NCBI GenBank assembly: GCA_963924565.1
Contig: OZ004612.1
Coordinates: 12,152,001-12,216,000 of the forward strand
Reading direction: 5' to 3'
Length of the DNA: 64,000 nucleotides
Source: Ascidiella aspersa
Taxonomy: Eukaryota
The position numbers and the translations under genes were made by a program. A model generated the notes under the pieces. The model was given only the letters and a program-made list of their open reading frames with translations, was not told the DNA's origin and did no database searches. Of the stretch, positions 1-64,000 are shown piece after piece. Every line of letters starts with the position of its first letter. Position 1 is the first letter of the stretch.

Positions 1-2553
1 GTGGTAGGATTGGCGCAGACATAATTCCATTGAGATAACATTCAACACAGATTTTATCATTTTATAGGATCAATGTACAGCACAGCAGTAATGTATGTCA
101 TAAATATAACAACACTGGAAACAGTCATAAAATACATTTGTTCGAAAGAATAGTAATATAAAAATGTGTTACTATTCATACTTATTAATATATAATTGTC
201 AATGTTTACTATTACCTTTAAAGAACAATACTAAATTAAACAAAATACTTTAATAATTAAAATTATATTAAAAGCACAATATGGATAAAGCATATTTATG
301 TAGGATCTAAACAGAAATGACACTAAAAATAAATCGATGATTTTCGCAACCTGAGCTGAGTGAAAACTTTTTTAAATCATCCAAACCGAAAAATATAGTG
401 GTAATCTGAGTTTAACAAACTGGTAAACCTATCTTGTAAACATATACTACAACTGTTTACGATAAGAAATCTCAAAGCTTAAATTATTTATGCTCGTTCT
501 CACAACAATTTTACTGAACAAAGTCCTTCACTCCCTTTTTTCGCGACAGGCAAATTGTCCAGCTTTTTCTCCAAAGCGAGAATTTCACAACGGTTGATCC
601 AAAACCACCGGGGCGAATGCTTGACCGAAAATGGTCACTTGGTCAGCAAAATTTAATACATGGGCATTTGCAATGACATGTAATTTCTTTATTATGATTT
701 CTAACTTAAGATCAATGTTACATATGTTTTGTTGTGTCAGTTCGTCGTTTGAAACTGTTTCGTTAGTTTCACATACTACTCTTTACCAATTTTGTTATTT
801 TTGTTGACTCATTTTGCCTGGACGAAATTTCGCATTCCTTATGTCCGCTTGGCAGATTTTTGGTGCACGTACTAAAAAGTTTGCCAAATATCAACCGGTG
901 GCTAGGCTTATACAGTAGAAATCGCTTATATTTGCACGTATAAAGATCGCGGAAAAAGTGTCGCCTTTAACGAAGTGTCACTATAGGCTTAGTCAAGGTG
1001 AAATGGCTGTGCAAATAACCACAGGAGAACATAATGAGCTAATCGGGACCACCGTAAAATTACGGTATATGAAAATTTGTTATTTACGAGGTATTAACTG
1101 TTTTTTGGAGAAATTAGTCCGTTGTTTCTGGTTATGTCCGCCAAGCGAGCCTAATTTTGGTTGATTACTTCGGTAGCCCACCTACGTTGCAAAAAATAAT
1201 ATTTTTTTAACAAAACATTGCTTTTTATTTTTGAGCTATGCTATTAATAATGAACTGCTTGTATATTAATACGCCACGAAACCAATTTTATAATTCTTTA
1301 CATTTTTGACACAGATTTTTAGGTTCAACGCATCTCATGTTGTATCCGAACTGGAACTTCATCAACCGGTTTTGAAAATAAAATTAGTTGAACCGGAACT
1401 TTTAAACTGATCCGAACTGAAACTAAACCGGATTCCGAAAAAATCCTTGAACCCGAACCGAACCTGAAAAGTCAAACGAATTGACATTTAAAACCGGATT
1501 TGCTTATTCAGCCTCTAAAGATGCTAACGAACTCAATGCTTCATACATTTTTTTTGTTTGTTTTACAATGCATAGAAGATTTTCGTAAAAAACTATAATG
1601 TAGGTCAGTGATCTTCAACCTTTTTTGGTTTGGTGAACCGTTAAAGTTGTAACGAACTTATGCACCCTGTTTATACTTAAAAGGTAAACTGTGGTAAAAA
1701 GCGATATGAAATAGTATTATCCAGTTGTACACACTGTCGGTAAGAGTTCGATTATGGCTACAGGCTGCTTGCGAGTACTATTGCATGTCACAAAACAGAA
1801 AACAAACTTGAGAAGCAAAATATTAATGATTTAATATACGTTTGTGATGCACCCTTGTATAATACATTTTCGTACTGGTGCACCGTGCACACCGGTTGAA
1901 GAGCACTGATGTAGGTTACATGAGTTTTCTTAAAGTACCGTACACTTTTAATGACGTAAATTCGTCGTATAAAGAGAATCAACAAAGGCCTGGATGCACC
2001 CTTATTCCTTGCAAGTGTTTAATAAATAATGGCTGATATCGCCACTTATCATATATCTGAGTGAAAACACTCCCTAGGCCTAAAATAAACGGCAACTGAC
2101 GAAAACAGCGGTTAGTTTTAATTACCCTTCAAAACGATGTATTTCATTTCCGTGCTGAAGAAGAAAGAAGCGGGGGAAAAAGCAGCTGGCGACGGTTAAA
2201 AGCGATAAGATGATGGTTTGGGAGTGCTTGGAAAGGGTGCGGGCGTACAGATCGCACGATACGACTGTTACAACGTAAAACGAGGTCGAAAAACGAACGC
2301 AACACACACCACACGTGGTGACGGTAAAAACGTGTCGAAAATGTACAGTTGTACACATATACTTACAAACCGAATGTAGAATCGACGTGCGATGCTAGAG
2401 CTCGCGATTTCGGGGAATATAAACAGGCGAGAGGGAGAAGAAATAGAGCAGCGTCGTAGCCCATCCAGTGTTGTGTGTGTCTCATATGAATGGACGACGC
2501 GATACAAAAAACAGGACAACCGAAACTTTTACAATGACCAAAGAGGGATAGTT

Positions 2554-5500
2554 CTATCCATCTGCTGTGGCGATATCATCATTTGCTGGGACGGCGATGG
2601 CAGGTTCCAGCTTGTGTGTAGCGACTTGGGCAGCATAAATCTTTTCCATAACATCGTCAACGATCTGTAGCGCACAGCTCGGTTAAGATTTAAAAACTAC
2701 CTAAAGGCTTGAAGACTTGAGTCATCAGCTAGGCTACGGTAAACTAAAGGTAAGGTTTGACGTTATTTTGTCCTTAGGAGTAATGGTTTCACCTTTACCG
2801 GAAGATTAATAAATGACTTGATAATGGTATTAGTTGGACGTTTCGGTAGAAAATTGTGTGTTTTATAATCGCGCTGAAAGTAGATTGTGAATTTTAAAAT
2901 GGTCACATTGGTTTTAGTTTCATGTGTGGTAAATTTTAGTTTAACCCAAAAGCCTTCGCCAGCTTCGATGGAAGTCAGCGACGCGGAAATTTAAATGTGT
3001 TAAAAAGGTTAAGCTTTGAAAACTGAAATCCCAACAAAGAGTGGAATTTGTATCAGCGTGTTACGAATTCCACACGTTGTTGGTTAAATTTATTAGTGCT
3101 ATTTTTATATATGGGGCTTAATTGTACCTAATCTAAAATTACATTTTCCCGTGTCAGACCTAATTTAAAACCTCTTTTTATATCAGTTAGGCCTATATCT
3201 AAGATTTGTTATTTTTTCGAATCAGGCTCAACCCAGAAAGTATTTTTTTGGTTTCATGCCTCCTTTAAAACCTGTTCTTTTTATCAATCAAGTGTAACCC
3301 ATGGAGTACAATGGTTGAAGGCTGTAGTAAAGCGTAGTAAAAATATCAATTAATATACAGAAGTAGGTATCATTTTGAACGTTTCGAATAACTCATTATT
3401 CATTTTTAACATAATCTATGACATCTACTTCTATATGGGCTTTGATATTTTTACTAAGTGGAACCCAAATTCGGTTGTTGTTTTTTGTTTTGTTTTAGGA
3501 CAAAAGTCTTTGGTATCAGACTGAAGCTCTACTCGGCCTTTAAATTTCAAAAAAATCGCCGTCGCCAATTACCGTTTTCAGCCAAGCATCGTCGTCCAGC
3601 AATCGATCCAGTTTCGAACCCGCGTCTTCAACGTTTTCGGCCTTCGGTTTTCCATCATCATTATTAGTGCTTTCCCCGCCACTCTGTTCGATCACCCGGC
3701 CGACCAGGTCGCTGAGGAGCAGCTTGACGGCGCCGGCGGCGTCTGACGCGTCAACAGAACCGGAGCTGGTGGGCTCGTCGGTTTGGTCGGTAGGCCCGCC
3801 TTCCGATTTCACGGGTTCGCTTCCCTTCTGAAAGAATACGCTGTTTAGTTTGCAGGCTCTAATTATGTAATTTTAAACACATGAGAAAGGTCGACGAAAC
3901 GCAACAAAACAAAAAATCAGTGTTGCGACACATTTTACAAAACAAATTGAAAAACATCCAAAGAAAATTTATAGGTTTCAAAACGTCTATGGTTGAATTA
4001 CTCGACATGTTTGAATACATATCGAAAACCATACAGCATGAAAGCCATGTTTACTATACGGCAACAGTAAACAAATTTAAAAATACGACAACATTAAAAT
4101 AAAACAAACCTACATCGTTACGTGGGATACGAATTTAAGAGCATTTGGGTTTTAACAATAAGTCAAATTGCTAAAGGCAATATGGCCATTTTTAATGGAC
4201 TAAATGTGCACTGTGCACGTAAGACTATGAAAAACGAAAGGCCTAGCTTTTCCTTTAAAAATACAATAGGGCTTGTCAATTTCCTGTAAAAACACGAACA
4301 AATTGTGATAAATGAACTAACGGTTTGTTCCAGACGAGACTTGCACTGATCCAGAAGTTTGCGCTCGAAATGGTGCAGAGCGTGCCAGGGTAGAGAACGC
4401 TCCAACACTGCGTTACAAGCGAAATACTTGCCGCTCTCGACTTCTTCAAATTCCTTTAGGGTTTCCCGGTCGTAAGCTGCAAAGTAGAAATTCAAACGCA
4501 GTTAACATATAGGGTACTAAAAAGAAAAATACGAGGTACTAAAAAAACAACATGGACATTCATTTTTTGATTAGCGAGACTTAAACGCAAAAATTGGGAA
4601 CAGTTTATAAATAAAGAATAAAATAGTGTAAAATAAGTTGGATTACCTATTTGCTTATGTAATTAATATCGCTTTATCATCGAAATTAATATTCTTTTTC
4701 ATTTTTATTTGTAGTAAGTATTTTAAAAGGGTTTTATGATTTACAGCTTTATTTTACCCTTTTTTGACAAAAACACGACAGGACAGGAAACACTGCCCAT
4801 TTACTATTACAATCTCAGGTGAGAAGCGAGCAGCACCCGTTTTGACCACATCTTGTTGACTTTTGTCAGAATCTGTCGCTGAAAAGCCAGCGCGTTCATT
4901 TTAATATATAAGTACACTTGACTTTATCGTAGGGGTTTATTATGTGGTCTACTCATTTTTAAATCTTCAATAACATGAAGCGCATTATACATCCCGCGAA
5001 ATTGTAAGCAAATTTACATTTCCGCGGAGGAAATTGAACAAAGCAATAAAAAATATGTGGCCTTCCTATGGCAGTTTTAGAAACGTTCAGCATTCTTTCT
5101 AACCATTAAAGATAAATTCCAAAAAAATAACCTTTAAACTTATAATGCCTGCTAACCTTTAAACCTACATAAGAGAAAAAAGTAAACTGAGAGACTTGAA
5201 ATATCACGGGATGTGCTCGTACCTTTCGAAATTACAGAACGAAATTTTCTCAAATTTAGAAGGGGGTCTCCATATTTAACAGGATGTTTGTCCGCAGAAC
5301 ATGGTCGCATTTCAATCCTCTTGGTTACAAACCGCAATATTAATCGCTATAGTTTGAGCGATTTAATTTATCGATTTAAGATGCGCTCACCTTTGCCATC
5401 AAGCACTACAACACTGTTCGCTTCAATGTCGGCGCCGTTTGCCAGGGCTTGACAGGTCGACTTTTCTTCGGACTTTTCGACGACAATAGAAGGCCTCGTT

Positions 5501-8500
5501 GAGAGTAAGTCCTATGAAAATTAATAGGTTACAAAGCGTACGCCGTTTGTCGACAGATTTCAATCGTTTAAGGCTTGGTGATTTGCGCGAAGCCATTTCA
5601 CACTGGAGAAACAAAACAACGTTTTGTAAAAATGGTTTGGACGCTTCTTGGATTATAGTTTTTGATGGAACCCCACAACATGAGCGAATGGCGTAAGTAT
5701 GTAACGTTTACGTAACAACACGGTTTGTTTCTATTGCGGAGACGTGTTATTTATAAACATTAAAGTGAACTGTTGATGTTACCATGAAAGCGGTAGAAAG
5801 CTTTGTATCTTCTAAGACCTTGTCCTTTAATGTTAGCACGCTTTGGTCGAACCTTATTACATCTGCAAAGCAAATAGCTTTGTTAAAAAATGGAAAGTAC
5901 AAAAATATTTTCAACTGCAGCCAATAGCTAATAAGTTCCAGTATGGTAAGAAAACAGAAAATTATTAGTGTCAGTCCTAAATCCAATATTGTGGACATTT
6001 TAACATTAAACAAGGTAACAGAGCACATTCTATTTGAAAATATGAACATATACAATACATCTACAGGTGAAGGTACGACACTTAACTTTAAAACAATTCT
6101 ATAACACAATGGTTAACATGTCCTTAGCATTTCATACTTCAATATTCTTTACTTCGATAAAGAATTACTTGTTATTGGGTTGGACGACTAAACTTCGAAG
6201 TTATTTTATGGAAAAATGAAGTTGTATAAGTATCAGATATCTCGAATAGTGTCATGTTTCGTGTTAGAAAGGTGGAAAGAAATGAAGTAAACTTTAAAGT
6301 TGAACAACACGGTGCAAAAGTGACTCCATTTGACAAACCCTAGGGGCTTTTGTTTTACAGTTTTTAAATAAATACCTGCTGTTTTGACCGCGAGGGCTTC
6401 GCTGCTTCCGATTATAAGCTGGCACAACCTCTGCAAAAAATAAAAAAACAAATCCGCATAAATTTTGCTCATATCACTTAAATAGTCTTGCAGTCAGAGT
6501 TAATATAAGCCTACATAGCGAAATATGGTAAACCGTGGAAACATTAAAGTTAAAAGATTGTACGGGTCCAAAAAATACGGGCCAAATTTAAGCAGTAAGA
6601 TCCTTTCCCTAAGAGTTAAAAAAACACTAAACAAGCAAAGGGCACAATACAAAACATTCACACAAGTCTAGTTAACTTAACATTCTCATAAAGTGTAGTT
6701 CATTCCTCTCAACAGCGATGTAAAATTACACTCGAGTCAACTGACCAGAAATTGCGTTGACTCTATTATCAACAAGTGCTGTTAATAGCGACACAAGCGT
6801 CACAGTACCTTAACGTTGTGCTTTACTACAGTGAGGATAAAGTTTCTGTCGACCAAACAGTCGCCTGTGTCTTCATTCTTTGCGGTGGTATCGGCGGTGG
6901 GGAGCTGTTCAACACTAGAACATATAACATCGAAATGATCACAGTAATAGAAACAACATTCACGAAAAACTTTAAAAGTAATACAGGGATTTTATGCCCA
7001 TAACGATTAAAAATAAAGGATTGAACGGGTTACAGTGGAAAACGCAGCACAAAAGTTTTAAAAAGGTAAGTTATTTGAGAAAAACTTACTCTTCCACTGG
7101 TTCTGTTGGGGCAACATCTACAGATTTCCTGGGACGACCCCGTTTGCGACCCGGTACCCCTGTAAGGTAAAGGTAAACAATGTTAAAGATTGCAAAACAT
7201 TTGATCTTTTTAATTTATGTTTTTTCGCTTTGCTGAAATAGCAATAATTGAAGAGTTTGTACCGTATTTTCGAGAAAAATAGACCAAAGTATCGGATTTC
7301 GCCGTTTGTGAACTACTTACTCGGAGAAGCTTTTTTTGCTGGTTTTGCTTTATTGACACTTGGGGGCCTTCCTCTTCTACGTTTTGCCTGGATTTGAAAA
7401 TAATAATTTAGACATGGCACCAGGTTAAAGCTGGACAGGTTACGTTGCTTTAACAATACAAAATAAAATCAGAGACATTTCAAGCCAAATCCAAATTCCA
7501 GAATGTTACAAGAAAAACTAAAAAACTAAAATTGATTTATCTTCAATTATTGGGAGCCACAAACAAAGAAAATAAAAAAACAATTTTTTTCAATTTTTTA
7601 AACCAATATGTGCTCCTATTTTTGTCTAGTAGTAATATTCGAAAAATCAAGTTAAACACACATTCATGCGAAAACCACATCAATACTGCACGTTTAATAT
7701 ATTTTTATTAAATACCTGTGGCTGACTGGAAGGTACATCTGCCTGAATCGACGTCCTGTAAATATATAAATATCCCTTTGTTTTGCTAAAATTACGTGAT
7801 TTTCGGGAATTCTAATTAACATTGTATTACACAAAGTACGTGAACTCAAAATTTAGAACAACTTACGTGTCAAATAGCTTTACGACCTCACAGTCTTTGT
7901 TCTTTAGGAATTCAATGCTTATCGGGATGTAACTGTCAGCATTATCCTCATTATACTGTACAAGGGTAGATGTCGCCACAAAAGACTGAAAAAAATACAT
8001 AGAAAAAAATACTTAATGCAACATGTCGAATTAAATAAAACGATATTACCTATTATCAAGAATAAAATGAATATTTGAAACCAAAGTAAAGATCATTACA
8101 AAAGTTGATTGAAATTTTTAAGCTTAAATATCGTTTAGTTCAGGACGTCAAATTTTGATGTAATACTAGAAAGTCAAACAATAGTTTTTGTGCTAAATTT
8201 TCTACAGTAGTGCCATTATGCCTGATTAAGTTTTCCTATTGTTTACTCGTACATTTGAATCGCCCATTTGCTGAAACTTCTGAAGTTGCAGGTTCTTTAA
8301 CCTCCATATAAAGTTGGTTGCGGAGAAAGGACATTCTTCAGGCAGGTTCTTAATGGTTTCGTGTAAATCGATGTTGACAAGAAACACAACATCGTCGATT
8401 GGATTCACATTTACCTGTTAAATTGAAAAAAAAATATTTTTTTTGATTTTGAATATTTTTCATTCATAAATGAAATTTACTTACGGCTTTAGAAGTTGGT

Positions 8501-11500
8501 TCACTGCACTTTGAAGCTTTGCGTTTATTGGAAACAGGCTGACCTTTGAGCAGGAATATTTCCTCCTCGTCGCTGTCCGAGATTATTCGAGAAGAGTCAA
8601 TCGGAGCCTGGTAAACTAAAGGTGCTTGTGGTATTGAGCGCGTTCTCGGTCTACCGCGGCGACCGGTCGCCTTCGGCGTTTTGCTTGTCGAAGTTCGCCT
8701 GCCACCAGAGGGCACATAGTCATCGTCACTTAAGTCGTAGTCAGCACGGGAAGCGGGCTGGCCTCTGCGCAACGGCACGGCGACATAATCATCATCATCG
8801 TCGTCCTCGTCAAAGTCAGAATCATCCTCCGCAATTCTTCTTCCTTTTCTTTTTCCGGAGCGAGTGCCTCCGCCTCTCTTGGAGGTCGATTGGCTTCGTG
8901 TTGTTCTGCGGCCACGGCCTGATACAGTTTTGCGAGGTTTTCGCTTCCGCCCAATTGTGAAATCCTCATCGGATCCGGAGAGATCTGGAACATATTCCTC
9001 TTCCTCTTCTTCCTCCGGTTCAAAACTGGGATCCTTGATGACATCTTTCAGGTTCTCTTCTTCCTGCTCATTTTCGATCTCCTCCACTTCCATTTCCCCT
9101 TCCTCCTCATCTTCTGCAAGATGAATACAAAGTAGTTTTACTAATGATACACAAACTGTAAGTGTTGGTCAAAAAGCAGCTTTAGAAGGGCTAGATCACA
9201 GTTCTTAACACACATATGTGTGTGCATGTTTCATTGAATAATGATATGGTACTGCAGATCCAGTTCAATGTGAAGTATCTTGTACTAATAGAATGTGGCA
9301 AGCATTGGCGTATGGTTGTTTCTCGACTCGCTCCTATCTGAGCCGGTGTAGCTCAGTTGGTACAGCGCCGGTCCTGGCTTGGCCGGAGGTCGTGAGTTCG
9401 AGCCTCACTGCCAGGATAGTTGTTTTTCTAGCCTGCCCTACTTGTATCATTGATCAACAGATTTGGTGAGTCTGCAATAGCTTGCGGTGTACAAAGTAGA
9501 ATGCACACACGCACAAACACACACACAGGATAAAGTATAAATAACAAGCAAACTGTAAAAAAATTTACTAAATTCACTTACTGGAAACCGAAATATATAT
9601 AATAGGGTAACTTTAAAAACATTTTGTTATCAAAACAGCAATTTAAAAGAAACAATTAAGTATTTTAATGAAAGAGTCTCTGATTTATATGCAGATCAGG
9701 TCCGACTTTTGAGGCTGTAACTTCTTACATATTTATGTATCATAGAACTTTGTTAAATAGAACCTACCCATAACCTTGCCAGTTGGCCTTTTCTTGATTG
9801 GAGAGTTTGAGTATCGACTTGGTTTGGCTTGAGTAACTTCTACTGAACCTTGATGAGAAAAATTGGAAAATAAAATTTGCTGAAACAAATGTATAAAAAA
9901 GTTATTTGATAAACAAAAAACACAATGTGTGTCCAATAGCCATCATGACTTCATAAAGATGATTTGTTTTATTGTTAAGACCTCCGAAAAATTTTAAAAT
10001 ATTTTCAAAGAATGATAAAACCATGAAACAGAAAAACGCCTTTAAAATATGTTTGACCAAACTTGAAAACAAAACTTTATCTGGCGTTGTAGTAATTAGT
10101 TTACTAAAACAATTATTTCGGTGATCATGAACATTAACAAAACTATAATTTGCTATTTTTCTTTGGTAAATAGGTACTTTATATCTTTAATTTAAGCTTT
10201 TATCTGGTAACTCCTACTGTATTTTACTTTGACGAAAATATCTGTAAATTTGTATTTCATATTAAATCAACATTTGAAACATTATGTTTTACATGCACAT
10301 AGTTACTTCAACAAAAAGCAGCAACAAATTCTTTTGTAGTACTTAAGCTTATGTATGTATATTAGCTGTAAATCCTACTATCCTGGTTTAACCTAACATT
10401 ATAATGTTGGACATTGAATGCCTTGCAGGGTCAGTTTTCTCATGAACTTCAGACATTGAATAAAAACATTCAACAATTCAATCCAAGCTTAAATTACACT
10501 TATCTTGCAATATTACCCACCATTCTTGCCAGGGTTATTTATTTGTTGTGTGTTCATTTCTGGAGGTGCTTTGTTTTGTCTAAGAACCGGTTGGCCCTGG
10601 AACAATTCCGCTTCGTTGAAATCCTCGGAGAAGTCTTCCTCCAAATGGACAACTCCCATCGAGTCCTTTGGTTTGGGCATCAGGACTGCGCAGAATAAAA
10701 TGTAAAATACATAAGAGTGGTGACTAGAAAGTATTCAAATATTGAGCATTGTATCCAGTTATTAATAATTATCCAGGCAATGTTTTAAAACACAAAAATA
10801 ATAACAACCTAAGTAGAGGATAATTTAACAGGGAAATTTGAAGTTTAAATTTCTCAATGTGCAACAGATAAATAAACCTTGCAAAACATTTTTGTTTATT
10901 GTCTTTGTGAAAAATAACAAACTCCTATGTCTCATGTTATTGATTGGCCTTCTTCTGAATAAAAACACATAAAAAAAACAGTTAAGGTTAGTACTCACCA
11001 CTGTTATTGTTGGCAGACCATTGTTTATGGACACTTTGGGGATTGACGGCATACTGTTGTGGCTGGGGAGGAGGGGGCTGTGAAAGTTAAAAAGTACATT
11101 TTTTTGTATCCCATGAAAATAACATCTTTGTTTTTAAATAATTGTTACATGGATGAGTTTTCATGGCCATGCATATGTATTTCATAATTGATTTCCTAAT
11201 TTTGTACAAACTAATATTGGGCTTGTGGTATATATGTTTGGGTTTTTTTCTATATATGAAATATTGCTTCAATAAAAGTTACAAACCAATACTTTAATAT
11301 TAAACCAGATTGTCTTGTCAGGGATTTTGATTTGGTCATGATTTGTCTTTAAGTAGACACAAGGATATTTTTGTGTTTACAACACTAAAGCAAATACCTA
11401 CTTGTACCATGGGTGGTCCAGTTGTGATGACAGACTGTGGTGGCATAGGTTGTCCTGCTAAAAAAAAAACATTGGTAAAGGTTAAATTAAGGGTAAAACA

Positions 11501-13506
11501 TATTGTAGTTGTTTTAAAAATCACCAAAGAGCATAACAGTTTTGAATTAAACAGCAATACAATTAAAAGCACAGCAAACCTAAGATATAAATTTAGCAAA
11601 ATGTTCAGATGTTTACAAATTAGGTTGTACCTGGCGCAATAACCCTTGGCTGTTGTGGATGCTGTGGATAATTCCAGGACCCTTGCATTTCACCCTAACG
11701 AAAAAAACATATAACAAATATATAAATAATAAATCATAGTTAATTGGACAAAACAAAGTCTGGAACAGGATTTTTTTAAAGTGATGACCAGCTTCCATGG
11801 GTTCCTTAACAATTTACCCCCCTTGCTGACAAATTTGAATTTTTAATTAACAAATATTTGTGAATTATGTTTTCGGGAGGGCAAAGGGAAGAGTTGAAAG
11901 ACCCTGGTCTCAACCAACGCCTTCCACACTTGAGTCTGACACCCTTAATGCTGTACAACTTTCTACTCTATCAACATTTACTGAGAATAGAAAAAAACAT
12001 TTGCTTGTATTTATCTTGTATAGTGCAGCGTAGTGTGTGAGTTAAAGACTCTTTTTGCATCTAGTCAACATTTGCTTATTAAAAAAGTACAATTGGACCA
12101 CAATTACATTTTGTGTGAAACTGAAACAGGCCAACTCTGGCCCCTAAAGTCTGCATTCCATGGCACTTCACAAAGAGATCTTGGGTGTGTAGCACCAAAT
12201 TTTGAGGTCTACAGTTGTGCAACCTTGATTTTCTGGTTGAAAATCCTACCAGCAATTTAACCTTTATATATTAAAAAATAATGTAAGCAAAATACTTATT
12301 AAGGTGTGCACAAAAACTGCTTAAAAAAATCTCGGGTGCACCTGCAACAGAATGCAGACCAGATGTAGGATGAAAATCTATATTGTATGTCAATTGTGCT
12401 TTGTAAGTAAATATTCATCCCCAACTGGTTAAATTGGCTAATTTTAAAGTTAGACTAGGCCATGGAACACCTAACATTCTTATAGACAGGAGAACTGTAA
12501 GGCCTAAATATCACAGGTCTGATAGCAGTATGGATTCAAGATCGCAGGAAATATAAAACAGTCATAGTTTTGTTAAATACACACAAAATCTTTAACGTTT
12601 TCATATTAATGGGTGCAGGTACACACAAACGTTTACCTTAGTTTATAGGTTTTTATGTCACAGCATATGATTTTATTCCTCCTTTACCTTGAAAATATTC
12701 TGTAGCCTATTTAATAGGCATTCAATCAAATGATGCAGAAAAAAACAAAGCAACCTTGTTGTAGCCCAGTCTGGAATGTATGTCAGATCTTGACAAGATG
12801 TCGCGGGAGCACTGCCGAAAAAATCTGGGTGACGGGGGCAACAAATGTCAAAAAAGTGATCCATTTCAAATTTTCAGGTACACTTTTTAATCGAAGCTGC
12901 ACTCTATATTGCATACATTGCGCCTTTACACTTTTGGGGTGCACTTTTACAATTGAAAAAAACTTGCGGCTGCACCCGCCATACTTTCGACAGGGGGTTG
13001 TAGCATAAGCAAGTAAAAGTTGAAATAAACTAAAATGGTATTTTAATTACCCTTGGGTTTGGGTGTTGCACTTGATGCTGCATTGGTGGATATTGATGAA
13101 CAGGCTGCATTCCACTTGGATTTGTGGGAACTAAAATTGGAACAACTTAATGATTATAGGCTCCAATTTCTTGTTTTAAAATGTATAACATAAATTTAAA
13201 GAAAATAAAAAGTAAACATTTTAATGTTAACTTGCATCTGTGCATATTTATTTGTGCTTTTTGTAATTAGCTAGTGTAACGAAGTATTTGGCAGGATTTC
13301 AAAGCGGTACAAATTTCTAGTAACTAAATAAAATAATTTATGTTTTAAGTTGTCTAACAACGGGGCGTTCGTTGTAAGCAAGAAATACCGATTGCATTTG
13401 AGCACAAAATCAAAAACGACTTACCTGCGTAATTTAAATGCGGTGGCGGTTCCTGTACAAAACTCTCCGTAGAGCTGGCATTGAAGCCGTACATGTTGTG
13501 ATTCAT
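2554..13506 (-). CDS. QSER1/PRR12-like chromatin protein: Gln/Pro-rich N-terminus, acidic tract, AT-hooks, C-terminal DUF4211-type domain; about 20 exons
   Basis: ATG at 13506 (MNHNMYGFNAS..; exon 13506-13425). Checked GT-AG exons: 9113-8485 (acidic, RRGRP), 8414-8253 and 7985-7867 (IWRLKNLQLQKFQQMGDSNSFVATSTLVQY..ISIEFLKN, resembling the recalled PRR12 block IWKVQKALLQKF..FCATSNYLGY), 7387-7321 (RRRGRPP), 7159-7090 (RKRGRPRK), 6914-6809, 6430-6376, 5862-5783 and 5511-5391 (VIRFDQSVLTLKDKVLEDTKLSTAFMDLLSTRPSIVVE), 4476-4322 (AYDRETL..WHALHHFE), 3827-3573, and 2664-2554 (TAG). Phases agree from 7387 to the stop. Small 5' exons at about 9.8-13.1 kb and one at about 7.7 kb are only approximately placed. 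Family call is from recalled sequence similarity. Confidence 0.75.
9341..9470 (+). mobile_element. tRNA-derived SINE head in an intron of the QSER1-like gene
   Basis: A-box TAGCTCAGTTGG, B-box GAGTTCGAGCC and an intact T-arm (GTGAG/CTCAC). The acceptor stem does not pair. It is followed by TGTTTTTCT, and a related copy lies at about 28270. Confidence 0.7.
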
Positions 13507-13699
13507 TTTCACACCTTTTAGGTTAGGGCGAAAACCCAGTTAAGCTAGTTAAAAATAAAGCAAATCGACTTGGCAAATGACTTCACTTTCTTTTAGCCTA
13601 GCATTGTTGCTAGAAAATTCGAAAATAAAAACAGGTTAAGCTTAATCCTTAAAAAAACAATTCACTACATGTGCTTCTGCAGAAAAGTGCACGTTTTAC

Positions 13700-13800
13700 A
13701 TGGCTTCCTCTTTCGCGGAAACGTAGTAATGGCCGCGATGTGTTTGCTAGTGCAAGCGCGCGTTCTGTATGGACAGCTTTTCGCGCTTTGGACAATCGTT
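13700..13800 (-). promoter_or_regulatory. Putative promoter of the QSER1-like gene (E2F- and YY1-like sites)
   Basis: CpG-rich patch about 200-280 bp upstream of the ATG, with TTTCGCGG (about 13711), ATGGCCGC (about 13728) and TTTCGCGC (about 13779). Confidence 0.35.
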
Positions 13801-14252
13801 GGTTTGTTTTTGTCGTGAAAACTCCCCTGTTAAGTCAACAGAATAAAAAATAATGATTGTCACACAAAATAAAGGAAAACCAAACGCGCTTTTTGCAGGT
13901 TTCTTCTGAAAAACTGTTTTTTATGTAATTTTGCAACTAATTCTGCCCCTTTTTTAAATAAATTAGAGGTTTCTAAAATCACCAGATACGTCGATGCTCC
14001 AGGTTTCCACCTTGAGTTTGTTTTTTTCTTTGACAGCTGAAAGTTTAAACTAAATCAACATGTAATAAAAACTATGCTGTAATGCTAACTTTGCAATCAA
14101 CTAAATTTTTATGAAATAAAAAACTGCCTAACGCTGACTTGAAGAAATACAAAAGCAATTAAATTTTGCTTGAAAATGGTGGACGAAGAACGAAAATCCC
14201 AAATGAAAAGAAATACGTATAAACGAAACCAGCGCATTAATTTAGAAGAGCT

Positions 14253-17200
14253 TTACTTTCCCTTAATGCACTTATTAAGGAAGTTTGGCAAAAACACGTC
14301 AACATGGTGGAGAAAATTAACGTAGTCGGCATGGCCGCCATCACCGGCGACAAAACGAAAACTCAAAGAAATCGAATTGTCGTTCGTCGAGCTCAAATCG
14401 ACAGCAAAGTTGAACAATGGCTCAGCGCTGCTGTCGGTGGAAGAAGCACTGACATCCAGTAGTTTCATTTCAGGCGTTTGGCGCTCGGAATCGGTCAACA
14501 GCAGCTGGGAAACCTTCCGTTCTAAGTCCAGCAAATCGCCGCGACCCTTTTGCACCAATTTTCGGCGCGCCTTTCGCCTGCCCTCCCAGAGCTTGTGTGT
14601 GGCGACGCAGCGAAGTTCGCACGGCATTTCAAGCGACGGAACCGACTCGCTCTGCAGACAAGCCGCCGTTGGAGAGTCCAGGACCACTCTGGCGCGTTTG
14701 CAGACACGGCAGTCGTCGGGACTCGCCGGCCTCTTTTGGCCAGTTGGTTCTCTTGGAGGCGAGCCGGCCACATTAGGTTGCAATGAACCGCCATTAGGTA
14801 GTATTGCTTTTGCCAAATGGACTGACTCTTTTTCGTGGATCACTTTGCATTCCATTCGAAAAACATCCCTGAAAATTAAAAGCAGGATACCGGCCGCGTG
14901 TTGCGGCTTCACTGTGGCTTCCTTGAGGGTCACCGAAACCATATGCGCTGTAAAATCAACGCCAGTGGGAGGCATCACGTCGTCGGATTGCGTGCGCTTC
15001 TGGTGGTGGTCCACAAAGAGGTTAAGCAGTCCCCAGGTGGAACAGCTCGGAGCTTTCTGTCGGAAACGCTTCATTTTGACGGCCAGCGCTGCATTATTAA
15101 CGCGTTTGGTAAAGATAAGCATGTGTCTGGCTGTAACGTTGCCGGTTACGTTGTGACTGCGCTCGAAAGGGTCGCGCACGTTCAGTGGGCCGTGTTTAAA
15201 CGTTCGGGCCTCGGGAGGAGAAACGATTGCTGGAGAATCGGCGCTCAGTTCTTCGTACTTGGCGGTTCGCAGGTCGAGTGCGACCCCAGAAAACTCGACC
15301 TTGGCGTAGAACTGGAAGAATGCGGCGAGCCAGTCGACCAGGCTGCCTTCCTTGGCTGCGAGTAAGCTGCTTTCATTAGGTAAAGTGCAATCCCAACCGT
15401 CTACAGTCGTCCGTCGTTCAGGGCTGACCGAGGCTGTCATCTCTTCTAGCGTGCTAAGCTTGTTCGTGTTTTGTAGAAAGAAGAGCACCAAAAGGGTGAC
15501 AGCGTAGTTGTTCAAACGCGGGCCGTTGACGTGAAGTCCGCCTAAAAATGTATAGGTTCTTTTTTTTGCGCGCTGGAAAGTAGTGTTTCACAGTGACGCT
15601 TTTAGATTTATTGGAAGGATTGAAGAGTACAAATTTGTTTGATGAACTTTATTAATTTGATTATATTATCGCTGAACGAAGAAAATATAAATAGCTGCAA
15701 CAAAACTGTAGTGGGCTTTAATAAATTGTCGTTTAGTTTAAACTTTAAAGATTCGACACAATTTAGTTTGAAATTGTGCAAGTGTACTTCATCTTTACAA
15801 TGGAAACATGCCGCGGGCCACTAAAATTACCTCAGTTTTCGTATCAGAAACTGATGTGCCAACTCGTCTAAAAGCGCGGAAATGGGCGTCGGCAAACTCT
15901 TACCCGCGAGCTCCCAGTGTCGCATCCAGCAGCGAACGGCGAAGGCCAGCGGTCCAAAAGCGGGGCAGAGACGGCGGCAGGCGCGCAAGTAAGTGGTGTT
16001 TATCACGGCGAGGCGGTTGGCCAGCGACAGGTCGCAACGAACCGCAGAGCCCTTGTGCTGGAAGCGAACCAGCGGAAAGCGAGTCTGCGCGATGACCTTG
16101 ACCTTGTGGCAGTCGGGCACGCAGCGCTTAATGACCTCGCCCACGGCTGGGGCCACCTCGTGAGGCGAGGGGTCGCCGGGGTCTTCGGTGTCCGACCCCT
16201 CGCCCCTGTGGCTCAGGATCTCGTGTAGGATGTCCGGGTGTATTCTCTCGTAGGCGAAGTGCAAGTCCAAGTCGCAGTCGTGCGTACCGAAGCCGTTCGC
16301 CTTGGAAAAGTTCGGTTTTATAATTATATGTATAGAAATACAAATTCTGAAATTAAAACAAAGAAAATGGTAATTTTTTTGAGCGACACTAATGCTTGCT
16401 GTACGCTGTCCATATGAGGCTAGCAAATTAGGTTATATAATGGTTCCTGGGTCTGTACAGCTGTTAACATTATAATATTGTTAGTCTTTGGGGAGCTTAC
16501 TAAAATCAGTGGAAACTTTGGTGAGATTGAAGCAAATTAAACAGCCTTTAGTGTGTTATAAATTTGTGAAGGGGCCCAACCTGGAAAATGCTAAACAAAT
16601 TATATAAAAAAAGCCTGATAGTTATTGGGTCAATAAAATCACGTTGGTAAACCTACAGAAGATCCATATGGGGTGAGCGAACTCCCGGGAAACGCTTCCG
16701 ACAAAGCTGACAAGATTAACTGACAGATTAAGTCTCTCATGTGCTTGTCGTTTTCCGTTAGTCGCAACTCAGTTTGTAGTAACTGCATTTGGCTGTCAAC
16801 CTAAAATTTTTTTTTGGTTATTATGGGGAAACATAGTAACAATCAAACTTTAACTTAGATAAAGGCTTAGCCATTTAAAACTTTTATGAACATGAAAAAA
16901 AATTAAGAAATGACAGCTACCATACATCACTGCAAGCAGCCAAGTTTTTCCAAATTTCATCTGGGATTGCATCGACTTTGTGTGCATCTTTGTGTTTTTT
17001 CGGGCAAGCAGATTTTGCTTCTTTTAATTCTCTTGTAAATAAAAAAACATGTTAACATTATGATTATGCTGGTAAATGTTTTACTTCAACTCATCCTAGA
17101 TAAAAGTAATACAACAAAAAGACAACATGCATTTTATCAGGTGTATGCACTTTTATGCCTAGGTTAGGACGAAAAAACGAGTATTTTAACAACAATTATA

Positions 17201-18632
17201 TAGATTTATTATAACTAATTCAAATTTAGATTAATTAGTGATACCTTGGTTTTATTATGACAGGGACTCCATTGATAACATGCTCTTCAGACTCAAGCAA
17301 TTTTTTCACAACTTCTTCGGAGTCTAGTTCTACAATAGCATACTGTCTCTGCAGTAGACAAAAAAGTGGAATAGAGTTAACGCGATGTAGTGATGTAGTT
17401 AGCTATCATTTTAATCTGGATTTTCTTTCTAGCCTCAGAAATCCTTTCAAGTCATTTTCCACAATTCTTGCCGAACAAAGCAACAGCATACTCCTTTGCT
17501 ACTTATTATAATTGTAACAAGCAGCCTTTTGGCAGCAAAACACAACTTGGTTGCTGTCACATGAATGCCTGTATTGGGTATATTGTCAGTCTAAATCAAA
17601 ACAAGTTTACTATTACTTCAAGTAACTTGTTTGTTGACATTAACTGGAAGATTTGCTGAAACCCAGATTGGCAAGTAGAAAGTGGATCAGACCTTTTACT
17701 AATCATCATTGGCTAATCTTATTATTTTCAACAAAAACCCACTAATATAATTGAATAATGCAAATGCATTTTTACCATGGTTTTGTCAATTGTGACTTTG
17801 ACAGTGGAGCCAAACTGATTGAAGTAATCCGGAATTGCAAGTTCGGCCGCAACAACTGATTTGATTCCACCGACATAAACTGAACGTTTTGCAGCATCAT
17901 TCCATTCCTTCACCCTTGCCAGGTTTCTGGCATGCTTTTGTCCCTGTAAGTGAGCCAGCAAAGTGGTTTCTGAAATATAAAAAATAAAATTAATGTCCAA
18001 ATCAGGACTGTCTATGGAAAATGTGGCAAATACAGCCTCCAGATTGAAATGTTTGGCCAGTTGCACTCTCAGGTGTTACCTAGTATGCATTTGTGGCAGG
18101 TGACCACCCCATATTTTTATTATTATGTTTGTAATAATATTTTTTTTATTAAGTATTTTTTTACTAATTTTTTTTAATAATTAGAGTGCACCCCTGAATT
18201 GATGAGTTGCACACCTTAACTTTAAAAAAAGAGTTGAGAATTTTCTAAATCTCCGGTGTGCAGATAACCTTGTACACAAGCACAACTATGTAAAATGTGT
18301 CATGCAGGTGGGCCGCAACCATGTATCACGTGCGTTTTCTTAATACCACTTTTATACAGCCGCTCAAATTTCAGCAGTAGCTTAATTGCAGTTTTCGCCA
18401 ATTTAACTAATACTGTTATTAAAGCTGTGCAATATATAAAGTTTTGACTGTAGTACAGAATTTTTGGGCCATACTTGGGAGAAAAACACGTATACCGGTG
18501 AGGTGTTGAAGCACACAGTATAGTTATATTTCATTGTCCTTTAAGAACAAACTTACCATTTGGCATTGGCGCAGAGCATACTTCACAAAATATTGCATTG
18601 GATTCAAGCTTTTTCTTTTTTTCAACTTCCAT
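14253..18632 (-). CDS. TUT1: U6 snRNA terminal uridylyltransferase / Star-PAP: matrin-type Zn finger, RRM, nucleotidyltransferase, PAP-associated and C-terminal KA1-like domains; 7 exons, 769 aa
   Basis: Exons 18632-18557, 17969-17776, 17348-17245, 17031-16926, 16800-16657, 16300-15904 and 15541-14253 sum to 2310 nt in frame. Motifs: CEVC..HLQGQKH zinc finger, RSVYVGG RRM, catalytic PYGSSANGFGTHDCDLD, RCDLSLAN, LNNYAVTLLVLFFLQ, LNVRDPFERSHNV and LWEGRR. Confidence 0.92.
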
Positions 18633-20238
18633 GCTGCTGCTCCAAGCCCAAAGTGAAACAGTTCCACAAAGTTTTAAAACGTTTTACTTTGCTTTGCGAA
18701 TGGTACTTTTTTATTACTTCTTGTGCCCAGAGAGGTAGCAGAAACCTAGTCATGCAAATCAGACCGGTGTTATTATCATTTGATTTTCTCACAATAACTA
18801 TCATTTTTTTTCAGCAGAAATATTAGTATTTAACATTGACTCTTTATGTGTTAAAACCGCACAAAGTCAACCATTAAACATAAAGCATGCATTTTTAAAA
18901 GAGACTTATTATATTAGACTACACCATAGAAATTTAAAGTATTATTTAGTACAAAAATTTAAATATTTAAAAAATAATACCGGTAATGAGAAATCCTCTT
19001 TATTTTACACGTACAAGTCGTTTTAAAGTTAAACCATGGTAATGATCTACGTTCAACGAGGCACATACACGCGGTTTTCTAATAGTTATAATAGTACACC
19101 ACTACAGTATTGATGGCATCTCACATCATTTCGCGTATACCGCCAAAATATTAATGAACCGTGTCTGCAACATAGTTGCCATTCTAGATTATTTTAGCTT
19201 ATCCCACTATTTTACACAACTAAAATAACGTGGATATTCAGCAATCCACTTGTAGGGGTGTCGTATAATTTTTCATTGACTCACAATACATAGTTTGAAA
19301 ACATCGACCATTTGCTATTCCACCTTTGTACAATTTACAGTTGGCAGCCATATCAGTTTTTAAATTTGGTACCCCCCGCATGCGCATGTGGGACTCGGGT
19401 AGTTTTACGTGGTCTTACTCGAGTCCCGAGTCCGACTCCGACACCGCAGCCCTGGTCTTGAGCAACCGATGACTTGGACTGGAACCTGAATTAGTATTTA
19501 TTCGAAAAGTCTTGACTTTGGACAGTTATTTTTCTCAAAATGGCTTGTTTATAACACTGCTTATAAGGGAGTCGAGCCGGACCGGAACCTTATGAACCAG
19601 TTTACCAGTTTTGGGTCTATATTTTCCAAACAAGAACCGTTTTTTGTAAGATTTTAAGGAGCCGAATCTAACCTAAACCGAAGAGTTTGAAATAGTCTGA
19701 ACCTTAACCTAACCCGAACGTGTAAAAAGCCGTTTACATCACCATGATGTCACAACTTCAATTTAGGAAAGTTAAAAAATAAAAAAATTGTTTATTCATT
19801 GAAAAACGTTGATCTTTATTTTTCAAATATTTCAATATCAATGTAGTGCCGTTAGTTCTTTTTAAATGCTATTAAATTTGGCTGGTAAATTAAGTAGTTT
19901 TGCGTCAACGTAGCAACCTTTTGATAAGAATCAGATATAAGGAGTCTTACGGACCTAACATTAGTCCCAATAAAAAAGGCATCACCTAAACCGCTACATC
20001 ACTCTGCTTGTTTTAAATACGTCATAAAACCTATTAGCCTAAATGCGAGATACAATTAAAAAAATAATTCATTCTCTACATTGACACATGTTTTAAATTA
20101 GATTTCTCATAACAAGTGACATATAATTTCTAATCTTTGACATTGCAGACAAAGTCTAACGTGTCTTGCCAATGAGGGTCACCAAACTATGGTTTAGGAC
20201 TTTAAGCCTATATTCCGACCTAAGCCATATGTCATGAC

Positions 20239-20656
20239 TATAGGGCGAATATTTTTTGACCAAAAAACTAAGAAATTTTGACCTAAAAATGTAAAATTTT
20301 GACCTAAAAATAATATATTTTGACAAAATTTTGACCTGTTAAAAATACATTGGTTTAGATAACCTAGGCGTCGTTAATCACACGTTTATATACCCTATAT
20401 TGCTCTCATGAAGATATAATACAGTTAAAACGACTTTGAATATAAATCAAAACTAATTTTTTTGATAAAATTAAACGATAAATTTAAAAAAACAAATGAA
20501 CGACCAATTTTAAAAATCTGACTATAGTTGTTTTTTATTGTTGTAAACGATTTATGTGCATTTTTATTCCATTTTGACTTAACAAATTTGACAATTTTTG
20601 ACTTAACGTGTAAATTTTGACAATTTTTGACAAGTCAAAAAAATAATCGCCCTATA
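20239..20656. mobile_element. MITE with TIR TATAGGGCGA and palindromic 8-bp TSD GTCATGAC
   Basis: GTCATGAC|TATAGGGCGA...TCGCCCTATA|GTCATGAC, with repeated subterminal ATTTTGAC motifs. Confidence 0.75.
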
Positions 20657-23600
20657 GTCATGACACTTATAGACTAAATCACTAAACCATGAAAATTGAT
20701 GATACACAAAAACAAATGGTTATTGTCCATAAGGCGTCGTGGACAAGACGTTTCAAGATGCCTTTAATGAGTTTACTAGAATTAAAGCGTTACACAAAAA
20801 CATATATAGGTTTCTATAGGGCCTACAACTTGAAAAACACTTTATTACACTTAACCAGAATGTACAAGAGGGAGATCCTGAGGAATGTGCTAACACATGT
20901 GATTTTTACTGACTTAAGTCTTTCTTAATACCGTAAATCCAAGGCAAATCACACTCGTCTTTCGCATAAAAAGAAATGAACTCTTTTTAATGCTAATAAA
21001 AGAAGAAGAAAAGTTAATGACAGTGGTTTATTCTGAAAAATATTTCGCAAATAAAATTAAAAAAACGAAACAAATAGCAAGTTAACATTTTTAGCTTAAT
21101 TGATTGACTTACTTCGCAATTGTATTATGCACTTAGGATTAGGTCATTTGCGTAATCTACATAAGCACGAAAATGTTCTAAATTAAGTTAAACTGTTGAC
21201 TTAAGTAATTACAACAGTTGGTTTAAGCCTCAAAAGAAAAACCGAATCCATTTTTTTATATTGTATTGCAACTTCGCATGCTTTGTATTTTCGTAAAAGC
21301 CTATTATCGCACGTCATTCTACCTTTAAGCTATACCTTAGATACAAAAAGCTTCCTACTTTTAACTTAAAAATAGAAAACCCTTGGATCAAAATAATGAA
21401 ACTTATTTTAGTTTATCACAAGGCAGTTAATAAGAAGTAAATAAAAAGTTTTATGAGAAATAAATGTGTATTTTAGATTTTAATTAACAACCGCCTCGGA
21501 TATTTTAACCTACCTAGTTTTCCAAAAATAAATACTATTAAGCGTAAATATTTAAGGAATGTTAAAATATACAGCGTGAATTTATATACCGCTAGGTGAC
21601 ATTGAAGAGTAAACTAGGCTAATTTGTCTCGGTCTTTTTGCTCTAAAGGTTGCCTTTTAATGTGTTAATGGTTTATATTGATTATTTTTTTAATGTTGTT
21701 ATTGGAGTACATGCCTAAACTTGAGCGCCGCAGTCGTAGTCGGACTCGAGACTCGACAGAGTCGATTTATTTCTCTAAAGTCGGACCTAGGACTCGGCAC
21801 TCGAGTGAAACTGCCCGCTCCTCCACTGCGACGTGTGCATGCACAGTACCTAAATAGAAAACGATAAGACCGCAAACTTGGCCAAGTATTTTCTAACCAC
21901 GTATTGTGTGTGGACGAGTTATATAACAGCTTTATAAAATGCTCGATTTTTTTTGTATACAATCTTTTTTTAAATCCCGGTAACCACACACCAGATTTAT
22001 AAAGTTGTATCACAGAGGCTTCATCCAAAGTGATGCATTTAACTCTTACAATGACATTACATTTCGTGAAAGATTTCCTTCCTGGCGATTTAACTATAGG
22101 CGTTGCCTCGTGCATTGTCCTGCTGCAAACTTTTCAAAAATGTGGGGGCTTCGCTTAACGTCTAACCCATAAAAGAATCATTATATAGTTGACGTATACC
22201 CACAAGGCTTAGTATAGTTTAAATCAAAATTGACAGATTGTCAATCAACACGGCAAAGAATTGTGAAATTTTAGTTTCGCGGTCGATGCGCTAAAAATGG
22301 TGTTTTGCGTTTGAACGATAGCTTTACTTTTTAAGGATAGTAGTAGCTTTGTTATAATAATTTTTATTACGTATTTAAATTGGCATTTCTATGCAATAAT
22401 GTACTATTCTCCCTAATGAAACATAGCGGAGAATAGCCACTCTGGCGGATGAGTCTATTGAGTCATGCAGGGTCATCCTAATGTTTTTCATTTAAAAGCG
22501 ACGCATAGGGTGAACCGGGTTCCGCCAAAAATCCAGATTTCCCGGAAGCCGGTCTGGTATAATGCGACTTGTTTGCGAGAGATATGAAACTATAGCCAAA
22601 GGTTGGCATTTTGTCCAACCACCTCTGTTGTATGTTTTACCGCCATCGCAAGTCAAGCGCGGGCGTACCATTTAGTATTCAGATGATCCGCGGCAACAAT
22701 CAATGTTGTCGGTCGATTGAGCTTTGTCGCGCGTCTAGACGGAAACTAAGTTGGTTGCCTTGAGTGTTCGCACAACCGGCGAAATCAGCATGTTTTTTTA
22801 TTTTGCTGCAAACACGAACAAAAGGGGTTGATTCTCGTGTTGTGAGGGCGTTTTGTTAAATTCGTGACATAAAAGATTTTTTGTAGAAGATCCAGGAAAT
22901 TGTTCAAGAAAATATCAGCAACTTTTTAAACAAAATCTATAATACCCTGCATTAAAACCGTTTATTCTGACCAATCACAAGACATTTTTTACTTAGTTTT
23001 AAATAAATGTTTACGGTGCTTCTCAATTTTTTTCCTTCCGACGCTTTGTTGAACCTGCAAAGCACCCAGCGAAAGGATGTTTACAAATGTTATAAATTTG
23101 CTTGTTTGTAACAGAAAATCAAAATCATTTAGTTTTTGTTTCATAATAGTGATTCACATGTCAATGGATTATATTATCGGCAAGCATTTGATTACCGAAC
23201 CTAAGATCAGATGCCAAAGAAAGTCTGCAGTTGGGGAATTAATGCGACGCACTAGGTAGGGCACCGCGACGCATAGTTTGAGAATATTTATGGTTCTACA
23301 GTTAACTTATATTGGTTAGTCAAAAATATTTCTTCAAGCTTACTGCAAAATATTTGGGCGTCCAGCCCAGTTATAATTGTCATGTATTCAGGGAACCAAC
23401 TCTTTAAAAGTCACTGCGTTAGCCTATAGCTAAACTAACACTAAGAAGGTTTACGTATATCAAGGCACGATTGCAGCCTTTTGGGCGCAGGCCGGTTGCA
23501 ACTTACTGTCGAAATGTCAATTCAACATAGAGGAATTTTATTTGCTGCCGTTACAGACACGTTTGCCACGCTTCACCATATCACGTTGCGTAATCTGCTT

Positions 23601-25899
23601 TAGTGGGCGAATGACACACGACTTCATTTTTGTTAGTTTGAAAGAAAATAAATGCCGACACCAAAAGATGCCACAACCGATACAAAAAAAAACAGCGTGA
23701 AACAAACTATTTCAATGGGTCTATGTATTTTCCAAATGAGTCGAAACTTTCATTGAATATTTTCCGCTTCGATTACTTCTAAAGGGTTTTCGGATTCGGT
23801 AAAACGATATCATGGACAAAACCCCAGAAGAGTTAAAAAAAAAACAGAATAACTTTTAGAGTCTCAAACAAATTTGAAGTATTAATTTTATGAAAATGTA
23901 GGAGGGTAATTGGGTTTGGCATTTATGTTCAAAATTTGTTTCACATCTAGAATTTTAGTAAATTTTCTGCCTTCTATATTGCATTAGGAGTTCAATGTAA
24001 CCACCTATAATTGCCCACATCTCACCAACCCCAAATGCATTTCTCTCTACATTGTAAAGTCCACAAGATATCACTGTTATACCAAAGCGACGCAGCCTAG
24101 AGAAGTGGAAAATATCTTCCTCGAGTTTTAAAAATAGCGCGGAAAGTCGTGCTTCTACCTGCGCTATAGGCGTCGCGTCGGTATTACCTAACCGTTTCAA
24201 AACTGTACTTTTGCCGCACGCGCCAGACCGCCAGCGACCTGCAGAGAATGCACTCTTCCAAGAAGCGAGACTGAAATTGGTAGCGGCGCGGCCGAAATTG
24301 TTGATGCCCGGAGATGTAATCCCCAGAGCTGCTTACATTAAAAGTGCTGCCTGGCAGGTCGAAACAAAGTTAAGCGACGCCCACGCGCTAGGCGAACAAT
24401 AACAAACAGTTTTCCGCGCGGCTGATGTTTACGTCGGAGCGCTCGGCGATCTAAGGTGCGGCGACCACAGCAATTCCCTAATCTCTGTTTGATTTAACCA
24501 CGCGAAACTGACTAGCCCTTGAAAACTGTTCGCTTGACCTTTAGCTCGAAGCCACAATGCCGGCAAATGCTTTCGAGGTAATGTTGTTTACGTTCGCGAG
24601 TGCATAATCTTCCGGGAGCAGCTTAGGCGACAGGAAGAAGAATTGTTTACGCAATTTAAGGTGTGGCCACTTGCACATTTGCGCTTCCTCGTTTACGGTC
24701 CAAAACATAAAAAAAACTTTGAAAGTAAAACATTGAAATATCTTTCATGCAAATAATATATTTTTTCTTTTGGCATATATTGTGACGACTATAGTCGCAC
24801 TTGGTACCTGCTGTAATTAATAGAACTATATATTTTAATAAAAAGTATAAAAAATTGTATATTTTAATAAAAAGTATTAAACTTATACAGATTTAAACAA
24901 TGTTTACCATTGCAAGCACAACAGCTTTGATCAAAATTACATAAATGACAAACAGCGGGACAGACGAGTAAAGTCGTTGCTTGTTATTTAAACAAGCCGA
25001 GTAAAAAAAACAAAGCTCTCTCGTTTTTTCGTAGATCTCGTTAAACAAAACTCTAACAAACAAACACAACTTCCATTGCTTAGCGAATAACAGGCGACCC
25101 ATCCCCACACCTGCTATGGAAACAGCCATTGCATACGTTGACTCGACCCACGGGCATTGACGCGCCACGGCAAAGTTTTAGCTTTGCTTGTTTGTGTGTT
25201 TGTTTGCTTTGCGCTGCGCAGTCAAGTGCAAACAAACAAAAGCGCCGGCAAAATCCTCGCCGAACGCCATCGGCCTTTCTCGACAGATTTGCATTCAAAA
25301 ATTTCAGCAACCTGATGAGGTGCTGATGGCGCAAACGATTTGCTCAACAGACATCTCGATTCTCGACTCACTCCGGCCTGAACCTATGTCACGTAATGCA
25401 GCAACGAAGAGACAGCATTACGTCAGTTAGCCCTCGGCGCCGGAGCCGAAAGCGATCGCCGAACGCACCAACACCTGAGGTGCCTGGTGGCGTCGGTCGA
25501 AAGCCTTTCGGGCGGTTTTGCCAAAAAGACAAACTGAAATTTTGTGCGCCCGGTACGCCACTTCAGGGAATTCCGGAAAGCCTTAAATGGAACTTGCGTT
25601 CTCGATTGACCGGTTTGCATTGCGATATCATTTATTACTGACAGACCTGCGATGGCTTTCAAAACAAGAGCCGCCTTATCTACTGACCACTATCAACACC
25701 TAAAAGCGTAAACGGGAAAGAACCTTTTGGACAATTGGCCTGATGTGAAGCAATTGCGGAAGCATATACCATGCAGCAAGGGCCAATTGGGACTTATTGG
25801 CAGATTTTACGTTACAAAATGGCATTCCTTGCCAAGCATCGATTACCCTTACAACGTATTCGCCTTTCAAATGTATATCATCGATGTAAAGTACTAGAC

Positions 25900-26878
25900 C
25901 AGGGGTTCCCAATCGGATGGTCGCGACCCCCAAGCAGTGTTGTAATGACTTAAGTCATTGACTTGACTTAAGTGCACTTACGTCACTGTTTTTAAATGAC
26001 TTGACTTGACTTAAGTCTTTTGATCCGAATAACTTGACTTAAGTATTTTGGACAAATGATTTTACTTGGACTTAAGTCATTTTGTCAAATATCTTGGGAT
26101 TAAATTAACTGTTTTTCATTAAAATTTACCGCATCTAACGTTTTGCACAGTAAACAATTTTATTGCTGTTTATTGTGTTTGTGTTATATTTCAGTTAAAT
26201 TGTTGCCCATAATCGGCAAGTTTACCAATTTTAATAATTTAACAGTTTACTTTTATGTTAGTGACATGACTTGAAATTTTCGACCTCATAATGACTTGAC
26301 TTGGACTACCGTACCGATTACTTGGACTGGGACTGGACTTGTTATTTTTGCTACTATTGACTTGACTTGGATTTAAGTTATTTTTCAAATGACTTGTGAC
26401 TTAAACTGAAGTCATTTCAAAATGACTTGTGTACAACACTGTCCCCAAGCGCAAGGGGTTATCTGGGGGGTCATTATGTACTATTTGATAAAAGGAAACT
26501 AACAACTAAAACTATTCGAAAAAAATGGCAGTGAGATAGAGCGGAAGGATGCGCCAGTCTAATATGTTTATGAAAAATTTGTGTGTTTTATTTTTAACTA
26601 TATTAGCAATTGTGTTTATGATGTCACCATTGCGTTTGTTTACAATTAACAGCCGAAGCTCAGCTTCAGTCAAAATAGTATTTTTGAGAGAAAGAGAAGT
26701 GTTGGAAATTTTACGAAATTCCTAAAAAATTAACTTAGCAATTAACAGATAATAATGTCTCTTGGGTTTCGACCACCCTGATTCAAAGTAAGCGCTATCG
26801 ACCCCCTACCCCGCCATGGTTTTCGCCCCCATTGTTTCTCTTCCACCCCCTAAGGGGCGATAGCGCCCACAACCACTG
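25900..26878. mobile_element. Older hAT MITE hosting a nested insertion
   Basis: Starts CAGGGGTTCCCAA and has a degenerate end ..AACCACTG. It is interrupted by the 25935-26441 element. Confidence 0.45.
25935..26441. mobile_element. hAT-type MITE of the GACTT-repeat family
   Basis: TIR CAGTGTTGTA/TACAACACTG. Flanks CCCCCAAG and TCCCCAAG match 7/8 as a TSD. It has many GACTT(G) subterminal repeats and is homologous to 52491-52932. Confidence 0.8.
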
Positions 26879-27285
26879 GACTAAATACTTCATCACAATT
26901 AGAGAAACTCCTTAAAGCCAATGCGCAAGCGGCATTCAATCGAATGTAATTGTGTAAAATGTAAATTACCACTTTTATATGTATGACTGTAAAAATCTAA
27001 TTTTTTGTATTCGTAAAGTAAAGTTCTCATATTATATTTTTGCCTTTATTAATATACAGCTTGCAATAAGAACGTATTATATAACTTGAAATGCAATTTT
27101 AACCCATAAGAGTGGTTCTTATCGCTTTCTAAAAATAATTAATATAATCAAGTAGAAGTTTTTACGTGCTAATAAAGTCCAGCGGCCGTTACTTAAATAC
27201 AGAGCATACACAACGCCTGTACTTTAGATAACTGAGGGAAAATATGAAACTTACCCCCTTTCCTGCCTAAAAGTTTGTTAGCTTT

Positions 27286-27366
27286 CACATCTTACATGTG
27301 CAAACATGGGCGTTCACGTTTTTTCTTTTTACACATCTTACATGTGCAAATATGGGCGTTCACGTT
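27286..27366. repeat. 35-bp direct duplication
   Basis: CACATCTTACATGTGCAAAYATGGGCGTTCACGTT occurs at 27286 and 27332. Confidence 0.85.
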
Positions 27367-28267
27367 AAATTTTAAGTTGTTGTTGTTGTGCTACTAACGG
27401 TTGGAGTTTAACTATAGTGTTTAACTAAATCTATAGATTTTAAATTGTGATGGTGGTCGTCATGGACGTCTACAAGGTGCCAAGACTGACAAGCAACGCC
27501 TAGGAAGTTTTCTGTATCTAAAAAGAACATTGAGTCGGTGGCGCAAATGAAGTTTATCAATTTTCAATAAATGATTTAATAACCCGACAAGTCACTTACG
27601 GCGATCATCGAAAACTATTTAGACGTTAGAAGCCTCACCTTTCATAAACATCACTTTTCAATAAAAGCTTACGTTTTTCACGGAATGTGATGAATGCGTC
27701 ACGCGACCCGAGTTCTTCGTTAACAAAGACGGTTAAAAATCACGGATAGAGTAAACGTTCGTCACCTTAATATATTTCGTAAATGTAAATGAGGCAATAG
27801 GATTAAAACGGACAAAAGCGAGAATAGAACACGTTTCCAACTGAGACGCACACGTTTTTGTTCGCTCGACTCGAAACAAATGCCGTCGTGTCGGTCTGCA
27901 AATCCCGACTTTGTGCAGCAATCTCTTAACCATAAACAAACGTGTGGATGTATGCACAGTTTGTACACACGTATCATTGCGCTCACCATCGCTGGACCGC
28001 ACTCAGCTGGCTCTCGGCAATGTTTTAAAATGCAAAACAGTCCACGACGAGTTGTTACATAGCGCTGGGAAGTTAAACCTGAGTTTTGACAACCAAAGCA
28101 TTGCTCACCGCTGCCTTAACACGCAATGTAGGCACAATGTTGCTATCCTGGTGGCGATGTCAGAGCACGACATATGACACACCTGCAACACGGTTGAAAA
28201 TTTAACAACACAGATATCGGAAAATACGCATATTCAGCAAATTGTCTTAATAAAAAAAGATGAAAAT

Positions 28268-28365
28268 CAGTCGGTAGTACGACAGTTCCGGTATGACCGG
28301 AGGTCGTGAGTTCGAACCTCGCCGCAGGCTACTTGTTTTTCTGGCTCTACAATCTTGATCAGACT
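28268..28365 (+). mobile_element. tRNA-derived SINE, second copy
   Basis: CCGGAGGTCGTGAGTTCGAACCTC followed by TGTTTTTCT..TTGATCA matches the 9341 copy. Confidence 0.65.
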
Positions 28366-31300
28366 GATTAATTTCAGTCAGCCTTTCAAAAGGCATCGTG
28401 TGTATATAGTCTAAATTAAGATGTTTGCGCTTTCCTTAAAATGTGTGCGCTTTTTGACAGTATATCCCTAACGATCGCCACTGTTACAACTGATACTCCA
28501 AAAGGGTTAAAATTCAAATAATTTGCGACGGTAAATACTAGGATAACAACCCGGGATCTATAGGACGATTCTTCCAGCTTTCCTTGCCTTATTGGTATAA
28601 CAAAGTTTTAATGTAAATCATCGTGGTGTCAGGAGGATTAAGGATGTCAGGTCCTAGATTTTGATGGTTACCATGTTTTTGTACCATCTAAATTGTATTA
28701 GGGGCATTCGGTATTTTAATGGGGTAATCCTTAGTACCAGGGACACCCTTCGTTGCTGTTTAGTTAAGCTTTGGTTGCACTTACAATACCTTTAAAATCC
28801 TGCATTAAAATAGAATAATCTTTCCGACATAGGAAATATGGAACTGAAAAGTAATCCGGAACTGTTCGGCCTTCCGGTAAAATGATTTTTGCAGGTCGCA
28901 GTAGGCTACGGCTCTCTTTAAAGTTATCAGTTGCCTTTTTGTGTACGACATCGTACGATAACCTTGGCCGAACTAAGGTTACTTGTTTTAGAGGACAGCT
29001 GTTACGTCGTACCTTTAAGACGTCATCCCTGATTTTTTTGCGTTGCGATCCGAAAATCATTCTGGTTTCACCCCTGGTCGAAATATATTCAAGGGTTTAA
29101 ATATATTCAAAATTGGTTTATTTTGTTTAAATCGGTCAAACCATAATTTTATAAAGAGGCGTAAAGTATAGGACACCCAAAATAGAGTCGACAAAAGCGC
29201 GTTTTTGGTCAGGTTGGCATATATGCTATTTTAGAAGTGTGCGTGTAACCTACAGAAAATAAAGATAAAAATCGAGTTTACCATTATGTTTTGTAGGAAA
29301 GGGTAGTTTTGGAAAAGTTTAATGCGAACAATAGAACTTACTGTACGTTTGATCGGCGTTTTTTGGGAACGCCGTTCCGGGGCGGTTTCGGGGCTTTCGA
29401 TATCAAAGTATTAAAGCTATGTTTTCTTGCGGCCTTGAAAGGCGAGGAAATAACATTTTCTTCCGGTAACTAGATTTCCTTTTCTCATTTATTGGCGGCG
29501 GTTCCACAACCTGAGGGCGAAACGTCGTAAATATATCCACATTTCGGCTTCCAGACGTTCAAAATAAACGGCGGTGGTAAAGTTGCACAACACGCTTCGG
29601 GGGCTTGGTCGATTGTTTGGCATCACATGACCGGCATTTAGCCACCGTGTTATCTGCCTGAATTACAGTACGTTTTGTTTTGAGCTTTTCGTAGAGAAAA
29701 ATCGTGAGACAATACGTTACAGCAATAACAATAGGGTCGCGAATTTCTCCAACCAGTTAATATCGAAAAACGAGCAGAGAACAGTTAATTCGAATACACC
29801 TATTTACATGCTTGGATTACCTATTTCAAAAGTTTTATAATTGTTATCTTATCACAAAAATCTTACCATTACCAAAGATAATTCGAAGTAAAAACGTAAC
29901 AATCGCATGCGTCAACGTGTTTAGTAATTATATTGAATTAATACAAAGAGTCATTACAGTTAAATATTTAAATCCTCCCTAAATTACTTAGTGCTCCTAC
30001 AATAAACTACCACTAAATAGTGCGCCGCACACCGCCGTTTTATTGCAGTTATGAACTTTTATAATCACTCATTTTAAGATGATTTTTTTTTTCTTAGTAT
30101 TTTGTCATACATGTAAAACACAAAAACGCATTTGAAGTACCTATTAAGTAATGTCAACGTATATTAAACGCGACATTTAAGACTATAGCGAATGTAACGT
30201 ACGTACATCTGCATGTGAAAAGTCTTTATGACGTTATAGCACCACTCCGCAGTTTTACTGTTTGGCGCAATAGGCTTTTACCTGATGTTACGCATGTCGA
30301 ATATATACCTTGTCGCTGTCCGCGTTGTCATCTAATTGTGAATACACTGTGCTGCTATATGCACATGTAAAACCGTGGTGTTTTATCCTATTGTGAGGTA
30401 CGTGGCCCGTGGTTCGCCAACCGTTTTGTTTGTTGTTATGTTGGTAAATACCTCGTCACATTACAGATAGGGTCAGTATTTTTACAATGTATGCGTGGGT
30501 GACTAATCGGCTTATATGGCATCTAGAATATACCGTCCATGTCTTTGTTTGTAAGGGGCTATTGACATATTTATTGCAAGAGTCTATTCTACATTCCTGT
30601 GTGCATGTGTCAGGTAGGTGAGTTGACTGGTCCCAATTAAATAAAAAAGGAATTTCAAATGGTGGCAATACAGATTTATTTGCCAGTTATTGAAAAACAA
30701 ACACATTACTGTACATTTAAATAAAACAACGCAGAGATAAAAATCTCATAAAAGCTGTAAGAAGCATTTAAGTTTTTTACGCTGCGCCAACGTATCTAGC
30801 GTGGACGTTGTTTAACACTATTTAACTAACGATTTTAGCATTGTATTGTATATTTGGAGTACTATACATTTTCGTTTGGAAGACGAAGTTACTTCAATCT
30901 TCATTAATATTTATTCATGCTCACTATGTTTTACAACAGCCGCAAGGTGTCGCTACCACTCAAGACAGTTCTTTTTTTGACGAAATTATTAAAAATCAAG
31001 AAGAAACACATTCTGTCTGCCTATCCGTTGGATCAAGGTGATATGTCTCCAATGTTTCTTATTTTATATTTTAGTTATAACAACATGGTGCATTAACATT
31101 GTCCCTGTAAAGCTCATTTTCATAGCAACATAGGCTATAATAACAGTTCAAAGTCATTACTTCGAAACCAAATAATATGTATCCAAGTTTTTATTTTCGT
31201 ATTGGAATTTGTTTTGTCAGTGACACTTGGATATATATTTATAGTAGAGCATTATGTGTGTGATGAATAGGAGTTACGTATGTATTTTGGGAAATATAAC

Positions 31301-31785
31301 GCGGATGCAAAAAATGTGAGAGGAGTGTAACGTTGGTTAACTTACAAGAGCTGATATATTCTTCAAAGAGAAATATAAGAGGTGGTGATGATGCAACTAG
31401 AGGGCCATCTGTTGCCATTTGAGGTTTCATGGCACAATTATAGACCACGTGCTTACATACCAAAAAAACATTCAAGTCTTGTCTGATCTTATTAAGGCAC
31501 TGGGTCTCGTTCTGTAATATATTCCCCAATGACTGAAAAAATAATCATTTTAAGATTGCAATTCCCACAGATCACAGCGTTTAGCAAATCTGTAATGTTG
31601 AACTGTATATTTCTGCTAAAGCCATTTAAAAGTTGTTTAGCAGACATTCCTGATTCGCTCCACAGAACTTCTGTTTCATGGCACGGTTTGATTCCGCTTG
31701 ACGCGACACATGAGTTTCGCGTCACGTGGTTATTTGTAATGTTCTGCGTGCAATCAACACGCCGCAAAGAAACGCGGCGAAAGAC

Positions 31786-32217
31786 AAGTCATTTGTAAAA
31801 AAAAGTTAAGTACAAATAAAGTTTTAGCAAATAAAAACAAGTCCTTGTACAAATCACCAATTTGCCCAAGTCATCAATTTCCCAAGTCGCTGTTAGAGCA
31901 AGTCAATTCCAAGTCAAGTTATTGACATAAAATCTAACGTTAGACTATTAAACTGGCAAAGCTCGTCCGTGTATGAGTAATATCTCAACTTAAAATAACA
32001 ACCACAATATACAGCAAGAACAAGGTTGAAAAAAAAAATTAGGATAATGTTTAACGAAAACACTTGAGTTCAACCCTCGTTATTTCACACAATGACTCAA
32101 GTCCAAGTCAAGATATTTGTCCAAAAGACTAACAAGTCGCGCGATTTTGCCTAAAAGACCTAGGCCTTGGTCAAGTCAAGTCATTTGAAAAAGTTGACTT
32201 AAGTCATTGGGACACTA
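31786..32217. mobile_element. Diverged GACTT-repeat MITE in reverse orientation
   Basis: Arrays of AAGTC(A), ending AAGTCATTGGGACACTA. Related to 25935-26441. Confidence 0.55.
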
Positions 32218-34830
32218 CTTTTTTATGTGCTTTCAAAACACACAGCAGAAATCGAACCTCCAACACTGGTGTGACTGTTTAGGCTACCTGGTAATGTTGC
32301 CAACTTCGAAAGGCGATCAAAATGCGCAAAATCATGATGTGAAGGGGCTGGTAAACAACTAAATTAATGTGTGAAGAAACCAGTTCGAACGAAGTCGCTC
32401 GCTTGACTGACAGTCAAAAAAGGCCAGGAGGTGCGCATTGAGGCGACAATCGCTCAACCGTAACAGCGGCTGTATCGGGGCAAAACCTTTTACTCATGTT
32501 TACAATTGCGTGGACGTCAAACAGTCAACATACCTTGATCGTTTTAAAACCAGCTCGGAAAGACCCCGCGTTTTTGGTCGTAAAGTTGTTTGATGATTCC
32601 CCAGTATTTGCCGTTATTTAAAAACACGCCTGGGGTCTAATACGACTGCGAAATCAAGTTTTAGTTTGGTGGGGTTGTTTTGTGTCATGACACCAACAGC
32701 ATAACGGAGGCCCGAACTGGTCATGTCCTTTACCAATGGTGCAGCTTGGTTGCTTTTGTCCACAGAGGCCAAAGCCAAGTTACCCATTGCCATTTATCAT
32801 AACTGATTGTATAATTTAATATGGAATATTTGTTTTGTTTATTGGGCTGCTTCTTCTCAAATTCGTAGAAATGAATATCTTGTGAATGATGTTGGTCACT
32901 GCTACGTTATTTCTGTTGTCAAAATCTAATCGTCTACAACTCTACAGTTTCATGTTAGAATTACTGATGAGTTTGACGTGCGCCTAACGTTTTTTTTACC
33001 ATAAAAGCAATCTCGGATTAAAATTTCTTGTGCGTTTCGACCCTTTAGATTTGCAATCGAACAGTTTCACATGCTTACGCAACCGCGGGACAGATACTTA
33101 GAGAACCTTTGTGATACAACCACTCGTTGGGTTGGTAATCATAATAGGCAAGCCTGTTTTACAATCAAGTTTGCCACCGTTCAAAACAAAATGTGCATAA
33201 AACTTCACATTATTACAAATGATATTTCCCGAGGTGTTTTTTTATTGCGCATTACACACCTATCGCAATAAACACGCCACAAGGTTTAATCGGTAAACGT
33301 ATGGAGCGTTCGCCTGAGCGATTGTGTGTCGCCAAATTCAACAAAAGAAGGAACGCAATTGTCTGCCGGTTTCGCTTGGAGTTTCGCATCTCCTTTTAGG
33401 CACAGCCCGTGGCAACACAATCAAAATGAAGCGGTAGCCACGCCTCCTACAACCTTGAGGGTATGGAACCATAGCCTTGTTGTCGGGTACAATTCTCTCA
33501 GACTTTTAGCACAACGCAAACTTTGCTAAGTTGGTAATTCCAAATTGTGTAAGCGTGTTGAACTACTGGTTCAATGCATTTAAGACACGCAACAAAATAC
33601 GTCAAACGACGGACGAATGTCATTCACTTGGTTTATGCGGTCGAAAACGAAAGATTAAACCAAAGTTAACTGCAGTTACTAAACAACTCATCGGCTTAGG
33701 CAACGTCATGTATGGCCTTGAAAACTATTTCTAAAACAGGTGCCGTTGTACAACACAATACGCAGTGCGGAAAAGAAGCAAGGCGTCATTTACTAGCGTA
33801 ACCATTCCCAGAGCCTGTGGTTAATAGCTCGGTATCCGTGGCCATCCAGTCTCAGATTCAGGGAAGTACGAAAATAGATCCCGCGTTAATTGGGCGTCAA
33901 GGAATCCCGCTGTAGGCGCACAGGCGGTATTTTGCCGAATTCTCGTCGACAAACTAAACACACCATTCTTAATCGAAACACCCACACTCCCTAAAGTCGC
34001 ACGGACCTAATGGCTCAATTAGCCGGTCTCTGTACCATTCAAGGACCGGCTCGACATTGTTCAACGGCGTATGGCCCGGCGCTAACGACCTGTCTAATCC
34101 CTTACGATGAATGTGTAATTGCGGCCAAGCGTTTAAATTATTAGCCCACGGTTAAAGCTGTTCTGCTAAACTGGTGGGATAATAGTAAACCGACCCGGGT
34201 CATGAACTTGACAACCAATCGCCCGGGGCTATATCATTTCGTCATTTAATTGGTGTAAATTACTAAACGTGACAACAGAAGTTCTGTTGCCAAACCGAGG
34301 AGCGAAATTTTCGCCAAGCGAATATGGTAATTTTTCTGTGAGGTGAACACGAATTGTAGCGCGTCTTGCAAGGTAGCCGTAAGATAATTCCTGGAAATGC
34401 AAAGGCGAAAGCCGAACGTGTATGATTATACTTTCCATTTTGGGAACATTTGCATGATTCTATAAGGGATTGGGACGATTGGTCGGTGTTTACGTCGGAA
34501 TCCTTTGCTTTTGCAATTTTTGCAAACAGAAGAAGTTTTTTTTTAGAGGTTGTACCGGGTTAATTCGTCTCATTCTTTCAAAAATATGTCCACACTACGA
34601 ACATCCACATTTTTTTACAGTATTCCAATGTCCAAACCTCTATATTTTAGGCAAAACTACGGCTGATTTGATCAAAACAAGGAGATTCATTTACACACGC
34701 AAAGGTAGTGCAAAAATATCGTACATGTCCCTTTATTAGATAACAATAGATCTTAATAACTTGCTAAACCAGCGCCTAAATTTGGTAGTGTTCTACAAAT
34801 AAATAAAGTACGTGCCTAAATTGATTGACT

Positions 34831-34887
34831 AATTTTGAGCTCATCACAGTTACAGAAAATTTTGAGCTCATCGCCTACTTACAGAAA
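34831..34887. repeat. Tandem duplication of about 27 bp
   Basis: AATTTTGAGCTCATC..TTACAGAAA occurs twice. Confidence 0.7.
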
Positions 34888-35686
34888 GTCTTTAAAATAA
34901 TTCGCGGAGAAAAAGCTTTCAGCAAGTTAGGCTGATTACGTTCTTGTCGAAAGATGCACGTGTGTACAACCGCGATCCAGCCCACCTTCTATAAAGCAAA
35001 CACAGTGTACATCTTTAGTGTTGCTATGAAGGTCAAGCAATTCTTTAAAATCGGTAAAAAATGAAAGTCTTTTTCAACCAAAAATGATGTGTATCAACAA
35101 AATTAGAATGCAATAGCTTTGAAGAAGGACTTATTCCAAAACTGTGCCACACTGATACGCCTCAAACGATTACGATTTTCAAGTGTGATGAGTAACTTTT
35201 TATAATTTGGGAAAATAAACGATAAGGTTGGCTTTTGAGATCGAAATAATCACTACGTATATGGTTAACTAATAACATGGTGACACTTACCAATTGTTTT
35301 GTCTTGCGGTAAACTCTTATTTAAGTTATGCTTGTAGTTGGTTGTTATGCAATGATCGATTTTTTTCTATAAATTATAAACAAGTTAAAAAATTCGAGAA
35401 ACACAGCGGTAGACCTCGCATTGATGTAACCCTCTTTGGCGACACATCAGCAACATCAGGCAAAGCGCAAGTCATGTTAAAAAAGATTCGCTTTACTACT
35501 ACAGCTAGTGCCAATCATGAGTTGCTGGCGTTGGCTCAAGCGCGATATGAAATCCCAGCGGCAGATCACGAATAACTGGCGAACACCAAAATATCCCAAA
35601 CTGCAATTAGTGCTTCCAGACGCATTACACGCTTCGTGACGCCAGCGACACCCTTCGGGAATCGACATCGATCAGGCCAGAAAATT

Positions 35687-35745
35687 CGGAAGTGACGTAA
35701 CGGGCCTGGAGCGGAGGCTGCACTTCCCCAACAAGGGTGACGTCA
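35687..35745. promoter_or_regulatory. ETS-CRE composite site plus full CRE in a CpG-rich patch
   Basis: CGGAAGTGACGT at 35687 and TGACGTCA at 35738. Confidence 0.4.
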
Positions 35746-38132
35746 TCGCGCGCCCGCTGTCAGTCATGGGGCCTCGGTGTCGCGCGAGACCTTGATTTTG
35801 AGCAGGTGAAAAGGATAATGTCGGAACATTTAGTTGAAATGCAAGCTCTTAATGGTGTGATAACGTGCTGGACATCATCAAGCATTCAAAGAGCCTAATG
35901 CCTGTCTGATTTTAAAGAAGTATCCTAAAACGTGCATTAAGGGTTACATATCCCAAAAGTATTTTTACTCGTAGTTGGAGAACACTGACGTCGATTAAAA
36001 TAACAAAGTTTATTTTAGTTTTTCCAAATTAAAATAGAATAAGATCGTTTTGACTTTTGTCAAATTGATTAGAATTAGAATTACCAAATTCCTAAACAAT
36101 CAAATTTAACTAGAATTTAAACTAGAATTAAACTTAATTACTCACAATCAATTTAGTTAAAATCGCAAATTAACAGTATGTTGGCTCGGAGTAAGCGAAC
36201 ACTGACATCGATTAAAATACCAAAGTTTCAGATTTTTAAACATTTTCAACCGCCTCAAGTATCGATGTTGCAATTGCAGGCGAATTTTCGACTGGCATAG
36301 AGTCCAACGTGTGTTTCTTCTAAAAGCAAACGCAAATCTTATCAAACGGTTCGCAAACAGCTGAACAAACATTTCGATGTTGACCATAGATGCCAAATTC
36401 ATTGCTAACACAACAAACTATTGTCGCGTAAAAACGACAGCCAGCCCTGGCGCAAGTTAAAGGCAAGCAGAGATTGTAAGCAAAGCGCGTAGATCATTTC
36501 CTACGAAATGTTTGTTTTGTAGTGCAGAGTGATACAGCCAAACTTATTATAATTGAAATATAATTAAACAAGGAAAAAATAAAAAGTTTTTCACCTCAAT
36601 TTAACCAACAAAGATTCGTTATAATTTTGTTAATTCTTTTCCGAAAATAGACTACTATTTTAAAATTATTCTTAAAGCGTTGATGTCAGTAAAATATGTA
36701 GTTGGTTGCGCTACACCAAAGCGTAATGGTGCAATCAAACTTTAGATGCTTTTCTCCTTTAGCGGCGCGTCGTCCATGTAAGATACATAGAAAAACAGAA
36801 GGCAGAGTGTTTTTTGAGAACTTTTATTTCATCATTCCTACAAAATGTACAGCAGAGCGGGCAACCGAAAAAAGGGAACTTACACGTCACACGGTTATGC
36901 TACATGTCACACTGGTCATTTTACAAAAATAACAGGGCGGAACTGGCAGAGTTTTCGTTCCGTGGAACTTTAAGAAGTTACATCGTAAAGCGGGCGTATA
37001 CCCCAAATTGCGCAAAAAATACAGCCGTATATTGACTCCATGTATTCATCAGATACGTGTCGACGCGCAGCTAATGCGGCGATATCGCTACAAACTGAAT
37101 CACAGCACACTCGAGCTAAACAGCTTGCACCAAAGTATATACAAAAGGTGTCGCGAACTTGTACGCAAATAGGCCCTTCCTGTGTGGCCAAACGGGCCAA
37201 TACACTAAACACTATAGCAAGAGGTGCGACGCACAAGAAAAATAACGTCGCACAGTCAACGGCGACAAAGCAGAACTCTACAGAGCGCGGAACAATAACA
37301 AGGGCGAACGAACAATGGGCAAAGGCGAAACAAAAAAACGCAAGGCAGACGTAAGCCATTGTTTAAAATCTATGAGGGAGCGGTTTGGTTCAGGAATGGG
37401 AGTCTGTGTACGAAAACGACAAAAGCGCGCCAGACAGGTCGCGGGATATAGTAAACAGGTGACATTCCATCTGAACCCTGGAAAAAAATTATAGCAAAAT
37501 GTTCTGTTTGGTGCACAAGTGACTGTAACTGGCGTCTGAACTTGGAAGGATTTATCTTGCCGATTAACAAAATTGGTGATTTTGTCTTTTTTTAACACCA
37601 ATACCGACAACAACGCCACAATGGTGGTCATATTAAAATTAGGAGTACATTTTGTTATTTCTGATGACAGCAATTAAAGCGATAACAACACAATACACAT
37701 ACGCACAAAAAATGACAGGAACGTTACGACAACAGGAAATGCTGTACAGGAGACAGGGGCGAACAAAAAGTGGGCGAGGCCTCGAGAATAAGGCAACCAG
37801 ATTAAAGGAAACGGTCCCGCTTCTGGTACCGCGGAAAAGCGCCCCCGGCCCCCCTTGGCCGCCGTTTGGGCGGTCAGGGAAGCTTTGAATGGGGGTCGCG
37901 CCGCGGTGCCGCGGGGCCATTTCATTCTTCATAGAAGATCACAAGAAAATCGAGGTACCCTGTGTCACGCTGCGCCAAGATGCGGAATAAATAATTCGCG
38001 AACGAAAAACGTGGCGGTTTTTTTTGGACGGCCCGCGCTTGTTATTTTTGTATCGGACATTTTCAGGCGACGGGCCGGTGCGAGTGAGCTTGTTTCGGGG
38101 ACAGGGTGACACTGGGTAGCCTCAATTATAGT

Positions 38133-38153
38133 AAATTCTGTACGACAGAAATT
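38133..38153 (-). promoter_or_regulatory. CDE-like 3'UTR stem-loop (Roquin/Regnase-1 type)
   Basis: In the mRNA, UUCUGU-CGU-ACAGAA forms a 6-bp stem with a Py-Pu-Py triloop directly after the stop codon. Confidence 0.35.
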
Positions 38154-38202
38154 CATTCCAAGTAGTTGATTCGGGCGAGTCCCGAAGCGGCGTTGAAGCG
38201 CA

Positions 38203-38275
<73 letters not shown>

Positions 38276-41200
38276 TTGACCAACGGCGGGGTGCAGGGGC
38301 GGCAGGTTGAGGTTAAGTTTGCCGCTTCCGTTACCACCGCTGTTGTTGCTGTTGTTGCTGCTGCTGCAGACGTTTGGATGCATGTAGCGCCGACCCACGC
38401 GCAGACGTTCGCAGATCTGCAAAGATACGATGAGACGCGTGGTAAACACGACCAACGAGCACTTAATATAGCCGTCCAGCTTTTAAGTTTGCGCCCTGGT
38501 TGCAGGAGTCTATTATTAAAGTATTGGTTGCGCGAGACAAACATCGGACTGTAACTTCAGGCGAATGGAAAATTTAGGCGACGGGGTGTGTGTAAATGAC
38601 GTGTTACATTAAAAGTATGTCGGGCTCTCAAAAATGTTAAAAAAAAACAGTATTATGCTTTAGATGTGTTATTGGTCATTCACCCTAAAGAAGGCGATTT
38701 GAATAGGTTGCCAAAATGTTGGTTAACAATTACAATTACCAGACGAGCTGTTTTGATTATAATTACTGAGAATATTATATTATAAAAACACGCATACGGG
38801 CGACACTGTGTAATTTCCACGAGAAACTTTTTAGTTTTACTTTGCTTACCTGCGCGTTAGTGGTGGAGAGCAGTTGGAAGGGAAACTGGTTCTGGTGGTT
38901 CTTGGCGGAAGGGTCAGCGTCGTTGTCCAGGAGCAGGTTAATGATCGCGCTCTGCGCCTCAGCCAACTGAACGTTGTTGGCCACTTGCAGTTCTGGGCGT
39001 AAAAACATTGACTTGTTAAAAATGGCATTTCTAAATGCTGGTGGGTTCTGCCGCTTTAGATTAAAATGCCATAGTCTGAACACATCAAATAGAATTGGAC
39101 TCTCGTTTTTGTCCTACTTCGCCGAAAAAGGTACTCAATTATTTTTCCAATCATTTAAAATGGCAAAGGGCGTGGACTAAATATTTGATTCAATTGTTTA
39201 ATTTTTAAACAACAGTTTTTGCAAAAACATCCTGGTCAGGAGCGGCCAAATTTTTTGCACTATATTCCCAAATTATGTAAGTGATAGATAATCGAAAAAA
39301 TATAAATAAACCATTTAACGACACAAGTCCTGGCGTTTCGGGGGCGCCACAAATAGTCGTGCTCAATTTCGACCCGCCAGCTCACTTTAGCAATTAAAAA
39401 AGTTACAGTTCGCCGTCTGGCTTTCGAGCACGCCGCTCAGGCACGACTGAACAGTAGTCGCATTGAAAAGGCGTTCGCGCTCTTAGGTTTTCCGCGAATT
39501 AAGCGCTATTGACGTCACCATGGCGCGTCTTTTCCGCAATTGTAGCAGACCAGCACTAACTGATTGCAGTGGCGTTTCTGCTTGTAGTGCCTTATCTGGA
39601 TTTACCGCGAACCGATATAGCGTGCTAATGTACAACAGGGCAACTTAGCAAGCCCTTTTGGAGATTACAGGCGCTTTCCACCTAGTTTGATTGCTTAGCG
39701 TACGCCGCTACATTTTCTGGCAACTCGTATAGGTTGCTCTAGTCTAATGAAATAATAAGATTTCCTATAGCGATTTAACTTGAAAATATAAGGCACCGAA
39801 ATACTGTTTGTTGCATCCCATCTACAGTGAAAAGTTAGTTTTCACAAGGCGGGATATAAGCTGCATTAAAACAGGACATCTGAACAATTTTGTCGTAAGT
39901 CTAAATGCGTAACACAAGCCGCCGCCGGTGCTAGTTGATGCCAACCGGCTGCATAAGAAATATCTTAAAAATAGGCCCAGAGCGGCGCCGCGGGCACCAC
40001 TCGATAGGACAGGCCATCACAGGAAGACCTCCCATTTTACAACGCGGCCTGCCTCACCGCACATTTTCACGCCACGTCTTTCTTTTCGTTTTCGACGGTT
40101 TTAATTGGTGGAGCGCCTGTTTGTCGACCGCACGATCCTAAGCGGTATATGAAGGGCACATCGGTTCGCTACGGTTGTTTTTCTGCGTTCAACATTGCGC
40201 AATCTGACACCGGCGTTTTCACGGAAAAATCACTAAAGCTGCGCACGAGGACGCTGAAACAAACTGGAAAATTTGCGATTGAATTTCAGTGTTTGTTGAA
40301 ATACTCGAAGTCTCAAGCGTATGGCATATGGCAAGAAAAGCGCACTACAGAGTATCCGGTAACAGCGGGGTAGGCATATAAGCGGCCAAAACGTCATCAG
40401 CACAACTTATGACATCACTACATCAACACATGACGTCATTCTTAATTTCGGGTGCCACTTACCAGCAGCAAAGTGCAGCGCTGTGTTCTCGTTGTGCGCG
40501 CACTGGCCGACCACCTTCCGCGCGGCGTCGGTGTCGCGTTGCCGAAGTCGCTTGCAGCTGTCGCGTGTCGCGCAGCCGTACGCGGCGAAGCTGAGGATTT
40601 CGCGCGTCGCGACAAGGTCAGAGTTTTTAACGGCCATGTGCAGAGCCGACCAGCCTCCGCGCTGTTCCTGTGAAGATAAAAAAGGTTGGTCGTCGTTAAT
40701 TGACAGCGCGCCCGCGTTTCGTGCGAGAAAAACAAACAAGGGCGAAAAATCGCTTTCCCTTTTTTTACACGCGAACTGATAGCGAAATTTAGTGGCTCGG
40801 GCAAATGTCAACAGCGCCAGAGCTAATAAGTCAGTCAAAAAAACTCACGCAAATCAATTCTAATAGTCTATTTTTATCTATAAAGATTTTAATAAAATAA
40901 AAAATAGTTTTAAGTGGCTACATTGCTAAAAACAGGAAAGCCGAAAATCGATAAATATGCAATCGTTAAAACAACTATATAGCACTAGTTAACGCTCTTA
41001 AGAGAACTAAAAATTTTGCACATGTCACTGTTAAAGGTTTTGAAACAGAATTACTCCGCTAGCGTATATCGTGGTTGCAATGAGGGTCCGTGATCCTTAC
41101 CTTTGCAGTGAGCGACGCTCCTTGCCGCATCAGGGTCACCATGCTGTCGATTCTACCCTTCTCGGTGGCGATGTGGAGCGGTGTGCGTCCTTAAGGAAGC

Positions 41201-44200
41201 AAGAACAAAAAAACGGGATCAATGTCGGGTAAGGGCGGGCGCTAAATCACAATCTGTCGCTGGCAATGTGAAAATGCAAGAAGGACCAAGGCAAAGACAA
41301 TGACTCGACCCTCGCCGACAGCCGTTGACGGAGGACGCCGAGCTATATTCGATTGTGGCAACCAAGGGATGAATACCGCGTCTTATTTGAATAAACAAAT
41401 GAAGCTTACCGGCTTTCAGGGCGGCGGTTCCGTTGCACAGGTCGGCGAACTGCTGTGGCGCCTTCTCGGCGAGGAAGTTCTGCGTTAAAGAGAGCGCAGA
41501 AGGTTAGAGAATGTCGATTGTTCTGTATATATAGAGAGTATAAAAAGCGACCTTGTGCAACGCGCTATAAATAGACTGGGGGGAACTGGCCATGCAAATG
41601 TTATTTCGGACGCCATTCTTTCCGAAAATAAACGTCCGCGCTGGCGCGACCCAAACGGCATTAACATAGCCGAAGCGTCAAAACAACACAATAAACCCAT
41701 GCGGTAAATGCCAGACGACGGCGCGTCGTTTTTCAGCCATTAACATGAACGCTGCGCCAGAAAAACGGGAAAAGGGCGTTGGCTTCCGCAAAGCATGAAG
41801 CTGCGGGCTTTTCATATGAGTCTAGACGCGCGCGTGTGACTTTTTGTTGCCCGAGTTGACGAACGTCGTAAAAAGCCATTAACCCCGAATAATTGGCAGC
41901 CGAGAGTAATTCGCCAAGCGAGGTGACTAAAAGACCTGCGATATTTTTTCGGCATCGTGGCCTGCATTGCACGGCTAATGCCGCGCTTGCCCGCGAGCCG
42001 GTCGCGGCGTGATGAATTATTAAAAAGTTCGACCCGCGGTGGCACAACATGGCACGCGTTTTGCAAAACAACCGTCGAACATGTAATGTTGGCGCTGCAG
42101 AAATACGATCTGGGCGATTAGCGTTTGAGGTTCGTATGTGGTAAACCGATCAGTGTTTTTAAATATAAATTAAATGGTCGTTTTATGGGGGTATTTTTAA
42201 TTATGTAGAATAATATCACGATTTCTTCTTTTTTAAAACAGGAACATTTAAAATATTTTAATATACAGAGTTTTTTAAACCTATACAACACATTACCACA
42301 TGAACAACAAAGTGCTTCCAGCAACTTACCATCATATCGGAGGCTTCCAGTTCGGCGGCCAGGTGAAGGATGTTCTGTCCTTCGGCGTCCTGCGCATGGG
42401 TGTCGGCTCCCCAGCGCAGCAGCACGCTCGCCTTTTCCACGCTACTCGTCTTCACGGCGTAGAGCAGCGGAGTCTGTATAAAGCATAGAGAGCCTTGTGA
42501 GTTTGGCAAATCGCTGCTATTTATGTATAATGTGTTTTGAGAAGATGGACATCGCCTTGATTCACATTTTTAGCATTACAATTAACCTATGTCTTATTAT
42601 ATTTAGTAATGTATAACAGAGTGATTTTTACTCTACATAGTAGCAGTAGCAACTACCCCAAACCCAACGAAAGTACAGGCAGCCTGGATGTTCGCAGCGT
42701 TTCAAACAGAGCTATATCCTTCTTTTGCAGCGCTATCGTTTACATTGATTCATGGCGGCGACAGGGAAACAATAAAGCGAAAGAATACAGACTCCCCCGA
42801 TCGTAATACCGGGCGCAATGTTGGGACCGATATGACGACGAATGGGACGCCTGGAGCGGTGTATGACAGCAAAATACACGCGCGCCCTCTTAAAAGCCTG
42901 TTTTGAGAGCTCCCAGAGTAAACCTTCGCCTTGGATAGAGGCAACACGCGACACTATTTTTTCCATTGTCACTTCAAAGAGAGTGGAGATATGTCTAATA
43001 TGCGAGCGAAATCGCTTGCTATTTTGGAATGTAGGCGATAAAAACGGGATAGAGAACGAGACTCTTTTATCAGTTTCAGACATCGCGTCTAGCACCTAGA
43101 CCCCCAGCACATCACACAAAATCGATATACCCAGAACCACACATGACGCCCTGTTTTGACGTCCACTCTTCACTGATTTAATTACTTGATCTCAAAGCCA
43201 GCTAAGCTCGAAATGTTAAGCACCTGTTTCGCGTGTAACGTTTATTCGTTCAGCTAAAAGTGGACTTGGAAATGACACTAGGCGCACGCCCGCCGCTTAA
43301 GATGAAGACCGACGTCAAACGCGCATGGACAGTCGTTCTCACAAATGCAAACTGCAGTCACGGCGACACGTATTGGCTCCGAGCGCCAGACGCGAACCTC
43401 AAAAATTGTTATTTCGCGGAAAAAGGCCATTAAGCGCCCTTGCCAAAGAAACACCCTCAAACGCAGCACCGCTGCTTGTCGCCAGCAAAAATAACAAACA
43501 CGCTCTCATGACGATTTGGGATGATTGTTAAATCATAACCTTGACTACAGTACATATGCATTACTAATTGAATGTAGAACAACGACAAGAAGTTTCCAAC
43601 CGAGCAAAATGTCATCATACTAATCGCATAAAAATCTGAGGCTATAGTTATTTAAGGCTATAGAACAGCGGTTCTCAACCAGTGGGTCATGGATCACTGG
43701 TGGGCCATAAGAACATTTAAGGTGGGCCACAGACCAATTTAAAAAGCTAGATTTAGTTTCATTTGTGTCATTATATTTAATTTTACAGGAATAATGGCTT
43801 GGGGAGGAATTAAAAAGGAATGTAAATTTATTGTTCAGCCATAAGTGTCTTACTAATGCACGGTTGAATAAATAATCTTTTTTAAAATATGTTCTGCTGT
43901 GTTTTGTTCTAAACCTATTTTAAGGCTTTCCTTTCATAAAAATTCTATTGGTCACAGAATTTTTTGCAACGTAAATGGGCCACGAGAGAAAAAAGGTTGA
44001 GAACCACTGCTTTAAAGTTATTTAAGGTTTTGTAAATTCAGGTATAATCATATAGCCATTGGAGACTCAAAACTGGTCGCATTTCATTTTTTGCCAGTTT
44101 CGCTTCACGAAAAAAAAAAAAAAAAAAAAAGTGCGAAAGCCAAGAAAAAAAAAACGTTACTTGCGAAGAAAAAAAATAGCGGTATGATGCAAATACACGC

Positions 44201-47200
44201 GACATGACGACCTCTTCCGTGACCGCACGTCGTGGTCGGGGTCTGACTGGTCGCGAGCGTCGCGAGCCCTTACACATGGAGCTACACGAAAAACCAGTTT
44301 TAACACACTCGATCTCTTTTTTTTAGCAACAAGCGCCGCGAGACCGGAAGAGCGCCTTGTTACGTCACAAAAGAAGAAGCGTCGCGCCTCGCGCCGTTGT
44401 TGGAATGGACCGCAACTGTCTTACCTAACGCCGCCCTGTTTCTAGATACTACATCACGGGAGTCGGCGAGCTGTTTATGATTTCTGCCCGCCACTACCTT
44501 TTGGCGCACGTAATGAATTACTAACCCGAAGAAATATAAGTTGTTCCAAACGAAACTAAAACAAAAAACTTAACTTAGTAACTATATATTTTTAGGATAG
44601 GGCTCTTCTCTGTACAGTGTACGTTTTCGTTACCTTTCGCCGCAAGTCCTAAATTCCCAAGAGAGAACGGTTTTGATAAAAACTGTGAAATGTCGCAAAT
44701 GGCAGCCTGCCAAAAATATACGCTTGGAAATTCCCGAATGCAACACAGAGATTTCATCATTTGAATGACTTGGCTAAAGCAACAGTAATTCCCGTTTTCA
44801 AAAGACCTTTCCAAACTTCCGTGAATACCGTTGAATAAAACTGATATGGGTTTTCCAAAGTGATCACCGACAAGGATCTAACCCCATGCCCTTTAACCCA
44901 CCCGCCCCTGAGCCACTGGCAACCCCAAAGGCGGGCTAAGTTTACGCCATGATGTCATATTCGCAGTGTCTCGGCAAGGGGTGTAAAAATTCCGCCGAAA
45001 CAAAGAGGCCTCTAAGCGGCAACGAGGGCGAATGGCGGCCCCAAGACAATGGCGCCGGATTTCCTATTACTACTTGTATATTGGCCGGCGAGCAGAAGTC
45101 TAAAATCAACCTCAGCGTCGGCTAAAAATAGATCGATGAGCTATCGCGGACTCAACGAGCACTCGACAATGGCGAAATTTACGCGGCGCCGAGAAGCGCA
45201 GGTAGCAGCAGGTCCTCAAACGCGCGCCGATTCTGAAAGGAAAATTTCCCGTTTCGCACGCGCCAGAGCGTGACCCCTTTTTTTCTGTCATTTTCGCGAC
45301 GGGATTTTTTTCGTTCCTCCAAAAAGCACGCGGCAAAAAGAAGCGCCCGCGACCAGCGGAGGTGAATATAGCTACGAACTATTAAAAAGACTGAAAAATA
45401 TTGAACCGAAAGGAAATGCCCGGGTCGTGGCCTAGATCGCGATCTTGCAAGTAAATTTCCCAGGTTTTGTTCGTCGGCAAAGCACAGCGGGCAAAGCCGG
45501 GCTTTGTCACGATTTCTGCTGGCGGCGTGAGGAATTAGCGACGAGGCGAAACAACGCCAGAAGGCTCAGGCACGTTTTCGGGCTTACTATGCGCTCGGCG
45601 TCTGGGAAAATTTGCGCAGACGCGAGTTTTTTTCGAGGCACTTTCGGGCGCCTCGAGGCGGTCGACGGTAGCTTGGTTTTCTCGTAGTTATTTGTAATTG
45701 GCTAAAACTCCTTTAGGCTGCCGAAGCCCTTCGACAGTCGTGAAGGTTGAAAGCTTGCGGTCTGCCAGCAGCACGAGGCCGTGGTGACACGAGCGCTGCC
45801 AATCAGACCACGCCACCTTTCTAGCGCCCCTTCTAAATCAAAGGCTAAACACTGGTGGCGCATCGACGTTAGGGTGATTTTCGTGCTGACTTTAAGCGCT
45901 CTATTCGAGGAGACAGACACGTCAAAAAGCGACCATCTTTTAGTAGGTTTCGTGTGCTTTCACCCAACCCTATCGTTCGGCATCCTAATAAACGTCGGTG
46001 TTCGTTTAATTATCTGTAAAACAGAACGAAGTGCAGCGCGGGATGCGAAGCAAACAAACGAACGGGAGAACCGGTCCGGGAATTCTATGTATAGGGCCGA
46101 AATGGGATGGCGTAGGTCGAAAAGCGCGCGCCCACGGTGTTCCCCGACTAAGTTAAATATCAACCAATGCGTTGCCGCTTTACAGGGTTTTACAGGCTTG
46201 TGTAAAACCAGACTGACAAGAAGGCAGGCTGGGCACGCACCCGTGGCCCTAAAGTACACACTTTAAAGAATTTGCCATATGCGTGTCGCGAACGCTGCAA
46301 TACCTTTGACATTTGCGCTTTTAGCACGGGCTGTTGCTGCCTGTTGTTTGCTTTAGTTGGGCTGTACGGCAAAGGTAAACCCAATTTGTTTTGCCTGCGG
46401 GATTCGCGATGTTATACCGCTCTTGGTTCTCAATGCAACTTATCAGGTCTATTTTTTTAATCTTAATCTGCGTGACGACATAAAACGGATTAAGAAAAGA
46501 GCAAACTGGAAAGACAGCGTTGTCAGTTGCCGGCCGCAAAAAGACGATATGCAGCGTGAATGCAAAACCGTCTATTGCACGCGGCGAACACGATCTAGCG
46601 CGCAGAAATTCCTCCACGTTTTCGTTTAGTTTTAACCCAGTGGAACGAATCCGACCGCCGTAAAGCGCTAAATCTGGCGGTTTTGGCATCCGCGACTACT
46701 TTTAGCTTGACAGTGAAACTGTGCAAATTTGGAAATGACGGGCCTTTCACCGATTAAAAGAGTACGCCAGTGCGAGTGAAGGCTACTCGGTCCCACTGCG
46801 GCAGCGCGCATGCAATTAGGGATGCCTGAAACGGGAGACGCGGGAGATGACAAGTTGCGGATGGCGTCGGACATATCCTGAATCCTGGTCGGGTGGTTTA
46901 GATGCAAAACGGCCTAGATAGGGTTGCACAGAGACCCTTCAAGGGTAAGAAAGAGAAAGGCGCTTCAGAAACCCTGAGATGCTTGGCTAAAAACAAGTTT
47001 TTAGCTTTTTGTAAAAGTAAAATCCTAAACCACAGGTTGCAAAATACATTAAAAATGTTGAGGGTTTTACGCGTATTTTAAACATATGTATACCTCGTTT
47101 ACAGGCATCAGCCGTAAATGCTGAAGTAAAAGCATAAACCGGCACCCTTCTGGGCTAGTTAAGGTTAATGAAAAGGGGTGCCATCGATCCGTGTGCCGCG

Positions 47201-50184
47201 TCATGGCCGTTGACATTAATTCGCCGCTCGTTCTGCACTTTTGGCTGGCATTTCGCGACACAATGCAACCCAGAGCGGCACGTCGCGCGTGTAAAGCCGC
47301 CGTCTAAGTCGTGCTTTTCTATTTCAAAAGAAGAAAAAAAGGGACAGCCCCATTGGTGTCGAGTGCAAGGCGTTAGGTAACGAAACATTGCAACATTCCA
47401 TTTTCGTGCCTTCTCATCGATGTAGGTACAGGGGTTCTTAAACAGGGTCCATGAACCCCTTTGGGGTCCGTGAACTAATTTTAGGGGTCCATGAAGGCCA
47501 AATTAAAATATTAGTGTATATTTAAGAAGTTATCAATTTTTCAAAGAAAAGAGTTTAATAAAAAATAAAACGTTTTAGGAATGTACTTTGATGGGATTGT
47601 GCCGTCATTTTTGAAAATTTCTTGCCTACCGTGGCCCACGCGAAGCAAAAAAATTAAAAAATTAGGGTCCGCGGTAAAAAAAATTAAGAGCCTCTGATGT
47701 TGGTCGATAGGCGTGCGGAATATCAAAGTAGAACATTTATTAAGGCTAAAAGGTTGGCCTATAGCCGCGACTCACCATCCCTTTGGCGTCCTTTAGGTTA
47801 AGCAGGTGCTGCAGATCAACGGCGGATTGCATCTGTCGCAGGTTGGCGATTAGGTTCTGGACACTGTCGCAGATCACCGCTCGGACGACGGCGCCCAGCA
47901 TGTCTGCCAGGCTGCTGTCGTGGCCTGGAGAAACAAAACGTTGCGTCAGTGCCCCAGGCTAACAAGCCTAAACACGCGCGCTCGAAAACGGCACCAAACA
48001 AGCTAGACTTGCACCCAAGGACTACAACCGACTGTTTTTAATGCACAAATAGACGCGAATAACCGCTGCTTACCTGAAACAGGAGCGTAGCTTGACGACG
48101 ACATGAAGGTCACATTTGTGTCTGGAACAAAAAACGAAATATTAATTATAACTGACCGGCCTAGTTTTTATAAAAGTGGAAACAATATTTACCGAATGCC
48201 TGCGAGTTATCGAGACACGAATAGCTCGGAGGAAAGCTGGCAGCGGCGCTGGCGAAATTTTGACTGGTGACGAAGCTTTGCAGGTCGGTAAACTCCGGGG
48301 GCGGGTAGGCGGGCTGGGGGCTGAAAGCGGGGTTGCTGGGGGTTTGGTAGGGTGAGTTGCAGGACACGCTGGAAGCGGCGGGGCTCATGGTTTGGATAAA
48401 GCCGGGGTCGGATCCCATTTGTGCGCCGCAATTCGGGATCTGATCGAAAGCCATGACGTTGGGAGAATGCTGCATCGACATTTCGCCCAGCGGCGAGGCG
48501 TAGGGCCGGCCTACGAGACTTTGGGGGTAAGCGCAATCGGGGAGATTGGAAGGGGGAGGGGTGGAGGAGTAGTTGGAGGTGGGTGAGGGGTAACCGATAT
48601 TGTGGCCCATTGGTGGGGAGGCAACCGGCTGAAAGGGGTCCACGGCCAGGCGCTCCAAGTACTCGGGAGCGATCGGCTGTTGGTTGCCGGGGGAAACGGC
48701 GAAGTTGTTCGGGGACTGGTTTATGAGTGGGTTTTGTGGCTGGAAGGTGGCAGCCCTTGGCTGCTGCTGCTGCGACATGGATGCGTGGCCTGAGGGCCTA
48801 TTAGCGGCTTTCTAAAAATAAAAATAAAAGTAATTAGAAAAAGGTTTTAATCAAGAAATATTGACAAAATATTAATCATTAAATTTTATTCAATAGGTAT
48901 TAAGTATTTAGCGTTAATTTAAGTGGGCAAATATTGATCCACTTATGTTGACCTACCGCTGACTGTCGCAGTTGCTGAAGTACTTCGCGTACTGTTTTCG
49001 GTCTCACTCCAGGGTACACAACTGCAGTTAAAAAATAACACTTTACGGTAAAGGATAAAACGGCAAAAAACGTGGTATACAACTAGAATTTAAGCATATT
49101 CATCACCTTGCAATATGCATATTATAAAAACGTGTGGGCACGAAACTTTTCTGCGATGTTAAAGGAAAGTAATCGAGGCAAAAAATTAACATCTAACCAG
49201 GTCGATTTCCTTCGCTGCGTTTGGCTTGGCTCATCTTTCGCTTGGCTGAAGTCTGTCTCGGTTTACCGTTTCCCGTCTTGGGCTGCAGGCAGCGCTCGAG
49301 CTTCAGGCTAAAACCGCAATAAGCCAGCATAATGTTAGAGGTAGTACACAGTGCATATCATGGCTACATGGATTCCATAGGACGAATGTTGGGCGCGAAG
49401 TAAAGTTTTAAAACAATTGTAGGTTACTGCTGAACTTACACAAACAATCTGTACAAAAAACCTCCGGGGGGCCTAACTTATATTACCAACAAGTGGCGCG
49501 TGGTGGATGATTTGAATGCAAGCGCGCCCGTCATATCATGTAATTAACCACCTGCGCGTCACTCTGTTTAAAGGTAAACCCACGCTGCATATCAACGCAT
49601 CGGTCGACTTATTTTAATTTATCGAAGTAAACGTCGCGGGCTTACATTTGCTTGCTGTTCAGGTCGACGCCGCGCAGACGCCTTTGGCTCGGGTTGGCTC
49701 GCTTGCGATTCTTGGCGCCGGGGAGGGTTTTGTCGACGCCTGGTAGCTGTAGATTGCGGACTGTTGCAGTAGGGTTAGTGCTATTGTTGACGGTCGGTTC
49801 GATCGATTCCAAGAAGCTGTCTATTTCTTGGAATTGGCAGTCGCTGTCGACTTTGTGCAGGTTGAACGCAGTTGGCTTGCTGTCCACCAATTGATCGCGA
49901 AGGTAGCTACTGGCGTCGTAGGCCAAGCCCGGCTGGTTATATGGCCAGGCGCTGAATGGCGGGCGGCCTTCCGTGTATTCTCCGGCGCAGAAACTTTTGG
50001 TGACGAAGTGGGATTCCGGGGGACTTTCCAAGGCGGCGGCGACGAACGTGCCGTTGTTGTTGCCTTTTCGCAGTTCCTGGATAGTGGGCGAGTGGGGTGA
50101 AAGGCCGATGCCTGAGTCGTCGCTTCCAGACGGGCTGGGAACTTCGCCTTGAAAGTTTGAAAAGGCGACCAACGCTTCCATCAT
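38153..50184 (-). CDS. NFKBIZ: Nuclear (atypical) IkB of the IkB-zeta/IkBNS type; 12 exons, 814 aa
   Basis: Exons 50184-49646, 49307-49198, 49021-48957, 48811-48193, 48121-48074, 47924-47776, 42473-42330, 41479-41410, 41189-41101, 40667-40463, 38992-38850 and 38416-38153. All are GT-AG with consistent phases, totalling 2445 nt. Ankyrin repeats: TPLLYAV, NILHLAA, GRTPLHIA, GWSALHMAV, NTALHFAAELQ..AQSAIINLLLDNDADPSAKNHQNQFP. The last resembles recalled IkB-zeta NTALHVAASLQ..GADPSTRNLENEQP. There is a long Pro/Ser/Gln-rich N-terminal half. Confidence 0.82.
38204..38278 (-). repeat. Coding (CAA)2(CAG)23 polyglutamine tract (Q25)
   Basis: Plus strand reads (CTG)23(TTG)2, in the last exon of the IkB gene. 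Confidence 0.95.
43666..44009. mobile_element. hAT (Charlie-like) MITE in IkB intron 6
   Basis: TIR CAGCGGTTCTCAACC / GGTTGAGAACCACTG. The TSD is degenerate (CTATAGAA vs CTTTAAAG). Confidence 0.75.
44726..46087. promoter_or_regulatory. Intronic NF-kB site cluster (candidate autoregulatory enhancer)
   Basis: GGAAATTCCC at 44726, GGGTTTTCC at 44848, GGAAAATTTCCC at 45239, GGAAATGCCC at 45412, GTAAATTTCCC at 45451, GGGAAAATTT at 45604 and GGGAATTCT at 46078. GAS-like TTCCGTGAA at 44817. Confidence 0.55.
47429..47696. mobile_element. hAT MITE
   Basis: CAGGGGTTCTTAA ... TTAAGAGCCTCTG with near-TSD ATGTAGGT / ATGTTGGT and GGGTCC repeats. Confidence 0.6.
48957..49021 (-). other. 65-nt exon 3 encoding an OCA-like POU-binding peptide
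   Basis: Translates as VVYPGVRPKTVREVLQQLRQSA. The frame is fixed by the phase-1 donor of exon 2 and the phase-0 acceptor of exon 4. Confidence 0.7.
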
Positions 50185-52490
50185 TTTTGCTCGGGGAAAT
50201 GCTTGTAGCCAGATCAATCACACACGCATTAACACACGGCGTACTGAGGCAGCAGTTGCTACTTTGCTGTACTAGCGCTTTCCTTTACTAATGCGTTTAC
50301 ACTGCAACACAGAAAACAAAACAACGCTATGTTAGAACCTTTACAACGACCGGCGGCAAACCACTCAGTTTGACGGCTGCGCGATAACGGGCTTCAGCGT
50401 GACGGTCGATTCAAGCTCCTAGGAGCGACACAGCTGTACAGAACGCTCAGTGCACAATGGCCTTCTGCTCAACTACCTCCCGCTATGTTTCGCCCTGCGC
50501 GTAAACAAGTGCGGTCCAGAGAGAAAAAAGGCGCTCGCTTTGGCGCGGACGAGCCACGGCGAGGGCGATCTTTGTTTCTCTTTCGTGAGGCTCGATTCTC
50601 TTTTCTCTCACCCCGCCACCGACGATTATGGGCCTTCTACGTTGCGACTGGGCGCGGCAGCCCGCCTGCTAACGGCCCTCCACAGAAAAGGCACGGACAA
50701 GGGGATGTCTCGTTTTTGTGCCAATGAATCTCCCGCGCCGCTATTTTGGCACTTAAATTTACTCTCTGTTTATTACACGAGGACACGTACTTTCAGAAAA
50801 CGGGAAAGCTGCACGACACAAAAAATGTTTTTTTCGTAAGGGTAGCTTTTATTGGAATACGAAGAGTAAAATATAGTTTTTTAGCAGGGTGATTAAACCA
50901 CTGTTTTAGTTGCTGTATTTATAAAAGCATCGTTTTTTTTTATAATTTCTGCATTTATGTTCTAGAGCCATTCGAGAGAATATTGCATTCGTTTGGCTGT
51001 TTTTAGTCAGTTTGGAAAATTTTGCTCTCTTGCACCGCATGTGTCAATAGTTTACGCATTTTTAAAAAGCGTGCGAAAAAAAATCAATAATAAAACGATG
51101 GCCGTTTCATACAGATTGAGCAGTAAGTTTCCACTGTTGAAAACATATTTTATTTATTACATCTAACCGTTAAGCTTAAGCACATTAATATGTTCTGGCA
51201 TTATAGGGCGTTCCAGCTAGCTAGAACGTTACACAAATGCATGATAGTGCTTCCTCCATGATGAGCTATTTGTTTCCACAGACAACTCGCCACGCCTTAA
51301 AAAATGCAAAATCAGAATGTTGCTAAACTGATAAGAATACTTTAAAGATGTCATGGTGACAAGAACGATTTACGCAACATAAAACGAAACAGGCTTGGAT
51401 GTAAAACAGCCATTTCGAAGACAGCACACGAATCTTTGTAAACATCGGTAACCGATCTAGCTACAGATGAACGTATTTCATGAATTTCATTATTTAAACA
51501 AATTTCATTAATTTTATTATTACTTAAACAAATTTTCACCGATTTGAGCCACGGTAACACCTAATGCAATAAAATAATTTTGTGGAAAATAAAATCACAG
51601 AAGTTTGGGAATAAAATGCATTGAAACAAATAACACAACATATTTTTTTTTACTTTAAATTTTTCGTAGTGCGGTATCTGGGCGTGTTTGGATAAGCACA
51701 AAATTTACATCCGGCCGTTTTATTGTGCATAAACAACAACAGGCCTAATATTTACAATTCTATACGCGACTAGTCTTATTATTACTCAACATTAAATTAA
51801 GCAAACCACAATGGAAACTTTAAACTGGTGATAATGATAAATTACCTTAAAGCTATACTTAAATACATTGTGGTATACCAAGTAATATTTGATCGGTGGT
51901 GTTTTCCAAGGAACACTTGTAAAACTAATAAATATTTTGCGGAACACCTAGCAATCATTTACGGAACACAAGTGTCCGGCAGTACACCGGTTAAAAAACA
52001 CCGATTAAACTCATTAAACAATATCTAACCCTAACCTTAGATGTCCTAAATTAGAATTTTATTAGATGCTGTAGCATGCATTTCCATGGATAAATAACAA
52101 TACCAATCAATTTAGGTCAATGTTTTAAACATATCAGTTTAACTGTAAATTGATAGCAATATTTTCATACTTTTGGACGATCTCAAATCTATTAACGACC
52201 AAATGTAATCGACCTTAAAGTTATACTTAAGTAAGTTTCAAAAACATCACGTCTCTAACTTTGAATACAATCTAACTTTGAATACAGAATTAGTCAATCT
52301 CACCAAATTGAAAAAATGAGTTATTACCATTTACTTTAAAAATATAGATAGGTCGTGATAAATAGGTATTTGAAACATACTTATCTGTACTGTAATGCCT
52401 GTTGTATTCATTTTTACGTATAGGACGTATATACCTTCGACCAAATCTCTAACGCCCTCCAGAGACCAATGGATGATCTACATTGTACAG

Positions 52491-52932
52491 CAGTGTTGTA
52501 ATGACTTGTGCACTTAAGTCACTGTTTTCAAATGACTTGACTTGACTGAGTCATTTGGACAAATGACTTGACTTGGACTTAAGTTATTTGTCATATAACT
52601 TGGGATTAAATTAGGTGTTTTTCATACAAATTTATCTCAAGTTTTACACATTAAAATTAAACAAACACTTTTATTGCTGTGTATTGAGTTTATTTTTTTA
52701 GTTTTTTTAGTTAAATTATTGCTCATAACCGGCAAGTTTACCAATTTTAATAGTTTAACAGTTTACTTTTATGTCAATGACATGACCTGAAGCTGACGTG
52801 CTCTCGTAATACCTTGATGGACCGGACTGGGACTTGTCTTGTTATTTTGGCAAAAAAACTTAACTTGGACTTAAGTTATTTTTTAAATGACTGGGACTTG
52901 AGTCATTTAAAAATGACTTGTTTACAATACTG
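52491..52932. mobile_element. hAT-type MITE of the GACTT-repeat family, copy 2
   Basis: TIR CAGTGTTGTA / TACAATACTG. Flanks TTGTACAG and TTCTACAG match 7/8. Internal sequence aligns with 25935-26441. Confidence 0.8.
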
Positions 52933-55482
52933 TTCTACAGTGCTCTCAAACCTTTTTATCATTGCGAAAACCTTGATGTACTTCCGCGTTTGTCACGAAA
53001 CCCCCTAAAAGAAAAAAATGAAAACACTTTTGCTTCTAACTAAGAAAAATCAAGCTGCTTTCGCTTCACGTAAGGAAATATGCTATATTGCTTCATCTGG
53101 CTTGATTAAACAATAACAATTTGGTTAAACAATATAAAAAGGCTGAACAGAAGCTCTGCTCTAGCTCTGTGGCCTACTACTATCTAGCCTACTCCCTTAT
53201 CAGTCTTGTCTATTTTTACAACTGCTATCTGTATATCAGCGACAGCAACATCGTATAACTGTATTTGATGCAACAATTATGCTCTTGTTAGTAGTTAAAC
53301 AATAAACAAAAGTGACGCAACAACTACCAATTTGTTAAATTAACTGGCCTACTTGGAGTTTGAATTCGACAGGGTGATCAAAAAATTCTGAATGACGTAT
53401 CAATCCCGTATACTGAATCAAGTAATCAATTCCCTTAAAAAACAAGGGATCCTCGCGTAACCCTTACCTACTGAATGTTTCGAACCCATGTTGAAGAGCA
53501 CCGGGCGGCATTAGGAACAGTTCCTCGCTCGCTAAGTAAACGACCTCGTTTTAGAAAGGAATTAACGAGCAATAATCTCGCAAACGCATTTGGTATTACG
53601 AACAGTCCTCGCCAACACCTCGCTATAACAAAATGCACGCGCGAGAAAATGCGCCAAAACACAAAAAAACACTGACTCAGCAAAATTAAAAAAAAAACGT
53701 CGTTTAAACCTTAGTTTTGAGGAATCGTTGCCTTTGGTTTTAAATGATAAATTTATTATGAAATAATTGTTGATGTCAACCGCATTTTAATTCCCAGTTA
53801 ATCCTTCAGAAAACGGTTTTCGGAAACAACGTCTATATTAGGGCTACCATATTTTCAGCACCCAAAAAGAGGACACTTTTATCCGGCAAGTAAAACGAAA
53901 GTAGAATTGTTACTTTGTGTTTAATGATGCTTTATTCCGAATTTCGGGATGTTTGGTTGTTTTGGGATTTTCGGGTTACTTTTCGATATGAAATTTGATG
54001 TTACTGGCCGACTCGAGCGCAAATATTGATCTATTTGTTGCGAATTTTGCTGTTGAAGGATACGAAGAAAGTTATATGTGACGATTTAAAATCTTACGTT
54101 TTGAAGTGAATAATCACACACCTTTGCTTTAATAGGCCTTTTTACATGTGAAGTTCGGTTGCAATTTTTCTGGCGGTGGGCAATTATTTTTAACCGCTGG
54201 CCGCATGAGAGAAACTTCAAAAGTTGTGGTGGGCCAGGTCAAACATGGGATTTCAAATACACGCAATATGGTGTTATACTCTATAAAACAAAGTGAATTG
54301 GTATGATGTTTAGGAGTTTAGAAAACGGTCGGTATTTCGTTCAATTTTAAAGACGGAATACATTCGTCAGAAGCGCAAAAGATATATAATATTAGTGGAC
54401 TAAGTTTGTTAAACTATGTTGGAGATAGTGCCTCAGTGCATATAGGACGCTATTTGTCTGTAAAGATGCCGAAAAATCGCATACGAGAAAGACAGAAGAG
54501 ATTCGCGCAAATCGCAAAAACAGTTTCCGTTTTAGTATTTAAAACAGGCTTAAAATTTAAAATAGAGGTTGGCGGGGTCATGACTAGATTTTTTGCTCGA
54601 AGTGTTTACAATACAACAAAACATATAAAAACTCGTCCTTGTTTTCGCTTAGCCTATGTATTTTAAGGAAAAAAAGCCATGGACCAATTATTTTAATTTT
54701 TTGGTTCATTTGTAGCTATATTTATTGAGGTAACTTCGGTAAGAATTTTTTTCTATATTAAAAAAAGTTAAAGATTCATATTTCTTAGCAGGAGAGCAGA
54801 ATCACCGACAAAATTGTATAGAATAAATCAAATGGTAAAAAACAAAAATTATTTCTGAATCATCTCACTCAAAAGAAACAAAATTGCAGCGAAGGGAAAG
54901 ACAAGGGAACAATTGGTGTGATCAAAAGTTCTAAAACATAGCTACCATACAATGTCAGCAGTGAAGCTTTGGTAAAACAATTTTCTTTGAATATAAAAGG
55001 AATGGATTGGGCTGCCTTTCAACTATTTATATTTAAAATCCTAATTTGCAAATGTCTTGCTTTAATATTTTACTGTGTGATTTTTCGACTTGATATTAAA
55101 GTTATGTTTAACAACAGCTTTCAAGTTTTCTTTTTAATAATACACTTTTTTTTGTAATTCGACCATTTTTTTTACGATTACCAAATACAACATTGTACTT
55201 CTTGCCAGGTTTATATGTTTTAATACAGAACTACTTTGTTCGTATAAGAGGAGTTTATATTATACATTTTCTCACTTTTAAAGATCTTCTTTCAAATTAA
55301 GGTAAATGATTGACTAACTGTCGGAATTTATCTGGAAATAGTACCTTAAATCGTACGCATTAACAGAAATATAATATATTTTGCACAAAGATCTATCCCT
55401 CAAGTTTTCACTTGGGATGCTCTTGGCAGCCTAATAAGCACTTTAAACAGGCGTACATGTTGTGTAGATAAGAAATCGCACA

Positions 55483-58400
55483 AGGCCAGTAAAAAAGGTG
55501 AAAAAAAATGGAACAAATTGCAACAGAAGGTTTTTTTGTTAATTCGTGACGAGAAAGGGGCCAGGAACTCCCCCCAAAAAAGTCCCCGAAAATTAAAAGT
55601 GTCCACCGACGCTTACACGTACAAATTGTTATATTAATAATACATGATATGACATCAATATGACGTCACCAGTTACAGTTAAAACTTAAGAATACAACGC
55701 AATCACAAAAGTTAAAAACAAACTAAGTTGCATATAACAGTTGTTACTTACATTCTCGTTTGAAGTTTCGTATTTAACAAAACTTCTACAGGACATTGCC
55801 TTTCATTGACCGCATACAAACGTACATTGCAAATTATGCTTTTCATGGTATGATATTTTATAGCAGCAGATGTAGGGGCAAATTTTGAGGTTCAACCAAC
55901 TTTGTCGAATTGCTAGCTATCTTCAAGTAGAATTTTCTCCGTCTTAACTGGTCTAACGTTTCACCGGCGTTATTAATATAAAGCAGTGTTTCCCAACCTT
56001 TTTTACACTAGTGCCCCCCCTGGGCTCAATATTATTTCATATCCCCCCTAATCTTGCGTTACAGTAAAGTATTATATTAATCGTAGTCTAACATCATATT
56101 GTCTTCACTTTCGTATCGATAAGCTGTCAGTGATATTTTACGTTGTCAAACATACATTCACTATTGGAATTTATACATACATTATTTCACCAGGTTATGT
56201 CATTAACAGGAAAAATACATATCTTTCTGCACCAAGACTTTAAATCCTTTTCTAGTCGCGGGCACCAACCAAATTCATAAAGGTCTCTGTGGGACGCACA
56301 AAATGTTAACTAAGAAAATGTTAGAACAACTGTGAATCAGGCGGGCCTCGGATTTTTTTCATCCATTCTACTAATGAAAAGTGTAATAGTGTTTGTTAAT
56401 CTTTTTAAGTCCGGGCGCACGTGGCAAGCGAAGCGAGCACTATTTTTTTTGGGTATTCCGGCATTTCTTTTAAATTTTCTGCTAGTTTGTATTACATTGG
56501 CGAAAAAAAAATATTAAAAAATATATGTCTAATATTTTTGAATACGTTTTTCGTTTGTCCGCGCCACACTTGGCAGCCTTCCACGTCCCAACGGTAAAGA
56601 AGCGCTGATCTAGTCCAAAGACAGCATCAAAACGTAAACAAACTGGACGTAGAAAGATCATTCGCGCGAAAATTTTTTGTCTGTGCTAAGTTAAAATAGT
56701 CAAAAAGTGTTTAAAATGGACTCGTGTCTATAGTTGTCAAAAAGGCGGCGGGTAGAGGGCCGTAGATTCGCGACCCCTGCTTTAAATATTCAAACATTTT
56801 GCCGAGTATAAAACGGTGAAATGCAACAGCAACCAACAGCTTTACATAAGAAAGCCAATTATGACCTAACAATGTTCGGGAAACTACTACAAGTTGGCAG
56901 TACGGAAGTTTCCATTTAAGGTTAAAAGTTACCTACGTCCTACAGTGCTGTTTGTTACTATTTTTATGTGAACTTTTTATAAAATTTTGATATAAGTACT
57001 TTCATGTAACGCCCCCTTATGTGCGTTCAGCGCCCCCCAAATCATGAAAAGACTCAAAACGACCCCTTGTAACTCGCCAACGCCCACAAGGGGGCGGTAC
57101 CGCCCACGTTGGGAACCTCTGATATAAAGGAATACTGCTTCACCCGGTTTAAATGACCTGAAAAAAAAATGATGCAGATGAATGGAATGTTCAGGCACAA
57201 TCACGGAACCCTTTGCTTTTCGTAAATAGAGTCGACGCTTTCGGGTTCCTTTACCGAATAAACGTGACGTCGTGTCGCATACAAGTATTGTGTGCAGGAA
57301 TAATATACTCTGTGATATTTTTCCGAGTTGACGCTTTACCAATGTGATATGCCAAGTTTTTGTGCTGGATGAGTTACTTTATGGAGCAGGACAAAAATAC
57401 AACTTGTAGGGACTATCCTCATCTACGTGAGCGTGATGAATTAAGAGAACTAGGAGATTTTTGTCATCTCCAACTACAACTGTGTTGGATTCTTTAAATG
57501 ACCGGACAGCCGTTTGAACAATGGGGACGTCAGTGTTTTCCGGAGCAAGAAGGAATGTACATTTGCTTTTAGTAAGATATGGGCCAAGCTATATAAAAAA
57601 TGCTTTTTTTAATTTCTCAGAAACTACTTCTTTCGCCTGTTACATAGCATGTCACCACAGAAGTCAACAGTTACTCCAGTATTTAAATGTGTTCTCTCGC
57701 GTTAGTGGACGATTTAATTGAAAGTGTCCCACATTCGTAACCATCGAAAACTAGAAGAAGAGCTGACTCCTGACTTATATTTAGTCACAAAATATTCCAA
57801 ATAGCCTACGTTTAACAAATTTCATCTTGAGTGTGGATTACTGGGATTCATGGTACTTTTGAAGTAGTTGCTTCTCCATCAACCACATACCGGACTGGTT
57901 CAAGGTCGTTAGGAATACCCACATTAACAGTTTTTGATTTTGCCCATAACGCATTTGCAAGATGGTTTGCACGCTTGCCGCATTAAGAAATGGGATTCGA
58001 AAAGAGCTGGCGACCGAGTGCACAATTCAAACTTGAAACACTCTTTGACAATATTTTCATCTAAGTCCCTCACAGCAATTACCAAACTATAATACAATAT
58101 TTGTGGTTTGATGTGTATTCCATCACCATCAAGTTTACACATAGACTAATGGCCAATAACCTCAACCTGTCAATTTTTGCAAAAAAAACAAATTCCAAAG
58201 CATTTTTCGTGTTCATTAATTTTAGGAATTTTTGGCCAAGTGAATTTGCTTTCAAAATGTTAACATCGTTGTCAACGTAGGTCTTCGTTGCAATGTTGCA
58301 AAGCTCAGCTTTCGACACAAAAGGATTTCGGTCTTTAATAAAACGAACTATATTGTTTGTACATCTCGGTATCGACGTATACGTTTGATAAATCCTTATG

Positions 58401-59348
58401 CTGTTCGTTGTTTATGTATTTGATACAAGTTAACACTGAAAAGTGTGAAAATTTTGCACATTTTTGCTTTGTTAAAATCCATGTAATTCTTTGTTCCTCC
58501 ATCATTCCACGGCCCCTAGTCGAGCCACCAGTTGATTTTACGCTTCTCATAAGAACTTGTTTTGTACCAAGATCGGACGAAAGTCCAGCACAAACTTTAC
58601 CACTTCTTCTGAGTTCTGACAACGTGGAAATCATCTTTTAATTTCGTATAAATGTCCGGATGAGTGTTAGGGAGTTGCCTCAGTACTTGGCGGTTCCTCA
58701 ACAACTGTAAATTTTGCTACTCTACTAGTTGGTCCGCAATAGTCCACATTACACACTTTAAAGCTATCTAAAAGCTATATAGCCGGTAATCAGACCGTCC
58801 ACAATCTACACCTACAACAGCAAATGAACCATGACTTGTCCTTTTTTGCACAAAAATGTTAATCTTGCATATATCTTTATTTGTAGAGTCAATATGACGT
58901 CATAAAACACTCTATCTTTAGACTACTAGGTAGGCATAATAAAACATTCATAATCTGAATACATATTTTGAAAAAAAAAAGGATAATTGAACTGAATTAA
59001 ATGTTTTCGGTCTACAATGGGATACTGTTTACGAAAGCATTTATGTAATACTGTTTCCAAATGAATTGTTAAATTTTGAATTGACCCGTGGTAATGGAAC
59101 GTTTGCCTTAAAGTTTACAGTTGTGATGTTACTTTAACGTCATATGCTGGTCTAATCGTTTTTATTTAAATTACTTTTGGTTTCTTTAAACTCCACCTTT
59201 CATATGAGACTAATCTCGAGGTATTAGAACTATTATAAAGTTTATTGACATGATTTTAGTTTTAAAGTCATTATGACGTGTTAGACACTATATTTTCCGG
59301 GGACTTTTTTAGGAGTTTCGGCCTTTTTTCACTTTGATTTACTGGCCT
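55483..59348. mobile_element. Decayed TIR-bounded DNA element of about 3.9 kb with ORF remnants and nested MITE fragments
   Basis: Left end AGGCCAGTAAA..AAAAAAGTCCCCGAAAATTAAAAGTGTC is an inverted match to the right end (reverse complement AGGCCAGTAAA..AAAAAAGTCCCCGGAAAATATAGTGTC). Confidence 0.5.
57125..58680 (-). pseudogene. Frameshifted remnant of a large invertebrate mobile-element ORF with FEN1/XPG-like motifs
   Basis: Fragments in different frames: GLSSDLGTKQVLMRSVKSTGGSTRGRGMMEEQRITW, FKFELCTRSPALF..MR, VVGDDKNLLVL and ILFLHTILVCDTTSRLFGKG. Confidence 0.6.
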
Positions 59349-60623
59349 AATTAGGCATGGAATTCACAAATCAATTACTACTCTTTGTTATATTATATAG
59401 GTTTTGGTTTTTCATTATCATAATCGTTTATTATTTTTTTTAGTATACCTAACTTCTCCGTTGTTTAACGCCCGCTTCATCCACACAATCTTTATCAAAA
59501 GTATAACCTAAGCGATGAGAAAAAGGTGTAAGTGCAGAAAGTGACCAATGATAAAAGGTCAATGTAAAACGTAAAAAGATAAAAAATGAAATAGGTAAAA
59601 TGAAATGTGCCGCAAGACTAAAGATATGTGAAAAAGCAAACTAAAACGCAATGGTGAAAAAAGCACATACTAAACCACTAAAATATTTTGTGTACCACAT
59701 GCGCTTTCCGGTTAAAAGACTGTTCCGGATATGATGTTGGTTCAGTTTGTTTCACGAGCATTTTGTGTTTAGGGTTGCGACTGCAAAAACGCGAATGCCG
59801 TTAACGGGACGTTTTTGTAAGATATTAAAATAACATTTAAAGTGTTTTAGGAAGTTAGGTTCATTTCAGGACAAACGTCTTTTGGCGAGAATACTCGAAG
59901 TTGCAGAGTACAATTGATGAAATAATAATAATATTATTATTATTTTTCTTAATTTTGAGATCTAAGCCTGCTCCAACATTGCTAGTTGTTGATCTCTTCT
60001 CCATATCGTAAAATTCAAGCAAAACCACAAAGGTTGTAAAAAAGATCCAAAACAACAAATGAATCATTCGAATTAAGAATATTAGCAGAACTGACGATGC
60101 TTTTTGCGTAACTATATAGTATTCTGCTTTTGTTGAATAAAGTTGTTTTGGATCTTTTTTACAACCTTTGTGGTTTTGCTTGGATCTTGCAGAATACAAT
60201 TTCGACCCAAATGCATTTTGGCACTTGACAGTTCAGACGTATATTTATAGAAAAACGGGGGAAAAAATGAAACTTGGAAAAATAATAAGTTTATTTAAAT
60301 TGAGAAAAAGAAAAAGTTTTAATGATGCGATTATTTATAATTCGCTATAGTTTGGCATTTCGGCCATATAAGCTACAACTGAACAAACGCAGTAATGCAG
60401 ATTAGTATATCATTATCGTTTAAAGTTTTAACATTTAGAAAGTTAGAAAAAGTTGCAAACCTTCCTACCAGCGTGCCATCCATGTACACCAAATTTCATC
60501 TGCGGTTTTGTTTAGGCCAGTATTGTTTACTATGCAAAGCGACGTTCAAAAGTCTTCCTTCATTCATTCTAAAGCGAGTGTGTATTTTTATCTTATAGTA
60601 CAGTAGTATTTAATAGAGCACTA

Positions 60624-63534
60624 ATGGCAATGAACGCAATTCCGATTGTCGATTTCGCTCCGTTGTCCGTGCTTCATGAAAATGTTTCTAAGGAAGACTT
60701 GAGAGCGGTCGGTAAGCAAATCTGCAAAGGTTTCGAAGAAATTGGATTTGTGTACTTGGAGAACATCGGGGTGTCGAGGTTAGTATGCACTACAACAGCT
60801 CTTATACAAAGTATAGAATAATTTTCTTACCGGAACGCATGCAAACGTAACAAATTTACGTCATCGCTGGACGTCTAAAACAAGTCGACTAACGAAACCT
60901 GTGGCAATTGTTTGTAGTGCACTAATATGCAACTAGATTCAAAGAGATGGAGGGACGGTACTGCGTACCTGCAAAAATGATACGGTACTGTGTACCAGCA
61001 AAAAAATGAGATATCGGTGTATTGCGTAGGGCGGCCAGCTTTAAAGACTTTAATCCGGATTGAAAATCGTTTTTTAAGTCAAATAATAGATTGTTGCTTT
61101 TACTTGGCGGCGTTCATAAAACATTTTAACCATTGGGCAATATATAAAAGAAATTACTGTAAGCGTTACTTTCTTCAAGTTAATTTGAGTTATCAAACAT
61201 CGAAAATCACACTTCTGTGCACGGACAAGCAATTCCCTTTTTAGTTCAATTATAATCCGCTTCAAGCCGTATAGGCTAGTATCATCTATTAGCAGGGTTA
61301 CCATCTGCTCAGACCAAAAAATAAGCACGCTACTCAAAAAAATAAGCACTGTACTCAAAAATTAAGCGCGCTACCGAAAACCAGGACCAGATCCAGGATT
61401 GCGAGGTGAAATCCAAGCTTTCAGGAATGATGTCATAAAATAAAATAAAAACACTTATTTCTGTATGTGCAAAACGTAGCTTAATCGCGCGAAACACGAA
61501 GAAATGCGTTTATTTGCTTGAAATTGGCAAGTTTATCCCCTTATTTAATGCAAGCTTTGTTAACTATTTTGCGTCAGAGCGCAACTGTACACCTTTTAAA
61601 ACGTGGTGCATGGCAGCATGAAACGCCTGCAGCTGACCCTGCCTGCCTTGTAGTAAAGTTTAGTTCACTTGGCGGAGTTTAGCTCGTAATAAAATTATTC
61701 ATTGAATGATTTACTGGAATGCTTCTAGCATTTTTGTTGTTGTTGTAACATTGTGATTTCCATAGCCTCTGGGCTGATTTCGCAATCACAATAACAGCAA
61801 TGATCATAGCTCTATCCCTTTGACTTCATTTGACATTGGAAAATTCATTTTCATGTTTATCACATAAAAACGTGCATATGCTGACTCATTCTCTTAATAA
61901 TATTTTGTTGTTCTTATGTAATTTAATGCACTGTTGTTAAAATCTGTGTCAAAGAACCTGGTAAATATACATAAATGAAGTGTCTCACTCCTACGTCGAT
62001 GTTAAAAGAATTGATAAAGAACTTTTTAAAAACAAAAATAAGACAAACTAAGCACACACCTCTAAAATAAGCACGTTACTTAGAAATAAGCACATTTCTG
62101 TTTTCTAAGACACTGCACCCAAATATAAGCACAAATCTTAGAAATAAGCACGGTATGGCACCCTGTCTATTAGTCTAGTGCAGTGGTTCCCAAACTGTGG
62201 GCCATGGCCCAGTACTATGCCACCAAGACATTTTCAATAGGCCACAGAGCCAGTTGAACAGATTCTACTGTTTTGTTAAAATGTAGATATAATGAGTTTT
62301 TTTTAAAAACAATAATTGTTACCAAGAAAGGTCATTGTCTCCTAACAATGGGTTTTAGCTGCTGTGTTGGAGATAGCAGTTCAAAGTGGGTGAGCAGTAA
62401 TATTGCCAACCTTGCGTTTTTCAAGCGAATTTGGGCTTGCTTTATTCTGAGTTTGTCTTTTTTTCTCAATTTGCGGGTTGCTTGTTTTGGGCTTGTTTTT
62501 TCTTTTTTTATTGTGTTTTTGGGGCTTGTATTTTCATAGTAAATGTTTCTGTCGAAATTTAGAACACGCGTTGAGCCACGAATCGCTATTAAAAAGACAT
62601 TTGAGCCACAGACCAAAAAAGTTTGGGAACCCCTGGTCTAGTGGATTAAAAGCTGTCCACTGCTCGGCTTTAATGCCGAAGAAGAGAAATATTAACCCCA
62701 ATAACCCGTCTACGGCGTCCAAAGAGGTCATATGGGGTTACATTTCATAGGCGATGGCAACTGGTCCTTTTTCGAAACAAATCGACCTATAAACAAATGA
62801 GCTGGTACCATATTATCTCCAAAAAAACTTGCGCCTACGCAGATAACGAAACTATCCAGAATCAATTGCGCAATAGGCGGTCACAAAATTGTGCATTTTT
62901 CATAAATCGGTTTTCCCGTCGTTTTCGCGTCGCACGCCTAACTTCCTCTTTCAGAAGAAAAAGCATTAATATCGTGCATTGCATCAAAACACAACACAGC
63001 TTCCTCAAAACAAACCCTCGCCATATGCATTTCCTTGTTAGATTTCACTTCTGCAAACTCCAAAATGCCTCGTGAGGCTTTCATCAATTATAATAAAAAT
63101 AGAATAATTTTTTTTGACTGGTAGGATTCAGTTTTCACAACCAATCCGAGGCTGTGAGATATTCAAAACGGTCAAAATGCTACCTATACCCCTGTATGGG
63201 CTTAGATATATTCTTTTTACAAAACAAGACCAATTTTGACCAGAAATGCAATGTACATTTTGAAAACAACCATGTAGCATAGGTCTTTTGGTTTTACTAA
63301 AAAAGATATGACGAACGTCAATGCCTAACAGACCTAGTGTTGACATTTTTTTAGCGAAAGGCCGTCCGCTGTACTTCGACACAGCTTTTCATGCTGATTT
63401 TTTGCTTTTAGTGATCTAATTGACGAGGTAAACCGACTGTCCGGCGAATTCTTCGACAAACCAGAAGCGGACAAGACGAAATACGCCTTTACACCGGACA
63501 CTCTTTACGGTTACACCGCCATTGGATCAGAAGC
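60624..63534 (+). CDS. IPNS-like 2-oxoglutarate/Fe(II) dioxygenase, DIOX_N region, exons 1-2; gene runs beyond the window
   Basis: Exon 60624-60778 gives MAMNAIPIVDFAPL..ICKGFEEIGFVYLENIGVS. It joins in phase 2 to exon 63412-63534, giving SDLIDEVNRLSGEFFDKPEADKTKY..YGYTAIGSE. Confidence 0.85.
61293..62165. mobile_element. hAT non-autonomous element with a perfect 8-bp TSD
   Basis: TCTATTAG|CAGGGTTACCAT...ATGGCACCCTG|TCTATTAG, with AAATAAGCAC subterminal repeats. Confidence 0.85.
62181..62635. mobile_element. hAT (Charlie-like) MITE with a perfect 8-bp TSD
   Basis: GTCTAGTG|CAGTGGTTCCCAAACT...AGTTTGGGAACCCCTG|GTCTAGTG. Confidence 0.9.
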
Positions 63535-64000
63535 GTAAGACGAATTGTTTTAAATTGTGTCTTACTACAGGCACCAAAGCAACTTATTAAGCTGTCAGCA
63601 GGGATAGGAAAACTAAATAAATGAAACCCCGACTAAGAGCGTATGTGTTTTAACTGCAACTTTCAGCTATTCTGGTTTTTGGATTATGAGCAAGGTCAAC
63701 AAGCACAATTTAGCCCACAAGCACCATTTTCACTTCGAGAAACATGCAGCATCAATGTACAACCTTAGGCCCTAAACGTCACACTCCAAATTCGCAGTAG
63801 TTTAAATAAAGAGCAAAAGTTAGTTTGCCGGTGGTCAGGAGTGTTTTATAAAAAACTTAACTTGACCTTAATTGCTGGAAAATGTTTCAGAATACAATGA
63901 AATGACTAGCTATTCAAGACACCACGTGAGCCACATTCTAAAAGTCGTGCCAATGCGTTTCCTAAAAGTAAAAATAAGATAAAAACTTTATGTTACAACC

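What the first reader, a model, noticed from the sequence alone, without database searches (positions are those of the whole stretch)
48957..49021. OCA-like POU-coactivator peptide on its own small exon in an invertebrate IkB-zeta-like gene
Seen in sequence: the exon encodes YPGVRPKTVREVLQQLR, and splice phases on both sides lock this frame. Established knowledge: vertebrate OCA-B/OCA-T1/OCA-T2 (YQGVRVKxxVK(E/D)LL) and IkB-zeta (FQGVRVKNSVKELL) use this motif to dock on POU2F-octamer DNA complexes. Here the GVR core and the amphipathic helix (VREVL) are kept, with V->P and a linker one residue shorter. Inference: an OCA + ankyrin dual NF-kB/POU coactivator may predate vertebrates. The ORF track alone hides this.
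Basis: partly seen in the sequence, partly recalled or inferred. Interest (0 to 1): 0.9.

Follow-up and report, generated by a model that had tools for sequence, protein, structure and literature searches.

The report
OCA-like exon in tunicate IkB gene
A small coding exon, fixed in one reading frame, in an IkB-type ankyrin gene of a probable sea squirt encodes an imperfect copy of the short peptide that vertebrate OCA coactivators and IkB-zeta use to dock on POU2/octamer DNA. If it works, that link is older than vertebrates, but its expression, conservation and binding could not be tested here.

Summary
Window 49021..48957 (minus strand) is a 65-nt exon with canonical AG/GT borders. Its GC is 52%, against 33% and 21% in the flanking introns. 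Exon 2 and exon 4 each have one open frame, and these force the reading (V)VYPGVRPKTVREVLQQLRQSA. Skipping the exon or using the other open frame gives an immediate stop.

The host gene has about 12 exons: a conserved DSGxxS degron, basic clusters, a Q/P/S-rich arm and about six ankyrin repeats.

Against the published consensus (R/K)xYQGVRVKxxVK(D/E)LLxx(K/R)R:
- Kept: Y, G, V, R, K, V, E, L and the terminal R; the helix K is R.
- Changed: Q->P, V->P, L->V at a position that tolerates no substitution in OCA-T1, K/R->L (Ile in IkB-zeta), and a linker one residue short.

Chance odds run from 3e-5 (motif-weighted score) to 9e-3 (plain alignment to OCA-B). PF09310 and PDB sequence searches do not detect the peptide. 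The genome has a class-2 POU gene that keeps all six OCA-contacting POUs residues, and no other OCA-like motif.

The scan had not noted this on other DNA.

The parts
48957..49021 (-). Exon 3 (65 nt, phase 1 in, phase 0 out), encoding (V)VYPGVRPKTVREVLQQLRQSA: the OCA-like peptide
   Evidence: AG/GT borders, forced frame and GC step. Motif score 37 against 10 or less in the other exons.
48964..49017 (-). Core of the motif, YPGVRPK-TVREVLQQLR: a coil half (YPGVRPK) and an amphipathic helix half (TVREVLQQLR)
   Evidence: Local alignment to the OCA-B peptide printed in a paper. Contact map taken from the POU2F3/OCA-T structures.
49646..50184 (-). Exon 1 coding part (ATG at 50184; donor AT|GTAAGC, phase 2)
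   Evidence: Open frame and donor. 52-53% identical to P0001, a 144-aa ORF from another species that ends at the same ...DLNSKQM-stop.
50098..50118 (-). DSGIGLS, a beta-TrCP-type DSGxxS degron of the classical IkB kind
   Evidence: Read from the exon 1 translation. GSDDSGIGLSP is identical in P0001. Assignment as a degron is inference from the known IkB-alpha/beta/epsilon motif.
49672..49713 (-). Basic cluster KNRKRANPSQRRLR (looks like a nuclear localisation signal)
   Evidence: Exon 1 translation; function inferred.
49198..49307 (-). Exon 2 (110 nt, phase 2 in, phase 1 out), the basic stretch ...KPRQTSAKRKMSQAKRSEGNRP directly before the motif
   Evidence: Only one open frame, canonical splice sites.
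48193..48811 (-). Exon 4 (619 nt), a Q/P/S-rich low-complexity arm that may be a transactivation region
   Evidence: 206-codon open frame starting in phase 0. No Pfam hit and no homologue.
48074..48121 (-). Exon 5 (48 nt)
   Evidence: Splice sites and phases worked out by hand.
47776..47924 (-). Exon 6, a helical segment before the ankyrin repeats that ends in the start of ANK1 (..LNLKDAKGM)
   Evidence: Single copy in the genome.
42330..42473 (-). Exon 7, ANK1/ANK2 (TPLLYAVK...GQNILHLAAELEASDMM)
   Evidence: Pfam Ank/Ank_2/Ank_3 hits, ankyrin hits in PDB, junctions.
41410..41479 (-). Exon 8 (70 nt), second half of ANK2; the only phase-compatible candidate with strong splice sites
   Evidence: Enumeration of AG..GT open exons with phase 0 in and phase 1 out.
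41101..41189 (-). Exon 9, ANK3 (GRTPLHIATEKGRIDSMVTLMRQGASLTAK)
40463..40667 (-). Exon 10, ANK4 with a roughly 30-residue insertion, plus the start of ANK5
   Evidence: Pfam Ank hits, junctions.
38850..38992 (-). Exon 11, ANK5/ANK6 (..LQVANNVQLAEAQSAIINLLLDNDADPSAKN..)
   Evidence: Phase-1 acceptor and GTAAGC donor.

Best explanation
Exon 3 is a real coding exon that cannot be skipped, in a single-copy IkB-type gene of a probable ascidian. The gene encodes an N-terminal DSGxxS degron, basic clusters, the OCA-like peptide, a Q/P/S-rich arm and about six ankyrin repeats. The peptide is most likely a diverged homologue of the OCA motif of vertebrate IkB-zeta. In the proposed mechanism (inferred, not shown) the coil Y-P-G-V-R-P-K lies in the major groove over the centre of an octamer site bound by the animal's class-2 POU factor. 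The helix T-V-R-E-V-L-Q-Q-L-R packs its V/L/L face on helix 1 of the POU-specific domain, and its last Arg pairs with the conserved Glu. The ankyrin repeats would bind NF-kB/Rel, so one protein would bridge kB and octamer sites. Shown here: the exon anatomy, the forced frame, the motif match and its odds, and the presence of POU2 and Rel genes. Inferred: homology, expression and binding.
For: Anatomy: canonical splice sites, a single frame forced from both sides, a stop if the exon is skipped, and a GC step.

Motif: the consensus (R/K)xYQGVRVKxxVK(D/E)LLxx(K/R)R is published. The exon keeps these OCA-T1 positions:
- Y13 and R17, which form a pi-cation pair;
- G15;
- V16, whose backbone amide reads adenine 5;
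- K19, which needs a positive charge;
- T21 and V22;
- D24, as E;
- L26;
- R30, which tolerates no substitution.
The missing residue sits at H20, the most tolerant and least conserved position. K29 is Leu here, Ile in IkB-zeta, and K29L is tolerated in OCA-T1.

Odds: the motif-weighted score is 37, against 10 or less in the other N-terminal exons and 29 or less elsewhere in the six-frame window. Shuffles of the 507-aa N-terminal residues reach it 7 times in 200,000 (3.5e-5) with a gap penalty of 4, 0 times in 100,000 with no penalty, and 90 times in 100,000 with a penalty of 11.

Partners: a class-2 POU gene lies on G000 C1. Its POUs exon scores about 90 bits to Oct-1/POU2F3 against 73 bits to class 3, and it keeps L188, E189, L191, E192, L235 and L237. 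Two Rel-homology loci are present.

No other candidate in the genome: there are no hits to GVRxKxxV[KR][DE]LL, and no PF09310 match on the OCA-motif part of the profile or above its cut-off.

The animal is probably a tunicate (GH6-like hit).
Against: - No RNA evidence could be obtained.
- Conservation of the exon is untested. The only relative found covers exon 1 alone.
- Pfam PF09310 and phmmer against PDB, which holds OCA-B and POU2F3 entries, do not report the peptide even at E = 10.
- A plain BLOSUM62 local alignment to OCA-B scores 33. Shuffles reach that 174 times in 20,000, and one unrelated ORF in the window equals it.
- L25->V sits where all substitutions were deleterious in OCA-T1.
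- V18->P removes a side chain that contacts thymines 5' and 6'. Q14->P is a further change in the coil.
- The linker between the DNA-contacting coil and the POUs-contacting V22/K23 is one residue short.
- The relaxed pattern that fits this exon also has one control hit genome-wide.
- NFKBIZ orthology is not shown, and the conserved DSGxxS degron is a classical-IkB feature.
- The conserved POUs residues need not imply an OCA partner. From memory, they are also kept in insects, which have no known OCA protein.
Confidence: 0.4

Rival explanations
1. Chance look-alike. The exon is real, but its peptide is simply a basic, amphipathic stretch next to the gene's basic clusters, for example part of a nuclear import or retention signal or some other protein contact. 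It has no descent from, or function like, the OCA motif.
For: A plain alignment to OCA-B is reached by 0.9% of shuffles and equalled by an unrelated ORF in the same window. Family and PDB searches report nothing. The relaxed DNA pattern has a control hit genome-wide. At 7e-8 per residue, roughly one such match per two proteomes is expected (derived). Four conserved positions are changed and the spacing is off. The exon follows a basic stretch, KRKMSQAKRSEGNRP.
Against: The match lies in the N-terminal arm of an IkB-type ankyrin protein, the one protein class outside POU2AF known to carry an OCA motif. Within that arm the motif-weighted odds are 3.5e-5. The residues kept are the ones that are structurally and mutationally critical: Y/R pair, G, V16, K19, V22, L26, R30. 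The K/R->hydrophobic change mirrors IkB-zeta.
Confidence: 0.35
2. Decayed relic. The peptide descends from an ancestral OCA motif shared with IkB-zeta but has lost POU/octamer docking in the fast-evolving tunicate lineage. It is kept only because the exon is needed to hold the reading frame.
For: L25->V at a substitution-intolerant position, V18->P, Q14->P and the shortened linker. The exon cannot be skipped without a stop, so it would persist whatever the motif does.
Against: If the motif were unconstrained, tunicate sequence divergence would be expected to erase it. Exon 1 is only 52-53% identical to its one known relative, and exon 4 finds no relative at all. Yet 9 of the 14 fixed positions (Y, G, V, R, K, V, E, L, R) are still identical and two more are conservative changes (K to R, L to V).
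Confidence: 0.2
3. Not an expressed exon. The gene model is wrong here, for example because transcription starts downstream at the Met in exon 4, or because other exons are used.
For: No transcript evidence was obtainable. Exon 4 contains an in-frame ATG (MSQQQQ) that could start a short isoform.
Against: There are strong splice sites on both sides. The exon is the only way to link the single open frames of exons 2 and 4. Its GC content is exon-like between AT-rich introns of 176 and 145 nt. Exon 1 and its donor are conserved in another species.
Confidence: 0.05

Closest known systems
OCA motif of vertebrate IkB-zeta (NFKBIZ; PROSITE PDOC52003; Alpsoy et al. 2024, as cited)
   Same: A short N-terminal peptide in an ankyrin-repeat IkB protein with a long N-terminal arm. 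It shares the Y/F-x-G-V-R-x-K coil followed by a V-[KR]-E-x-L-x-x-hydrophobic-R helix. The position that is Lys/Arg in POU2AF proteins is aliphatic in both (Ile in IkB-zeta, Leu here).
   Different: Q->P and V->P in the coil, L->V in the helix, and a linker of one residue instead of two. The motif lies after the basic clusters. The host protein also has a classical DSGxxS degron. Orthology to NFKBIZ is not shown, and binding is untested.
OCA peptide of POU2AF1/2/3 (OCA-B, OCA-T1, OCA-T2); structures 1CQT and 9PFN/9PFO/9PFP
   Same: The consensus (R/K)xYQGVRVKxxVK(D/E)LLxx(K/R)R is matched at Y, G, V, R, K, V, E, L and the terminal R, with R in place of the helix K. The predicted coil-plus-helix layout is the same.
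   Different: There is no ankyrin domain in POU2AF proteins. PF09310 does not hit this gene or, convincingly, this genome. A 2026 review places the origin of OCA-B in jawed fish and reports no lamprey orthologue.
Classical IkB proteins (IkB-alpha/beta/epsilon, Cactus)
   Same: An N-terminal DSGxxS degron, conserved in the one known relative, and about six ankyrin repeats.
   Different: The degron lies about 480 residues upstream of ANK1. The long Q/P/S-rich arm and the OCA-like peptide are not features of classical IkBs.

Membership tests
OCA motif (published consensus (R/K)xYQGVRVKxxVK(D/E)LLxx(K/R)R; PROSITE PS52003) | Coil Y-Q-G-V-R-V-K that crosses the major groove | tested here: inconclusive
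   The exon has YPGVRPK. Y, G, V, R and K are identical; Q->P and V->P. V16, the Y13/R17 pair and K19 are kept. V18, which contacts thymines, is lost.
OCA motif (published consensus (R/K)xYQGVRVKxxVK(D/E)LLxx(K/R)R; PROSITE PS52003) | Two-residue linker between K and the helix-start V | tested here: not met
   There is one residue (T) instead of two. The canonical spacing has no hit anywhere in the genome.
OCA motif (published consensus (R/K)xYQGVRVKxxVK(D/E)LLxx(K/R)R; PROSITE PS52003) | Helix V-K-(D/E)-L-L-x-x-(K/R)-R with an invariant last Arg | tested here: inconclusive
   The exon has V-R-E-V-L-Q-Q-L-R. V, E, L26 and the last R are kept, and K->R. L25->V is at a substitution-intolerant position. 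K29->L is tolerated in OCA-T1 and parallels Ile in IkB-zeta.
OCA motif (published consensus (R/K)xYQGVRVKxxVK(D/E)LLxx(K/R)R; PROSITE PS52003) | Recognised by a family profile or sequence search | tested here: not met
   No Pfam PF09310 hit at E <= 10. phmmer against PDB finds no OCA chain. PF09310 against the genome does not hit this locus. The PROSITE profile itself is not available here.
OCA motif (published consensus (R/K)xYQGVRVKxxVK(D/E)LLxx(K/R)R; PROSITE PS52003) | Match beyond chance in the protein that carries it | tested here: inconclusive
   On the motif-weighted score P is 3.5e-5, within a range of <1e-5 to 9e-4 depending on the gap penalty. On a plain alignment to OCA-B P is 9e-3, and the score is not unique in the window.
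OCA motif (published consensus (R/K)xYQGVRVKxxVK(D/E)LLxx(K/R)R; PROSITE PS52003) | DNA-dependent ternary complex with a class-2 POU domain on an octamer with A at position 5 | not testable with these tools
   Only the partner's presence and its contact residues could be checked.
OCA motif (published consensus (R/K)xYQGVRVKxxVK(D/E)LLxx(K/R)R; PROSITE PS52003) | Conserved in orthologues | not testable with these tools
Three word-based protein searches and two metagenome scans found nothing.
IkB-zeta / nuclear IkB (NFKBIZ, NFKBID, BCL3) | C-terminal block of 6-7 ankyrin repeats | tested here: met
   Pfam Ank, Ank_2 and Ank_3 hits on two exons, ankyrin hits in PDB, and about six repeats in the hand-built model.
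IkB-zeta / nuclear IkB (NFKBIZ, NFKBID, BCL3) | Long N-terminal arm (about 450 aa) with a nuclear localisation signal and a transactivation region before the repeats | tested here: inconclusive
   The arm is about 510 aa, with basic clusters and a Q/P/S-rich exon. This is architecture only; function is inferred.
IkB-zeta / nuclear IkB (NFKBIZ, NFKBID, BCL3) | Sequence orthology to NFKBIZ rather than to other IkBs | tested here: inconclusive
   Exon-by-exon searches return only generic ankyrin or DARPin hits, or nothing. No tree could be built. The joined protein was not searched, by instruction.
IkB-zeta / nuclear IkB (NFKBIZ, NFKBID, BCL3) | No signal-dependent DSGxxS degron (by established knowledge, nuclear IkBs lack it) | tested here: not met
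   DDSGIGLS is at residues 22-29 and identical in P0001.
POU2AF (PF09310, PD-C2-AF1) | Match to the family profile | tested here: not met
   No hit on any exon. The best genome hit is 19.1 bits, below the cut-off, on another contig and in the C-terminal part of the profile.

The most novel reading that the evidence does not exclude
The OCA docking peptide arose in an IkB-type ankyrin protein before tunicates and vertebrates split. A single NF-kB/POU2 bridging coactivator would then predate adaptive immunity, and the vertebrate POU2AF genes, currently dated to jawed fish, would be later offshoots of that peptide.
Probability: 0.3. Interest if true: 0.8.

Novelty: new variant of a known kind. 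Interest (0 to 1): 0.55.

Why it matters
The OCA peptide is regarded as a vertebrate device. A 2026 review dates OCA-B to jawed fish and finds no lamprey orthologue, and the motif in IkB-zeta was recognised only in 2022-2024. None of the eight full-text searches run here turned up a report of it outside vertebrates. A working copy in a tunicate IkB would:
- move the NF-kB/POU2 bridge to the base of tunicates plus vertebrates;
- point to the IkB copy as the older one;
- provide a natural variant (prolines in the coil, a shorter linker, Val for Leu) that shows how much change the DNA-dependent interface tolerates.
If it is a chance match, it is a useful caution about short-motif resemblance.

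Tried and rejected
- Orthologues:
  - The search of protein representatives with exon 1 gave one hit, P0001, an unspliced exon-1 ORF on a 1344-nt Logan contig.
  - The search for homologous proteins with exon 4, with the ORF around exon 3 and with exon 1 all found nothing; its length window would exclude full-length relatives anyway.
  - A metagenome scan with the exon 1 alignment, and one with a back-translated exon 3 pattern, found nothing.
All searches were exon by exon.
- Family recognition: Pfam and PDB searches with the peptide found no OCA hit. PF09310 against the genome gave nothing convincing.
- IkB subfamily: PDB and ESM Atlas searches with single ankyrin or pre-ankyrin exons gave only generic ankyrin hits or nothing.
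- Paralogues: exon 3 and exon 6 are single copy.
- Other OCA-like sites:
  - Q-G-V-R-V-K occurs 9 times in the genome against 10 in the control.
  - Three of the four true-Arg hits have F or Y before the Q.
  - The regions fetched around those three (L022-L025, reaching 3-10 kb from each hit) hold no helix half.
  - The one site looked at in DNA (C4) has a poor acceptor. I treated these as chance.
- Complex prediction: run on the POUs exon piece with a 30-residue stretch around the peptide that includes 8 intron-derived flanking residues, without DNA and without POUs helix 4. It returned 'no answer', which is evidence neither way.
- Octamer and kB consensus sites in the window are at chance frequency.
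- The paper by Alpsoy et al. 2024 is not held, and the structure paper has no supplementary mutational-scan tables held.
Full report
**What is there.** The finding sits on the minus strand. The sequence reads gtgttattttttaactgcAG | TTGTGTACCCTGGAGTGAGACCGAAAACAGTACGCGAAGTACTTCAGCAACTGCGACAGTCAGCG | GTAGGTca. This is a 65-nt exon at 49021..48957 with a pyrimidine-rich acceptor and a GTAGGT donor. Codons from 49019 give VYPGVRPKTVREVLQQLRQSA.

**The surrounding model, built by hand.**
- Exon 1: coding part 50184..49646, donor AT|GTAAGC.
- Exon 2: 49307..49198.
- Exon 3: the finding.
- Exon 4: 48811..48193.
- Exon 5: 48121..48074.
- Exon 6: 47924..47776.
- Ankyrin exons: 42473..42330, 41479..41410, 41189..41101, 40667..40463 and 38992..38850, followed by a poly-Gln tail.

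**Why the frame is fixed.** Exon 2 is open in one frame only and ends with a lone G. Exon 4 is a 206-codon open frame that starts in phase 0. The lone G plus TT gives Val, and the exon is then read as VYPGVR... Joining exon 2 straight to exon 4 reads Glu-Ser-Arg-stop (the reading shown). The second open frame of the exon can only be reached from an acceptor 19 nt upstream, and it then enters exon 4 out of frame. GC is 52% in the exon against 33% and 21% in the two short flanking introns, the same step seen at the other exons.

**The host gene and the animal.**
- Exon 1 encodes MMEAL...GSDDSGIGLSP..., a DSGxxS degron of the classical IkB kind, and a basic cluster KNRKRANPSQRRLR.
- Exon 2 is basic, and exon 4 is Q/P/S-rich.
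- Pfam ankyrin families hit two downstream exons. The model gives about six repeats after an arm of about 510 residues.
- This is IkB-like, and in its proportions IkB-zeta-like. No search tied it to NFKBIZ by sequence: single exons return only generic ankyrin or DARPin hits, or nothing. The spliced protein was deliberately not assembled or searched.
- The only relative found anywhere is P0001. It is a 144-aa ORF on a 1.3-kb Logan contig, 52-53% identical to exon 1, with GSDDSGIGLSP identical and the same ...DLNSKQM-stop end. So the gene and the exon 1 donor exist in at least one other species, but that says nothing about exon 3.
- The genome is 308.6 Mb. Other agents' notes call it a sea squirt, and a GH6-like hit just above the Pfam cut-off fits a tunicate cellulose synthase.
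- Two Rel-homology loci are present.

**The motif against what is known.** The published consensus is (R/K)xYQGVRVKxxVK(D/E)LLxx(K/R)R. OCA-B reads ARPYQGVRVKEPVKELLRRKRGH. A local alignment gives YQGVRVKEPVKELLRRKR over YPGVRPK-TVREVLQQLR. I mapped this onto the POU2F3/OCA-T1 structure and its mutational scan.

Kept:
- Y13 and R17, which form a pi-cation pair.
- G15.
- V16, whose backbone amide reads adenine 5.
- K19, which needs a positive charge.
- T21.
- V22, which makes backbone bonds to the POUs turn.
- E at D24.
- L26.
- R30, which tolerates no substitution.

Conservative or tolerated:
- K23->R.
- A27 and E28 to Q, on the solvent face.
- K29->L. K29L supports growth, and IkB-zeta has Ile at this position.
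- The missing residue is at H20, the least constrained position.

Against:
- Q14->P.
- V18->P, which loses the thymine contacts.
- L25->V, at a position where every substitution was deleterious.
- A span between the DNA-contacting and POUs-contacting residues that is one residue shorter.

**Is it more than chance?**
- A position score built from the consensus, trying linkers of 1-3 residues, gives 37 for this exon. The gene's other N-terminal exons score 10 or less, and the rest of the window in six frames scores 29 or less.
- Shuffles of the 507 N-terminal residues reach 37 at a rate of 3.5e-5. The rate is under 1e-5 with no gap penalty and 9e-4 with a penalty of 11.
- A plain BLOSUM62 alignment to the single OCA-B peptide is much weaker. 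The score of 33 is reached by 0.9% of shuffles and equalled by one unrelated ORF in the window.
- Pfam PF09310 and phmmer against PDB do not see the peptide.
- Genome-wide, the canonical pattern GVRxKxxV[KR][DE]LL has no hit. The one-shorter pattern hits only this exon, but its reversed control also hits once.
- The peptide alone would therefore not stand out in a proteome. Its weight comes from where it lies: in frame, in the N-terminal arm of an IkB-type protein, the only class outside POU2AF known to carry the motif.

**The partner.** A class-2 POU gene lies on contig C1.
- Its POUs exon reads ..[51 protein letters not shown]. It scores about 90 bits to Oct-1, Oct-2 and POU2F3 against 73 bits to class 3.
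- Further exons encode SFKNMCKLKPMLERWL and RKRKKRTSID.
- All six POUs residues that contact OCA-T1/2 in the crystal structures (L188, E189, L191, E192, L235, L237) are present.
- This is necessary but weak evidence, since those residues are widely conserved in class-2 POU factors.
- No second OCA-like gene was found. The best PF09310 hit is 19 bits, elsewhere in the genome and in the wrong part of the profile. QGVRVK strings occur at the control rate and have no helix half in the regions fetched around them.

**Verdict.** The exon and its frame are real features of the sequence. I put the odds as follows:
- about 55% that the peptide descends from the same motif as in vertebrate IkB-zeta;
- about 40% that it also still docks on POU2/octamer complexes;
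- about 35% that it is a chance look-alike in a basic region;
- about 5% that the exon is not expressed.

**Novelty.** The literature held here dates OCA-B to jawed fish, with none in lamprey. It describes the IkB-zeta motif only in vertebrate proteins. An nfkbiz homologue is named in sea urchin, but no motif is mentioned for it. If real, this would be a new, diverged variant of a known motif in a new lineage, which matters for the origin of the NF-kB/POU link.

**Limits.**
- The complex prediction gave no answer.

**Earlier notes of the scan.** They concern this same window only.

Noticed in passing
window 50098-50118 (-), and protein P0001: The DSGxxS degron (DDSGIGLS) and its flanks, GSDDSGIGLSP, are identical in the only relative found, although exon 1 overall is only 52-53% identical. 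This is a classical-IkB feature on a protein built like a nuclear IkB.
   Followed up: partly
window 9342-9416 (+): A tRNA-like gene: Rfam tRNA at 36.8 bits, called tRNA-Ala with anticodon GGC by ARAGORN.
   Followed up: no
window about 38153-38455 (-): A long CAG tract downstream of the last ankyrin exon encodes about 24 Gln in one frame, poly-Ser and poly-Ala in the others. It probably forms a poly-Q C-terminal tail of the same gene.
   Followed up: no
window 50020-50029 (+) and 44726-44735 (-): Two perfect kB consensus sites lie inside the gene: GGGACTTTCC within exon 1 coding sequence and GGGAATTTCC in the 5.3-kb intron 6. The window-wide count (3) is at the chance level of 2.4.
   Followed up: partly
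window 41592-41599 and 44187-44194 (+): Two exact octamers (ATGCAAAT) lie in introns of the gene. The window total of 7 matches the chance expectation of 6.2.
   Followed up: partly
window about 49110-49125 (-), intron 2: The string tataatATGCATATtgcaagg, an octamer-like palindromic AT-rich element, lies about 90 nt upstream of exon 3. It was seen by eye only.
   Followed up: no
L016 (G000 C3:18300729), L018 (C4:22259349), L021 (C7:13814785): Three of the four genomic Q-G-V-R-V-K strings with a true Arg codon are preceded by F or Y (KFQGVRVK, KYQGVRVK, HFQGVRVK). None has a V[KR][DE]xL helix half in the regions fetched around them (L022-L025, reaching 3-10 kb from each hit). The one site looked at in DNA (C4) has a poor acceptor. 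They are probably chance.
   Followed up: partly
G000 C1:35293594-35303898 (-) (L001, L009, L010): A class-2 POU gene is spread over at least 10 kb. The POUs domain is split after ..RFEALNL, and the homeodomain starts at ..RKRKKRTSID. It is the natural partner to test.
   Followed up: partly
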